A stretch of 64,000 bases of DNA. It comes from Candidatus Altiarchaeota archaeon. GTDB lineage: Archaea > Altiarchaeota > Altiarchaeia > IMC4 > SCGC-AAA252-I15. The notes beneath the pieces are model-generated. The model did no database searches and was not told the DNA's origin. It saw nothing but the letters and a program-made list of their open reading frames with translations. Below, in pieces: positions 1 through 64,000 of this stretch; the first letter of the stretch is position 1; each line of letters starts with the position of its first letter. Position numbers and translations under genes: made by a program. The stretch spans positions 11,828 to 75,827 of the forward strand of contig JAZDIN010000024.1 of the NCBI GenBank assembly GCA_043804895.1, given 5' to 3'.

Positions 1-19347: not shown

Positions 19348-19449
19348 TACAAATACGCGAGTATTCTTACTCGCTTCTACCTCCTATCTGTTTTTTGCTT
19401 TTTGGCATTTTGAGCATATTTGGAATAGACCGCAGCCAGGCTGCGGGTG
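19345..19449 (-). repeat. Structured intergenic element, family 1 copy B
   Basis: CCGCAGCC-T-GGCTGCGG hairpin, GCTCAAAATGC..., GGAGGT, hairpin, ends TCGCGTATTTGTAATG on the permease start. Confidence 0.7.
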
Positions 19450-20433
19450 TTATCTTCCCCTCTTTTTCATGAACTCCTTGATAGACTCCTTCCCGTCAGC
19501 ATGTTCGCTTCGAAGATCTCTGCCGACGTAATGGAGGAACACGTCGTTCAGGGTTGGCGTGCGTATCTCAAGCGAGAGAATCTTGATTCCATTCTCTGCC
19601 GCGAATTCGAATATCTTCGGGACTGAACTCGCACCATCATTCAACACCAGCTGAACCTTCTCACCCACCCGAATAGTCTTCACGAAATCAAGACCCTCAA
19701 ACGATGACGCCTTAGACTTGTCATCCAACACCAGCGAAGCCACATCCTCCCCTATCTCACGTATAAGCTCCTTCGGACTGTCCAAAGCCACAACACGGCC
19801 AGAATCTATGATGCCGACCCTGTCGCATAAAAGTTCGGCCTCGTCCATGTAATGGGTGGTCAACACTATCGTGATATCCTCATCAACCGACAGCCTCTTG
19901 ATGTAATCCCATACCTTCGCCCTAGTCTGCGGGTCAAGGCCTATCGTAGGCTCATCAAGGAACAACACCTTAGGGTGGTGTATCAGGCCTCGCGCAATCT
20001 CCAGCCGCCTCCTCATCCCGCCGGAGTAGTTCTTCACAGGCTCATCGGCTCGGCTGTCGAGTTCGACCAGCCTAAGAAGCTCCGCAATCCTCTCTCGCTG
20101 CAGCTGAGGCTCCACCTCATAGAGTTCAGCATGCATCTCCAGGTTCTCGCGGCCTGTGAGCCTGTTGTCGATGCTCGGATCCTGGAACACGATACCTATC
20201 GACTTCCTCACCTCATGCGGGTCCTCTACCACGTCAAACCCGTTAACAGACGCAGAACCGGACGTCGGCCTCAGGATTGTACAGAGCATGTTCAAGGTAG
20301 TGGACTTCCCAGCACCATTCGGCCCCAGAAGGCCGAAAACCTCCCCAGACTCGACTTGGACGTTAAGCCTGTCAACGGCCGTGACGTCGCCGAACCTCCG
20401 AGTCAAATCATGAGTTTCAATCGAGTACACCAA
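19450..20433 (-). CDS. ABC exporter ATP-binding protein (DrrA-like)
   Basis: GPNGAGKS, YSGGM and LDEPT motifs. Confidence 0.95.
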   Translation of the reverse strand: MVYSIETHDLTRRFGDVTAVDRLNVQVESGEVFGLLGPNGAGKSTTLNMLCTILRPTSGSASVNGFDVVEDPHEVRKSIGIVFQDPSIDNRLTGRENLEMHAELYEVEPQLQRERIAELLRLVELDSRADEPVKNYSGGMRRRLEIARGLIHHPKVLFLDEPTIGLDPQTRAKVWDYIKRLSVDEDITIVLTTHYMDEAELLCDRVGIIDSGRVVALDSPKELIREIGEDVASLVLDDKSKASSFEGLDFVKTIRVGEKVQLVLNDGASSVPKIFEFAAENGIKILSLEIRTPTLNDVFLHYVGRDLRSEHADGKESIKEFMKKRGR

Positions 20434-20600
20434 GACACCTCAAAAATACTTCAACAATATAGGAACAGGAGGATTAATTAGCAATCAAAAAAGGCTCATG
20501 GAATGCCCCTATGAGGTGCATTGCGAAAATTTTGATTGCATTAACTATCCTTGAGGGAGACGTTTTCGGGGGCCTATAGGCTCCGCCAGCAAGTCAGAGG

Positions 20601-21092
20601 TTAGGGGCGTTTAATGTTCTCAGAGATGATTGCAGCGGCGAGTCTCGCATCATCGTCTGCCAGAAACACTTTTTTTGCTTCAGTCAACATCAAGTTTATG
20701 GCACCGTTCTCGTTCAGCAGGTTAAGCTTGAGGCACGTCTCGAAATGGCTTTCATCCGGGGTCAATCGACAAGCAAGTTTTTTCACTACTATCCTCATCT
20801 CGTCACTTAGGTTAGTCTTATCGGCTGTGAGATTGAGCAGCTCAGACAGCCTTTGTAATCCATCCAACTTTGTATTCTGGTCTGCTACAGCAAGGAAAAG
20901 CAGGCATGATGCGGCAGCGTTGGCTACGACGGGCGTAGAATCCGGATGTTTTTGGTCAGGTTCTCCTACTATGCGACCTAGAGCACTACGCACGATATTA
21001 ACCATGTCACCAGCCCTTTCCGACACGCCAAGAGGAAGTTCTGGCTGTCTGCTTACCCGCCCAGATTGCGATTCTTCTCTATTCATATCCAC
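20601..21092 (-). CDS. Hypothetical protein
   Basis: GGAGGTG Shine-Dalgarno; follows the HD-domain gene closely. Confidence 0.6.
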   Translation of the reverse strand: MDMNREESQSGRVSRQPELPLGVSERAGDMVNIVRSALGRIVGEPDQKHPDSTPVVANAAASCLLFLAVADQNTKLDGLQRLSELLNLTADKTNLSDEMRIVVKKLACRLTPDESHFETCLKLNLLNENGAINLMLTEAKKVFLADDDARLAAAIISENIKRP

Positions 21093-21100
21093 ACCTCCCT

Positions 21101-23131
21101 TTAAGACTGACCAAGACGTCGAATCTCCTCATCCAACAGCCTCTTCCGTTGTTCATTGATTCCCCGTTTCCTTGCGGAGATTATTTCCTCGGGGGTCTTT
21201 CCCGATTCGCTGATAATCGTCTGGTAGTCCCGTTCATCCAAGTCCCTGCGAATCAAACTTGCGGCAGTCTCGAGCCGTTGCGCATCGCCTTCAGGGCCGA
21301 GATTCGCCTCACACGCCGCAAGATCGTTGTCCAGAAATACATAATTCTGGAACTGGCTGTCGCCTATTAAAGCCGTGATTCGCTGCTGGTAGTCGGTCTC
21401 CGGAGACTGCGCCCTCCTATCGCCGGTGGAAGGCTGTATCCTGACCGCGTCGCTGTCTATTGCCCCGCCAGCGTTCATACTAGCCGAAACAGACTCCTTA
21501 TCCTTCCCTGTTACGTCGGAGCAGAACTTCACAAGCTGTTCATACGACTTCATGCCAAATAACTTAATGACCTCCTGATGAATCGCCGACTCCTGCACGT
21601 CAATCACCAGTTTGCCTGTCGAATCAACCGTCATTGAAGGCTGGTTTCCGCAAATCCTGCCCACGGTGAACTTATAAGCTTCCGGCCCAATGCTCTCCGC
21701 CGCTTTAGCAAGGCCCTCTTTCTCATCTTCAGAGAGGTCGTCCCTAGCCTTGATTCTCTTTACCAGAATCCCCTTCAGTGCGTCTATAACCCCGTCCCGC
21801 TCCTTTGCCCTTGGGCTGGTCTTGTCCTTGGAGTCGACGTCAGCGTATATCTCGCCAGCAGTCTTCAAAAGCCTCATGACTCTCAGGGAGTCTTCGACCG
21901 TATAGAGCACTTCTGGGAGTTTGTCCTCGAACGCGTGGGTGTTGTCAGCGTTCCTGACTGCAGCCAGGATGTTCCGTTCCCTGACGCGATGCTTATCCTC
22001 ATCGGAGAGGCCTGCCCACTCGGCCTCAGGTTTGACGGTAAGCTTGCCTTCAGAGTAATCATGCGTTAGGACTGTCTTATGTATGACACCAATCTGCCCT
22101 GCAGAAAAAACCTTCGTTAGTGGGTCGCCCTCGCTCATCCCACGTTCTCGGACGTACCGCGCACCATGGATGTTATGTCCGTTGTCTATCCCAAACTCAC
22201 CCTTTCCTATACCTTCCCGGACATCCTGGTTGGCGTAGCCTATGTCGTGTATCTGGATGGCGATATGACCTATCAGTCGGTCAACAGCACTGAACTCCTG
22301 GCCTGCGTTCTTCAGACCTTCAAACTGCTGGTCAAACATCGCGAGGTCGTAGCCGATGTGCCGCATACCATGGTCTCCGAGGGTATTCCTGTGCGCTTCG
22401 CGGTCCTGGAAGGCCATGGCGGTAAGCTGTCTTTCCATCAACGCAAGGACGTCTTTGGCTAGGATATCCGCAGGTATGCCCCCCTGCTGCCGAGCCTCCA
22501 CTAGGAGTTTCATGCAGGCTCTCATCTCCGTCTTGGCAAGTCCCCGGCTTATTTCACTGGAGATTAGGCAGTCAGCTTCGGAATCCAGTATGCCGCCGAT
22601 TGTACTCAAAGCCTGTTCATCAAATGTTCTGTCACCCAAACCCCGGAGGGCATGTTCCCTCTTATCCATAGGGGGCCCGACCATCTTGGTTTCGAAAAAT
22701 TCCTGCATCTCCCTGTAGACGTATGAGGCTGAAGCTGGTTCGCCGTTATATATCCCCCCGAGCGCGGCGGCTTTTTCCGTGGCTTTTTGTCGGGCTTTTT
22801 CCGGGCCTAATTTTTTCTCAAGGTCCTTGAAAATTTTTTCCTCAAAATGCGGGAAGAAGTCCTGCTCGTCCTTCAGCATATCCGCGACCTGGTATCGATT
22901 TAAGGTGCCGCCGTACATACCCGCCTGGGCTAATAAGGCTTGATTCACCACCACCCCCACTGTAGCGTCAACGGGGGCCCCTACGGCTATCGTCTGCCTG
23001 CCGGCGAGTTTCCTTGCGTCGTATGCTGATGTCACACCCTCCCTAAGCTGGCTAATCTCACCTGCTAATTGTTCCTTAAGTTGTTCCGGGCTAAGAATCT
23101 GATTGGGTGCGACGGTAACTTCACGTGGCAT
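21101..23131 (-). CDS. Large HD-domain phosphohydrolase-like protein
   Basis: DHGMRH...HDIGY...GHNIHG...THD...NAD metal-binding pattern. Confidence 0.72.
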   Translation of the reverse strand: MPREVTVAPNQILSPEQLKEQLAGEISQLREGVTSAYDARKLAGRQTIAVGAPVDATVGVVVNQALLAQAGMYGGTLNRYQVADMLKDEQDFFPHFEEKIFKDLEKKLGPEKARQKATEKAAALGGIYNGEPASASYVYREMQEFFETKMVGPPMDKREHALRGLGDRTFDEQALSTIGGILDSEADCLISSEISRGLAKTEMRACMKLLVEARQQGGIPADILAKDVLALMERQLTAMAFQDREAHRNTLGDHGMRHIGYDLAMFDQQFEGLKNAGQEFSAVDRLIGHIAIQIHDIGYANQDVREGIGKGEFGIDNGHNIHGARYVRERGMSEGDPLTKVFSAGQIGVIHKTVLTHDYSEGKLTVKPEAEWAGLSDEDKHRVRERNILAAVRNADNTHAFEDKLPEVLYTVEDSLRVMRLLKTAGEIYADVDSKDKTSPRAKERDGVIDALKGILVKRIKARDDLSEDEKEGLAKAAESIGPEAYKFTVGRICGNQPSMTVDSTGKLVIDVQESAIHQEVIKLFGMKSYEQLVKFCSDVTGKDKESVSASMNAGGAIDSDAVRIQPSTGDRRAQSPETDYQQRITALIGDSQFQNYVFLDNDLAACEANLGPEGDAQRLETAASLIRRDLDERDYQTIISESGKTPEEIISARKRGINEQRKRLLDEEIRRLGQS

Positions 23132-23135
23132 GGCA

Positions 23136-23438
23136 TTACCTCAAATCCTTCTCAACTACATCATGCAAAGCCTTCAGGAACCTTAATTCGCTGGCACTTG
23201 AAACCTCCCCCACGTTAGCGTCCGCGACAAGGACTTCGTTGTTGGCTTTGTCCCAGATAAGCGAGAGATGCCTTGAAACAGGATTCCCAAACAACCCCCG
23301 AAGCTCCTCGTTAGAGTTGAAATCCCTGATGAGTTTTTCCAAGACGTCAAGGCGGACGGCGACAAGAGGCGTTGCCTTCATCTGGTTCATCCGCTCCTCA
23401 AGGTGTTTCCTACGCTCCTCGATAGACGACATATCCAT
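23136..23438 (-). CDS. Hypothetical protein
   Basis: First gene of the three-gene cluster; 4-nt gap to the next gene. Confidence 0.6.
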   Translation of the reverse strand: MDMSSIEERRKHLEERMNQMKATPLVAVRLDVLEKLIRDFNSNEELRGLFGNPVSRHLSLIWDKANNEVLVADANVGEVSSASELRFLKALHDVVEKDLR

Positions 23439-23586
23439 CCACTAAGAGATTGGGAAAGGTTAGTATAAAAGACGGGCGCACAGAGCACCTTTGGTGCGGC
23501 TTTAGCTAGGATTGGACTTGAAGACTCGTTTCATCAGTCCCTAAAAATCGCCGAACAATTCTTGATAAGAAAGAAGAAAGGTGCTG

Positions 23587-23747
23587 CGCCTCCGCAAGGA
23601 CTTGAACCTTGGACCACTCGATATCAGCAACCTGCCTGATTCCATCCTTTTTGAGCTTTATTTTCTTTTGGGGATGAAACCCTTTTCTTTTTTTAAAAGA
23701 AAAGGGGTTCTAACAGTCGAGCGCTCTACCAGCTGAGCTACAGAGGC
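23587..23747 (-). tRNA. tRNA-Asn(GTT) with 88-nt intron at 37/38 (intron 23623-23710)
   Basis: 5' exon GCCTCTGTAGCTCAG...CTGTTA; 3' exon ATCGAG...GTTCAAGTCC...GGAGGCG; relaxed bulge-helix-bulge. Confidence 0.92.
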
Positions 23748-23820
23748 TTTGTGTGTTTGTTATTGTGTGGGTTTGAATAAAAAAGTTTGTTGGGCTGGTG
23801 TTTAACCAGCCCATTGTAAC

Positions 23821-24405
23821 TTATTTGCCTTTTCTTCCTTGGGCTCGTAGGCTTGGCCGTATTTTTTCAGCGCCTTTGCCGCGGTTTCTTAGGCCTCTGC
23901 CTTTTTTGCCTGCTGGTGTTAGTCCTTGGAATACGCGACCTTTGTGTGCTCTTGCCAGCCAGCCGATTGTGGGGTCGTTTATGATGGCTGGGTGGTGTGG
24001 GTCTACCATGATGACCTCGTACCATTTGTTGCGGCCGTCGTCGAGGACCCAGTATGATGCGAGTGTTTGCATGTTGGTGTAGTGTTGTTGGGCTCTCTCT
24101 TCCGCCATCCTTTGGGTGCTTTTGGCTGCGGTTATCTTGCTGACTCCCATTCCGGCTGGTTTTCTGCCGCGGCTTGGCCTGGCTTTTCTGAGGCCGCCTC
24201 TTCTGACTTTCACCCTGGTGATTAGGAATCCTTGTTTGGCGCGGTAGCCGTATTGTCTTGCCTTGTCAGGTCTTGTGGGGTGTTCTACCCGCACGATGGG
24301 CGGCTCCCTCCGCCATCTCATCTTCCGTTCGGAGAGCACGTCTCCGAGCTGCTTCATCGATTCCTTGTTCTTGTACAACGCCTTCACGTATTTTTGGTAT
24401 CCCAT
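23821..24405 (-). CDS. rpl15e: 50S ribosomal protein eL15
   Basis: PTRPDKARQYGYRAKQG and KWYEVIMVDPHHP motifs. Confidence 0.97.
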   Translation of the reverse strand: MGYQKYVKALYKNKESMKQLGDVLSERKMRWRREPPIVRVEHPTRPDKARQYGYRAKQGFLITRVKVRRGGLRKARPSRGRKPAGMGVSKITAAKSTQRMAEERAQQHYTNMQTLASYWVLDDGRNKWYEVIMVDPHHPAIINDPTIGWLARAHKGRVFQGLTPAGKKGRGLRNRGKGAEKIRPSLRAQGRKGK

Positions 24406-24545
24406 TAGAATCCCTTTTTCCCGCTCGGATTCGCGACCTCATGATGGCCGATGGCCAACATGCGCCGATATTCGCCGCCTTTTGGGAATCACGAATATCG
24501 CGCGTCTGTGTCGTACATTTCCGCCTGCCTTTTGGCAGGATTGGG
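24406..24545 (-). promoter_or_regulatory. Putative structured eL15 mRNA leader
   Basis: Stems CCTGCC/GGCAGG, CGATATTCG/CGAATATCG and GGCC/GGCC directly upstream of rpl15e. Confidence 0.5.
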
Positions 24546-24611
24546 TGGAGGATATATACTGTAGGTGAGTTTATAAGCCGATATTTAAGTCGCTTGGTGT
24601 AAGTATATTGT

Positions 24612-25235
24612 ATGCCGTGGCGGAGGTTCATAAGGTGGTTTAAGGGCATATTCGGCAAGCGTAAGGTGATTCGCCTCGGTTTGTATGGGCCTCCGAATTC
24701 TGGGAAGACGACGCTTGCTAACAAGATTTCTGTTGATTGGACTGGTGAGCCTGTGGGGTCGGTGTCTGAGGTGCCGCATGAGACGCGTGAGGTGCAGAAG
24801 AAGGAGCATGTGACTGTGGAGTGCGATGGCAGGAAGATTGAGATGAACCTCTTGGACATGCCTGGGATTGCGACGAAGATAGATTTTGAGGAGTTCATCA
24901 AGTTCGGGTTGAGCAGGAGCGAGGCGCAGAAGAGGGCGAAGGAGGCGACGAAGGGCGTGATTGAGGCTATCAAGTGGCTTGAGAACGTCGACACTGCGTT
25001 GGTTGTGATGGACAGCAGCGAGGACCCTTACACGCAGGTTAACATCACTATAATCGGGAATCTTGAGGCTAGGAACATCCCGGTCATCATTGTGGCGAAC
25101 AAGATTGATTTGAAGAACGCGAAGCCTGAGAACATCAGGGAGGCGTTCCCGCAGCATCCTGTAGTTGGGGTGTCCGGGCTCAGGGGCGACCACATTGACG
25201 AGTTGTACAGGGCTATCGCGACGCATTCAAGGTAA
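24612..25235 (+). CDS. oapA: Era-like GTPase OapA
   Basis: GPPNSGKT, DMPG and NKID motifs; first of the GTPase/DUF2073/Zn-ribbon triad. Confidence 0.85.
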   Translation: MPWRRFIRWFKGIFGKRKVIRLGLYGPPNSGKTTLANKISVDWTGEPVGSVSEVPHETREVQKKEHVTVECDGRKIEMNLLDMPGIATKIDFEEFIKFGLSRSEAQKRAKEATKGVIEAIKWLENVDTALVVMDSSEDPYTQVNITIIGNLEARNIPVIIVANKIDLKNAKPENIREAFPQHPVVGVSGLRGDHIDELYRAIATHSR

Positions 25236-25237
25236 AG

Positions 25238-25621
25238 ATGGAGATTCAGATCGAATTCATCGGAGGGGATGTGTTGTCTGAGATGAGCACTGACGAGAAG
25301 ATGAGCTACATCCTAGAACATGTGAAAGATGATAAAATCCTGGTCATCGAGGAGGGTATGTCGCCGCTTGAGGAAAGCGCTCTCATAGAGGCTACGATGG
25401 CAAAGGTCACTAAGAAGTTCCCTGGCATTGAGGTGTCGACCCTGAGGGAGAAGACTGAGGAGGGCATCAGGGAGAAGCTCATCAGGATGCTTGGGGGCAG
25501 GACAGGCGGGCTGACTGTCATCGGGCCGTCGAAGATTATCAGACAGATTAAGAAGGACCCGAGGAGGATTACGATGCTCGCAGGCGACGAGGTTGTTGAG
25601 GAGAAGAAGAGGAAACAGTAA
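25238..25621 (+). CDS. oapB: DUF2073 family protein OapB
   Basis: LVIEEGMSPLEESALIEATM...FPGIE...LTVIGP. Confidence 0.82.
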   Translation: MEIQIEFIGGDVLSEMSTDEKMSYILEHVKDDKILVIEEGMSPLEESALIEATMAKVTKKFPGIEVSTLREKTEEGIREKLIRMLGGRTGGLTVIGPSKIIRQIKKDPRRITMLAGDEVVEEKKRKQ

Positions 25622-25672
25622 CCGCGGGGATACCTTCTGACTTTTTAGCCGCTGTTTTCAATTAATGTCTGT

Positions 25673-26053
25673 ATGCCACACAAGTGCGCCCGGTGTTCTG
25701 CAATCTACGACGAGAAGGCTAAGGAGCTTATCGTCGGGTGCGGGTGCGGCAGTAAGGTGTTCCTTTACCTGAGGGCTGACTATGCTGGTTCGAAGGAGGA
25801 TACTGTGAGGGTTCTGGAGGATAGGAGAGTAGATGAGAGGGACCTCAAGTGGCTTGACGACGAGTTCAAGGACACGCTCAGGGGGGAAGGTAAGACTGTG
25901 AGCTTGGACATCGAAAACGTACTCAGGATTGACGAAGGCAAGTACGAGCTGGACTTGAAGAGGCTGATGAGCGGAGAGCCCGTAGTCATAAAGGCTTCCG
26001 AAGGCGTCTATTACATTGACATAAAGTACGGTATGAAGCCTAAGAGGAAATAG
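25673..26053 (+). CDS. oapC: Zn-ribbon protein OapC (DUF2072)
   Basis: MPHKCARC...GCGCGSKVFLY; GKYELDL. Confidence 0.85.
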   Translation: MPHKCARCSAIYDEKAKELIVGCGCGSKVFLYLRADYAGSKEDTVRVLEDRRVDERDLKWLDDEFKDTLRGEGKTVSLDIENVLRIDEGKYELDLKRLMSGEPVVIKASEGVYYIDIKYGMKPKRK

Positions 26054-26175
26054 AGCGAATGACATGGGTTGTTGAACCTTGGCTTGTTGGAAATCAGCCA
26101 AATTTCTATGTCATTCGCTATATTCGATAGCAAATGTACATTGTCAAAAGTTCAAATACATTTGCTATCGTCTAT
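26050..26175 (+). repeat. Twin-hairpin structured element, family 2 copy 1
   Basis: Two 14-bp stems (26054-67/26106-19 and 26125-38/26157-70), ATATT linker, complementary loops TTGAAC/GTTCAA. Confidence 0.7.
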
Positions 26176-26211
26176 AGGTTCTTTTAATGCGAAAAATAAT
26201 AACATACTGCC

Positions 26212-27543
26212 ATGATACACCCAATCGAAGGCAGGTACGGCCGCAAGGAGGTTAAGGCCATCTTCGAGGAGGAGAACAAGCTCCAGAGGATGCTGGATGT
26301 TGAGGCTGCCCTCGCGAGGGCTCATGCTAGGGTAGGGGACATCCCGAAGAAGGACGGTAACGTCATAACGCTGAAGGCGAACGTCAAGCATGTGAAGTTG
26401 GAGGCTGTTAAGGAGATTGAGGCTGAGATAAATCATGACGTCATGGCTGTTGTTAAGGCGTTGAGTAAAGAGTGCGGGTATTCAGGCAAGTACGTTCATC
26501 TTGGGGCGACAAGCAACGACATCACGGACACTGCGTTGGCTTTGCAGCTTAAGGATTACATCAAGTATCTTGGAGAGGGTTTGGCTGAGTTGAGGGATGA
26601 GCTTGCCAGGAAGGCGAGGGAGCACATCAAGACCGTCTGCATCGGCAGGACCCACGCCCAACATGCTGTCCCGACCACGTACGGACTCAAGTTCGCGATA
26701 TACGCCATGGAGGTGGACAGGCACATCCAGAGGCTGGATGAGGTGAAGGGGAGGATTCTCGTTGGGAAGATGAGCGGAGCTGTTGGGACGCAGGCTGCGC
26801 TTGGTAGGAATGCTATCGCGATACAGGAGCATGTGATGGAGCAGTTGGGTCTCGGGTGCGTTGAGGTCTCAAATCAGGTGGTGCAGCGTGACAGGCACGC
26901 TGAGTTCATGATGCTATTAGCCCTCATAGCCGAGACCTTGAACAAGTTAGCGACTGAGGTGAGGAACCTCCAGAGGACTGAGATAGACGAGGTCAGGGAG
27001 GGGTTCGGTAAGAAGCAGGTCGGCTCCTCGACGATGCCGCATAAGATGAATCCGATACACGCTGAGAGGATTTGTGGGGTGTCTAGGGTCATCAAGGCGG
27101 ATGCTATGGCGTCGCTGGAGAACATCGCACTATGGCATGAGAGGGACCTCACGAACTCAAGCTGCGAGCGCATTATAATACCCGAATCATGCATACTCAC
27201 AGATTACATTCTGCGTTTGAGCATCGACCTTGTCAGGAATCTTGTCTTCAACATGGAGAACATCAGAAGGAACCTTGACATGACCCAGGGGAGAATCATG
27301 GCAGAGTCTGTGATGATGAGGATGGTTGGGAAGGGTTACGGCAGGCAGGAGGCCCATGAGGTCGTGAGGGAGTGCGCTCTCGAAAGCTACAGAAAGGGGA
27401 GGCCGTTGAAGGACATGCTGATGGGCAACGCTACTGTGAGGAAGCATCTGAGTGAGGCTGAGATTGACGATGCACTCAACCCCGGGAAGTACATAGGTAC
27501 TGCGGAGGAGCAGGTCAGAGCAGCCCTCAAAAAGTTTTCCTGA
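26212..27543 (+). CDS. purB: Adenylosuccinate lyase
   Basis: HLGATSND, GRTH and GSSTMPHKMNP signature. Confidence 0.96.
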   Translation: MIHPIEGRYGRKEVKAIFEEENKLQRMLDVEAALARAHARVGDIPKKDGNVITLKANVKHVKLEAVKEIEAEINHDVMAVVKALSKECGYSGKYVHLGATSNDITDTALALQLKDYIKYLGEGLAELRDELARKAREHIKTVCIGRTHAQHAVPTTYGLKFAIYAMEVDRHIQRLDEVKGRILVGKMSGAVGTQAALGRNAIAIQEHVMEQLGLGCVEVSNQVVQRDRHAEFMMLLALIAETLNKLATEVRNLQRTEIDEVREGFGKKQVGSSTMPHKMNPIHAERICGVSRVIKADAMASLENIALWHERDLTNSSCERIIIPESCILTDYILRLSIDLVRNLVFNMENIRRNLDMTQGRIMAESVMMRMVGKGYGRQEAHEVVRECALESYRKGRPLKDMLMGNATVRKHLSEAEIDDALNPGKYIGTAEEQVRAALKKFS

Positions 27544-28444
27544 TTAGGTCGTCTATCAGGTGGTCTGCGCTGAATCCGAAGTTCTTGCTGTCCTGGTTCA
27601 TCACAAGCCTGTGCCTGAGTATCGGGTGGGCTAGTTCGACAACGTCTTGTGTGGTTGCCTGCCGCCCCCCCATGAGGAATGCCCTGGTTTTCACAGCCTT
27701 TGTGTAAAGTACTGTCGCCCTCGTGCTAGCCCCTGCCACGACCTCTTTCCTAGCCCTTGACGCTGCTGCTAATGCGATTATGGAGTCTATGACCCCGTCG
27801 GGAACGTCGATTTCGGACTTTATGCGCTCCTGTATGGCGAGCACTTCAGCTGGTGTAAATAGTTTGCTCACCTTAACTGAGCTGACGCTCGACTTTATCG
27901 CCTCCCTCTCATCGTCAGGGGTGAGGTAGGTCATGTGCGATTTCAGTAGGAACCGGTCCTGCTGCGCTTCGGGCAGTGGGTAGGTGCCCTCACACTCTAT
28001 CGGGTTCTGGGTCGCGATGACGAAGAAGGGCTCTGGGAGGATGTGAGTCTGCCCGGCAACTGTCACGCTCCTTTCTGACATCGCCTCAAGGAACGCTGAC
28101 TGCGTCTTAGGTTGGGCGCGGTTTATCTCATCGACGAGTAGCACGTTGGTGAACAGCGGACCAGCCCCGAAGAACCTGCCTCCCAACTCCTCGTCAGAGT
28201 ACATGTCGCCTATGATGTCACGGGGAGCTAGGTCTGGGGTGCATTGTATCCGCTTGAATGCCATATCCATTATCTCAGCTATCGTCCTTGCCATCAGGGT
28301 CTTCCCGAGGCCTGGGGGGCTTTCGATGAGTATGTGCCCTGATGAGAGGATGCATATGAGTATGTCTTCTATGACGTCTTTGTTTCCGATTACCCTCCTT
28401 CCTATCTCCCTGCGCATGAGGTCTATCCTCTCGTGTTCCTTCAT
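27527..28444 (-). CDS. MoxR family AAA+ ATPase
   Basis: PGLGKT, RIQCTPDL, DEINRA, ATQNPIECEGTYPLPEAQQDRF; likely start MKEHE. Confidence 0.93.
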   Translation of the reverse strand: MKEHERIDLMRREIGRRVIGNKDVIEDILICILSSGHILIESPPGLGKTLMARTIAEIMDMAFKRIQCTPDLAPRDIIGDMYSDEELGGRFFGAGPLFTNVLLVDEINRAQPKTQSAFLEAMSERSVTVAGQTHILPEPFFVIATQNPIECEGTYPLPEAQQDRFLLKSHMTYLTPDDEREAIKSSVSSVKVSKLFTPAEVLAIQERIKSEIDVPDGVIDSIIALAAASRARKEVVAGASTRATVLYTKAVKTRAFLMGGRQATTQDVVELAHPILRHRLVMNQDSKNFGFSADHLIDDLIRKTF

Positions 28445-29151
28445 AGTATCACCTTCCTTGCCGTGACCCTCCATTCTGCGGAGTTCATGCAGGGTATCCC
28501 GTATTGTTTGCACGTGCGGCGTATGTTCTCCGAGTCGGAGAGGACTACGCTTGGAGTCTCCCTTGCGATTGCCACGCTCGCGTAGGGTGTGTCGTCGTTG
28601 TTGGCTTCCGCTTTGACGAACACCTGCGTCTTTGCGCCGCACACCTCCACCTCGCCCAATCCCTTCAAATCCAACGCTGAGCGAGCCTCAGGCCATATCT
28701 CACGAGGGACGCACACGAAACCGAACACCGTATGTAGCGCCTTAACGTCCTCGCAGGTCACGGCCTCGATGAAGTCCATCTCAGCTACCGCACTGCACGC
28801 TCCGAGCGCGATGCTATCATACTCCACATTCTTAGGTTCGGCCTTCCATTCCACTCTACACACTGAAGATGCACGGCTCCCAGGATTTTTTGGTGCTGTC
28901 CTCCTTTGATCGTTTCCTGTCGATTTTGATTTTTCGACCAACTGGTTTTTGATTGCCTGAGTCTCGTCGAGGTCGTTTGGTTGGTCGGCAGGCTGGCTTA
29001 GCACGAGCTGGGATATTTTAAAGCGGCAGGTTAGGTTCAGGCTGAGGGAGGCAACCGCCAATATGGCGAAGGATAGGATGAGTGTCCTCTCATCATGTCC
29101 GAGCATTCCCAAGTATCCTGCGAACTTCCCTACTAAGTCAGTCATCCCCAA
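28441..29151 (-). CDS. Membrane-anchored protein with putative C-terminal PIN-like domain
   Basis: N-terminal TM helix; YDS, VPREIWPE, NDDTPYASVA, VLSDSENIRRTCKQYGIP spacing as in PIN folds. Confidence 0.5.
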   Translation of the reverse strand: MGMTDLVGKFAGYLGMLGHDERTLILSFAILAVASLSLNLTCRFKISQLVLSQPADQPNDLDETQAIKNQLVEKSKSTGNDQRRTAPKNPGSRASSVCRVEWKAEPKNVEYDSIALGACSAVAEMDFIEAVTCEDVKALHTVFGFVCVPREIWPEARSALDLKGLGEVEVCGAKTQVFVKAEANNDDTPYASVAIARETPSVVLSDSENIRRTCKQYGIPCMNSAEWRVTARKVIL

Positions 29152-32100
29152 CCCTTGCCGGAAAAAGACTCCTCAGCGCGGACTTGACTTCATAAGCCAT
29201 GATGACGTTGCCGTATCCGCCTGCAACGAGAGCATCCCTTACGCCCTCAGTCAAGGCGATGAGTATGAGCGAGGTGTTCCCAATGGCAGCTTCGATTTTC
29301 CTTTGTAGCCCGTCCAATTCCTTCATCGTCAGGACCTCCACAGCTATCATCCTCCCGTTTGGTAGCTTTGCTGTGACGTCAGGCATCACCCGCTCATGCA
29401 TCCTGACTGTCATCTCATCGTCAGTTAGGCCGAGCCTGAATCTCACGCTCTCAAGGTACTTGAATATGAGGAACTTGCGCAGGAAGTGGATGGTATCCTC
29501 TGAGTCTGGCTTTTTGACGTAGTATACTTTCCTGTCATCCCGGCTTAATCCGATGTCCGCAACCTCCACGTACCCCTCACTCTTAAGCCTTTTCAGGTCC
29601 GCCTCCTTCAGGACTTCTCGCGGGAGGACCGGATCTCTGCTGGCGTCGAACATTAGGTTCGTTGTGGTCTGCGGTCGCGTCATCTCAAAAGTAATCCTCT
29701 CTTCCGGGCTGGTGGAGAGCATCCGCTTCTCGTACTCGCTTGCTAGGACGAATAGGGGAATCTTCACTGACGGCGTGAGCATGAGGACGTCGCCTGTGCC
29801 GGCGTTCTGGAGGAACATCCTCTGGTTCTCGGTCAAGGCGAAGCTATCGGCTATCATCCTCAACCCAACAGCCTCCTGCCTGAGGAGGAATTTCGTAGAT
29901 GTGTTGTTCAGTATCACATGGCCGCGCGGCATCCCTGTTGCGTCCTTTGACAGTAGGTCTTCGACGTTCTGGTCTATTATGACGACGCTCAGGTTCTCTT
30001 TCCTGCCGGTCCGGACTATGGGCCCGAGGTAGTCCTGGTTGTTCTCGAACACGCTCCATGCCTCGTCCACGAGTATCATCTTCCGCTTCTCCCTCCTGTG
30101 TTTGGCTACCCATGAGCGGATGTAGTCGAAGACGATGAAGAGGGCCATGGACCGCTCCAATGGCTTGAAGGCTGTGGTTGAGGATATGTCGAAGCAGACT
30201 ATGTTCTTGCCCTTAAGGTCCACCGTGGTCTCTTGGTTGAGGTATCTGAGGTCGCCTGAGACGAGGGGGGTGATGTAGCTTAGGAGGGCTTCAGCTGTGA
30301 CCTTCTTCCATGACTCAGCCCTGGAATTCGAATCTGAGGCGAACTGGTTGAGAGCCTCATAAACGCTTGTGAATGTCGGTGGCGTTTTACCCCAGGTGCT
30401 ATCATCGTCCGGATATATCCCCGCCTTCCTGTATGCGTTGTCTATCATCCTGTCCACTATGCCTGATGCTGCACCTGACAGCCGCTCGTCCATGTTCCCC
30501 CTGAGTATGTTGAAGAACGCCTTAACGCTACCCTTGCGGCCATCGTAGGTGTCGTTGCCGAGGTCGAATATGTTGATTGTCGACTTTGAGTCGTGACTGA
30601 GCCGTATCACCTGTCCGCCCATCTTCTCAACCAGCTTCCCGTATTCCCCCTGGGGGTCTATGACGAACATGTCGACGTCGTGCATGGCTTCGGAGAGGAA
30701 GAGCTTTTTCACGAGGAAGGACTTCCCGGAGCCTGAGCTTCCGAGCACCAGTATGTGGGGGTTAGGTTGCGTGAACACATCCAGTAGCACCGGTATGCCG
30801 TTGAGCTGGTTGTATCCTACGACGACTGCTCCGTCGCCTGCGTCCGCCAGGCAGCTGAGTATGAACGGGTAGGAGTCCCTGACCGCGCTTGAGGGGAATA
30901 GCCTGTCGCGGCGCTCCCCCAGCTTGTCCTCAGCCAGCGGGTAGCAGCTTTTCAATGCGTCCTCCATCTCCCAGTTAGCGACCCTCACCTGCGCGTTCAT
31001 CCCCTCCAACACGTCCTTGATTCGCATCACAGCCAAGTCGAGTTCCTTCTGCCCGTAGGCTTTGACGTTAACGTACAGCGCGACGTCGAAGCACTTCTCC
31101 TCGTCCCTTGATACACGGTTCAGAAGTTCCTTCACCTTCTGGAGGTTCACCCTGTCCTTCTCGGAGACTAGGAGGCATTCACGCTCCCTTGTCGTCACGT
31201 CAGTCTCGAGCTTCGTAATCTCATGCTGGAGGTAGTCGACGCTTGTCTTCTGGCTCAGGGGATGCATGTGGAAGACTATGTCAAAGTCTATGGGCTGCCT
31301 TATCAGCTTCGTCAGCCAACCGGGGTGGACGACAGCCGGGAACCGGACCGTGAACAGCACCCTGTGGAGTTTCTCCACCTCAGCATGGCTCTTGTGGAAG
31401 TCGAGTGAGGGGGGCATAAGCTGCTCAACAACGAATGATTTGCGGTCTGATGTGTTGCGGACGTAGTCAAGGCCGGCCTGCTCGAATCTCGCCTGCAGGC
31501 GCTCATCGTACATGGGGGCGAACGGATCCAATGAGTTTCCGAATCTCTTGAGCATCTCTTTCGCCTCTGACATCGCCTCCATGCCGTTGTGGAAGGTTAG
31601 TGGGCTGAACGCGCCTGAAGTGAGTTTGAACCTCGGGTTGTAGAAGTTGGCGTAGAACCTTATCAGGTCTTCTGTCTTAAGCCTCTCGCAGTCTATGCCT
31701 GAGTCCCTTAGGCTTGCCATCAGGTTTCTCGTCTTAGCATCAAGGTCCACCATCGCCTTCTTCAGCTGCCCACCCATGGGCTGGGTGATGATGATGTAGT
31801 AGTCGCGGTCAGTCACAGTCTTTGAGGTGACGACGCCGCGCAGGAAATCTGCGAAGTGTTCGAAGTAGCTCATGCGCTCGGTTTTTCCGCCAAGAAGCAC
31901 CTTCTCCTTCAGCCTCTGCAGGTAGCCTTCGACGTCTATCTCCGTCGATGACATGATTATCTGGATGTTGGTGCTGAGCTCATGGAGGAAGGTTCCGTAT
32001 CCTGCAAGCACCTTCTCTATGTCAGATTCGCTGAGGCTTGCCAAGTCCTTCGGCATCACCTTCACAGCTGACAGGAGTCGGTGGTCGGAGGTGAACACGG

Positions 32101-32404
32101 TGTCGCAGTCGATGTCATCGACGCCGATGAATTCCCGCATCTTCTTCGTGTTCCACAGGAGGCGTTTCCTGCCGCTTGCGAACCGAAGCCACAGGTATGT
32201 TTTTTCGTCGATTCCGAAGAATGCTATGCCGGCGTAGGCGAATATGTACAGTAGGCCATATGAGAGGACGATTATGGGCTGGTAGCCCCGGAATGCTAGT
32301 ATGATGCCTGGCACTGCTAGTGCGAGCATTATGGCGCTTTGTGTGAACGTGAGGTTGCCTAGGAATTTCTCCTTGTATTGTGAGGTAGCAAATGTCTCGA
32401 CCAT
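29138..32404 (-). CDS. VirB4-like T4SS ATPase with N-terminal PrgI/VirB3-like TM module and C-terminal PD-(D/E)XK-like domain
   Basis: EKFLGNLTFTQ plus two TM helices; GSSGSGKS, IDPQGEY, VDEAW, GRK...DQ; C-terminal H...PDV...IAVEV. Confidence 0.85.
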   Translation of the reverse strand: MVETFATSQYKEKFLGNLTFTQSAIMLALAVPGIILAFRGYQPIIVLSYGLLYIFAYAGIAFFGIDEKTYLWLRFASGRKRLLWNTKKMREFIGVDDIDCDTVFTSDHRLLSAVKVMPKDLASLSESDIEKVLAGYGTFLHELSTNIQIIMSSTEIDVEGYLQRLKEKVLLGGKTERMSYFEHFADFLRGVVTSKTVTDRDYYIIITQPMGGQLKKAMVDLDAKTRNLMASLRDSGIDCERLKTEDLIRFYANFYNPRFKLTSGAFSPLTFHNGMEAMSEAKEMLKRFGNSLDPFAPMYDERLQARFEQAGLDYVRNTSDRKSFVVEQLMPPSLDFHKSHAEVEKLHRVLFTVRFPAVVHPGWLTKLIRQPIDFDIVFHMHPLSQKTSVDYLQHEITKLETDVTTRERECLLVSEKDRVNLQKVKELLNRVSRDEEKCFDVALYVNVKAYGQKELDLAVMRIKDVLEGMNAQVRVANWEMEDALKSCYPLAEDKLGERRDRLFPSSAVRDSYPFILSCLADAGDGAVVVGYNQLNGIPVLLDVFTQPNPHILVLGSSGSGKSFLVKKLFLSEAMHDVDMFVIDPQGEYGKLVEKMGGQVIRLSHDSKSTINIFDLGNDTYDGRKGSVKAFFNILRGNMDERLSGAASGIVDRMIDNAYRKAGIYPDDDSTWGKTPPTFTSVYEALNQFASDSNSRAESWKKVTAEALLSYITPLVSGDLRYLNQETTVDLKGKNIVCFDISSTTAFKPLERSMALFIVFDYIRSWVAKHRREKRKMILVDEAWSVFENNQDYLGPIVRTGRKENLSVVIIDQNVEDLLSKDATGMPRGHVILNNTSTKFLLRQEAVGLRMIADSFALTENQRMFLQNAGTGDVLMLTPSVKIPLFVLASEYEKRMLSTSPEERITFEMTRPQTTTNLMFDASRDPVLPREVLKEADLKRLKSEGYVEVADIGLSRDDRKVYYVKKPDSEDTIHFLRKFLIFKYLESVRFRLGLTDDEMTVRMHERVMPDVTAKLPNGRMIAVEVLTMKELDGLQRKIEAAIGNTSLILIALTEGVRDALVAGGYGNVIMAYEVKSALRSLFPARVGDD

Positions 32405-32473
32405 CCAACCACCAGAGTATTCTGGTTGGTATCGGGTTAAAAGACAGTATATTAAAGGGTAGTAATACGGCAG

Positions 32474-32935
32474 TCACTTGGGTCTTTCGAGCTCTATCCC
32501 ATGCTTCTCCTTCACGACGTTCAAAACCACCATCGTATACGTCCTCTCAACGTTCTCCATCGCGTTGAGCTTCTTAACCAGCACGTTGAGGGCGTCACGG
32601 TCCTTGAACTTAGCGACCACAATGGCATCATACTCTCCTGTAACGTCATATACAGCAGTGACATTCTCCTCTTTGGATATCTTCTCCTCGATGTCAGGCA
32701 GACGGCCACCGGACGCTATAACCCCTATGACTGCAGTCAGGTCGTAGCCGAGCTTGCTGTAGTCTATGTCTGTGATGAAATTCTTTATGACTCCAAGCTC
32801 CCTGAGCTTGCTCACCCTGTTGTACACGGTCCCCTCCGCGACCTTCAGCTTCTCAGCTATCTCACGGAAGCTCCGCCTCCCATCGTACTGAAGCTCCTTC
32901 ACAAGCAGCATATCCAGCTCGTCTATCTTAGCCAT
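32474..32935 (-). CDS. Lrp/AsnC family transcriptional regulator
   Basis: IDELD...DGRRSFREIA HTH; VTGEYD. Confidence 0.95.
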   Translation of the reverse strand: MAKIDELDMLLVKELQYDGRRSFREIAEKLKVAEGTVYNRVSKLRELGVIKNFITDIDYSKLGYDLTAVIGVIASGGRLPDIEEKISKEENVTAVYDVTGEYDAIVVAKFKDRDALNVLVKKLNAMENVERTYTMVVLNVVKEKHGIELERPK

Positions 32936-32968
32936 CCAGATAATCCATCCCCTTCCAGGTAAAAAAGC

Positions 32969-33739
32969 TCATGCAACCTGGCTGACAATCAAGAGCAAAC
33001 CCACAAACCAGCAGTAGTAGGCGAAAACGTGGAACCTCCCCTCAAGTATCGTCTTCCAAATGAGCTTCAGGGAGAAGTAGCCGACGATGGCTGAGACTGC
33101 GAAACCAACGAATGCAATCGTGGGATTCAACCCGGACGCCATAAAATCCCCAGCATCCAAAGCCACCGCCCCGAATATGACAGGTATGGACATCAGGAAG
33201 GAGAATCTCGCGGCAGCCTCCCTCTTCACCCCCAACATCAGCCCACAACTTATGGTTGAGCCGCTCCTTGAGACGCCAGGAACGATTGAAACCGCCTGCA
33301 TCAGGCCTATCATGAACGCCTTAACCCCCCCTATCCTGTTTGACCCCTCACGCCCCTTGCTTACGAAAAGTAGAAGCCCAGTAAACAGCAAGCCGCCTGC
33401 AACGACATGGAGGCTGCTAAACAGCGATTCTAGGAAGTCCTTGTAGAGGAAACCGACAAGCCCTGCTGGGACGGTAGCCAAAACCACGTAAAGTGCAAGC
33501 TTGCCATCGTCTGACCTGAAGCCGCCACTCAGTATGGAGCTGGCAATCCTGGACAGGTCAGACCTGAGGAAAAACACAACGGATAGGAGAGTCCCGAAAT
33601 GGAGCAATACGTCAAATGATACGGGGACTGTAACGCCCAGAACCTTCTGGAATATTACCAGATGGCCTGAGCTTGAGATTGGAAGCCACTCGGTGACACC
33701 CTGAACAAAAGCCAATATGACAGCCTGAACGTAGTCCAC
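32969..33739 (-). CDS. uppP: Undecaprenyl-diphosphate phosphatase (BacA)
   Basis: QGVTEWLPISSSGH and PGVSRSGST motifs. Confidence 0.94.
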   Translation of the reverse strand: MDYVQAVILAFVQGVTEWLPISSSGHLVIFQKVLGVTVPVSFDVLLHFGTLLSVVFFLRSDLSRIASSILSGGFRSDDGKLALYVVLATVPAGLVGFLYKDFLESLFSSLHVVAGGLLFTGLLLFVSKGREGSNRIGGVKAFMIGLMQAVSIVPGVSRSGSTISCGLMLGVKREAAARFSFLMSIPVIFGAVALDAGDFMASGLNPTIAFVGFAVSAIVGYFSLKLIWKTILEGRFHVFAYYCWFVGLLLIVSQVA

Positions 33740-33791
33740 CTTAGATAATCACTATAATTCTTTTTAAACGCCCCGACCATAACTTACTCAC

Positions 33792-35081
33792 ATGAGGATA
33801 TCGGTAGTTGGCTCAGGATACGTCGGACTGATAACCGCTGCAGGCTTCGCAGAGAAGGCACACAACGTCCTATGCGTCGACATTGACGAGAGGAAAGTCG
33901 ACATGATAAACTCCAAAAAGCCCCCAATATACGAGAAGGGCTTGGCGGAGATACTGGAGCACGTCGTCCCAGGAAAGCTGAAGGCCACCCTCGACCTTGA
34001 AGGAAGTGTACTCGCCTCCGAGGTCACGTTTATCTGCGTCGGAACCCCATCAGACGACGACGGCAGCATCAACCTAGAGTATGTGAGGGAAGTGAGCAAG
34101 GAGATAGGCCGCATACTCGGGAGGAAGAGGGGATACCACGTTGTCGTCGTCAAAAGCACCATCATACCAGGCTCCACAGAGAAGCACGTTATACCTGCCC
34201 TGGAGAGGGAGTCAGGCAAAAAGGCAGGGAAGGATTTCGGGGTGGTGATGAATCCCGAGTTCCTGCGCGAGGGGGTCGCGGTCGAGGACTTCATGAACCC
34301 TGACAGGATAGTGATAGGAAGCATCGACCAGAAGGGAGGGGACATCATAGAGAGCATATACTATGAGTTCAAAAGCCCGGTGCTGCGGGTGAACCTGAAG
34401 ACTGCGGAGATGATAAAATACACATCGAATGCGCTATTGGCTACTAAGATAAGTTTCATAAACGAGGTCGGCAACGTCTGCAAGAAACTGGAAGTAGACG
34501 TGTATGACGTTGCGAAAGGCGTCGGACTAGACCACCGCGCCGGACCCCACTTCCTCAACGCAGGCCCCGGCTTCGGAGGCAGCTGCTTCCCGAAGGACGT
34601 GAAGGCTCTTGTACACAAGGCAATGGAATTGGGAGTCAAACCACGGCTTCTGGAAAGCGTCCTTGAAGTGAACGAACAACAACCTAAGACAATGCTGAAG
34701 CTTCTGAAAACAAAATACAAGCTTAAGGGTATGAAGGTGACAGTACTCGGCCTCGCCTTCAAGGCTGGGACTGACGATGTCAGGGAGAGCCCTGCACTGC
34801 CCATAGTAAGGGGGCTTCTGAAGGAAGGCGCCACCGTCACAGCCTATGACCCGCAGGCGATGGAAAACTGCGCTCAGGTGCTGAAAGGCAAAATAAGGTA
34901 CGCCCCAACGCTGAAGGAAGCCCTAGAAACAAGCGAACTGGCAATCATACTAACTGAGTGGGATGAGTTCAAAACCCTTGACTTCTCAGGCATGAAAAAG
35001 AAGCGCGTCTTCGACTCAAGGCACATACTCAAGAGGGACCTGGCGCCAGCCGACATCGAGTATGAGGGACTCTGCTGGTGA
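33792..35081 (+). CDS. ugd: UDP-glucose 6-dehydrogenase
   Basis: GSGYVG, NPEFLREG, GFGGSCFPKD. Confidence 0.94.
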   Translation: MRISVVGSGYVGLITAAGFAEKAHNVLCVDIDERKVDMINSKKPPIYEKGLAEILEHVVPGKLKATLDLEGSVLASEVTFICVGTPSDDDGSINLEYVREVSKEIGRILGRKRGYHVVVVKSTIIPGSTEKHVIPALERESGKKAGKDFGVVMNPEFLREGVAVEDFMNPDRIVIGSIDQKGGDIIESIYYEFKSPVLRVNLKTAEMIKYTSNALLATKISFINEVGNVCKKLEVDVYDVAKGVGLDHRAGPHFLNAGPGFGGSCFPKDVKALVHKAMELGVKPRLLESVLEVNEQQPKTMLKLLKTKYKLKGMKVTVLGLAFKAGTDDVRESPALPIVRGLLKEGATVTAYDPQAMENCAQVLKGKIRYAPTLKEALETSELAIILTEWDEFKTLDFSGMKKKRVFDSRHILKRDLAPADIEYEGLCW

Positions 35082-35112
35082 GACAACCGACCTTTTTTAT
35101 TACCAGTCTAAT

Positions 35113-35229
35113 ATTATAGCTGAGGGCATAACTCTTTAGACTTCGTAGGGGGTATATTAGACTTTGTGCCCTCAGATATATTCGAGAGCATAGAATCCAA
35201 GTCAAGAAGGTTATGCTCTCGACTATAAT
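35113..35229 (+). repeat. Twin-hairpin structured element, family 2 copy 2
   Basis: 12-bp stems 35120-31/35164-75 and 35182-93/35211-22; closing ATTATAG/CTATAAT; loops GACTT/AAGTC. Confidence 0.7.
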
Positions 35230-35237
35230 CCTAACAG

Positions 35238-36125
35238 GTGGTTAAGATGAAGGCTGTTATTCCGGCTGCGGGGTTAGGGACTAGGTTCCTTCCCGCCACA
35301 AAGAGCCAACCGAAGGAGATGCTACCCCTCGTAGACAAACCAAGCATACAGTTCGTCGTGGAGGAGTGCGTCGCCTCAGGAATAGACGACATACTCATCA
35401 TAACAGGCCGCGGGAAACGCGCAATCGAAGACCACTTCGACAGGAGCGTCGAACTGGAAGAGGTTCTAGACCACAGCGGCAAAAACGATCTGAAGAGGAT
35501 GGTAGAGTGCATCGCCGACATGGTTGACATACACTACATCCGCCAGAAGGAGGCGCTCGGACTCGGCCATGCTATTCTAAGGGCAAAAAAGCACGTCGGG
35601 GACGAGCCTTTCGCTGTCTTACTTGGCGACGACATCGTGTTCTCGAAGAAGCCTTGCACTAGGCAGCTGATAGACTTGTACGGGAAATACAAGGCGTCGA
35701 TAATCGCTGTGGAGAAGGTGCCTAAGGAGAGGATATCAAGCTATGGTGTGATAGGTGGCACAGAGACTGAAAGATGCCTTTGCAGGATAACCGACCTTGT
35801 GGAGAAACCAAAGCCGCAGGATGCGCCGTCCAACCTCGGGATAATAGGCCGTTACATGCTAACGCCCGCGATATTCGACCATCTGAAGAGGACGAAGAAG
35901 GGCGCCGGAGGGGAGATACAGTTGACCGACGGACTGAAAAGCCTCAACAGGAGGGAGGCGATGTACGGGTGGCAGTTTGAGGGGGTCAGATACGACCTAG
36001 GGAACAAGTTCGAGTACATGAAGGCTTCCATAGAGTACGGCACGATACACCCGGAAGTGGGACCGAAACTGAAGCACTACCTTGCGAACGTGAACCTGAA
36101 GGAGATTGAGGAGAAGTTCAAATGA
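35238..36125 (+). CDS. galU: UTP-glucose-1-phosphate uridylyltransferase
   Basis: [33 protein letters not shown]. Confidence 0.95.
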
Positions 36126-37060
36126 AGAAGGCCTTGGTGACGGGCGGCGCAGGGTTCATAGGCTCGCACCTTTGCGACAGGCTCCTTAAGGGGGGATACC
36201 ATGTCACCTGCATGGACAACCTCATAACAGGGAACATGCGAAACATCGCCCACCTTAAGGGCGAGGATAATTTCAGGTTCATAAAACATGACGTCAGCCA
36301 GCACATAGGCTTCGAAGGCGAGTTGGATTACATACTGCACTTCGCATGCCCTGCAAGTCCCATAGATTATCAGAATTTTCCTATACAGACGTTGAAGGTA
36401 GATTCCATAGGGACCCTCAACACACTAGGCCTTGCGAAGGCTAAGGGCGCGAAGTACATGCAAGCCTCCACCTCGGAAGTGTACGGCGACCCGACAGTGC
36501 ACCCGCAGCCTGAAAGCTACTGGGGCAACGTGAACCCAACAGGCCCGAGGAGCATGTACGACGAGGCTAAAAGGTTCAGCGAAGCGCTTGTGATGGCGTA
36601 CCATCGGACGCATAAGATGGACACTAGGCTGGTGAGGATATTCAACACATACGGCCCTAGGATGAGGCGAAACGATGGTAGGGTGGTGCCGGCGTTCATC
36701 TCCCAGGCCCTGGCAGGGAAGGAGCTGACGGTGTTCGGGGACGGCACCCAGACGAGGAGCTTCTGCTTCATCGACGACGAGGTTGAGGGAATCTGGCGCC
36801 TAATGAACGTTGACTACCATGAGCCTGTTAACATCGGGAACCCCGGGGAGTTCAACATGCTCGAGCTCGCGGATATAATTCTCAAACTGACAGGGTCTAA
36901 GTCGAAGATGACTTACAGGCCGCTGCCGAAGGACGACCCGAAGCAACGGTGTCCTGACATCACGCTCGCGAAGAAGCTGCTCAACTGGGAGCCGAATGTG
37001 AAACTGAAGGAGGGCTTAATGAAGACTATAGAGTATTTCAGAGAGGTGCTGAGTGAGTAA
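36122..37060 (+). CDS. UDP-glucuronate decarboxylase (UDP-xylose synthase) family SDR
   Basis: [38 protein letters not shown]. Confidence 0.9.
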
Positions 37061-37976
37061 GGTTCTCGTCACAGGCGGGGCTGGTTTCATAGGCTCTAAC
37101 ACAACAGACCTCCTAGTCGAAAAAGGCTATGATGTGGTGGTCGTCGACAACCTCACCACAGGCAGGAAGAGGAACGTAAACCCGAAAGCTAAATTCTACA
37201 AGACGGACATAACGTCAAAGAAGCTTGACCAAGTCTTCAGGAAGGAGAAGCCGGACTATGTGATGCACCTGGCAGCGCAGATAGACGTGAGAAAAAGCGT
37301 TGCAGACCCGGCCTACGACGCAAGTGTTAACCTCCTTGGCACGATAAACCTCCTGGAGTCGTGCAGGAGGAACAAAATCAAGAGGATAGTCTACTCATCA
37401 TCTGGCGGAGCCGTGTACGGTGAGCCACAGTACAATCCAGTGGATGAGAAACACCCCATCAAGCCGCTTTGCCCATACGGCGCATCAAAGTACGCAGCAG
37501 AGAAGTACGTGGAACTTTACAACAAGAACTTCAGCATAGACTACAACATACTCCGCTACGGGAACGTCTACGGCCCGCGGCAGGACCCGCTCGGGGAGGC
37601 TGGGGTGGTGGCGATATTCACAGGACTCCTCAACAAAGGGATGCAGCCGACGATATTCGGTGACGGGAAGCAGACGAGGGACTTCTGCTTCGTCGGCGAC
37701 GTTGCAGTCGCGAACCTGACTGCGCTTGAGAGGAGTGGCAAGTCTATGGTTTATAACATCGGCTCTGGAGTCGAAACCTCTGTGAATGAAATCACTGAAA
37801 AGCTGATTGAGGCTACCGGCGCTAAGGTCAGGCCTAAATACGGTGACCCAATCCTCGGAGAGGTGCGCAACATATTCCTCAACGTGAGCCTGGTTGAGAG
37901 GGAACTCGGTTGGAAAGCCGAAACAGAGCTTAAAAATGGGATCTACAAGACTGTGGAGTGGGTGAAGAATGAGTAA
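37053..37976 (+). CDS. NAD-dependent epimerase (UDP-glucose 4-epimerase-like)
   Basis: [20 protein letters not shown]. Confidence 0.88.
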
Positions 37977-38625
37977 GCTCATATCGGCGTCGATACTCTC
38001 AGCCGATTTCTCAAGACTAGGGCAGGAGATAAGGAGTGTGCAGGAGGCAGGAGTGGACTGGATTCACCTGGACGTCATGGACGGCTGCTTCGCACCGAAC
38101 CTCAGCCTAGGGTTACCAGTGATACATTCGATAAGGTCAGTGACAAAGCTGACGTTCGACACGCACCTCATGATACTGGACCCGCCGCGGTACATACTCC
38201 AGTTCAGAAAAGCCGGCGCTGACATAATCACAGTCCACGCCGAAGCGTGCACTCACATGAACAAATGCATAGAGTTGATAGTCTCATGCGGCGCCAAAGT
38301 CGGAATATCACTGAACCCCCAAACCCCACTCGAAAAAGTGGCTGACATACTTCCACAATTGGACTTACTGCTCATAATGGGTGTTGAACCAGGCTTCGGA
38401 GGACAGAACTTCGACCCCAACGTAGTCCCGAAAATCAGGGAGGCGAGGAGGATGATAGATGAGAGGGGGCTGAAGGCTCTCATCGAAGTCGACGGCGGAA
38501 TAAACGGCAGGACCGCGAAGGAAGTGTCAGAGGCCGGGGCTGACGTGTTCGTCGCAGGTTCATACATCTTCAACCACCCGAAAGGAGTGAAGGCAGCTGT
38601 TTCAGAACTCAGGAAACGTATTTAA
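37969..38625 (+). CDS. rpe: Ribulose-phosphate 3-epimerase
   Basis: SILSADF, HLDVMDG, PGFGGQ, EVDGGI. Confidence 0.95.
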   Translation: MSKLISASILSADFSRLGQEIRSVQEAGVDWIHLDVMDGCFAPNLSLGLPVIHSIRSVTKLTFDTHLMILDPPRYILQFRKAGADIITVHAEACTHMNKCIELIVSCGAKVGISLNPQTPLEKVADILPQLDLLLIMGVEPGFGGQNFDPNVVPKIREARRMIDERGLKALIEVDGGINGRTAKEVSEAGADVFVAGSYIFNHPKGVKAAVSELRKRI

Positions 38626-38658
38626 CCGGATACACTATAATTCTCACACGTGGTTGGC

Positions 38659-39474
38659 ATGGATGAGACCGTAGAGTTGTTGAAGTCTAAATCAAAGGCA
38701 GTCAGGAAACACGTCCTTGAGATGACCACCAAAGCGTGCTCCGGACACCCAGGCGGCTCGCTATCAGCCCTTGACGTGATAGTAACACTGTACTTCTACA
38801 AGATGCGACACCGCTCCAGTGAACCCGACTGGCCTGAACGGGACAGGTTCATCCTCTCCAAAGGCCATGCGTCACCAGCCCTCTACAGCGTCCTTGCAGA
38901 GGCAGGATACTTCCCAAAGGAGGAGCTCGACAAGTTCAGGAACATAGACAGCTTCCTTGAGGGACACCCATCCCACAAGAGCATCCCAGGAGTCGACGTA
39001 TCAACAGGCTCCCTAGGGCAGGGATTGAGCATCGCATGCGGCATCGCATTAGCAGGGAAGATGGATAAAAAGGAATACAGGGTATACGCGGTCCTTGGGG
39101 ACGGCGAATGCCAGGAAGGCCAGATCTGGGAGGCTGCGATGGCTGCCGCACACTACGGCCTCGACAACCTGTGCGCAATCGTTGACAGAAACAGCCTCCA
39201 GATTGACGGAAGCACAGAGGAGGTGATGGCTGTGGAGCCGATAGCTGACAAGTGGGCGAGCTTCGGATGGAACGTGCTTGTGATAAACGGCCACAACCAT
39301 TCTGAGATAATGAAGGCGTTAGACGATGCCGAAGCGCTTAAAGGGGCGCCGACGGTGGTAATAGCCCACACCACAAAGGGGAAGGGTATCTCATTCATGG
39401 AGAACGTCTGCGAATACCATGGGAAACCATTGAATAAGGACCAGCTGTGTGACGCGCTGAAGGAGCTGACATGA
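38659..39474 (+). CDS. Transketolase, N-terminal subunit
   Basis: GHPGGSLS, SKGH, GDGECQEG TPP motif. Confidence 0.94.
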   Translation: MDETVELLKSKSKAVRKHVLEMTTKACSGHPGGSLSALDVIVTLYFYKMRHRSSEPDWPERDRFILSKGHASPALYSVLAEAGYFPKEELDKFRNIDSFLEGHPSHKSIPGVDVSTGSLGQGLSIACGIALAGKMDKKEYRVYAVLGDGECQEGQIWEAAMAAAHYGLDNLCAIVDRNSLQIDGSTEEVMAVEPIADKWASFGWNVLVINGHNHSEIMKALDDAEALKGAPTVVIAHTTKGKGISFMENVCEYHGKPLNKDQLCDALKELT

Positions 39475-40415
39475 GATACGACATCAAAGAGCATACAAGG
39501 GAAGCGTATGGAAGGACGCTTGTAGAGCTTGGCAGGGAGAACCCTGACATCGTAGTCGTTGACGCTGACCTAAGCACCTCAACGAACACGCACATGTTCG
39601 CCAAGGAATTCCCTGACAGGTTCTTCAACGTAGGATGCGCTGAACAGAACCTGATGGGCGTATCAGCAGGCCTGGCCATCGCAGGGAAGACCGTGTTCAC
39701 GAGCGCCTTCGCTATGTTCGGTGCAGGACGCGGGTGGGAGCAGATTAGGAACACGATAGCACACGACAGCCTCGAAGTCAAACTTGTCCTAACCCACGCA
39801 GGCATAACGGTAGGGAAAGACGGAAGCTCCCATCAGGCGATAGAGGATATCGCCCTCATGCGGGTCATACCTGGGATGAGAGTAGAGGTGCCCTCAGACG
39901 CAGCTGAAACAAGTGCGCTAGTCAGGGCGGCTGTAAAACACAAAGGCCCAGTCTACATGAGGCTCACAAGGGAAAAGAGCCCAGTCATATTCCAGGAATA
40001 CGATTTTGACACTGAAAAGCCAGTGCAATTATCAGACGGAGATGAAGCCACCATAATCGCCTGCGGATACATGGTTGCAGAGGCGATGAAAGCTGTCGAA
40101 GACCTTAAGGAGGAGGGAATGGACGTCCGCCTCATAGACATGCACACTATAAAGCCTATACATACGCAGACCATCCTGAAGGCAGCCAAGGACACTGGAG
40201 CTGTTGTGACTGTCGAGGAGCACAGCATATTAGGAGGCCTTGGAAGTGCCGTGGCGGAGGTATTGTGTGAGGGTTATCCGACTCCCATGAGGAGGGTGGG
40301 TGTGAGGGACAGGTTCGGCAAATCAGGAGACTCAAAGGACCTGATGGTAAGATACAACCTCACGCCAAACGACATAACCAGGGCGGTGAAGGAAGCAATC
40401 AAAGCGAAGAAATAG
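39471..40415 (+). CDS. Transketolase, C-terminal subunit
   Basis: DADL, AEQN, DGSSHQ, VEEH. Confidence 0.94.
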   Translation: MRYDIKEHTREAYGRTLVELGRENPDIVVVDADLSTSTNTHMFAKEFPDRFFNVGCAEQNLMGVSAGLAIAGKTVFTSAFAMFGAGRGWEQIRNTIAHDSLEVKLVLTHAGITVGKDGSSHQAIEDIALMRVIPGMRVEVPSDAAETSALVRAAVKHKGPVYMRLTREKSPVIFQEYDFDTEKPVQLSDGDEATIIACGYMVAEAMKAVEDLKEEGMDVRLIDMHTIKPIHTQTILKAAKDTGAVVTVEEHSILGGLGSAVAEVLCEGYPTPMRRVGVRDRFGKSGDSKDLMVRYNLTPNDITRAVKEAIKAKK

Positions 40416-41433
40416 CCTTAACGAACTCCTTATTCTCCTCTACAGTCCCGGCGCTGACCCTAATGTACTCCCCTTTGAATCCTTTCAGTTTCCCGAACTC
40501 CCTGACTATTATTTTCCGTTCAACCATCCTGTCGAAGAACTCCTGGGAAGTCATGGGCGTGACGTCGGCGAATATGAAGTTGCTGTCAGATGGGTAAGGC
40601 TTGAACTTTGAGGACAGAGCCTTGTAGATGGACTCCCTGCCAGCCACAATCTTATTCACGCACCATCTCATGTAACCGAGGTCATCCAACGCAGCTACAG
40701 ATGCAGCTTCAGCGAGGCTCGATAGGTTGAACGGAAGCTTCACCTTCAACATGGCCCGTACCACAATAGGGTCTGCGACCGCATAGCCTACCCTCAGACC
40801 AGCTAGTGCGAACGCCTTGCTCAAAGTCCGAAGTACGATGAGGTTAGGGTAATCCCTGACCCAGCCGACCCGGCTCTTGCCTGAGAACTCATAGTATGCC
40901 TCATCCAACACAACAACCTTCCCATCGTCAAGAACGGCCTTGACATCGCTGTCCGGGATGCTCAGCCCCGTCGGATTGTTCGGGCTGCAAAGGAATGCGA
41001 GCCTGCAATCGCCCGCCTCCTTTAGGAATCTCCTAGCATCGAAGGTGAAGTCGCCCCCGAGCTTTACTGGAACGTATTTTTCCCCCATCGCGCCCGCTGC
41101 TATCGGGTATTCCGCAAAGGACGGGTAACTGCCTGCGACCGGTCCTTCGAAGACTTTCACCAGCATGTCCATAAGCTCATCTGAGCCGTTCCCGAGTGCG
41201 ATGTTCTCCTTCCCTACGCCCGCGTATTCCGCTACCTTCCCCCTGACTTCGTCGCTCCTGTAGGGGTAAAGCTGGGTTCGCCCGCTCCACTCCCGCAGGA
41301 CCTCCACGACCTTCGGGCTTGGGCCAAAGTTGTTCTCATTGCTTGCAAGCTTGATGAATCCTTCCCTGAACTCGCCTGGAACATAGTCTGGAAGGGATAG
41401 TACATTCGGCCTGATACAGTCCTTGACGTCCAT
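40399..41433 (-). CDS. hisC: Histidinol-phosphate aminotransferase
   Basis: KLASNEN, GNGSDE, DEAY, RTLSKAFALAGLRVG. Confidence 0.93.
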   Translation of the reverse strand: MDVKDCIRPNVLSLPDYVPGEFREGFIKLASNENNFGPSPKVVEVLREWSGRTQLYPYRSDEVRGKVAEYAGVGKENIALGNGSDELMDMLVKVFEGPVAGSYPSFAEYPIAAGAMGEKYVPVKLGGDFTFDARRFLKEAGDCRLAFLCSPNNPTGLSIPDSDVKAVLDDGKVVVLDEAYYEFSGKSRVGWVRDYPNLIVLRTLSKAFALAGLRVGYAVADPIVVRAMLKVKLPFNLSSLAEAASVAALDDLGYMRWCVNKIVAGRESIYKALSSKFKPYPSDSNFIFADVTPMTSQEFFDRMVERKIIVREFGKLKGFKGEYIRVSAGTVEENKEFVKAISSL

Positions 41434-41501
41434 CCTTAATCTTATGGAGGATTTATATTAAACATCATATAATGTACCACGCTGTATGAGTTTGTGTCAA
41501 A

Positions 41502-42347
41502 ATGGCTGCTGAAGCGAACAGGGAACGTCTGACGATAACGCTGAGGAACGACCTCTTGAGGGAACTTGACGACATGGTTGACGGCATAAAGGTGAGAAAC
41601 CGCTCACACGCCATAGAAGTCCTCATATCACGCGTCCTAGAGTCGAAGAAGGTCAAACGGGCGTTCATACTCGCAGGCGGGAAGGGAACGAGGATGCGAC
41701 CGTTCACATACGAGATGCCTAAGCCGATGATACCCATAAAGGGGAGGCCTCTGATACAGCACATAATAGAGCTCTGCCGGAAGTACGAGATACGGGACAT
41801 AATACTCTCCACAGGATACCTCGGAGGGAAGATACGCGAACACTTCGGCGACGGCTCACACCTCGGCGTTGACATAAAATACGTCGAAGAGAAGGAGGAG
41901 CTCGGAACCGCAGGACCCCTGAACCTTGCAAAAAACCTGTTGAAGTGCCCGTTCCTCATGTTCAACGGAGACGTCCTGAGCGACATAGACTTGGCTGACC
42001 TCATAAGATTCCACGGCGAACAGAACGCCCTAGCGACTATAGCGCTCACACAGGTCGAAGACACGTCAGCCTTCGGGGTGGCAAGGCTTAAAGGAGATAG
42101 GATAGTCGGATTCGTGGAGAAGCCTAAAAGCAGCGAAGACAGCAGGCTCATAAATGCAGGAGTGTACGTTCTCGAACCTGAGGTCCTGAAATACGTCAAG
42201 CCAGGAAAATCGATGATAGAACGAGACGTCTTCCCGAAGCTCTCGGCAGAAGGCAAACTCTACGGATACCTTTTCGACGGACAGTGGTTCGACACCGGAA
42301 CTCCGGAAGCGTACGAGAAGGCTATCAAAAACTGGAGGGGCATCTGA
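41502..42347 (+). CDS. RHH DNA-binding domain fused to sugar-phosphate nucleotidyltransferase
   Basis: RLTITLRNDLLRELD...NRSHAIE, then LAGGKGTRMRP...PKPM, FVEKP, WFDTGT. Confidence 0.85.
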   Translation: MAAEANRERLTITLRNDLLRELDDMVDGIKVRNRSHAIEVLISRVLESKKVKRAFILAGGKGTRMRPFTYEMPKPMIPIKGRPLIQHIIELCRKYEIRDIILSTGYLGGKIREHFGDGSHLGVDIKYVEEKEELGTAGPLNLAKNLLKCPFLMFNGDVLSDIDLADLIRFHGEQNALATIALTQVEDTSAFGVARLKGDRIVGFVEKPKSSEDSRLINAGVYVLEPEVLKYVKPGKSMIERDVFPKLSAEGKLYGYLFDGQWFDTGTPEAYEKAIKNWRGI

Positions 42348-42348
42348 G

Positions 42349-43692
42349 GTGAGCATCTTCAGGGCCTATGACATAAGAGGAGTGTACGGAGTAGACCTGA
42401 CAGACGAGATAGCAAAGAACGTTGGTAAGGCATTCGGCTCCACACTTAAAGGCACGATAGCCGTAGCCCGCGACGTGAGAGTCAGCTCCCCGCCGCTCGC
42501 TAACGCTCTAATAAAAGGACTGAAATCGACTGGACTGAGAATAATCGACGTAGGAGTGGCCCCGACGCCGGTGCTTTATTTCACGATACACCACCTGAGA
42601 CTGGACGGCGGAGTAATGGTAACCGGAAGCCACAACCCGCCACAATACAACGGATTCAAACTTTGCAGAGGAACGATGACGCTCTATGGCCCAGAGATAC
42701 AGGCCATAGGGGACGCGATAAATGCTGGTGAATTCAGGACAGGCAACGGGACAGTCGAGAGTAGGGAGATAGTACACGAATACATCAAGTTCGTGAAAGA
42801 GCGAATCAAACTGAAGAGGAAGCTGAAAGTCGTAGTCGACTGCGCCAATGGGACGGCAGGGGCTGTGGCGCCGAAACTCTTGCAGCAGTTGGGATGCGAG
42901 GTGATAGAACTCTACTCAGAACCGGACGGAATGTTCCCGAACCACCCAGCCGACCCGACAGTAGACGAAAACCTAAAAGAGCTGATAAGGAAGGTGGAGG
43001 AGACGAAAGCCGACGCAGGACTAGCATACGATGGAGACGCTGACAGGGCTGGGTTCGTCGACGAGGAAGGGGGGATAATAAGGGGCGACCAGGCATTGGC
43101 GCTCTTTTCAAGGGAGATCCTTGCGAAACACCCTGGCGCGCCAGTGATATTCGAGGTGAAATGCAGCCAGGCGCTGACAGAGGACATCCTGTCGCACGGC
43201 GGAAAGCCGATAATGTACAGGACCGGGCACAGCTTCATCAAAAAGAAGATAAAGGAGGAGCACGCCCTAATCGCAGGGGAGATGAGCGGCCACTTCTTCT
43301 TCGCAGACGACTACCCAGGATACGATGACGGGATATACGCCTCCTGCAGGATGGCACAACTCCTCTCAAACGCTGGCGGAAAATTGAGCGAGGAAGTGGC
43401 GACAATACCAAAATACTATTCGACGCCGGAGATACGCTTAGACGTCCCAGAGGAGATAAAGTTCAAGCTAGTAGACGAAGTCCGAAAGGAATTCGAAGGC
43501 AAATACGACGTCATAACAGTCGACGGAGTCAGAGTACAGACACCCGACGGCTGGGGCCTGATGAGGGCGTCAAACACCCAACCTGCCGTGATACTCAGGT
43601 TCGAAGGCAAGACTGAAAAGAAGCTTGAGGGTATGAAAGCCATGTTCCGGAAGGTCCTGGACAAACACCCTCAGTTGAGGGGTAAGATTTAA
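42349..43692 (+). CDS. Phosphomannomutase/phosphoglucomutase
   Basis: FRAYDIRG, TGSHNP, DGDADR, GEMSGH, RASNT. Confidence 0.95.
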   Translation: MSIFRAYDIRGVYGVDLTDEIAKNVGKAFGSTLKGTIAVARDVRVSSPPLANALIKGLKSTGLRIIDVGVAPTPVLYFTIHHLRLDGGVMVTGSHNPPQYNGFKLCRGTMTLYGPEIQAIGDAINAGEFRTGNGTVESREIVHEYIKFVKERIKLKRKLKVVVDCANGTAGAVAPKLLQQLGCEVIELYSEPDGMFPNHPADPTVDENLKELIRKVEETKADAGLAYDGDADRAGFVDEEGGIIRGDQALALFSREILAKHPGAPVIFEVKCSQALTEDILSHGGKPIMYRTGHSFIKKKIKEEHALIAGEMSGHFFFADDYPGYDDGIYASCRMAQLLSNAGGKLSEEVATIPKYYSTPEIRLDVPEEIKFKLVDEVRKEFEGKYDVITVDGVRVQTPDGWGLMRASNTQPAVILRFEGKTEKKLEGMKAMFRKVLDKHPQLRGKI

Positions 43693-43714
43693 CCCCTGGC
43701 TACCATTCCATATA

Positions 43715-43774
43715 CCTGTGATGACTCAAGCCGGCTGAGCCAGTATGCTGTGATGAGGCTTATGAGTGCTGAGG
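43715..43774 (+). ncRNA. Box C/D sRNA, predicted guide for Cm34 of a CAU-anticodon (elongator Met) tRNA
   Basis: C box GTGATGA 43718-24, D' CTGA 43735-38, C' GTGATGA 43750-56, D CTGA 43769-72; D guide complementary to CACUCAUAAGCC. Confidence 0.88.
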
Positions 43775-43816
43775 AACATATGCAAGCCTTTTCTTTTAAT
43801 ATACCGTATATTAACT

Positions 43817-44806
43817 ATGGTTTCTCCTCAGGCATGCGGGGAAAAGCAGACCCGACTTGCCTTGATGAAGGATGAGAAACTTCTCATGGAGATTAAACCA
43901 CACTACCTCGCATTCTACGACATGTACCTCATCTGGGCGTGGATTATAATACTCAGCCTCGTGTTCATCACATTCGGCGAGGAACTGAGCCAGTTCCTAG
44001 GCAACCCGATGCTGTTCGTGACAGAACAATTCGAATCCAGGACATCAGTAAGCGACGGTAATCTGCTGAAGAACATACCCCTATTCTCAAACACCATGGG
44101 GTGGACGAACGAGTTCATAGTCCCAATCAACGACTTCATGCGCTCATACACCCCGGTAGGCCTTTGGATTAGCGTGATATTCGCGAGCGCTATGGCGATC
44201 TCGGTGTTGAAGATAGAGTGGAAATGGATCGGCCTGATGGTCGGAGTCGGCGTTGTGAGCATGCTCCTTGCATTGTACCTTGAGTTTCCTGCTGAAGCCT
44301 CATACTACTTTGGGATAGCGTTCTCCATCCTCGGGATATCTGGAGTCCAGATGTACAGGGACTGCCACAGGTTCTATATAACAGACAGGAGAATCGTGAC
44401 TGAGGTGCGCTTCACAGCCTACAAACGCAACGAACTGAGCTACGACAAGATAAACAACCTCATCCTCGAACAGGGGATACTAGGCCGCATGTTCGACTTC
44501 GGGACGATAATACCAGTCACAGCCTCAGGCCTTGGGATGGGAAGCGACTTCTCAGCAGTCACCCTCGGTGCCGCAGGCCAAGTACAAGGCGGCCCCACAG
44601 TCGGCGTCGGAGTCACCGGCGGCAGGACCGTGCAAACCCCCAGGGTGAGGAGCATGTACGGATTATACGGAGTGCAAGAGCCTGAAAAAGTCCAGCGGCT
44701 CCTCTCAGAGCACATGCACGCGTATGTGGAGGCACCCTACCTTAGGAAGATGACTGAGCAGTTGGACGAACTTAAGGACAACATGAAAAGAAGTGATTCG
44801 GAATGA
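43817..44806 (+). CDS. Membrane protein with bacterial PH-like domain
   Basis: TM helices then FYITDRRI...YDKI...QGILGRMFDFGTI. Confidence 0.75.
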   Translation: MVSPQACGEKQTRLALMKDEKLLMEIKPHYLAFYDMYLIWAWIIILSLVFITFGEELSQFLGNPMLFVTEQFESRTSVSDGNLLKNIPLFSNTMGWTNEFIVPINDFMRSYTPVGLWISVIFASAMAISVLKIEWKWIGLMVGVGVVSMLLALYLEFPAEASYYFGIAFSILGISGVQMYRDCHRFYITDRRIVTEVRFTAYKRNELSYDKINNLILEQGILGRMFDFGTIIPVTASGLGMGSDFSAVTLGAAGQVQGGPTVGVGVTGGRTVQTPRVRSMYGLYGVQEPEKVQRLLSEHMHAYVEAPYLRKMTEQLDELKDNMKRSDSE

Positions 44807-45033
44807 AGGACTGGGGTGGTATACCCTATGGGGGTAGATTCAAGCTCGGGATACTCGGAGTATTTGTGTCGCTTTTCCTGATGGTCGTCGGAATCATCCC
44901 ACCGTTCAACAGGATGCTAGTGCGTTTCCCGCTCGCATGGGTCTTGGCGTTCTTCATCCTAGTGCCCTCCCTCACAGTCTACTACGACGTGAAGGAAAAA
45001 TTCTGGGCTGAAGTAGCGAAGAGGGCTAAATAA
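44803..45033 (+). CDS. Small two-TM membrane protein
   Basis: ATGA-coupled to upstream gene; hydrophobic. Confidence 0.6.
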   Translation: MKDWGGIPYGGRFKLGILGVFVSLFLMVVGIIPPFNRMLVRFPLAWVLAFFILVPSLTVYYDVKEKFWAEVAKRAK

Positions 45034-46255
45034 TGTCTTTTGGCATCTTCTGTCTGATGTAGAGTTCGTGGATGCTCTGGCGTTCCCGTATGAGGTCAGC
45101 CCTCCCTTTGCGAACCAAAACCTCCGCTGGTAGTGGTTGGCTGTTGTAGTTTGAGGCCATGCTGAAACCGTATGCTCCGGCGTTCTCTATTACCACGGTG
45201 TCATCCACCCTTACTTCCGGAAGATTCCTGTCCTTGCCAAGTACGTCCCCTGATTCGCACAGGTGCCCTGCAACATCGTACGAGAACCCGCCGCCAGCCT
45301 TGCCGGCAACCCTGATGTTATGGTATGCGTCATACATCGCAGGCCTGATGAGGTCGTTGAATCCTGCATCGACGTTTATGAACCTCTTCTGAGGGGTCTC
45401 CTTTAGGCTGTTCACTTTCGCAAGGAGGATGCCTGCTTCGCCGACTATGAAACGGCCTGGCTCAAACCAGACGTCGGGCTTGTAACCGAGCCTGCCAACG
45501 CCGTCAGCTACTATGTTCCCGTAAGCCTTCGCGAACTCGGGTAGGGTTATCACAGCCTCGTCCTTGTACCTTATTCCCAACCCTCCGCCGAAGTCTATGA
45601 ACTCGAGCTGTATACCCAACTCACTTTTCAGCCTCACAGCGAAGTCTACCATCTTATGGGCGACCTCCGAAAAGGCGCTCGCATCCTTTATGTTGCTCCC
45701 TATATGACAGTGAATTCCTGAAACTTTCAAGCTAAGTTCAACAGCTTTCTTTACTGCCTTGAATGCTATATCCCCTTCGAAGTGCATGCCGAACTTGCTG
45801 CCCCTCAACGCTGTTGAAATCTTTTGGTGAGTGCTGGCGTTAACGTCCGGGTTCACTCGAAATGCTATCCTTGAGCCGCCCATCTTCTTGACCAACTCGA
45901 CCTCGGATATGTTGTCTGCAGTGAGGTTAACCCCTGCTGCAAGAGTGGCTCTTACATCAGCCTCGCTCTTGCTGTTGCTGGTGTAGATGATGTCCTGCGG
46001 CTTGAACCCAGACTTCAATGCCGCGTCAAGCTCCCCAACTGAAACGACATCGGCTCCGTATCCTTCTCCCTGTATTAGCTTCAACAAGGCAAGGTTCGTG
46101 TTAGCCTTAACTGCGTAACAGCACTTCACCCGGACAGGGAAACCTTCAAAGGCCTTCATAAACTGGCGGCACCTCTCCTGGATTAAATCGCCGTCGTAGA
46201 CGTAAAGGGGGGTGCCGTATTTCCCAGCCAACTTGACCAGTATACTGTCATCCAT
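45026..46255 (-). CDS. lysA: Diaminopimelate decarboxylase
   Basis: GTPLYVYD, YAVKAN, HCHIGS, EPGR, CESGD, MASNYN. Confidence 0.95.
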   Translation of the reverse strand: MDDSILVKLAGKYGTPLYVYDGDLIQERCRQFMKAFEGFPVRVKCCYAVKANTNLALLKLIQGEGYGADVVSVGELDAALKSGFKPQDIIYTSNSKSEADVRATLAAGVNLTADNISEVELVKKMGGSRIAFRVNPDVNASTHQKISTALRGSKFGMHFEGDIAFKAVKKAVELSLKVSGIHCHIGSNIKDASAFSEVAHKMVDFAVRLKSELGIQLEFIDFGGGLGIRYKDEAVITLPEFAKAYGNIVADGVGRLGYKPDVWFEPGRFIVGEAGILLAKVNSLKETPQKRFINVDAGFNDLIRPAMYDAYHNIRVAGKAGGGFSYDVAGHLCESGDVLGKDRNLPEVRVDDTVVIENAGAYGFSMASNYNSQPLPAEVLVRKGRADLIRERQSIHELYIRQKMPKDII

Positions 46256-46290
46256 TGTGGAAAAATATGCTATTCGCATGTATAAAAACA

Positions 46291-46998
46291 TCACTTGTTG
46301 ATCTTCTTCCTGGCGTGCCTGAATACGCCCATGAGGGTCTTAGCCTCCCTCCCGGAGATGAATGACCTGCCGACTATGTGTCGGAAGGTCCTTTTGGCAA
46401 GGTCCCTCTCGAAGAGGTGATCCTGAACTTCATCAACCAGTTCGTCGTAGAATTTTAGCATGTAATCCTTCTCCACCTTGCTGAGGGAGCGGAATTTCTT
46501 ACCGCCTGTCTTCTTCTTGTTAGACTCCCGACTCAACTCATATAGTATTATGCACGCAGACTGGGCGAGGTTCAACGTCGGATACTCGTGGTGCGCTGGT
46601 ATAGTCACAAGCATGTCGCAGCGTTCCAGCTCCTCGTTCAGGAGGCCGTAGTCTTCGCGGCCGAATACGATGCCTACCTTGCCTTTCGCGTCTAACGCCT
46701 TTGCGAGCTCTTCTGGGAACACTGGAGTCCTTAGGGTGTTCGCGTCTCCGCCGACTTTCGCTGTAGTTCCGACGAGGACGTCGAATTCTTCCACAACCTT
46801 TTCGAATGAGTCCACAATCCTCGCCTTCTCCATTATGTCGCGGGCGTGCATGCTGTTCTTACGAGCCTCTGGCCCCATCTTCGGCGGGTTCACGAGGACG
46901 AGCTTCCTGAACCCGAAGTTCTTCATCACCCTGGCGACGCTGCCGATGTTGCCGTCGTAGCGGGGCTCCACCAGGATGACGTGGAATATGTCCTGCAT
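46291..46998 (-). CDS. TrmJ/LasT family SPOUT RNA methyltransferase
   Basis: GNIGSVARVMKNFG, FGREDYGL, YPTLNLAQS. Confidence 0.9.
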   Translation of the reverse strand: MQDIFHVILVEPRYDGNIGSVARVMKNFGFRKLVLVNPPKMGPEARKNSMHARDIMEKARIVDSFEKVVEEFDVLVGTTAKVGGDANTLRTPVFPEELAKALDAKGKVGIVFGREDYGLLNEELERCDMLVTIPAHHEYPTLNLAQSACIILYELSRESNKKKTGGKKFRSLSKVEKDYMLKFYDELVDEVQDHLFERDLAKRTFRHIVGRSFISGREAKTLMGVFRHARKKINK

Positions 46999-47031
46999 TG
47001 CCTTAATTATGGTTGAACCAATAATTAACCG

Positions 47032-48651
47032 ATGGCAGGCGAGGAGATAGGCGCACTCACCGGGAGCGTGAAGCCTTCAGAGTTCGACCTGAAGCTCACT
47101 GACCGTAAGGTCGGGAAGGGCGCGTTCATAAAGGTCAAACACCCAGTGAATGGGTGGGTGCTGGCTAGGATAGACTCGATGAAGACGTACTTGGACGACT
47201 TCGACCAGGATGAAACCCAAGCGCACGCCCACGTCCTCGGATACTTCGAAGGCGGGCAGGTGCTGTATCCGAAGACTCCCCTGAATCCTTCAGAGAAGGT
47301 GCTTCCAGCAGACCGGAAGCTCATCAGCGACGTCCTAAGCCTGGGGCAGAAGAGGGAGGACAGCATATACCTCGGATTCCTTGAAGCCAATGACCTGCCA
47401 GTGTACCTTGACATCAAAAAGACAATAGGCAAACACATGAGCGTCCTGGCAAAGACTGGGGCGGGTAAAAGCTACGCCGTCGCCGTGATACTAGAGGAGC
47501 TTTTGAAGAACAACATACCCATAGTCATCATAGACCCGCACAGCGAATACAGCAGCCTCTGCGTAGAAAACGACGACTACGACAACATGATAAAATACGA
47601 GGTCCAGGCGAGAAGCTACGCGGACCAGGTCATCGAATACAGCACAGACGCCACAGTGAACCCGAACTCTAAGAGGTTCTTCCTGAGGGCCGGCTTCTCC
47701 ATGGAGGAGCTCTTGGATCTTATGCCAATCACGCTCACAGAGAAGGAGAAGAGCATCCTGTACACGAAACTGCAGGAGACCATACACGACTTCAGCGAAG
47801 ACTACACCCTCGCAGACCTGATGGAGAAGATTGAGGAGGAGTCGACGAAATACAAGTGGAAGGTCCTGGACGGCCTCTCAGAGCTTAAAAAAGCAGGGGT
47901 GTTCGATGGCCAGCCGACCCCCTACAGTGAGCTTGTGGCAGATGCGAGGTGCAGCATCATCAACTTGAAGGGAACTGACCCGAGGATATCGCAGCTTGTG
48001 GTGGCAAGGCTCACGAAGGAACTCTTCCACTTGAGGACTGTCGGCAAGATACCGGAACTATTCTACCTAGTGGAGGAGTCCCACAACTTCTGTCCTGAAC
48101 GCGGATTCGGGGATGTGATGAGCTCCACAATAATTCGAACGGTCGCTACCGAAGGCCGCAAATTCGGCTTCCACCTGTGCGTCGTAAGCCAAAGGCCTGC
48201 GAGGATTGACAAGAACGTCCTTTCCCAGTGTACGACGCAGATAATACTGAAGGTCACCAACCCCAACGACCTCAAAGCCATACGGCAGAGCATCGAAGGC
48301 TTCACAGCCGGGATGGAGGAGGAGATACAGCAGCTGAACGTCGGTCACGCGCTCATCGTCAGCGAAGCCCTGAAGCAGCCAATCACAGTCGACATCAGGA
48401 CGAGGGAGACGAAACACGGCGCGAAACCGAAATACGACGAAACAGGCAGGGTGAAGCAGCCTCCGAAGCCGCCTCAACAGCAGGAGAGGAAACCGAAGAA
48501 GAAGCAACACAAATCAGCGGAGAAGGGCCGCAGCCTCTGGCAGGGGATAATCGGCCTCTTCATCGAACCAGAAGAGAAAGAAACAACTAAAGAAAAAAAG
48601 ATGAAAGAGAAAATCCAAGGCCTATTCATACAACCGAAGGAAGAGGAGTGA
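47032..48651 (+). CDS. HerA-like helicase/translocase (HAS barrel plus ATPase)
   Basis: AKTGAGKS, IDPHSEY, EESHNF, EGRKFG, SQRP. Confidence 0.9.
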   Translation: MAGEEIGALTGSVKPSEFDLKLTDRKVGKGAFIKVKHPVNGWVLARIDSMKTYLDDFDQDETQAHAHVLGYFEGGQVLYPKTPLNPSEKVLPADRKLISDVLSLGQKREDSIYLGFLEANDLPVYLDIKKTIGKHMSVLAKTGAGKSYAVAVILEELLKNNIPIVIIDPHSEYSSLCVENDDYDNMIKYEVQARSYADQVIEYSTDATVNPNSKRFFLRAGFSMEELLDLMPITLTEKEKSILYTKLQETIHDFSEDYTLADLMEKIEEESTKYKWKVLDGLSELKKAGVFDGQPTPYSELVADARCSIINLKGTDPRISQLVVARLTKELFHLRTVGKIPELFYLVEESHNFCPERGFGDVMSSTIIRTVATEGRKFGFHLCVVSQRPARIDKNVLSQCTTQIILKVTNPNDLKAIRQSIEGFTAGMEEEIQQLNVGHALIVSEALKQPITVDIRTRETKHGAKPKYDETGRVKQPPKPPQQQERKPKKKQHKSAEKGRSLWQGIIGLFIEPEEKETTKEKKMKEKIQGLFIQPKEEE

Positions 48652-49042
48652 ATCCTCCGTACCTGCATCTTGTTATTCTCCCTTCCCGGAGCAGGTAATA
48701 CACGGTCTTGAAGAGCATGTAGGTGGTGAAAAACAGGTGTATACTTATCCTCTCCGCTGGGTTAACAAGCCCATCAGATGACGTAACGAGTTTGTCATCC
48801 TCACGTCCATCATCAACGAACTTTACTACCCCAGCCTGTTTGACTTCGACTGAGGCGCCCTGTCTGAGCCGCGACCCTAACACTATCGAGTCCCTGGGCA
48901 TTCCGTCCGCTCCTTCCGTGCCTTCCACAAAGCCGTAGTTGAAGAACGTGGGGAGAGGTGATGTGAACTCCTTCACGAACCCGCCCTCCACTCTCCTGTA
49001 TTTGACGAGACTCCACCTGGGCGTCTCCACCACAACCCTCAT
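48626..49042 (-). CDS. ppa: Short, divergent family I inorganic pyrophosphatase-like protein
   Basis: VVETP...KY, NYGFVEGT...DGMPRD, DDGREDDKLV. Confidence 0.7.
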   Translation of the reverse strand: MRVVVETPRWSLVKYRRVEGGFVKEFTSPLPTFFNYGFVEGTEGADGMPRDSIVLGSRLRQGASVEVKQAGVVKFVDDGREDDKLVTSSDGLVNPAERISIHLFFTTYMLFKTVYYLLREGRITRCRYGGFTPLPSVV

Positions 49043-49184
49043 AAGCGATGAAACCGCCCTCCTCTGGGGGGGGCGGTAAATGTATGTATCTACTATTGCG
49101 GTTTCAAGCTTATCAAACCGGCGACTTTTGTCGCCGGTTACTGATAGATTGGATATTAACCAGAGCAGCAAATTAATTGACGCC

Positions 49185-50846
49185 ATGGAATTCCAGAGGC
49201 TTGCGAGCGTCCTAACACGGTTGGAGGCCACCTCAGGCCGCCTGGAGATGACGGATATAGTGGCTGATTTTCTGAAGGAAGCGCCGGACAGTTCACTCTC
49301 CAACGTGCTACTCTTCCTTCGGGGCACGCCTTTCCCACCATGGAGCAACCTCGAACTCGGCATAGCAGACAAACTGATGGCCAAGACCCTCTCATCAGTG
49401 TCAGGTCTAACTGAGGAGAAAATCAACGACATGGTGAGGGAGAGGGGGGATATTGGTTTGGTGGCTGAGGTTATACTCGTCAAGAAGCAGCAGACAACAC
49501 TTTTCTCCTCAAGGCTGACGGTGGAGAAGGTCGCGGAAAACCTCGGCAGGATGGTCTCGCTCACAGGAAAAGGCTCGCAGGAGCGGAAGTTCGCATACCT
49601 GAGCGAGTTAATGTCGAACGCCTCAGCAGAGGAGTCCAAGTACATAGTCCGCCTCGTACTCGGCCAGCTTCGGGTCGGAGTCGGCGATGGAGTAATACGG
49701 GATGCGATAGCGAAGGCATACGGCGTGGAGCCTGCTGCAGTTGAGAACGCCTACAACATGAGGCCTGACTGGGGGGAGGTGGCTTCGGAAGCTAAGAACA
49801 ATGGCGACATAGGCTTGGCTGGGTACGGGATAGTCGTCGGCAGCCCTGTGAAGGTGATGCTCGCCCAGAAGGCCGCGGACTTGAAGGATGCTCTCTCTGA
49901 GGGTGAGATGCAGCTTGAGGTGAAGTACGACGGCGCCAGGGTGCAGATACACAAGAACGCCGATAAAGTAGAGCTTTACACCCGCAGACTAGAGAACGTC
50001 ACCAAACAGTTCCCGGAAGTCGTGGAAGAGTCATTGAAGAACATCAACGCAGAGTCAGCTGTCGTGGAAGGGGAGATTGTCGCGATAAACCCGACAGATA
50101 GGAGGCCTCTGCCGTTCCAGAACCTGAGTAGGAGGATTAAGAGGAAATACGACATCGGGGAGGTGCTGGAGAAGATTCCTGTTGAGGTGAACCTATTCGA
50201 TGTGATTTACCTAAATGGGAAGAGCAAGCTCAGTGAGAAATTCATAGAGAGGAGGAGAATACTCTCTGAGATTATCACTCCCTCAGAGCGTTTCCGCCTT
50301 GCCGAGAATCTGGTGACATCAAACCTTAAGGAGGCTGAGAAGTTCTACAAGAAGGCACTATTGGCAGGTCATGAGGGTGTGATGGTGAAAAACCTTGAAG
50401 CGCCTTACCAGCCGGGAAGCAGGGTCGGGTACATGTACAAGGTGAAACCAGTCATGGAGTCGCTCGACCTTGTGGTCACAGGAGCAACGTGGGGTGAGGG
50501 TAGGAGAGCGAGTTGGCTTGGCAGCTACCTTCTGTCAGTGTACGACCCGGAGCGGGGGGAGTTCCTGGAGATTGGGAGGATGGCCACAGGCCTCACAGAC
50601 GAGCAGTTGAACGAACTAACCGAACTCTTCAAACCTCTTATCGTCTCGCAAGATGGCCGTGAAGTCCAGATTAAACCCCAGTATGTGTTTGAGGTAGCCT
50701 ACGAGGAGGTGCAGAAGAGCCCCACCTACGGTTCAGGCTACGCCTTGAGGTTTCCGCGCCTTGTGAGGGTGAGAGAAGATAAGGGAATAGAAGAAGCTGA
50801 CACGATAGAGAGAGTGGAAGCGCTGAGTAGACATGGGAGAGGGTAG
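49185..50846 (+). CDS. lig: ATP-dependent DNA ligase
   Basis: KYDGARVQIH, EGVMVK, DLVVTGA, ALRFPR. Confidence 0.96.
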   Translation: MEFQRLASVLTRLEATSGRLEMTDIVADFLKEAPDSSLSNVLLFLRGTPFPPWSNLELGIADKLMAKTLSSVSGLTEEKINDMVRERGDIGLVAEVILVKKQQTTLFSSRLTVEKVAENLGRMVSLTGKGSQERKFAYLSELMSNASAEESKYIVRLVLGQLRVGVGDGVIRDAIAKAYGVEPAAVENAYNMRPDWGEVASEAKNNGDIGLAGYGIVVGSPVKVMLAQKAADLKDALSEGEMQLEVKYDGARVQIHKNADKVELYTRRLENVTKQFPEVVEESLKNINAESAVVEGEIVAINPTDRRPLPFQNLSRRIKRKYDIGEVLEKIPVEVNLFDVIYLNGKSKLSEKFIERRRILSEIITPSERFRLAENLVTSNLKEAEKFYKKALLAGHEGVMVKNLEAPYQPGSRVGYMYKVKPVMESLDLVVTGATWGEGRRASWLGSYLLSVYDPERGEFLEIGRMATGLTDEQLNELTELFKPLIVSQDGREVQIKPQYVFEVAYEEVQKSPTYGSGYALRFPRLVRVREDKGIEEADTIERVEALSRHGRG

Positions 50847-50894
50847 TTAACATTTGCTATCAGGTATGGTGCTAGAATGAAGCAAAATCATGCC

Positions 50895-51818
50895 CTATAT
50901 GTGGGAATTCAGAGCATATTCGACTAATGCTCCCCTGATCCCCCTCTTTTCCTTGGCGTTTCCTACAAGCGGATAGTGGCTGACCAACTTTTCAAAGAAC
51001 TCCCTTTTGGCTAGGTCGTCATTAACCCTAAAACCATTGAGAAATTTGGAATTCAGATAGCTGTAATCTATAGAAAATGCAGAGAGTATCGAATTGGCGT
51101 TACCCCAGTCTGGACGCTCTACATAAGACTCAGTGAAGTCTATTAAGCCCACAGTATTGTTAGGGAATACTGTGATATTCCCCCCGTGGGGGTGTCCATG
51201 CTGTATGTGGCATCCGTTGAAGTCTAGAGAATGCATCCTGCCAATCATGTCAGCGACGTTCTTCAAAACTTTTTTGACGTCCAACTTCGTGAGTTCAGAT
51301 GGACTTAGAGTGGAGATAGACGGCGCTTCTCTTTCGATTAGGTATAGGCTCGACATCCACTTGTTGCGCAGGATTTCAGGGCACCCAGGGTACCGTCCTT
51401 TTTTGACTGCCTTGATAATGTCCTTAATGGTATCCTTCTGGCCCCTCAGGGACTCATCACCCATGAACTCCCTCAACAAACCGTCGGCTACTGCCTTCTC
51501 TCCTAGGCGGTTCTTGTAGTTCACCACCTCGTTAATCACACCCCTCCATTTATCGTCATCAAGTCGCATCAATATCTTTTCTGCTCTAATCCCATTTTCA
51601 TTGAGGAATTTGATTATCTCAACCTCCATATCTGACCTAGAGACTATGAAGTGTGAAGAATTGCATCGAGTGGACAGTATGAGCTTGTGCCTTTCGGTAT
51701 TTTCAACTGAGGATATTCCAGCGAATCCTAAAGTCTTAGGAAAGCCATCATTAACCAGAACTGGCACAACTATCTCCGAATCGTTTTCTTTGCTTTTCTG
51801 TCGGTTCACGTTAAACAC
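50895..51818 (-). CDS. Protein-kinase-like fold protein with atypical catalytic loop
   Basis: IGRMHS...HGHPHGGNI...GLIDF; AT-richer; start uncertain. Confidence 0.55.
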   Translation of the reverse strand: MFNVNRQKSKENDSEIVVPVLVNDGFPKTLGFAGISSVENTERHKLILSTRCNSSHFIVSRSDMEVEIIKFLNENGIRAEKILMRLDDDKWRGVINEVVNYKNRLGEKAVADGLLREFMGDESLRGQKDTIKDIIKAVKKGRYPGCPEILRNKWMSSLYLIEREAPSISTLSPSELTKLDVKKVLKNVADMIGRMHSLDFNGCHIQHGHPHGGNITVFPNNTVGLIDFTESYVERPDWGNANSILSAFSIDYSYLNSKFLNGFRVNDDLAKREFFEKLVSHYPLVGNAKEKRGIRGALVEYALNSHI

Positions 51819-51849
51819 CGGGACTCTTAAGTTAAAATACGGTACTGTT

Positions 51850-52248
51850 TCAGCTTTTCCTTTGCATTCTCCTGTCTATCTCCTGTGCGATTTCCTCCAT
51901 GTCTTCGAAGATGCGGTCCATGTCCCTTCTCATCTCAGCCATTGTGTTGTGTAGGTTCTCCTCCCTCAGCTCGTACCTTGTGCCGTGCCTGACTACAAGG
52001 CCTGATGAGATGAGTTTGTTTAGGTGGTTTACTACTGCGCCGCGGGATTTTCCTACTCGTTCTGAGATGTCGTCGCTTCTCATGCCTTCGCCGTTGTAGG
52101 TGCTTTCCAGGAGGCTTTTGAATATTGCTTGTGCGGTCCTGTCTTTGTCGATTTGTTCACAGAGGCCTAGTGAGGAGCAGAACCATTCGAGGTCGTTTTC
52201 TAGGGTTTTTTCCTGTGATTTTTTCTTTTTGATTATGCGGATTCTCAT
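51850..52248 (-). CDS. Winged-helix transcriptional regulator
   Basis: SDDISERVGKSRGAVVNHLNKLISSGLV. Confidence 0.8.
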   Translation of the reverse strand: MRIRIIKKKKSQEKTLENDLEWFCSSLGLCEQIDKDRTAQAIFKSLLESTYNGEGMRSDDISERVGKSRGAVVNHLNKLISSGLVVRHGTRYELREENLHNTMAEMRRDMDRIFEDMEEIAQEIDRRMQRKS

Positions 52249-52345
52249 TTTGTGGTATACTATTGGTTACTTGTCTATTTTTATATAGATGTGTATTATA
52301 ATATATCAACAAAATCAGTATAGTTTAAACAAAAGGAGGTAGGGT

Positions 52346-52852
52346 ATGTTCCCATTTGACAAGAAAAAGAGACCATCGCTATTCGGCGACTTCGACTCAT
52401 TCTTTGCCGAATTCGAGGACCAGGAAGGAGAGATGATGAATCATGCGCATGAGAACATGGTATTCTACGGCTACAGCTCATACACCGGCCCGGACGGTAA
52501 GACGACGGTGAGAGAGTACAGCAACATCCCAGGATTCAAAGGGATGCCAGCAGCACAGGAGGAGCAGAAATTGCTTGAAGGCTCATCCTGCGGGAGTGGG
52601 GGGATGGAGGTTGCGGAGCCATATTATGAGGTGGCGGAAGAGAAGGACCAGGTGAAGGTCGTTGCAGACATGCCAGGCGTTGATGAGAAGGAGATAAAGT
52701 TGAATCTGAAAGGCAGCTTGCTCACCATCAAAGCAGGAAACGAACACAGAAACTACAAAGCAGAGATTACACTGCCGGTAGAAGTGCGAAAGAAAGCTGA
52801 GAAGACCCTGTACAAGAACGGAGTCCTAGAGGCAGTCTACAGGAAAGCTTAG
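52346..52852 (+). CDS. Small heat shock protein Hsp20 (archaeal type)
   Basis: YGYS...GPDG, ADMPGV, YKNGVLE. Confidence 0.9.
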   Translation: MFPFDKKKRPSLFGDFDSFFAEFEDQEGEMMNHAHENMVFYGYSSYTGPDGKTTVREYSNIPGFKGMPAAQEEQKLLEGSSCGSGGMEVAEPYYEVAEEKDQVKVVADMPGVDEKEIKLNLKGSLLTIKAGNEHRNYKAEITLPVEVRKKAEKTLYKNGVLEAVYRKA

Positions 52853-53757
52853 TGGTGAGGGTGATGCCTCTTCAGCCTGTGCTCGACATCCTTGTGGGAC
52901 ATAAGATGAAGTTCTATGACGATGAGCCCGAGGAATATCAGCAACCCGCCTGAGATATGATACGACGACAGACGCTCCCCTAAAAGCGTCGTCGAATACA
53001 AGACCCCGAATAGGGGTATGCTCAGGGATGCTAATCCCACGTTCGCTGCGCTCGTGTGCTCGAACGCATAATACCAGAGGTACCGGCCTATAAGGTAGAC
53101 CAAAACAACCAACCCAGTCATGTAGAGGAAGACCTTCGGCTCGAAAATGAGTGGGATCCTATCAGCCGACACCGCAGTCAATATGAGGCCTGAGAAGCCG
53201 TAGTAGCCTATAACTATAACCTCCGGAGGGATGCGGCTTAGATACTTTTTCACCAGGATGTTGGCTGAAGCCCAGAAGAAAGCGGCAAGGAGTAGGAGGC
53301 CGTCGCCGTGGGTTGGTTTCACGTCGACTGTGAAGTTCCTGGTTGCGATTAAGAGTATGCCGCTGACCATCAGGATGGCGCCGATGACATGGTTGATGCT
53401 AAGCTTCTCCCGTAGCATGACGACGCCCATCAGAGCTATCAAGAGCGAATTCAACCTGGTGAGGAGGACCGCATTCGTGGCTGTGGACTCCCTCAGGCCT
53501 GTGACGTAGAAAAGCTGCGCAAGAAGCCCGCTTATGATGCCGACCGCTAGGAGGACTATGAATTGTCTCCTGCTCATCGCATTTATCTCCCGCATCTTGT
53601 GCTCAGCTTCCAGCACGAGGAAGAGTATGAGAGCAGCGAAGACCGATGAAACGGCTGCGAGCACTATAGGGGGCATGTAGGAGAGAAGAACCTTGCCGAA
53701 TGTCGGCTCAAGGGCCAGGAACATGCAGCTGATGAGAGCTATCGTGGTCCCCTTCAT
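52849..53757 (-). CDS. DMT/EamA family transporter
   Basis: Ten TM helices in two EamA repeats; His-rich tail. Confidence 0.88.
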   Translation of the reverse strand: MKGTTIALISCMFLALEPTFGKVLLSYMPPIVLAAVSSVFAALILFLVLEAEHKMREINAMSRRQFIVLLAVGIISGLLAQLFYVTGLRESTATNAVLLTRLNSLLIALMGVVMLREKLSINHVIGAILMVSGILLIATRNFTVDVKPTHGDGLLLLAAFFWASANILVKKYLSRIPPEVIVIGYYGFSGLILTAVSADRIPLIFEPKVFLYMTGLVVLVYLIGRYLWYYAFEHTSAANVGLASLSIPLFGVLYSTTLLGERLSSYHISGGLLIFLGLIVIELHLMSHKDVEHRLKRHHPHH

Positions 53758-53792
53758 TGGTTCTATTTATTGTCCACATCAATATATACTCT

Positions 53793-54434
53793 GTGAAGGA
53801 AATCTTCCCGAAAGTTTATATCGTGGATGGGAAACTGGCGACCGCGAACTCCACCCCAAAGTACAGGGTCTACAACGAGAAGACAATCTACAAGGGAGGC
53901 GTCGAATATAGGATTTGGGACCCGTACCGCAGCAAAGTGGCTGCCGCCCTAGCGAAGGGCATGAAAACATTCCCTGTGAAACCAGGCTCATTCGTACTCT
54001 ACCTTGGCGCATCTTCAGGTACGACGGCAAGCCACATAGCAGACATAGCAGACACCGTGTACTGCGTGGAGTTCAGCAAGAGGATGATGCGGGAGCTGAT
54101 GCTCGTGTGCGAGCGAAAAGAGAACATGATTCCGATATTAGCCGACGCCCGCCATCCCTGGGAATACAGCAACACCGTCGCGCAGGCCGACGTCCTAGTC
54201 CAGGATGTCGCCCAGCCGGACCAATCCGGAATTGTAATCAACAACCATGACACGTTCAAGTTCAAGGACGGCCTCCTTTCCATAAAAGCGAGGAGCATAA
54301 ACTCAGTCAAAGACCCCCAGAAGGTGTTCAGGGCTGAAGTCGAAAAACTGAAAGGCAGATTCCACATCCTGGAGGAGATAGACTTGATGCCATACGAGGA
54401 AGACCACATACTAGTCAACCTCAAGGCAAAATAG
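53793..54434 (+). CDS. flpA: Fibrillarin-like rRNA/tRNA 2'-O-methyltransferase
   Basis: WDPYRSKVAA, LYLGASSGTTASH, DVAQP. Confidence 0.95.
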   Translation: MKEIFPKVYIVDGKLATANSTPKYRVYNEKTIYKGGVEYRIWDPYRSKVAAALAKGMKTFPVKPGSFVLYLGASSGTTASHIADIADTVYCVEFSKRMMRELMLVCERKENMIPILADARHPWEYSNTVAQADVLVQDVAQPDQSGIVINNHDTFKFKDGLLSIKARSINSVKDPQKVFRAEVEKLKGRFHILEEIDLMPYEEDHILVNLKAK

Positions 54435-54532
54435 CATACTCCGCCTTAAAGGGCGGAGTATTACTTATAAACACGCACTATGGACAACATAGTATACTGG
54501 GGTGAAAACGCAATATTCGCGTGTTTGTAATG
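54435..54532 (+). repeat. Structured intergenic element, family 1 copy C
   Basis: ATACTCCGCC-TTAAAG-GGCGGAGTAT hairpin; ends TTCGCGTGTTTGTAATG on the CYTH gene start. Confidence 0.65.
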
Positions 54533-55021
54533 AGGGTTGAAGTCGAACTGAAGGCGCCTTGTAAAGGAGCTGAATCCAAGGTCAAAGCTCTTGGCGGGGT
54601 GTTCGTTAAATCTGAGAAGCAGGTTGACACGTACTTCACACACCCCTGCCGGGACTTCAGGAGGACTGATGAGGCGCTGAGGATAAGGAGGACTGACAGA
54701 CTCACTATAACGTATAAGGGGCCTAAGAGGAAGTCGAAGATGAAGATGAGGGAGGAGGTCGAATTCCCTGCCACAGAGGATGCCTTCAAACTCCTTAAGC
54801 GGTTGGGATTCAAGAAGGCCTTCACAATCAGGAAAAGACGCAGGATTTACAAACTTGGCAGGCTGACCTTGTGCTGTGACTTCGTTGAAGGCCTCGGAGA
54901 ATACGTGGAGGTTGAGTCGTTAGACCCCCGGGACAAAAGTAGGATATTGGGGGTCTTCGAGAAGCTCAAAGTCAAGGATAAGGCGACCACGAACTCCTAC
55001 AGCGATATTTTAGGTATCTGA
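54530..55021 (+). CDS. cyaB: CYTH family protein (class IV adenylate cyclase-like)
   Basis: EVELK, QVDTYF, ALRIR, TYKGP, LGEYVEVE. Confidence 0.88.
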   Translation: MRVEVELKAPCKGAESKVKALGGVFVKSEKQVDTYFTHPCRDFRRTDEALRIRRTDRLTITYKGPKRKSKMKMREEVEFPATEDAFKLLKRLGFKKAFTIRKRRRIYKLGRLTLCCDFVEGLGEYVEVESLDPRDKSRILGVFEKLKVKDKATTNSYSDILGI

Positions 55022-55302
55022 GGCTTCTCGTCAGTGAAGAGTATGTTTATCATCTCCTCAACCCACCCTTTAATTAGGCTGATTACGATAGCGACGCCCA
55101 TGAGGGCTAAGCCCACAGACAGGATATTCGCCCACAACGGGTTCAACCTCCAAAGATCCCAGAACCCTATGTGCTCCAACAGGGGGTTGACAGAATTCTG
55201 GATGAGGGGCATGTAAAGCATCAGCATAGCAAGGATAACCGCTATGAAACCGACCCTAAAGACAGTGTCGAAGAGGAAATTCAACGCCTTCTTGCTGCCC
55301 AT
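54997..55302 (-). CDS. Small two-TM membrane protein (paralog 2)
   Basis: FRVGF...YMPLI...VEEMINILF. Confidence 0.7.
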   Translation of the reverse strand: MGSKKALNFLFDTVFRVGFIAVILAMLMLYMPLIQNSVNPLLEHIGFWDLWRLNPLWANILSVGLALMGVAIVISLIKGWVEEMINILFTDEKPQIPKISL

Positions 55303-55324
55303 AAGATAAAATCGGAACGTCTAC

Positions 55325-55618
55325 TTAAAAACCCTCGACATCCCTGCCGAAGAGATGGTGGACCATGTCCTCCACCAGGTACCTACCAGTGTACAGGACA
55401 ACCGCGACGCCCATCAGCGTGAAGCCAGTAATCACGGCCTGCAGCCATGAAGGGAGCATTAGGAAGCTGCCCCAAGCGTCTGAAATATCCAGTATTGAGT
55501 CCACGGTCACAGCCAATATCGGCATGTACACCGTCATCATCCCCACAACGACTATGAGGAAGCCGACCTTGAATCCTACGCCAAATATGAGGTCTAATTT
55601 GCTCTCCTTTGGCATCAT
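55325..55618 (-). CDS. Small two-TM membrane protein (paralog 1)
   Basis: FKVGF...YMPIL...VEDMVHHLF. Confidence 0.7.
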   Translation of the reverse strand: MMPKESKLDLIFGVGFKVGFLIVVVGMMTVYMPILAVTVDSILDISDAWGSFLMLPSWLQAVITGFTLMGVAVVLYTGRYLVEDMVHHLFGRDVEGF

Positions 55619-55661
55619 AGGATAATATTCGAATTAAACATTTAAAAAGCATATAGTAAAT

Positions 55662-56444
55662 GTGGACATCATTAGGATACTCCGAGACGCCCTCAAGCTC
55701 CTGCGGGACGAACCGAGGGTTTTTGCCCCGAGGATTATCACGACTGCACTGTACTCCCTCTTCGCAGTCTACTCGACTATGCTGACTGCGGAACTTCTCA
55801 CAACCCCAACCCAGCAGCAAATCCACACCATAGTATGGAAGGCCGTTCTCCTCTTAGCCTCACTACCCGCACTGTATTTCATTGACGCCATCACATACGC
55901 GATGTACCCGAGGATAGTGAAAGATTATCTGGAGGGCCACCCAATCAACTTCACGGAAGCTTTGAAATCCGCCCTAGCAGCTTGGAGGGTCGTCGTCGCA
56001 TTGTGTCTTACTATATTCCTGTCACTTATAGCAATCCTAAGCCTGTCAGGCGCACTCCAGTATATGGCAGCCACAACAGGCAATATCTTATTCACATTAT
56101 TGGCGGTCCTGTCCGCGCTGGCGCTAATCTTCGCCTTCTCAGTTGTCGTGTTTTTTGTTGTGCCTGCCGCAGTCCTGGAAGGTAAGGGCGTCCGCGAAAG
56201 CTTCGCTGAGAGTGTGAGACTAGGCCTAAAAAATAAGACAGATATTTTGAAGCTCAACCTCGTCTTCACAGCCCTTGCCATCGTCACGCTGCTTTTCATG
56301 TTCTCAGCAGAGTTCTCCGGTAGCGCGGCCTGGCTGTCGATAGCAGCGTTCATTCTCTTGAGGCTTATGCAGGCCGTAGTGTACACTTACTTGTGTGTCA
56401 CGAACCCGATGGCGTACATCAATATCACAGCCCAAAGGCTGTGA
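55662..56444 (+). CDS. Polytopic membrane protein
   Basis: About six TM helices; FFVVPAAVLEGKGVRESFAES motif. Confidence 0.7.
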   Translation: MDIIRILRDALKLLRDEPRVFAPRIITTALYSLFAVYSTMLTAELLTTPTQQQIHTIVWKAVLLLASLPALYFIDAITYAMYPRIVKDYLEGHPINFTEALKSALAAWRVVVALCLTIFLSLIAILSLSGALQYMAATTGNILFTLLAVLSALALIFAFSVVVFFVVPAAVLEGKGVRESFAESVRLGLKNKTDILKLNLVFTALAIVTLLFMFSAEFSGSAAWLSIAAFILLRLMQAVVYTYLCVTNPMAYINITAQRL

Positions 56445-56562
56445 TATGATCCGGATAGAGCAGACAGACACCATAGGTGTTCATGCACGATTTGAAGGCT
56501 GTGGTCTGCTTTATCTTGGATCAGCGTCAGGGTTAATAACTCCGCCAGAAAATAGTATAGTG

Positions 56563-57828
56563 ATGAGGGTTCTGGTTTACGGGGTAGACGACTTGAAGCC
56601 TGCCATAGATAGGCAGGGAGTCGACTACTCTAAGGCATTCAAGATAGTCCGCGGGATAATAGATTCTGTCAGGAGAGAAGGCGACAAAGCCCTCAGGGAA
56701 TATACTAAGAGGTTTGATGGAGTAAGTATTGGATCAATCCAAGTCTCTAGGACGGAAATCGACAAAGCATACTCAAAGACAGACCCGAAAGTCATCAGAG
56801 CACTTAAACGCGCCCACGCGAACATACAGGCTCTGCACAAAGTCCAATACCAGGGAATCCAGGAGGAATGGTCATACGCAGTGGATGAGGGTGTGTGGGT
56901 TGGAGAGAAGACAACCCCGTTACCTAGCGTCGGTGCCTACGTCCCAGGCGGCAGGGCTGCTTACCCATCGACCGTACTAATGACCGTGACACCAGCGAGG
57001 ATAGCTGGTGTGAAGAGGATTGTCGTAGTATCGCCCCCACCCGTACCCGACTCCGTCCTAGCTGCCTGCAAAATCGCGGGAGTTGATGAGGTCTACCAAG
57101 TCGGCGGGGCGCAGGCCATAGCAGCGCTCGCCTATGGGACAAAATCGATAAGACCAGTCTCGAAGATTGTTGGCCCAGGCAACAAGTATGTGACTGCAGC
57201 GAAGATGCTCGTATACGGTATAGTTAACGTGGACATGCCAGCTGGTCCGAGCGAGGTGCTCATCATAGCTGATGGAAAAGCAAACCCCGTATACATAGCA
57301 GCGGACATCCTCGCACAGGCCGAACACGACCCGAACGCACAATGCATTCTTGCAACGGACTCGGACAGATTAGCTAAAGAGGTTATGAGAGAGGTTGAGG
57401 GAGAGTCAAAGACGTCAAAGAAGGCTGATATACTCTCGCAGAGCCTTAGGAATTTCACAGTAGTGAAGACACAGTCGATTACTGAGGCTGTAAAGTTCGC
57501 GAACGAATATGCGCCAGAACACCTGGAGATACACACGAAAAACCCGGACAACATCAGCAAGAGGATAACCAATGCAGGAGCGATATTCATCGGCCCATAC
57601 TCCCCAGTCGCAGCAGGAGACTACGCCTCAGGAGGCAACCACGTACTACCCACGGGAGGCGCAGCCAGATACTCAAGCCAGCTGACAGTAAGAGACTACC
57701 TGAAGACTACAAGCGTGCAGAAGATTACGAAAGAAGGCCTCAGGAGAATTGCAGAAACGATAACCACCCTAGCCCAGGAAGAAGGCCTAACCGAACACAA
57801 AAAGAGCGTCGAAAAAAGGCTGGGATAG
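56563..57828 (+). CDS. hisD: Histidinol dehydrogenase
   Basis: YVPGG, GGAQAIAALAYGT, DMPAGPSE, QAEH, PEHL, NHVLPT. Confidence 0.96.
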   Translation: MRVLVYGVDDLKPAIDRQGVDYSKAFKIVRGIIDSVRREGDKALREYTKRFDGVSIGSIQVSRTEIDKAYSKTDPKVIRALKRAHANIQALHKVQYQGIQEEWSYAVDEGVWVGEKTTPLPSVGAYVPGGRAAYPSTVLMTVTPARIAGVKRIVVVSPPPVPDSVLAACKIAGVDEVYQVGGAQAIAALAYGTKSIRPVSKIVGPGNKYVTAAKMLVYGIVNVDMPAGPSEVLIIADGKANPVYIAADILAQAEHDPNAQCILATDSDRLAKEVMREVEGESKTSKKADILSQSLRNFTVVKTQSITEAVKFANEYAPEHLEIHTKNPDNISKRITNAGAIFIGPYSPVAAGDYASGGNHVLPTGGAARYSSQLTVRDYLKTTSVQKITKEGLRRIAETITTLAQEEGLTEHKKSVEKRLG

Positions 57829-57864
57829 CAGGACTTAAATCCTCATTCGCTATAATCCTCCAAT

Positions 57865-58773
57865 ATGGAAATCACATTCCTCGGGACCTCCGGGTGTATA
57901 CCAACTGATAAGAGGGGCCTAAGCGCAGTGCACCTCGACTACCTTGGGGAGCCTATGCTCTTGGACTGCGGTGAAGGAACCCAGAGGCAGATGAGACTCG
58001 CAGGCCTCAACTTCATGAGCCTCGACAATATCTACATAACACACCTGCACGCAGACCACTTCATAGGCCTTGTGGGGATGATACAGAGTATGGACTTCCT
58101 CGAGCGTGAGAGGCCGCTCACAGTCCACGGGCCGGCAGGGATGGAGGATGCGATGGACAAGCTGCTCACAGCCGGGACTTTCAGGCTTGATTACATGAGC
58201 GTGAAGGTCAATGAAGTCGGCGGGGGGACGGTCCACAAAGGTGAGAGATACACAGTCACGGCGGCACCAACAGACCACACCAGAAACAGCCTAGCATACT
58301 GCTTCACAGAGGATTCGCACAGGAAGTTCAACAAAAAAAAGGCGCTCGACCTTGGGGTACCGGAGGGTAGGCTCTTCTCGAGCCTCCAGGATGGTCAGAC
58401 CGTCGAAGTTAAAGGTAGGAGAATAACCCCGGACCAGGTCCTAGACGACCCCATACCAGGCCGGAAGATTGTGTACACAGGAGACACAAAACCTTGCGAG
58501 TCGGTGGTTGAGCTTGCTGAAGGAGCTGACGTGCTCATACACGATAGCATGTTCAGCCATGAAGACCTGGAAAACACGAAAGACGCAGCACACAGCACAA
58601 CCAAACAGGCCGCCGAAGTCGCACTGAAGGCTGGCGTGAAAAAACTGTATCTGACGCACATAAGCCAACGCTACACTGAACCAAAAAAACTAGAGGCCGA
58701 AGCGAGGGAGATATTCCCGGAATCTTACATAGCGGAAGACTTCATGAAAGTACTCGTGCCCAAACACTGGTGA
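57865..58773 (+). CDS. rnz: Ribonuclease Z
   Basis: FLGTS, DCGEGTQ, THLHADH, YTGDT, THISQRY. Confidence 0.96.
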   Translation: MEITFLGTSGCIPTDKRGLSAVHLDYLGEPMLLDCGEGTQRQMRLAGLNFMSLDNIYITHLHADHFIGLVGMIQSMDFLERERPLTVHGPAGMEDAMDKLLTAGTFRLDYMSVKVNEVGGGTVHKGERYTVTAAPTDHTRNSLAYCFTEDSHRKFNKKKALDLGVPEGRLFSSLQDGQTVEVKGRRITPDQVLDDPIPGRKIVYTGDTKPCESVVELAEGADVLIHDSMFSHEDLENTKDAAHSTTKQAAEVALKAGVKKLYLTHISQRYTEPKKLEAEAREIFPESYIAEDFMKVLVPKHW

Positions 58774-58821
58774 GCTGAGTTATTTAACCCTTTAACGCCT
58801 TATTATATTTTCGCCCACAAT

Positions 58822-58895
58822 GGGACCGTGGGGTAGTTTGGCCATCCTTCCAGCTTTGGGAGCTGGTGACCTGCGTTCAAATCGCAGCGGTCCCA
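58822..58895 (+). tRNA. tRNA-Pro(TGG)
   Basis: GGGACCG/CGGTCCC acceptor stem; CCAGC-TTTGGGA-GCTGG anticodon arm. Confidence 0.95.
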
Positions 58896-58930
58896 TACAG
58901 CCTTATTATTACATATTCCAATTCTTTCTT

Positions 58931-59611
58931 ATGGACCGTCTGTCTACTGGTGTTACGGGTTTGGATGAGCTTATTGAAGGCGGTCTGAAGCCTAAGAGCA
59001 TTAACTTGGTTGTGGGGGAGGCTGGGAGCGGTAAGTCGACTTTCGCTACGCATTTCCTGTTGGCTGGGGCGAAGGCGGGAGAGGTGGGGCTTTACGTGTC
59101 GGTTGAGGAGTCTAAGGAGAAGTTCTTCGACAACATGAGGAAGTTCGGATTCGACCTGGCCACTCTCGAGGCTGAGAAGAAGTTGGTTTTCCACAAAGCA
59201 AACACCCCAGAGCTGAGGGATTTCCTGGACAGGGGGATTATCAGCTTCGAACAGTACTTCAAGACTTACCCCATAAAGAGGGTTGTCATAGACAGCGCCA
59301 CGGTCTTGATGCTCTCATACAACGCTGAGACATCACAGAGAAGTGCCCTCCTCACGTTGTTCGAATTGCTCGGTAAATTGGGGGTTACCGTTCTTGTCAC
59401 TAGCGAATCCGAGGACAACCAGGCCCGTTTCGGGTTAGAGTATATAGTCGACAGCATATTCAGACTTTACTACCGCAAGGTCGGGCAGGAGAGGGTCCGA
59501 ACACTTGAGGTGTTCAAGATGAGGGGGACAGACCATAGCAAGCAGGAGATGGTCTACAGACTCGGCAAGGGTGGCATAATGTTATACCCGAGCGAGAAGA
59601 TTCTGGTGTAG
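58931..59611 (+). CDS. Single-domain KaiC/RAD55 family ATPase
   Basis: STGVTGLD, GEAGSGKS, RVVIDS, KMRGT. Confidence 0.9.
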   Translation: MDRLSTGVTGLDELIEGGLKPKSINLVVGEAGSGKSTFATHFLLAGAKAGEVGLYVSVEESKEKFFDNMRKFGFDLATLEAEKKLVFHKANTPELRDFLDRGIISFEQYFKTYPIKRVVIDSATVLMLSYNAETSQRSALLTLFELLGKLGVTVLVTSESEDNQARFGLEYIVDSIFRLYYRKVGQERVRTLEVFKMRGTDHSKQEMVYRLGKGGIMLYPSEKILV

Positions 59612-59612
59612 G

Positions 59613-59867
59613 ATGATCGAGTACTTGATAGCTTTAGTGGTGCTAGTTATCCTAGCAGCATTAGGCTGGGACCTTATTGGAAAGACGGCATACAAGGGGG
59701 CTGCGATTTTGTTGAACAGCATCGCAGGACTTCTGATACTCCTGTTCCTTAACATGTTCCTCGGCTGGCGCATACCAGTCAACTTGATAACTGTGGTTAT
59801 ATGTGGCCTCTTCGGGATTCCAGGAATAGCCACGCTGATTATACTGTACCTGTTCGGTATGCTATAA
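59613..59867 (+). CDS. BofA-like small membrane protein
   Basis: LLNSIAGLLIL...IPVN...GLFGIPG pattern. Confidence 0.75.
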   Translation: MIEYLIALVVLVILAALGWDLIGKTAYKGAAILLNSIAGLLILLFLNMFLGWRIPVNLITVVICGLFGIPGIATLIILYLFGML

Positions 59868-59869
59868 GA

Positions 59870-60517
59870 CTATTTCAGTATTGTCGTTACATCCTGTATG
59901 ACGTCGGTCTTTGTTATGATGGTTAAAACGTCGTCCTTCCTGAGTAGCGTGTCGTCTGAGGCGATGATGACCTCGCCCTTCCTGTAGACGACGCCTATCA
60001 GCGCACCATACGGGAGGCCCACATCCTTTATCTTCCTGCCGTTGAGCTTCTCGTTCGTAAGCTTAAACTCTATGACCTCTGCGTTGCCGCCTGCGATGCT
60101 TATCATGCTACGACCTTTCTCCTTGGTGAGGGCGTTCTTTATCTGGCTCACCGCCGCCGAGACGATGCTTATGGCCGCCGTTATCTCAAGTCCGATGTAG
60201 AGGTCCTTCTTGTCCGGCTCGTTCACCTTAGCGACTATCTTCTTGACGTTGAACTTCTTAAGCATCTGGCATATCGTGAGGTTGGTGTTGTCGTCTGAGG
60301 TGAGAACAGCCACTGCATCGGCATGCTCAACACCCGCATCCTTAAGCACCTCCGTGCTTGAGCCGTCCCCGTGTATTACGATGGCATCCAACGTCTCGGC
60401 CAGGGACTTGCTCTTCTCCTCATCCTCCTCGATGAGGACAACCTCATGGCCTTCGCTGATGAGGTGGGTTACCAGAGACTTGCCGATCTTGCCGCAGCCG
60501 ATGATGATGATGTACAT
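59870..60517 (-). CDS. trkA: TrkA family potassium uptake protein
   Basis: IIGCGKIG, HGDG, TSDDNTN; TrkA-C domain. Confidence 0.92.
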   Translation of the reverse strand: MYIIIIGCGKIGKSLVTHLISEGHEVVLIEEDEEKSKSLAETLDAIVIHGDGSSTEVLKDAGVEHADAVAVLTSDDNTNLTICQMLKKFNVKKIVAKVNEPDKKDLYIGLEITAAISIVSAAVSQIKNALTKEKGRSMISIAGGNAEVIEFKLTNEKLNGRKIKDVGLPYGALIGVVYRKGEVIIASDDTLLRKDDVLTIITKTDVIQDVTTILK

Positions 60518-60602
60518 TTTTGAGTTACGGTTTAGTGTATTAATGGACGGGTATATAAAAGCCCTGCTAGCCATTTTTATCCGAAAACGCAAAATCTTGA
60601 AC

Positions 60603-61466
60603 ATGAAGACGTCAGACGTGCTCGTGGATGCCATAGAATACATCCACAGGTTTGCAGGGGACGTGTTCGTCATAAAACTTGGCGGCGAATCCCTCCTGGA
60701 CAAGGAAGTGGTCGACTCCGTGGCGCAGGACCTTATGCTCCTGAACGCGCTGAACATAAGAACGGTTGTGGTCCACGGCGGGGGTGTTGAGATATCTGAG
60801 GCGATGGAAAAGTTCGGGAAAAAGCCGACCTTCGTTAAAGGCCTTCGCGTCACTGACAAGGAGACCATGGACATAGTAGAGATGGTCCTCACAGGCAAGA
60901 TAAACCAGGAACTCGTCAGCAGAGTCAACACGCACGGCGGAAGCGGGGTGGGACTGTCAGGGAAATCAGGCTGCCTCTTTGAGGCAGTCAAACAGAAGGG
61001 CAAAGTCGACTTAGGCCTGGTGGGGGAGATAAGGAAGGTCAACCCTAAGGTGGTTCTGACGCAGATTGAAAGCGGTTACATACCGATAATCTCACCGATA
61101 GGCGCTTCAAAGGATGGAGAATCGCTCAACATAAACGCAGACACCGCAGCAAGCGAGCTTGCAGCCAGCCTAAAGGCCAGCAAACTTATAGTGCTCACAA
61201 ACGTCGATGGGGTTTTAGACAAGGACAAGAAACTGATAAAACACCTGACCATTGCTGAGGTGAGAAAACTGGTGAAAGATGGTACAATAGCCGGCGGCAT
61301 GATACCTAAGGTGGAAGCCTGCGTGAACGCGCTGAAGAGTGGTGTGTCAAGGACGCACATAGTCAAGGCATCAAGGCATGCGGTCCTAGAGGAGATTCTC
61401 ACAAAGACCGGGACGGGAACGATGATAACGCTCAGAGGGGTGAACGCAGGTGAAGAAAAAAACTGA
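60603..61466 (+). CDS. argB: Acetylglutamate kinase
   Basis: VIKLGG, HGGG, GLRVTD, NINAD, GGMIPK. Confidence 0.95.
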   Translation: MKTSDVLVDAIEYIHRFAGDVFVIKLGGESLLDKEVVDSVAQDLMLLNALNIRTVVVHGGGVEISEAMEKFGKKPTFVKGLRVTDKETMDIVEMVLTGKINQELVSRVNTHGGSGVGLSGKSGCLFEAVKQKGKVDLGLVGEIRKVNPKVVLTQIESGYIPIISPIGASKDGESLNINADTAASELAASLKASKLIVLTNVDGVLDKDKKLIKHLTIAEVRKLVKDGTIAGGMIPKVEACVNALKSGVSRTHIVKASRHAVLEEILTKTGTGTMITLRGVNAGEEKN

Positions 61467-61713
61467 GGAGTATGTAATACCCCTACAGAACGCTAACCTA
61501 GTCCTGATAAAGGCCGACAGAGGCTACATAATGTGCGGCCTACTGAACATCGAATCAGCCGAGAGACTCGGCCAAGCGGCGTGCATGGTAACAGGAGTTA
61601 AAACCGCCGAAGACGCGCTGAAGGCCCAGGTCAAAGCCTGCACAACCGCGGCGAAACAAGTCGGGATCAAAGAAGGGATGACAGGACAACAGGCTCTAGA
61701 GTTTTTGAACTAA
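61450..61713 (+). CDS. YunC (DUF1805) family protein
   Basis: GYIMCGLLN...VTGV...GIKEGMTGQQAL. Confidence 0.8.
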   Translation: MKKKTEEYVIPLQNANLVLIKADRGYIMCGLLNIESAERLGQAACMVTGVKTAEDALKAQVKACTTAAKQVGIKEGMTGQQALEFLN

Positions 61714-61771
61714 TTAACGGGGAATACCCGTATACTACCTGAAGACTACTTGTGTTGGCAGGAGTGATATT

Positions 61772-62371
61772 ATGCCAGTGAATACAAAATACGATTACCT
61801 GTTTGCACCTAAACCTGAGGAAGTTGAAACAAGAATGCAAGTAGGCTACCAGCAACTGATAAAAAACCTGAAGGAAGCTCAAGAAAAAGCCATTGCCAAT
61901 CGACAACAGCCTCCGGGCTTCGGAGTTAAAGCGGCATCGGGGGCCATGGAATATGACTGGATAATCTCAGACTTCACCTTAGGTAACAACAACGAAAGGC
62001 TAGTCACACTTAAGAGGCCCACAGGTGAAAGCAAAACCCAAAGCGTGAGGTCTTTTGTGGATTGTCAGAGGGAGATGGCATTAGACTTCAGATCTGAAAC
62101 ACTCCCTAAGGTCTCTGCCATCAAAGCCCAATTCGCGAAACAGGGGCGAACCTTCACCTCGGATGACCTTAAGGCGGCCGCACGGGATACTTACAGAAGT
62201 CACGGCGTCGACTATGATCTAATCACTCCAATAATCAACGCAAGAACGCAGGAGGAGCTTCATCAAGATCCATTCCCCCAAGTAAACATACCACTGTTGG
62301 AGCCGCTAATACAAACCAGTGGAGATAATGAAGATATATCCCGCCCGGAAAGGATTGAGCGCACTCGCTAA
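61772..62371 (+). CDS. Hypothetical protein
   Basis: GGAGTGA Shine-Dalgarno-like sequence; no recognised motif. Confidence 0.6.
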   Translation: MPVNTKYDYLFAPKPEEVETRMQVGYQQLIKNLKEAQEKAIANRQQPPGFGVKAASGAMEYDWIISDFTLGNNNERLVTLKRPTGESKTQSVRSFVDCQREMALDFRSETLPKVSAIKAQFAKQGRTFTSDDLKAAARDTYRSHGVDYDLITPIINARTQEELHQDPFPQVNIPLLEPLIQTSGDNEDISRPERIERTR

Positions 62372-62456
62372 AGGATGACACACCCAATACCTTTGAATCT
62401 GATGAAAACAAACCCAACCATTAAGGTTTTGGTCAACCTTTTGGTAAAAGGTTGTG

Positions 62457-62563
62457 GGCCGCGAGCGGAATTTGAATCCGCGTCGCCGGATTGCTGCGAG
62501 GCCTTTTTTATGGGTTGGGCTCGCCACAGTCCAGTAGGATAACCAGGCTACCCCATCGCGGCC
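62457..62563 (-). tRNA. tRNA-His(GTG) with 32-nt intron (62492-62523) and encoded G-1
   Basis: Canonical BHB (CUGU/GCAG central helix, GAG/CUC outer helix); C73 discriminator. Confidence 0.93.
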
Positions 62564-62894
62564 ATGCTTTGGGATTAGTATAAGTTTCTTAAGCTTTTAT
62601 ATGGCTGTTGCGTAATACATAGGGCACGTGATATAAGTCGCGTGAATTTGTTTTTCCAAAGCTGAGATAACCCCGCGGTGTGCGGGATAGTATCGATTTG
62701 GAATCGCCTCACAACTGTTTTCTTGGACGCAGATGCAGGAGCGCCATAGCACCCTTGCGGAGTCTGGGTTGTACCGTGAGGTTCAATGAGGACAAGCCCC
62801 GCATGGAGCCTGTCTGATGTGTTCAAACGCTGGAATAACTAAACTCGTGTGTGATGAAGAACACGACAATTCCAACACAGCGATACGTACAGTA

Positions 62895-64000
<1,106 letters not shown>

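Follow-up and report, generated by a model that had tools for sequence, protein, structure and literature searches.

Upstream of purB and of galU, in the 64,000-nt stretch of Candidatus Altiarchaeota DNA that was analysed as a whole (the window, 64 kb), lie two intergenic elements of similar build, which raise the question of whether they are a regulatory RNA or the trace of a mobile element. The reading favoured here, to which we give about an even chance of being right, is that both loci are copies of a lineage-specific, foldback, non-autonomous MITE-like element, or of a tandem pair of two mini-foldbacks.

Anatomy of the two elements

The initial annotation had described a shared architecture of two adjacent long hairpins before each of the two genes. 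The inverted-repeat arms were located at both loci, and the neighbouring genes are indeed purB (copy 1) and galU (copy 2):

26049-26177: copy 1 in full, with both hairpins; 129 nt long, GC 0.36; bordered by the stop codon of OapC and the promoter of purB
26049-26124: copy 1 hairpin 1, arms 26049-26065 and 26108-26124 (17 nt, 94%)
26118-26177: copy 1 hairpin 2, arms 26118-26138 and 26157-26177 (21 nt, 90%)
35113-35229: copy 2 in full; 117 nt long, GC 0.39; bordered by the T6 run downstream of ugd and the start of galU
35115-35180: copy 2 hairpin 1, arms 35115-35131 and 35164-35180 (17 nt, 88%)
35177-35227: copy 2 hairpin 2, arms 35177-35192 and 35212-35227 (16 nt, 94%)

The loop of copy 1 hairpin 1 measures 42 nt and holds two small sub-hairpins. 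The junction motif said to be common to both copies, TATATTCGAKAGCA together with TGCTMTCGWCTATA, has exact matches at these two copies only, and the conserved motif that they have in common forms the base of copy 1 hairpin 2. The 31-nt outer helix attributed to copy 2 was recovered exactly as claimed (35113-35143 with 35199-35229, 24/31 Watson-Crick and four G-U pairs). The closing stem appears in the + strand MFE structure of copy 2 but not in that of copy 1; it represents the outer pair among three TATA-like nodes, which also lengthen either hairpin. No ORF of at least 60 aa lies wholly within either element.

Strong folds without a preferred strand

One answer to the question is that the elements act as a cis-acting structured RNA or small ncRNA of the + strand, folded as a three-way junction of a closing stem and two hairpins, which would serve purB and galU, or the genes upstream, as a leader, insulator or stabiliser. 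This explanation is unlikely in our judgement, although the predicted folds that favour it are strong. The RNA fold z-scores are -6.25 (+ strand) and -8.16 (- strand) for copy 1, and -5.29 and -4.58, respectively, for copy 2, and none of 200 shuffles folded as well as the real sequence in any of the four copy/strand cases. A hairpin census of the 64 kb (stem of at least 12, at most one mismatch, loop of 3-60) found 14 hairpins, of which only five have at least 13 matched bp, and four of these five are the hairpins of the two copies. The two copies are oriented alike, each a short way upstream of the start codon of a + strand gene, an arrangement that could reflect function rather than chance. 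The closing stem of copy 2, a GTCAA common to both hairpin-2 loops and two G-U pairs at the inner stem ends of copy 2, possible on the + strand only (by reading), also fit an RNA. Against it, the two strands of the elements fold about equally well and neither is consistently better, the - strand being the better one in copy 1, whose MFE structure does without the closing stem. A ligand common to purB and galU, moreover, is not obvious.

The window also contains further unrelated intergenic palindromes, at 5453-5493, 54435-54533 and 56447-56523, a point in favour of the MITE-like reading.

Two observations that had suggested an RNA, complementary (kissing) loops and covarying stems, did not survive comparison with controls. 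Shuffled loops reach the 6-mer complementarity of copy 1 in 12% of cases (P = 0.12) and the 5-mer of copy 2 in 37% (P = 0.37), and a cross-copy loop control likewise yields a 5-mer; the complementary loop segments form the innermost part of the outer inverted repeat, which is about 31 nt long. Covariation could be assessed in hairpin 2, the alignable one, where 11 of the 12 pairs are invariant and one is changed on both sides, a result equalled by 245 of 500 shuffles in a test that, with two sequences, has little power. In this hairpin, 35 of 57 aligned columns are identical between copy 2 and copy 1. Hairpin 1, in contrast, is unalignable and has no detectable similarity between copies (local scores of 8-16, with 17 as the 95th percentile of the null), so that its differing stems are to be regarded as different palindromes and not as covariation. 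What is conserved between the copies is the stem-base sequence of hairpin 2, and neither the loops nor hairpin 1. Compensatory changes, a strand-specific fold and a conserved unpaired core, which characterise structured regulatory RNAs, found no support in the two copies compared.

Rfam 15 at the gathering threshold returned three matches in the window, none of them at the elements proposed as ncRNA, and runs at E<=10 gave eight weak matches near copy 1 (the best with 19.6 bits against a threshold of 90) and none near copy 2. The hairpin-2 pattern had no match in contigs of species-representative genomes. The absence of an Rfam family and of the pattern from species representatives fits a taxon-specific repeat.

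One repeat unit in nested symmetry

All eight hairpin arms are variants of a single TATA-initial unit of about 18-30 nt in alternating orientation, with the consensus TATA[G/T]-N-YGA-NRG-CA-NA..., each element consisting of four variants in the order right-left-right-left. The two inner units have a central ATATAT node in common, while the two outer ones make up a terminal inverted repeat of about 31 nt, the kind of ends expected of a MITE. The outer arms of copy 2 are identical in 25 of 31 alignment columns, which none of 2000 shuffles equalled; those of copy 1 pair in 18 Watson-Crick and two G-U positions of 31 without gaps (33/2000 shuffles as good), and for the inner arms 34/2000 and 17/2000 shuffles were as good. 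For eight cross-hairpin pairs the local scores between units are 20-30, where the 99th percentile of the null is 20. Such nested symmetry is not needed in an RNA gene and gives rise to competing folds.

A repeated unit beside promoters may also be a site for a protein, in which case the elements would be four-site arrays (operator or architectural) and the hairpins incidental. The 18-nt unit has a conserved core (TATA..YGA..GCA), both arrays adjoin promoters, and other palindromes of the window abut AT boxes and start codons. Nevertheless, the unit itself is not palindromic, its spacing varies from 16 to 42 nt and its distance from the start codon is 35 nt in one copy and 19 nt in the other, the hairpin 1 units of the two copies have almost only TATA in common, and purB and galU are functionally unrelated, all of which makes this proposal quite improbable.

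Insertion-like context

The genes that border the elements, all on the + strand, are:

25673-26053 (+): OapC-family gene; the element core opens with the three bases of this gene's native stop codon, TAG (26051-26053)
26212-27543 (+): purB, adenylosuccinate lyase; A/T box TTTTAATG at 26182-26189 (-30..-23), outside the element
33792-35081 (+): ugd, UDP-glucose 6-dehydrogenase; T6 run after the gene at 35093-35098
35247-36125 (+): galU; ATG at 35247, ORF opening at GTG 35238, AGGTGG at 35236-35241

The intergenic regions that hold the elements measure 158 and 166 nt, compared with 30-100 nt for most co-directional ones in the window. When 26051-26174 is removed in silico, the sequence reads AAA-TAG-GTTC, with the same stop codon kept and TTTTAATG at -30..-23, a placement that resembles that of other genes of the window. 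The OapC C-terminus (...KPKRK) is an identical ending in 3 of 13 aligned homologues, and two others end in KPKKK at the same length. Removal of 35117-35227 leaves TCTAATATTAATCCTAA, which by reading agrees in 13 of 17 positions with the AT box, and the bases that follow it, of the - strand gene starting at 41433. Both removals thus leave compact and sensible sequence. The reconstructed galU site would correspond to a leaderless start, for which the good AGGTGG at -11..-6 is then without explanation. A leader starting near the left end of the element, as the structured RNA supposes, would be consistent with this AGGTGG and with the T6 run before copy 2, but for purB a well-placed AT box of its own is present downstream of copy 1. 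In copy 2, the right node, CTATAAT, is located at -24..-18 relative to galU.

The two copies lie 9 kb apart in direct orientation, and the segment between them (26178-35112) encodes a VirB4/CedB-like ATPase, so they may be thought of as att-like direct-repeat boundaries of an inserted segment. We consider this barely credible: the common sequence is just 14 nt with one mismatch, the segment carries the housekeeping genes purB, uppP and ugd and does not differ in its GC content (0.505-0.563) from its flanks, and no integrase was found among the scanned ORFs of the window.

Flanks, fragments and copy number

The flanks are TA|TAG...CTA|TA in copy 2 and AA|TAG...CTA|TA in copy 1. No unambiguous target-site duplication is present at either copy, and under a TA model the left side of copy 1 is AA rather than TA; TATA and CTATAG are self-complementary, so that a direct repeat is indistinguishable here from the inverted repeat or an extension of it. 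Parts of the elements occur elsewhere in the window, including the recurrence of a 12-nt piece, ACATTTGCTATC, that had been reported earlier and was found again:

50850-50861 (+): isolated 12-nt piece that matches the right arm of copy 1 hairpin 2 at every position, 3 nt past the DNA ligase stop
57843-57857 (+): isolated piece, 12 nt identical (14/15) to copy 1 hairpin 1 in its right arm and node

The first fragment is followed by a degenerate node (AGGTATGG, compared with GTCTATAGG), and the continuation of the second, CTATAATCCT, is the same as the right end of copy 2 with its flank. Exact 12-mers of the copy 1 arms in two other intergenic regions are not expected by chance (shuffle mean 0.05; 0/2000 reach the observed count). 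A third copy was not found in the 64 kb by a covariance model of hairpin 2, nor a convincing one by an HMM of the unit; the window holds two full copies only, strongly diverged, in which conservation is best in the internal hairpin 2 rather than at the outer termini, an unusual pattern for a MITE.

The lack of a clear target-site duplication would also suit a hairpin element that moves as single-stranded DNA, either of the IS200/IS605 type (PATE) or resembling a REP/RAYT palindrome, in which a Y1 transposase would recognise folded ssDNA and insert it beside a fixed short target (ATAG) without duplication. In agreement with this, ATAG precedes both copies and both end in CTATA(G/A), they have the same orientation, and the stems differ in sequence while pairing is kept. 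A precedent comes from another phylum, in that the available text of one study relates intergenic repetitive RNAs of Thermococcales to the ends of orphan OrfB elements (PMC3124441). The hairpins described here, however, are terminal and long (13-21 bp), with loops of 16-42 nt and a 31-nt terminal inverted repeat, and neither a Y1 transposase nor TnpB was detected among 65 scanned ORFs. The elements differ in these respects from PATEs as usually defined, and such an origin appears very doubtful.

A proposed history of the elements

Of the two readings first offered, an ncRNA or switch gained no support (no Rfam match, loops at chance level, no usable covariation, neither strand favoured), while a MITE or folded-DNA substrate fits better, given the nested dyads of one unit, the insertion-like context, the arm fragments elsewhere and a MITE-rich host phylum. 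The named best OapC homologues are Altiarchaeota or Altiarchaeales MAG proteins (58-74% identity). In the consulted part of a census of archaeal MITEs, Ca. Altiarchaeum hamiconexum has the highest MITE density among archaea, with 146 per Mb (PMC11602168), and in the accessible text of another survey Altiarchaeota rank first among phyla in median IS content, with 0.65% (PMC13343696). Within the 64-kb window no IS was found, and none of the 65 scanned ORFs matches a transposase, integrase or TnpB family that could represent an autonomous partner.

If the MITE-like reading is right, a transposase acting in trans would have placed the element at TA-rich sites of gene boundaries, the insertion points being the oapC stop codon (copy 1) and the AT box of the galU promoter (copy 2), with TA as the putative target. 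Both copies would by now be old and diverged. They may affect expression, for instance if the right node gives half of the galU AT box, or if the left flank drives a long leader.

A bolder version, distinctly unlikely as a whole, would be that a foldback with TATA-like nodes at its ends and middle targets TA-rich archaeal gene-boundary signals (stop codon, promoter AT box), so that insertion splits a promoter yet supplies new AT-box halves and rewires transcription starts in Altiarchaeota, or that the conserved module of hairpin 2 has been domesticated as a regulatory hairpin, of RNA or DNA, in front of purB and galU. Elements entering promoter AT boxes and stop codons, and in this way reshaping transcription units, would be the more interesting outcome, one based on sequence reconstruction. 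As a MITE-like repeat, the element would be an ordinary feature of a MITE-rich phylum and mainly an annotation matter, not to be annotated as an RNA gene or riboswitch, and might serve as a marker for strain or population comparison of uncultivated Altiarchaeota.

Comparison with known systems

Correia/NEMIS elements of Neisseria and ERIC/IRU elements of enterobacteria are bacterial imperfect palindromes, 100-155 bp in length, that lie between genes and have long terminal inverted repeats. They may bring in parts of a promoter or interrupt them, and may fold once transcribed; Correia ends start with TATAG and sit at TA. The elements described here, likened to them by description only, are also intergenic imperfect palindromes with long terminal inverted repeats. 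However, those families comprise tens to hundreds of copies that are nearly identical, whereas two diverged copies and two fragments are found here in 64 kb. PATEs, palindrome-associated derivatives of IS200/IS605 known in archaea, are short, non-coding and built from both hairpin ends of an IS; the ends of IS608-type elements and PATEs are short subterminal imperfect palindromes, without a terminal inverted repeat. In contrast to PATEs, the hairpins here are terminal and long, the whole element is an inverted repeat, and no TnpA or TnpB is encoded nearby.

Also comparable are sRk48/52 and sRkB/C of Pyrococcus abyssi, multi-copy structured intergenic ncRNAs of about 130 nt, some of them just upstream of genes, which their authors, in the part of the article available, link to orphan OrfB transposase ends (PMC3124441). 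They have K-turns, a conserved P1 sequence, mapped transcripts and promoters (PMC3124441), and belong to another phylum, while the Altiarchaeota elements are known as DNA and were compared with them by description.

Among the nearest counterparts are the MITEs of archaea, and of Altiarchaeota in particular, whose median size across archaea is 104 bp according to the consulted section of the census (PMC11602168). Set beside the description given there, the two elements differ in being a nested four-arm palindrome with termini less conserved than the internal hairpin, and agree with these MITEs in size, terminal inverted repeats, intergenic location, non-coding nature, taxon specificity and host phylum (PMC11602168).

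Architecture of the twin-hairpin elements

Two twin-hairpin elements, copy 1 (26049-26177, between the OapC gene and purB) and copy 2 (35113-35229, between the UDP-glucose 6-dehydrogenase gene, ugd, and galU), are best read as a MITE-like foldback repeat of intergenic regions, specific to this lineage, in which one unit occurs four times in alternating orientation; we give this reading an even chance. Both loci are real and uncommon within the window. A repeat search detected two adjacent inverted repeats in each of them:

26049-26065/26108-26124, copy 1, first inverted repeat
26118-26138/26157-26177, copy 1, second inverted repeat
35115-35131/35164-35180, copy 2, first inverted repeat
35177-35192/35212-35227, copy 2, second inverted repeat

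A hairpin census covering the 64 kb (stem of at least 12, at most one mismatch, loop of 3-60) returned 14 hairpins. Five hold at least 13 matched pairs; four of these are the element hairpins, and the fifth lies within a 161-nt tRNA match. This tRNA (23587-23747; Rfam, 54.2 bits; unreported by ARAGORN) has, given its length, a long insertion, probably an intron, which contains the hairpin at 23676-23710.

Once all eight arms are set in the same orientation, they prove to be variants of one unit of about 18 nt, TATA[G/T]-N-YGA-NRG-CA-NA. The outer arms have TATAG and the inner ones TATAT; within an element the inner pair overlaps in a central node, ATATAT, so that each element shows three TATA-like nodes. 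An array of protein-binding sites is a less likely reading of this arrangement. The closing stem described in the initial annotation is just the two outer nodes, and the minimum free energy fold of the + strand uses it in copy 2 and lacks it in copy 1. Exact matches in the window to the junction motif TATATTCGA[T/G]AGCA and to its mirror TGCT[A/C]TCG[T/A]CTATA were confirmed at the two copies only.

The similarity between arms extends to the loop sequences. Aligning the left end of copy 2 with its reverse-complemented right end gives identity in 25 of 31 columns (0/2000 shuffles score as well); the same comparison is weaker in copy 1, where 33/2000 shuffles equal it, and the inner arms are matched by 34/2000 and 17/2000 shuffles. 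The 31-nt outer helix proposed for copy 2 was counted again and does hold 24 Watson-Crick and 4 G-U pairs. The complementary loops fall in register within these outer repeats: GACTT/AAGTC makes up the last 5 bp at the inner end of the 31-nt helix, and TTGAAC/GTTCAA lies inside the outer alignment of copy 1, which contains gaps. Taken alone, loop complementarity is at chance level, being matched by 12% and 37% of loop shuffles, and a cross-copy control also yields a 5-mer.

Relatedness of the copies and the RNA alternative

The two copies of hairpin 2 are homologous, judging from 35 identical columns of the 57 aligned, including the stem base and the loop GTCAA, and from unit scores of 24 and 22 (99th percentile of the null, 20). 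For hairpin 1 no similarity between the copies was detectable (scores 8-16; 95th percentile of the null, 17). In the alignable hairpin 2 stem, 11 of 12 pairs are invariant and one is altered on both sides, which 245/500 shuffles do equally well. The copies cannot be aligned where their stems differ, as in hairpin 1, and the claim that they covary is therefore unsupported. Of the earlier description, the anatomy stands, while the kissing loops and the covariation do not.

These results bear on the proposal that the elements encode a structured RNA, such as a switch with a three-way junction and kissing loops, which we consider unlikely. Both copies fold better than all 200 shuffles on either strand (copy 1, z of -6.25 and -8.16; copy 2, z of -5.29 and -4.58). 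Strand preference in fold strength is inconsistent across the two copies. In copy 2, two G-U pairs located where the stems end on the inner side give, by reading, a slight preference for the + strand. At gathering thresholds, Rfam reported only SSU rRNA and two tRNAs in the whole window, with no match to the elements; at E<=10, eight weak matches appeared near copy 1 (19.6 bits at best, where the threshold is 90) and none near copy 2. Hammerhead and other ribozymes, as well as H/ACA and C/D guides, were discarded, with no Rfam match and no boxes found by reading. Integron attC sites were also rejected, the ends lacking, by reading only, an R''/R' core pair.

Genomic context and reconstructed candidate insertion sites

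The flanking genes purB and galU were verified; on the other side lie an OapB/OapC pair at copy 1 and the UDP-glucose dehydrogenase gene at copy 2. Directly 5' of copy 1, the region 24612-26053 encodes a GTPase followed by OapB- and OapC-family proteins (Pfam 'origin-associated proteins'). Between the copies, on the - strand (27527-32404), lie genes for a MoxR-type AAA ATPase and a 1088-aa VirB4/CedB-like ATPase (NF045971, E 8e-73), around which no further genes for conjugation or of mobile elements were found. The idea that the copies are the boundaries of a 9-kb island was rejected; the GC of the intervening 9 kb is the same as that of the flanks.

The two intergenic regions that hold the elements measure 158 and 166 nt (GC 0.35-0.39); co-directional intergenic regions of the window are mostly 30-100 nt. 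The first three bases of the copy 1 element core are the OapC stop codon, TAG. This native stop is intact, since the C-terminus of OapC (...KPKRK) is identical in 3 of 13 aligned homologues (P0007, P0009 and P0010) and two further homologues end in KPKKK at equal length. In silico removal of 26051-26174 leaves AAA-TAG-GTTC..., then TTTTAATG at -30..-23 from the purB ATG. By reading, several further genes in the window, among them those with starts at 33792+, 33739-, 47032+, 46998-, 55618-, 17089+ and 41433-, have an A/T octamer at about -30..-22. Removal of 35117-35227 leaves TCTAATATTAATCCTAA, which by reading is identical in 13 of 17 positions to the AT box and downstream bases of the 41433- gene; the distances to the start codon are equal within one base. 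These reconstructions make insertion plausible without proving it. If insertion did occur, the empty-site junctions would be AAATAGGTTC (oapC-purB) and TCTAATATTAATCC (ugd-galU). The reconstructed galU site would render galU leaderless and leave AGGTGG without explanation.

Fragments and further copies

When the 36 intergenic regions of the window were compared all against all, exact 12-mers of the copy 1 region were found in two others:

50850-50861, fragment matching the right arm of copy 1 hairpin 2
57843-57854, fragment matching the right arm of copy 1 hairpin 1 (extended, 14/15 nt)

At the second site, the ten bases that come next (57850-57859) reproduce the right end of copy 2 together with its flank. 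When copy 1 was shuffled with dinucleotides preserved, such matches averaged 0.05, and 0/2000 shuffles reached the observed count. Copy 2 has no exact 12-mer match in other intergenic regions. Neither a hairpin 2 covariance model, which recovered only its two copies (80 and 69 bits), nor an HMM of the unit found a third full copy in the window. The top HMM match beyond the eight arms, 59443-59459 (E 0.45; TATAGTCGACAGCATAT), is 15/16 identical to the right arm of copy 2 hairpin 2 and lies in a KaiC-like coding region, where it encodes a conserved protein segment and is thus probably due to chance. The start of a KaiC-like ORF is overlapped by an ARAGORN tRNA-Pro (58821-58896), probably a false positive given that Rfam does not report it. 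The heptamer ATATTCG was discarded as a signal, its 22 occurrences on both strands of the window making it non-specific.

The window holds further intergenic palindromes unrelated to the copies:

5453-5493, palindrome ATAGTATATCTG/CGGATATACTAT between a TTTATATA box and the start codon of a - strand gene starting at 5456
54435-54533, distinct pair of adjacent hairpins between a fibrillarin gene and a CYTH-domain gene
56447-56523, long hairpin (GATCCGGATAGAGCAGAC.../...GTCTGCTTTATCTTGGATC) 5 nt past a stop codon and 5' of hisD

The pair at 54435-54533 (fold z -7.47; equalled by 0/200 shuffles) consists of a hairpin with an 11-bp stem and a 4-nt loop and another with arms TTATAAACACGC/GCGTGTTTGTAA and a 42-nt loop, the right arm of which adjoins a likely ATG at 54530. 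The hairpin at 56447-56523 (fold z -4.78) contains ATAGAGC, which is also present in the first copy 1 arm. The best match between intergenic regions of the window, 22 nt at 91% on opposite strands (19344-19365 and 54512-54533), may mark another repeat family.

Distribution and comparison with known mobile elements

The hairpin 2 pattern TATATTCGANAGCAN{10,40}TGCTNTCG was scanned over both strands of 185,579 species genomes (596 Gb). It returned 22 loci in bacteria and MAGs, with none from Altiarchaeota, against an estimated 33 or so expected by chance (20 fixed bases, 31 gap lengths). The two archaeal loci that were read, L008 and L010, are coding-like sequence with no hairpin pair, and thus no relative was recovered. 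Plasmid and phage sequences searched by blastn with both copies gave nothing useful, only four 31-nt matches to cyanophage gp6 (E 0.4).

Several observations speak against the MITE-like reading. No target duplication is clear at either copy, the full copies in the window are only two and diverged, and their termini are less conserved than the internal module. No partner IS was found either: the 65 ORFs searched with Pfam and/or NCBIfam include no match to a transposase, integrase or TnpB family. A hairpin element mobilized by a Y1 transposase is likewise less likely than the MITE-like repeat. As for the host, the named homologues of OapC belong to MAGs of Candidatus Altiarchaeota or Altiarchaeales (58-74% identity). 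In the figures given by PMC11602168, Ca. Altiarchaeum hamiconexum has, at 146 per Mb, the highest MITE density of any archaeon, and in those of PMC13343696 Altiarchaeota show the top phylum median of IS content (0.65%).
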